Source: Paraspadella gotoi
Lineage: Eukaryota > Animalia > Chaetognatha
DNA: 9,480 nt
Assembly (NCBI GenBank): GCA_051294375.1
Contig: JBJCIZ010001313.1
Span: 1 to 9,480, forward strand
Direction: 5' to 3'
A model generated the notes under the pieces. That model saw only the letters and a program-made list of their open reading frames with translations. It did no database searches and was not told where the DNA came from. Shown here piece after piece: positions 1-9,480 of the stretch (position 1 is the stretch's first letter; each line of letters begins with the position of its first letter). The translations under genes and the position numbers were made by a program.

Positions 1-2007
1 TCGCGGGCATTGTGCCTCTTCTTCGGAGTAAGTGTCTCACCAATGATCAATTCCGCGGCTGGAACTTACCGCCGCGAAACTCGCCGCCCGACTTCGTCCA
101 ATCTTGTCTTGGATCAGGTTTCATGAGGAATATTCGAGGAGTTGTTTTCTGGAACGGATTCGCATAAACGTCATCAAGCAATTCGCGACAGTATAGCGCG
201 TTCCATCCCGTTTTTCAAAACAATCGAATCTCTCGAATTCGTGAAATCTCCGGAGTTAGACGAATGAGATACGTCCGACTTCAGTAACCGGCAGATTATT
301 GCGAGTCGGGGTTTATCTACTGGAAAAGATGAAGAGTGAAGAAGTTCTATCGTGTCCAGAATTTCTTTGGAACCCGGATACACTTGACCGACAAACGTGT
401 TTGATATCACGCGTAAGTCTGAAGATCCCAGAGCGATCTGAGAAAAAAGCGTAGTCGGATGCCCTCACCGCTTCTCCTGCTTTCCTTCACGTTTTTCTGG
501 AGATCGTGGATGCTCGACTACGCCCGTCAATTTTCCGTCTTGGTCAGGCAAAGCGTCAAGAAAAACCGGCCTTTGCTTTGCGCGTGTCTGAAACCTTGCG
601 TTGGAAGGGCCTTCAAACGCAATCGTGCGGGCGAAAAGCATCCCTCGAATCTAACTTAGTCGATATTCAACTCGACGGCGGATCGCCTCATTCGCCTAAT
701 TCCAAATCAATATTTTCGGTTCTGAGAATGGAATTTCTACTGAAAATTCGATCACCGGCTCCTCAACTTCGAAAGAATTGAATATTAAAAATTCGCTACT
801 CTTCGTAAGTTGTCTCCTTTCGTCGACGCGGGGGAGAGATGCGCGTCGGCGGCCGACTTGCATGCGGCGACGCTTCCTTCGAGGCGAAACATCATAATTG
901 CCTACGACGACGATCTAGTTCGCGCCCTTACCGAGATGTACATAGACCCGAGGGTCATGGGGATTGAGCAAACCTGCAGCGAGATTCGGACGCAGTTTGG
1001 ATCCTCCGGGCACGTCAAGCGGATCCGTCGAGTCCTCACAAAATGCGTCTACTGCCAAAAAAGCCTAAGCCACTCGGAACATAAAAAAATGCGCCTCTCA
1101 TCTACAGGACGGCCGCCGGGCCGCCGCATATAGGGAATGTCGGCGTCGATGCGCTCGGGCCCTTCGACATAAAAATGGACAGATGCTCGACATAAGCGGC
1201 TGGGTGGCGCTTTTACCTGTCCACTCTCCGCGCCGTTCATCTCGAGATTATTTTCTCTCTCGACTCTTCCTCATCACTGCTTCGATGCGCGAAGGAAAGA
1301 GGCCGGGCATACGGCATCTCCTTCAGCGATAACCGCAACTAATTTCAAAGGTGCCGACAAAGCTCTGCGCGATGCTTTCAAGGAAGTGGACCGAGCGATC
1401 ATGAATAAAAAATATCCAATCGCTTGCTCGACTGGGACTAGTCGCCGGCTCTCACGCCGCATTAGCGGTGTTTGAGAAAGTTGGTCCGCACGGCAAAGCG
1501 GCATCTTTATGCATACTTGGTGACCGGGCCGCTTTCGATGGAAGACGTTTCGCAACCGTCATCACCGCGCCGGAGGGAATATCAACCGGCGACCTTTAAA
1601 CGCGATAAGCAGCGATGCTAAAAGACCTTCTACCTTGACGCCAGCTGAAACATATCTTATCCGGGGTTCGCGATCGGAACGAAGCGCCGTAGTCTTAACC
1701 ACCGGCTCCGTCTCCGGCGACTTCATTGCGTTTGGAGTACTAAGCACAGCGTGGATTGACTGTCAATTCGAGCGTCGCTTTCCTCCGCGACTATTTGACC
1801 CTAGTTCTCGCAACGCCGCGATACGTGGCAAACGATCGCTTCCGGTCTCAAGGTCGGCCAGCTCGTTCTACCTATGTTGAACGAAACCAAGGCCAGGAGG
1901 CGAGTCGGAGGCTGCGTCATAGAAGCGTGCATGGCGACGAACACCACGCGCGAACGCCGTTCGTGCGGACCGCGAATGGAAAGAATCTTCGAGCGAGATC
2001 GATCTAA
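1..2007 (+). pseudogene. pol: Frameshifted BEL/Pao pol: RNase H region, integrase zinc-binding region, DDE core and BEL-type integrase C-terminal region
   Basis: Motifs read across shifting frames in the expected order: SIPRLELTAAKLAARL (47-94), VVFW/TDS (141-162), NPAD/IASRG-like (286-312), LSPFVD..MRVGGRL (810-859), IRRVLTKCVYC (CxxC at 1044-1055), VGVDALGPF (1139-1165, first catalytic D), RAVHLEI (1229-1249), FSDN/ATNFKGADKALRDAF (1322-1379, second D), GV*E (~1467-1478), INRRPLNAISSDAKDLLP/LTPA (~1580-1646), FLRDYL (~1779-1796), VRTANGK (1963-1983), stop TAA 2005-2007. These match my recollection of the BEL/Pao pol consensus. Many indels and stops. Confidence 0.92.
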
Positions 2008-2132
2008 GATCGTCTCGTTTGAATTAGATGAGTGAAAGTAAAAAAATATTAGTACTCACCTCAAAGATCTGTACTCTTTGTGACTATTTATTCCATTTAT
2101 TGCTTTGCACGACCGAAATATTTGATAGAGGC

Positions 2133-2192
2133 TTTGGCCGAAAGCGAAGATTCGTTTTTTCCCAAATTTGCTTTGATTTCGCTTCGGCCGAA
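2133..2192 (+). other. Long hairpin ~125 nt downstream of the pol stop
   Basis: TTTGGCCGAAAGCGAA (2133-2148) pairs with TTCGCTTCGGCCGAA (2178-2192): 15 bp with one G-U and one bulged A. Confidence 0.6.
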
Positions 2193-2719
2193 TTTTTCCC
2201 CATAGGGACTCCACTAACCAGAAATTCAGATTAAATGTTTTTCAGATTTGAATTTTTGATTTTTATTTTTACTGTTTAAGACAATGTTTTCTCAGATTCT
2301 GTTTTGTTTTGGTTAGTACTATATTTAGAATTTATTTTATTATTTTAAGTGCTTGGAAGTAGGTTTTAAAGAAAAAATATTTTATTTATTTTCGATTTTC
2401 GTAGTGCGATCCCTACTCGAAAATTTTTTTTTTTTCAAGATTTTGACAGGAAAATGAAAATTTTAAATTGTTCGAATTCGTTTAATTATTTATGTACGAA
2501 TTTCACAGTGTACAGAAGTTCAAATTTGGATTTTGGCGACAGTCGTAATCGTTTAATCCATTTTTTTTATTTGTTTATTCGGTTTTTCAGCGTACGTCAA
2601 CACACGGGCCTGTTCTATATTTTTGAAGTCGCGACCTTGTGTATTTTTATGAAAAAAGAAAAAATAATATTTTTTATTGCATTTATGGTTTTAATACGGC
2701 GTTGCGGTTTTGTTGCCTC

Positions 2720-2747
2720 GTCCTTTGTTTTTCTCCTTTTTCTCAAG
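2720..2747 (+). promoter_or_regulatory. Candidate 3' splice acceptor upstream of the accessory ORF
   Basis: Polypyrimidine tract TCCTTTGTTTTTCTCCTTTTTCTC followed by AAG|G at the AT-rich to GC-rich transition. Alternative TTTAG acceptors end at 2753 and 2784. Confidence 0.35.
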
Positions 2748-2802
2748 GTTTAGTACCGATTTGCGTGAAAGAAACTTTATTTAGAATACTCAAAGCTTCG
2801 AT

Positions 2803-4326
2803 ATGCAGGCTTCCACCAGTTCTCAGGTGTCGTCTGGGTGGCACATTCCGGTTCGTCTTTCATGCCGTCCAGCTCAGTGATGGACGCTTCAAGCGACTCG
2901 TGTCGGTCACTCCGCCGACGGGAACTTCAAGCAGAAATCCCGGCGACCTCGACGTGAAAGGACTCGGAAGGTGTTGGGGAAGTTTTGGAGGACAGGGATC
3001 TGTTCTTCTGCCGGCCCCGCCGAAGTAGACAGGTTCTTGAATGCGCTCAGGGTGTCAGGCATGTTCAAGTCCTGTAACTCGATAGAGGTCCCGCTTCGGT
3101 GGGATGGGACGAATTTGCCCATCGACTTGGATCTCTCGTCACAATCGAGAGCCACGTTGGTGACGGATTTTGAATCCATGACCGACTGCGAGCGTGAACC
3201 GCAGGGCTCTAACGGACGCGCCGCCTGCCCGCAAGGGGAGACGACGACGCCGTGAGCCATCCTCTTCTTCTGAGACGGTGCAGACCCCGCGCCTCCCCAG
3301 CGCAAATCAAGGGTGCCCGTCTAGGTCGTGCTGTGGGAGCTCGACCTGCAGAAGATAAAGGTCCGGCATCCCGTACCAGAGCAACGAGGGCGGCGCGGCC
3401 ATCGCCCGTCCTCGGATTACTCGGCCGCGCAGTTATCGTCAACGCGGGGAGCCTGGCGTCCCAAGTTGATCGCCGGTGACCTGCGTGATCGTTTGCACAC
3501 GAGGGCGATATCGCGCGGACCTGAACCAAGTTCCGGCACCTAACAAGTAGCAGTGGCGTCTGCTCCGCATCGTGGCCAGCCGGAGTCAACCCGCTCCTTC
3601 CCAGCGGGCCTCCAGTGCGGCTCAGCCGCCAGCGGTCAATCGACGACGAGGCAGCAGAAGAAGAACGACGGCTTCGTGAGCTCAAGCGCCGGCAGCGGCG
3701 GGGTAAAGTGGCTTCTGCCTCTGCCCCGTCTAGTGCTCCGCTTGTGCCCGAAGTTCGGAGGTCCTCGAAGTAGCAGCTTCAGTTCCGGATCTTGCAGAGG
3801 TGGTGCAAGATTTGCAGGAGGAGCAGCAGGAGGCAGTGTTGGTGCTGCACCCGGAGAAGATATGGATCTGGGAGAAGGCGCAGAGGAAGCATCGGGAGCT
3901 GTAACGGCCCTGGTGGCGCGCCTGAAGAGCTGGCTGGGTCGGCAGCCTTGGAGTGGACGGCGGCATCGCCCCTCCCTCCGGTTCCAACTTCGGATGAGGA
4001 TATGATCCTTTGTCCTACGCCAGAGAGGAAGGAGAGGCGGGAGAGTGAAGGCGGCCCTTCAGAGCACAGCGTCAGCTGGGGCGGGTTTCGAGGCGCTTCC
4101 TTCACAAGAAGTTGTCGCGGAGCCTCGTCGAAGGCAGGAGAGATCCCCCGAGGCGATCAGTGACGTACGTCGGCTCTTCGAGTCAGGTGTCTCGTCGCCG
4201 AAGGGTAAGGCTTCTTCCCGGGGTCGGGCGAAGGGTCGCGGGGCAGGCCGACCGGGAGTCCGGCAGCAGCCAGAGAGAGTAGCGGTGCTATCCAACTGCC
4301 CGCTAGCTCTCTCTTTGTGTAAATAG
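2803..4326 (+). pseudogene. Decayed accessory ORF (~500 codons, several frameshifts) downstream of pol; basic/acidic low-complexity protein, not env-like
   Basis: GC-rich island with protein-like blocks in alternating + frames: FRFVFHAVQLSDGRFKRLVSVT; KVLGKFWRTG..EVDRFLNALRVSGMF..LPIDLDL (ORF 2971-3255); ALTDAPPARKGRRRRREPSSSS (RKGRRRRR at 3230-3253); DLRDRL (3478-3495); SIDDEAAEEERRLRELKRRQRRGK (3636-3707); EVLEVAASVPDLAEVVQDLQEEQQEAVLVLHP (3758-3853); ..SRGRAKGRGAGRPG..CK* (TAG 4324-4326). The start codon and frame path are inferred. Confidence 0.55.
4272..4314 (+). other. 14-bp hairpin overlapping the end of the accessory ORF
   Basis: AGAGAGAG-TAGCGG (4272-4285) pairs with CCGCTA-g-CTCTCTCT (4300-4314). 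Confidence 0.6.
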
Positions 4327-4938
4327 TGGGCAGCCTTGGTGTCCGTGGGGTCCCGGCGGGGAGACCTTTGAGATTTGATTTTCTTTTTTTTTTTAGTTGT
4401 TTGCCGGGACGTTTAGTATACAGCCCTATCCTCCCTTCTGGAGATATGGGGGCTAAAATTTATTACGGCACATCGAATCATTGTTTAATAGGTTTTGGGG
4501 TGTACGGAAGCTCCCTCCCCTGTTAAAACTGCTGAGCTATTTAAATATGGGTAGTTATATGTCACGTGATTTACTTGCTTAACTTGGCACAGTAAGTAAG
4601 TAATATTACGCGCGTTGTGTCGGTCTACGGGTTTTTTCCAGTCAGGCACCCTAAACAATTATTAAATGTGCTTATGGTAAGATAAAGTCGCAAAAAGTAC
4701 CTTTGATTATAAACTACCTAGGCTAGTTTTTAGTCTACATTTTTTCCGCACAAATGTAAATACGTTATATTGTTTATTTCTTATTGTTTTATTTCGTGCC
4801 TTTTATAATTCAGAACACAACGAAGGTTTGACTCGTCGTTCGTCAAAGGTCAGTGGTTCTTCTACTCCTTGGGAATTTCATCTGACGACGTTCGACGAAG
4901 GTTAGTCCATTGTTAGATTATAGACTTTTCTTATTTTC

Positions 4939-5164
4939 TAGTCTGCGTCCGTTCTATACGGCCAGACTATATGTTTCATATTAAATTTTTTCGTCTGCGT
5001 CCGTACTACGGCCAGACAAAATTTTTATATTTTTGTGTTTTTCCGGGTGTCGTCCCGAAGACCTGCGTCCGTAACCGCGGCCAGGTATATATTTTCTTTG
5101 TCCTGCGTCCGTAACCGCGGCCAGGAATTTAACCCCAATCTGCGTCCGTCTCTACGGCCAGATT
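4939..5164 (+). repeat. Array of five structured repeats, consensus CTGCGTCCGT-N(3-5)-RCGGCCAG, each a stem-loop with an asymmetric internal loop
   Basis: Copies at 4939-4969, 4993-5017, 5061-5086, 5101-5126 and 5137-5164. Outer stems TAGTCTG/CAGACTA, GTCTG/CAGAC, ACCTG/CAGGT, TCCTG/CAGGA, AATCTG/CAGATT. Loops TCTAT, ACT, AACC, AACC, CTCT. Spacers 23, 43, 14 and 10 nt. Confidence 0.95.
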
Positions 5165-5573
5165 TTTTATTTTAAAGTTTTTCGAGTAGCGTGGATTTTT
5201 CTTTTCTGTTTTGTCTTAAAATAATTGAAAAAAGAACGTCAACAGTTTTACAGTCGTAGTATTTTTCTTTTCTGTTTTTGTTTTTGTTGGACGGGCGTTT
5301 TTTTTATTTCAGAGCGATGGCCCGGTCCGCCAGTAAAGAGGAAATGGTTGAAATGTCTTGGAAACGCTTTAGAGCGTTGAGTTTTCTTTTTAATTATTTA
5401 GAGTTTTTTATTTTTTAAAATTATAATTTCCGAGCGTTTTTTATAAGGGTTTTAATTTCTTAAAAATAAATAGATATTTGACTTTTATTATTTTATACTT
5501 TTGTATATTAAAGCCTCCTTAGAGCGCGAGCCCGTCTTGCTCTTTTTCGGGAGTTTACTCTAAATAGTTAACA

Positions 5574-5806
5574 GGCCTTCGCGCCTGAAAGGATAGGCCC
5601 TTTTTTTTATTTTTGACGATGGCGCTCAAAGCCTTTCTAAAAGGCTAATTTTCTCTTTTCTGGGAGCTGAAAAGCTCGTCTTCGGATTTAGCTATTTTTC
5701 ATTTTGATCAATAGTTATTTTATTTCGTTTACTTCGCTTTTTCTGCTTTATTCAAATTCAGCTGAAAAGCTGGATTCTCCTGTGGCGGAGTAGGGTTGGG
5801 ACTCCG
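5574..5806 (+). other. Cluster of short hairpins including two AGCT-GAAA-AGCT tetraloop hairpins and a C(UUCG)G loop
   Basis: GAGCT gaaa AGCTC (5664-5677), ATTCAGCT gaaa AGCTGGAT (5756-5775), GTC ttcg GAT (5678-5687), AGCCTTT cta AAAGGCT (5630-5646), CGGAGT..ACTCCG (5786-5806), GGCCT..AGGCC (5574-5599). Confidence 0.6.
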
Positions 5807-6437
5807 AAATACGATTCGTTTCCTGTAAAACGCGGCGAAATTGTTATTTTCTAATCATTTTCTTTTAGTCGCGTTCACCGGCGGATTCCCTATTTTTTCT
5901 GCACTTAGCTAACCTTTTTTATGGGGGTGCCCCGCTTCAATGCCAAAAATTTTTTTTTGATCAATTATTTTTTGTTATCATTGTGTTTGTTTTGTATTTC
6001 TGCACTATGTCGACTTGATCGGCATAGGGGCGCCTTTGGACGGAGTCTCACTTTGTTTCTTTTGCGTTGACGTCCGTCACGCTGAAGGGAGCATTGTCGA
6101 GAGGGTATTACCTTCATGGCTGGCGGGGAGGTCCGTGGGAGGCTTGTCCGTGCGACGGAAAGTCGGCCCGTTCCAGCCTCTCTCGCTAACGCAAGTATTA
6201 ACGTCTTTGACCTTATTTAAATCTTAATATTTTTGCTTTTTTCCCTTTTTAGAGTATTTTTAAATTTTTTATTTCGTTATCGTTGCGTCACTATTCGCGA
6301 TTTTTCGGTGGATAACGCTATATTTCATCATATCCGTTACGCCCCGCATTATTGCGTTATATTGACTCATCGATAATTGGTTTCCCAGCCATCGATTTTT
6401 TCGATGCATCGTCGATGGCTAGCGTAAATTACACCCA

Positions 6438-6891
6438 TTTTTTCCCACGCGTGCGAATCTTTCCCCAAATTTCCCACGTGTGTGAATGCACGCAATATCC
6501 GGTTTCGCCTGCGTGCGACGGCACTTCCGGTTCAAGGTGACGCTCGGATCGTGACGACGATTACGGGTTGAAGCTTTGGATCTCGAAGCGGCGCGTCGAG
6601 CGTAGAGGACTTGGTACGGCGGACATTCCGGGATTGATTGGCTGTTTTTACGGTTTAGTTTTATATTTTTTGGCTTTTTTAACATTATTTTTTTGCTTTA
6701 GTTAAATATTTATTTTTTAGGTTTTTAGTTATTTTGTATGTTTGGTTTTCGACAGGTTAACCTCAACTTTCAATCGATCGTACGGCTTCGATTATCTCCG
6801 AGAAAAGTGTTATTAACCATCATGCCTTTTTTCCCAGGTTTTCGTAACTTTCGCTCGGGGGAAATTTGCGATTTTCCTTCGCTGGGGGAAA
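6438..6891 (+). other. Putative large multibranched cis-acting RNA structure with long-range nested pairing
   Basis: Nested complementary blocks: TTTTTCCCA-c-GCG/CGC-TGGGGGAAA (6439-6451/6880-6891), CAAATTTCCC/GGGAAATTTG (6466-6475/6859-6868), CACTT/AAGTG (6522-6526/6805-6809), CTCGGA/TCCGAG (6543-6548/6797-6802), CGTgACGACGATT/AATCGaTCGTACG (6550-6562/6772-6784), GTTGA/TCAAC (6567-6571/6763-6767), GTCGA/TCGAC (6595-6599/6749-6753). Side hairpin GCACGCA/TGCGTGC (6488-6516). Confidence 0.55.
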
Positions 6892-7032
6892 TTTCTCCCC
6901 AAGCATTACAAATTAACTACGCGTAGTTCTCCCTTTGTATTTTTGGACTTAGCGTTTTTTGCTAAATTTTTTTTTTTTTTCTCGAAAAATTTTTTCTTTT
7001 TGTACGAACAGGTTCGTTCCTCTCCGTTCGTG

Positions 7033-7041
7033 CGGGGGGTA
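7033..7041 (+). promoter_or_regulatory. Candidate polypurine tract (plus-strand primer) of the BEL element
   Basis: CGGGGGGTA, preceded by a hairpin (GTACGAAC 7002-7009 / GTTCGTGC 7026-7033) and followed directly by the candidate LTR start. A G-run plus 2-4 nt before the LTR TG is typical of BEL elements. Confidence 0.45.
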
Positions 7042-7892
7042 CGACCAATTTTTCGATATGAATAATTTAGTATTTATTAGAAAAAATATTTTTAATAATA
7101 CTTTGTTCGTTTTTTAGAAAATGGATATTTTTCGATTTATTAGTATTAAGGTTACTAACCCATTGAATTTCAAAGCTTTCTTTTAGTTTCTTTTCAGATT
7201 CGTTTTCGTAGGAACGTTGAGAAAAAGGTGAAGATTGAGTCAAGGTCAAGGTTCTTGGTTAAGCGAGAGGAGGACAAAACAACCAACGCTCGCCAAAGCG
7301 TGTTCTTCCCGACCAGAACAAGACGGAGAACGAAACCACTCTTCGGAGCGGTGTTGCCAACCACCCACTGCATAGGAACGCCCGATCTGTCCACATTTTT
7401 TGTATTTATTTAGCTTTTGTATTTTTGATAGCTCAAGAGAAGATGGCGACAATTTAGAGTAGGAAGAATAATATAGATTATCTCTCTTTGATCGTTTATA
7501 TTATTCATAATTTGCCCTAACGTTTTTTCAGCTTTTATAAAATTTTTGCTTCGACTTTCGAATGTCTCTAGACGGACGGAGCCTCGCGAGTCGACGCTAA
7601 AATATCACATTATTTAGGCTTTCGGAGTGACGGTCTCCCTTGTTCAGACTGTCTCCCTGCGCGCGCTTAGGCGGCGGCTTTCCTTACGTATAGCCGATTC
7701 CGTTCAGAATTGGTTGGGAAAAGTCGTCGGAACTTCGAATATTTTTTCTAATCGGTTACGATAAGTTGTTTGTTTGACCTTCGCCTCCTCTGGTGCGTCG
7801 AACAACTTTACCGAACACCCTTTATAGTACTACCCTATCGAACGCTTACGACGCGGTTCTCTGATGGCAAGTAAATCGTTTCGTATTCGTCA
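7042..7892 (+). repeat. Candidate 3' LTR (~850 bp)
   Basis: Starts CGACCAAT (TG apparently mutated to CG) and ends ATTCGTCA; the reverse complement of the end, TGACGAAT, matches the start at 6 of 8 positions. TATAAAA at 7536-7542. There is no second LTR in the window to confirm it. Confidence 0.45.
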
Positions 7893-7899
7893 GGATGCT

Positions 7900-8030
7900 G
7901 GAGGCGCTAAATTTCGCCCGCCTCCACTCCCCGCCTCCCGAGACCCCCCTCGCCTCCGGTTTTGCGTTCGCCTCTCATTATTTTAGCCCGGATCGCCTCC
8001 GCGTTCGCCTCTTTAACGCCTCCGGCTTTT
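7900..8030. repeat. Cluster of CGCCTC hexamers (7 forward, 1 inverted)
   Basis: CGCCTC starts at 7919, 7932, 7951, 7969, 7994, 8006 and 8017; GAGGCG at 7901. The higher-order unit TCGCCTCC..GCGTTCGCCTCT occurs twice (7950-7975, 7993-8012). Confidence 0.85.
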
Positions 8031-8134
8031 TGTTAAAAAAATTATTATAGTTTTGTATTTTATATTATTTTTTTAATATCAGAACAATGGGTCATGAAAA
8101 AAAATATATTTTAAACAATTTTTGCAAGACATTT

Positions 8135-8184
<50 letters not shown>
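8135..8184. repeat. (GA)n microsatellite, imperfect
   Basis: About 25 dinucleotide units of GA with two GAAA interruptions, followed by a purine-rich tail to ~8250. Confidence 0.97.
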
Positions 8185-8253
8185 TAGAATGAAAGAGAAA
8201 AAAAGATAAGAGATAAAGGATAAAGCTTCAAAAAAACTTAGGAAAAGATATAT

Positions 8254-8283
8254 TGAGAATAAGGACAGCTGAGAATAAGGACA
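8254..8283. repeat. 14-bp direct duplication TGAGAATAAGGACA
   Basis: Identical copies at 8254-8267 and 8270-8283, separated by GC. Confidence 0.9.
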
Positions 8284-8344
8284 AGATTTATTCTTATATG
8301 ACTTTATTTAATTCTTTTATTTTTAATTCTTCTTATTAAAATAA

Positions 8345-9480
8345 ATATTATGTTACTTCCAGAATAATTGTTTCCTTTTATATTATTGGCATGAAAAGAC
8401 CAATCAAACTTTAACTACTAAATCTTCTGCCAAAATCATGACTCTGAAACAAATAATTATCAACAACTATGGTCTGGAAATCTATCAGAGTTTTCAAGAA
8501 TTTGAAAAGACAAAGATAAAATTATCTCATTTAAATAATGACATAACCTTTCTAATAAACTGTAGAAATAAGAATGTTATTCCCTTTGGCTTAAGAATCA
8601 AGTCTCCTGTTCATGACCCTTCTCAAAAAATTAACAATATTCTACAAAAATGCAATTTCAAAATACTCCAAGAAAGAATTCAAAATGCAAGAAAACAAAA
8701 ATCTATAAATCTGAAAAAATGGACTAAACTCAACCATGATTTAAAACATATTTTATCTCCAAGTGATTTTTATTTTCTAAACCAAAAATCCAATGAAAAA
8801 AGTAAATCAATTTTTAATAAAGTACAAAAAACTCAAAAGAAAAAACTTGTTAATCTTAACAAAGAAAAAGAAAATGAAGAAAATGAAAGAATAAAAATAA
8901 TAAATGAAGAAAGACAAAAAGTTCTTGGTGAAACAGTAAAAAAGTTAGACAATCTTCCAATGAATGAATCTGAAAAACTAATTCTTGGATATTATGGCCC
9001 TAATTTTAATATTGCTCCCAAACAAATTCCTTGGAAAGAAATCATAGCTAGTGCTCAAGCAATCTCTCATAAACTTTCTCTAGAAGATTCAAAGAATTTC
9101 AGAACACAAATTTGTGATCTCATCTGCAATGCAAAACCTCCAACTCCAAACCTTCCTTATAACCTTCATCAGCAATTAAAATCAATGAAAAAGGATAAAA
9201 CTTTTGTTTATGGCTCTTTTGATAAAGGTAATGGGATGTGGCGTATGACAAGGGAAATGTATGAACAAAAATGTAATGAAGAATTTCATAGTTTGGATTC
9301 TAATGGTAATCCCCGTTATGAAAAACTAGATTTAGATCCAACCCCAAAAATAAAAGGAAAAATAAAATATAGGCTAAATAAATCAAAAGCTGATTCCAAA
9401 CTAAGAAATGAATTGAGTGGTGATCGAGGTATTGCTCCAAGGGTTTATGGCCAAGTAAAAGTTCATAAAGAGAATTATCC
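8345..9480 (+). mobile_element. Penelope-like retroelement (PLE), 5' part; true 5' boundary unknown
   Basis: Contains the PLE ORF below. The reading frame is open from 8345 (after TAA 8342-8344). A-rich, CpG-poor composition distinct from the BEL element. Confidence 0.85.
8438..9480 (+). CDS. Penelope-like element reverse transcriptase polyprotein, N-terminal 347 aa (open at the window end)
   Basis: Uninterrupted frame MTLKQIIINNYG..ITFLINCRNKNVIPFGL..LILGYYGPNFNIAPKQIP..PTPNL..SFDKGNG (DKG at 9221-9229)..YEKLDLDPT..APRVYGQVKVHKENYP. FLxxC....P.GL, G.NF, DKG, Y.....DPT and P..YG..K.HK...P are hallmark PLE motifs upstream of and at RT motif 1. Absent from the ORF track because no stop falls in the window. 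Confidence 0.93.
   Translation, partial: MTLKQIIINNYGLEIYQSFQEFEKTKIKLSHLNNDITFLINCRNKNVIPFGLRIKSPVHDPSQKINNILQKCNFKILQERIQNARKQKSINLKKWTKLNHDLKHILSPSDFYFLNQKSNEKSKSIFNKVQKTQKKKLVNLNKEKENEENERIKIINEERQKVLGETVKKLDNLPMNESEKLILGYYGPNFNIAPKQIPWKEIIASAQAISHKLSLEDSKNFRTQICDLICNAKPPTPNLPYNLHQQLKSMKKDKTFVYGSFDKGNGMWRMTREMYEQKCNEEFHSLDSNGNPRYEKLDLDPTPKIKGKIKYRLNKSKADSKLRNELSGDRGIAPRVYGQVKVHKENY

What the first reader, a model, noticed from the sequence alone, without database searches (positions are those of the whole stretch)
2803..6891. Possible Rev/RRE-like module: arginine-rich accessory protein plus downstream structured RNA elements in a BEL/Pao element
Seen: the slot between pol and the PPT holds a non-env ORF behind a splice-acceptor-like tract, carrying RKGRRRRR, LRELKRRQRRGK and an RG-rich tail. 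It is followed by ~2.6 kb of noncoding sequence with a repeated hairpin and large paired domains. Established: complex retroviruses pair an Arg-rich protein from spliced mRNA with a structured element (HIV Rev/RRE and Tat/TAR, HERV-K Rec/RcRE). Simple ones use cis elements alone (MPMV CTE, IAP RTE, MusD MTE). C. elegans Cer1 (Ty3/gypsy) encodes the export factor CERV. Inference: this BEL lineage may encode its own protein-RNA system for handling unspliced genomic RNA, which I do not know to be described for Belpaoviridae. The link between protein and hairpins is hypothetical.
Basis: inference. Interest (0 to 1): 0.8.

Follow-up and report, generated by a model that had tools for sequence, protein, structure and literature searches.

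The report
Extra retrotransposon gene beside RNA hairpins
An animal BEL/Pao-type jumping gene carries, where an envelope gene would sit, an unrelated gene of about 520 codons with basic patches, followed by five copies of a predicted bulged RNA hairpin; the protein likely binds these hairpins to steer the element's own RNA, much as HIV Rev does, but binding, splicing and export are all untested.

Summary
The parts are real; the link between them is unproven. The window holds the 3' half of a young, multi-copy BEL/Pao-like element. Its extra ORF is broken here by small indels. Contig lengths from five public runs put ATG 2803, both basic patches, the RG tail and stop 4324 in one register (about 521 codons): 0 stops in 216 in-register codons, and diverged lineages keep the frame. 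It has no transmembrane helix, so it is not env, and no homologue was found. Five bulged hairpins (4939-5164) are strong: z -4.7, invariant core, compensatory outer pairs, a plus-strand G-U pair. Of 6438-6891 only the inner rod (6482-6629) is robust. Closest precedent: Cer1 CERV (Ty3/gypsy; same slot, export factor). Best reading (0.4): the protein binds the hairpin array and controls genomic RNA fate. My searches found no such pair described for Belpaoviridae, and no earlier scan note on this system.

The parts
1..2035 (+). 3' end of a BEL/Pao-like pol (RNase H tail, then integrase), broken by many small indels
   Evidence: Pfam Peptidase_A17 E 0.075-0.11 and Integrase_H2C2 E 0.0022, both below curated cut-offs; BEL-type motifs recognised from recall
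2036..2802 (+). AT-rich spacer (30% GC) with a pyrimidine tract and AG at 2721-2747 and a second AG at 2783-2784: candidate cis- or trans-splice acceptors
   Evidence: sequence, composition; not enriched over shuffles; no junction seen
2803..4326 (+). extra ORF in the env slot, about 521 codons in close-family copies, frameshifted in this copy; mostly low-complexity, no transmembrane helix, no homologue found
   Evidence: register; hydropathy; no credible hits
3230..3253 (+). basic patch 1 (RKGRRRRR), at the start of a block (3218-3373) that diverged lineages still share
   Evidence: tables 5, 7, 8: diverged contigs begin to align at 3218-3228; 7 of 10 listed variable sites in 3253-3288 at third codon positions
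3672..3707 (+). basic patch 2 (LRELKRRQRRGK), in register; not within an alignable block of the more diverged lineages
   Evidence: joints 3366->3784 and 3366->3806
3784..3856 (+). acidic and hydrophobic, likely helical segment shared with diverged lineages; candidate export signal or activation domain
   Evidence: joints; composition of 3759-3850 (7 D/E, 12 hydrophobic, 0 basic of 30); frame shown to 3790, inferred beyond
4201..4257 (+). RG-rich tail, in the frame that ends at TAG 4324-4326
   Evidence: a diverged contig end over 4159-4188 differs at 6 sites, 4 at third positions, 3 synonymous (table 7, compared by eye)
4939..5164 (+). array of five bulged hairpins: invariant core with two single-base bulges around a G-C pair; variable loop and covarying outer stem
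   Evidence: some other copies skip units 2-3 (joint 4967->5097)
6482..6629 (+). long irregular RNA rod, rich in G-U pairs, plus-strand specific
   Evidence: -62.0 vs -35.4 kcal/mol and z -2.33 vs +0.95 for 6481-6627 on the two strands; 13-14 G-U pairs, stable to context
6881..6891 (+). likely polypurine tract; a similar tract lies at about 6852-6863
   Evidence: sequence; position inferred from the LTR ends
6892..8086 (+). likely 3' LTR (about 1.2 kb), TATAAA at 7536, strong hairpin near 6960-7070
   Evidence: ends AGAACA, an imperfect inverted match to the start; TATAAA; z -3.6; the 5' LTR is outside the window

Best explanation
[quoted passage not shown] Shown: one reading frame across copies, frame kept in diverged lineages, the hairpin array and its covariation, no membrane anchor. 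Inferred: translation from a cis- or trans-spliced subgenomic RNA; nuclear location; binding of patch 1 to the invariant bulged core, several molecules per RNA; use of the acidic-hydrophobic segment or another motif to recruit a host export factor. The rod near the PPT is probably a separate cis signal for packaging or reverse transcription.
For: One register from ATG to stop, 0 stops in 216 codons. 4 of 4 informative diverged pieces differ from close-family contigs by 0 or 3 letters (worked by hand; they may come from only two lineages). 13 of 25 listed variable sites are at third positions, p 0.04. Diverged contigs start to align at patch 1. The hairpins keep a bulged core while loop and outer stem vary, the usual look of a protein-binding site; the U-G pair in units 3-4 works only on the plus strand. 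No Rfam match (one weak row elsewhere, E 0.083), so the site is element-specific. ORF depth follows pol and the array bin is of the same order (a weak hint). [quoted passage not shown] Donor-like sites at 4849 and 4901 and an acceptor-like site at 5312 flank the array, which would confine it to unspliced RNA if used.
Against: No binding, splicing, localisation or export data. Arg share equals the base-composition expectation. Of the two patches that pass a 7-in-10 basic threshold in the plus frames, one (about 2935-2970) is probably out of register (register at 2931), so GC-rich DNA yields such patches by itself. Patch 2 is not alignable in more diverged lineages. Basic patches are equally typical of nuclear localisation signals. 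Only one common-pattern NES-like match in 323 residues. Splice motifs are not enriched. Array and rod lie 3' of the ORF, so they would be on the subgenomic RNA too unless spliced out. Long pol-to-LTR regions with extra ORFs and family-specific tandem arrays occur in plant Retand elements with no known link (PMC11963269). One search lists only about half of the substitutions of the diverged records, so conservation inside patch 1 is not fully visible.
Confidence: 0.4

Rival explanations
1. The ORF encodes a nuclear accessory factor acting on DNA or chromatin (transactivator or anti-silencing protein: basic localisation/DNA-binding patches plus an acidic activation segment). The hairpins and rod are independent cis signals read by host proteins (CTE-like export, RNA localisation) or by Gag.
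For: The conserved blocks are a basic patch, an acidic-hydrophobic segment and a basic tail in a disordered chain. MPMV CTE sits at the 3' end, is on all viral RNAs and binds host NXF1 with no viral partner (PMC12789967). Plant extra ORFs in this slot are nuclear or predicted DNA binders (PMC11963269, PMC7264820). If the host is a chaetognath (unreviewed note e1-10588039, not tested), LTR elements are methylation targets there (PMC12460157), favouring anti-silencing. The rod is shared more widely than the ORF.
Against: The element-specific five-fold repeat of a bulged core next to an element-specific basic protein is then a coincidence; no DNA-binding fold was detected.
Confidence: 0.35
2. The protein is a general nucleic-acid chaperone or condensate scaffold (RG-rich, disordered) that helps package or protect genomic RNA without sequence specificity; the hairpins serve packaging or dimerisation.
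For: 68% of 323 sampled residues are S, P, A, G, E, R, Q or K; foamy-virus Gag uses Gly-Arg boxes for encapsidation (PMC12789967).
Against: One X3 contig joins 2345 to 4377 and so lacks the ORF, and the most widely shared noncoding blocks do not include the array: packaging signals should be the parts that derivatives keep.
Confidence: 0.15
3. The ORF is a captured or drifting GC-rich segment and the hairpins are a neutral tandem expansion of a palindrome.
For: No homologue; Arg share as expected by chance; large parts of the ORF do not align between lineages at 80%; unit number varies.
Against: Open frame over about 521 codons, frame kept in diverged lineages, third-position bias; compensatory pairs in the hairpins; ORF about as frequent as pol.
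Confidence: 0.1

Closest known systems
Cer1 CERV of C. elegans (Ty3/gypsy; Sun et al. 2023, PMC10309623; abstract, sections 4, 6, 9 and passages read)
   Same: [quoted passage not shown]
   Different: CERV is made from a 5-exon mRNA sharing exons with gag, has three folded domains and a Cys loop, and the parts read name no RNA response element. The present ORF is in a BEL/Pao-like element, looks mostly disordered, has 4 Cys in 323 sampled residues and is followed by a hairpin array; no sequence link was found.
HIV Rev/RRE, HTLV Rex, MMTV Rem/RmRE (PMC12789967, passages read; HERV-K Rec/RcRE recalled)
   Same: Element-encoded basic patches plus a structured RNA near the 3' end; RmRE is likewise at the 3' end and on both spliced and unspliced RNA.
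   Different: No homology; much longer protein than Rev (size recalled); five separate identical hairpins rather than one branched element; NES, splicing, binding and CRM1 use not shown.
MPMV CTE and other cis-only export elements (PMC12789967, passages read; IAP RTE and MusD MTE recalled)
   Same: Structured RNA between the coding region and the 3' LTR.
   Different: No Rfam match; here an extra basic ORF lies beside it.
Plant Retand/Grande elements (PMC11963269, PMC7264820; passages read)
   Same: Long pol-to-3'LTR region (here about 4.9 kb) with an extra ORF and a family-specific tandem array of variable copy number.
   Different: Those are plant Ty3/gypsy elements with mostly antisense ORFs (TRP28); here the ORF is sense and the repeat is a covarying hairpin.
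Belpaoviridae with env-like genes (ICTV profile PMC8742986, whole text; Atlas virus PMC9094657, passages)
   Same: BEL/Pao-type pol, short PPT, third gene in the slot before the 3' LTR.
   Different: The third gene described there is env-like; this one has no membrane-spanning stretch. It is also unlike the small transmembrane sORF2 proteins of MDG1-group elements (10.1101/2025.03.14.642691, passages).

Membership tests
Belpaoviridae (BEL/Pao) | Pol order RT-RNase H-integrase with BEL-type domains | tested here: inconclusive
   Peptidase_A17 (Pao) E 0.075-0.11 at the window start, then Integrase_H2C2 E 0.0022; both under Pfam cut-offs because of frameshifts; BEL motifs recognised from recall
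Belpaoviridae (BEL/Pao) | RT phylogeny, gag, PBS and paired LTRs | not testable with these tools
   These lie upstream of the window; no genome is held
Belpaoviridae (BEL/Pao) | PPT of about 10 nt before an LTR of 0.2-1.2 kb | tested here: met
   Purine tract 6881-6891 and a 1195-nt segment with imperfect inverted ends; sizes as in PMC8742986; boundaries inferred from one copy
env / envelope-like gene | Transmembrane anchor and signal peptide | tested here: not met
   Highest 19-residue KD mean 0.77, 0.88, 1.33 in the three frames; 0 windows above 1.6
Rev/RRE-type export pair | Element-encoded arginine-rich motif in frame | tested here: met
   Both patches in register; overall Arg not enriched
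Rev/RRE-type export pair | Leucine-rich nuclear export signal | tested here: inconclusive
   One match to a loose pattern in 323 of about 521 residues; such matches are common in amphipathic helices
Rev/RRE-type export pair | Protein made from a spliced mRNA | tested here: inconclusive
   Acceptor-like tract present; none of the 15 joints shown (of 30) has GT..AG ends; the only RNA-guess run looks like DNA (Spearman 0.89 with two DNA runs)
Rev/RRE-type export pair | Structured cis element in the element's RNA | tested here: met
   Predicted only:
Rev/RRE-type export pair | Direct specific binding and export dependence | not testable with these tools
   needs bench work
CERV-like proteins | Env-slot ORF without outside homologues | tested here: met
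   PMC10309623 section 4
CERV-like proteins | Folded H, M (Cys loop) and G domains; gag-shared exons | tested here: inconclusive
   No Cys cluster in the 323 residues sampled; single-sequence model of 3004-3210 has pLDDT 52; upstream exons outside the window

The most novel reading that the evidence does not exclude
A BEL/Pao retrotransposon lineage has independently evolved a Rev/RRE-like system: an element-encoded basic protein, made from a spliced (possibly leader trans-spliced) RNA, loads onto a five-site hairpin array confined to the unspliced genome and licenses its nuclear export. This would be the first such pair in Belpaoviridae and the first LTR-retrotransposon export factor with a named RNA target.
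Probability: 0.27. Interest if true: 0.82.

Novelty: new variant of a known kind. Interest (0 to 1): 0.57.

Why it matters
How BEL/Pao elements export unspliced RNA is not described; the ICTV profile calls their replication poorly understood and lists only gag, pol and env. A conserved non-env gene beside a short, five-fold repeated hairpin gives a concrete, cheaply testable protein-RNA pair. If it holds, retrovirus-style post-transcriptional control arose a third time (retroviruses, Cer1, BEL/Pao). If it fails, the element still adds an undescribed accessory gene and a clean new RNA motif.

Tried and rejected
No host genome is held. Protein searches found nothing credible: 0 of 290 candidates for 2803-3252 among longer proteins; 2 hits among 1.84 billion representatives, both repeat proteins matching a few residues; Atlas best scores 0.89 and 0.90 with recognition below threshold. 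The queries were only partly in register (roughly 70 residues), which lowers their power. The integrase piece also found 0 of 238, so these databases cover this lineage poorly. The hairpin pattern gave 34 single matches in viral contigs and 8 GC-rich loci in metagenomes; 0 of 42 loci match the window by blastn or tblastx; all dropped as chance. Rfam: 1 weak row, E 0.083, outside the finding. No RNA holder listed: 9 of 11 rows hold the stretch, none on record as RNA; this says nothing about expression. The AlphaFold model of 3004-3210 (pLDDT 52) was too poor to search with. A 20-letter unaligned end of one X9 contig at 2749 was considered as a splice junction and rejected: it starts one base past the predicted exon start and the run looks like DNA. 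Tetraloop count: 2 in the 3' noncoding part vs 0.29 shuffled (p 0.04), but pol also has 2; not used. The first pair count had a mis-set structure and was redone. Nested-insertion reading rejected: ORF depth equals pol depth, and the 2345->4377 joint is one contig at depth 126 against about 10,000 over the ORF. Literature searches for a BEL/Pao export protein or hairpin array found none; subscription papers and Repbase are not covered, and no supplements were read. I recall that Bowen and McDonald 1999 reported retrovirus-like extra coding features in BEL-type Cer elements; the paper was not held, so this possible precedent is unchecked.
Full report
Setting. Bases 1-2035 are the frameshifted 3' end of a pol gene: Pfam Peptidase_A17 (Pao) at the very start (E 0.11 and 0.075) and Integrase_H2C2 (E 0.0022), both below cut-off, with BEL-type motifs that I recognise from recall. 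A purine tract at 6881-6891 is followed by a 1195-nt segment whose ends form an imperfect inverted pair, the likely 3' LTR. A GA microsatellite and an unrelated Penelope-like ORF follow. No host genome is held, so other copies were seen only through assembled contigs of public runs (5 of 11 listed runs laid).

The copy and its family. All 30 bins are covered in 4 of 4 runs. The window copy differs from its closest contigs mainly by small gaps: 14 substitutions and 36 gap letters over 2803-3616, 2 and 7 over 3762-4321. Pieces on the Penelope-like ORF show 0-1 substitutions and 0 gaps over 237-950 nt (5 of 6 pieces listed there; one short piece has unaligned ends). So the family is young, and the frameshifts are either assembly errors in a high-copy repeat or deletion-prone decay; I cannot tell which.

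Is the ORF real, and are the patches in frame? In the window the three basic features lie in three frames. Piece lengths give a net difference of +42 from ATG 2803 to TAG 4324-4326, about 521 codons. One search lists 12 indel rows for 3100-3790 (8 more not shown); the listed ones account for the net length and gap count of the close-family contigs there. They place RKGRRRRR (3230-3253) and LRELKRRQRRGK (3672-3707) in the register of the start codon. The 11 segments between breaks, each read alone, hold 0 stops in 216 codons against 15 in the other two frames. Diverged lineages (80-90% alike) keep the frame: 4 of 4 informative pieces differ from the close family by 0 or 3 letters, one despite 12 gap letters (by hand; perhaps only two lineages). 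One low-depth record joins 3715 to 4157 out of frame, a defective deletion. 13 of 25 listed variable sites fall on third positions (p 0.04), 7 of 10 in 3253-3288 (p 0.02); one search prints only about half of these records' substitutions. Breaks in 2803-3100 and 3790-4321 are known only as net lengths. Whether ATG 2803 is the true start or an internal exon is open.

What kind of protein? No membrane-spanning stretch in any frame, so not env or a FAST-like fusogen. Of 323 sampled in-register or likely in-register residues, 68% are disorder-promoting, Arg is 12.7% and Lys 4.0%; base composition alone predicts 13.2% and 2.0%. The protein is therefore patchy-basic, not globally Arg-rich. Blocks shared with diverged lineages are 3218-3373 (starting at patch 1), 3784-3856 (acidic and hydrophobic) and the tail from about 4080-4194. 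Patch 2 is skipped by joints 3366->3784 and 3366->3806, which counts against its importance. No homologue or usable fold was found, with the limits given under Tried and rejected.

The RNA elements. Five hairpins at 4939-5164 share a 17-base invariant core that folds into a stem with two single-base bulges around a G-C pair. z is -4.70; the outer stem shows three pair types at one position and two at the next; sliding the partners drops pairing from 94.5% to 22-42%; pair probabilities stay 0.78-0.99 in context. No sixth copy lies in the window. Some copies lack units 2-3. The 6438-6891 domain is weaker: z -2.76, with a robust plus-strand inner rod and a context-dependent outer arm. Other 120-nt windows with z below -3 lie at 3141-3380, 5661-5780, 6261-6500 and 6981-7100 (9 of 100 windows on the plus strand, 20 shuffles each). 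Rfam has no match.

Do protein and RNA belong together? Summed depth is no copy number, so this is a hint only: ORF/pol is 0.90-1.22 in 4 of 4 runs, the array bin 0.31-1.69, the rod 1.2-8.5, and 4425-4740 2.5-28. The rod and LTR are thus shared with more relatives or derivatives than ORF and array are. One contig joins 2345 to 4377 without the ORF. Donor-like and acceptor-like motifs flank the array, but such motifs are not significantly enriched, and no junction was seen; run X9, guessed to be RNA, tracks the DNA runs.

Mechanism. I put 0.4 on the protein binding the array and steering full-length RNA (0.27 on the full Rev/RRE-like export version), 0.35 on a DNA- or chromatin-level accessory factor with host- or Gag-read RNA signals, 0.15 on a non-specific chaperone, and 0.1 on no function. 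If the host is a chaetognath, leader trans-splicing (about half of genes in Paraspadella, PMC12460157) offers a second way to express the ORF from the acceptor-like tract.

Comparison. It would work like Cer1 CERV (PMC10309623: same slot, 517 aa, export factor) or Rem/RmRE (PMC12789967), but is a member of neither: no homology, and the defining functional features are untested. The layout also recalls plant Retand elements. The ICTV profile (whole text) lists only gag, pol and env for Belpaoviridae; passages of PMC3118150, PMC12451622 and PMC9094657 mention no other accessory gene. Eight searches found no BEL/Pao export pair; one recalled paper could not be read. Scan look-ups by sequence and by words found nothing, and 16 listed same-genome rows concerned other systems.

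Verdict. A real, conserved, apparently undescribed non-env gene and a convincing repeated RNA motif in a BEL/Pao-like element; the Rev/RRE-like link is plausible and untested. New variant of a known kind; interest 0.57.

Noticed in passing
window 8345-9480: Intact AT-rich ORF running off the window end; its one database relative (26% identity, E 6e-6) has RT and GIY-YIG domains: a Penelope-like element beside the LTR.
   Followed up: partly
window 4425-4740: Noncoding block with the highest summed depth in 3 of 4 runs (2.5-28x pol), above the LTR; no strong fold, but it holds three donor-like GTAAG motifs (4592, 4596, 4677). May be shared by many derivatives or lineages.
   Followed up: no
window 5664-5677 and 5759-5772: Two AGCT-GAAA-AGCT hairpins with GNRA loops and a swapped closing pair (G-C and C-G).
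   Followed up: no
window 5313-5418: Acceptor-like site at 5312 directly followed by a 33-codon ATG frame; possibly a small extra exon.
   Followed up: no
window 3141-3380: Two windows inside the ORF fold better than shuffles (z -3.4 and -4.9) and overlap the block shared with diverged lineages, so part of that conservation could be at RNA level.
   Followed up: no
window 6960-7070: Long hairpin at the start of the likely LTR (z -3.6 to -5.2), a position like that of U3-located response elements.
   Followed up: no
window 2345 and 4377: One X3 contig joins these two places and so lacks the whole extra ORF while keeping both flanks.
   Followed up: partly
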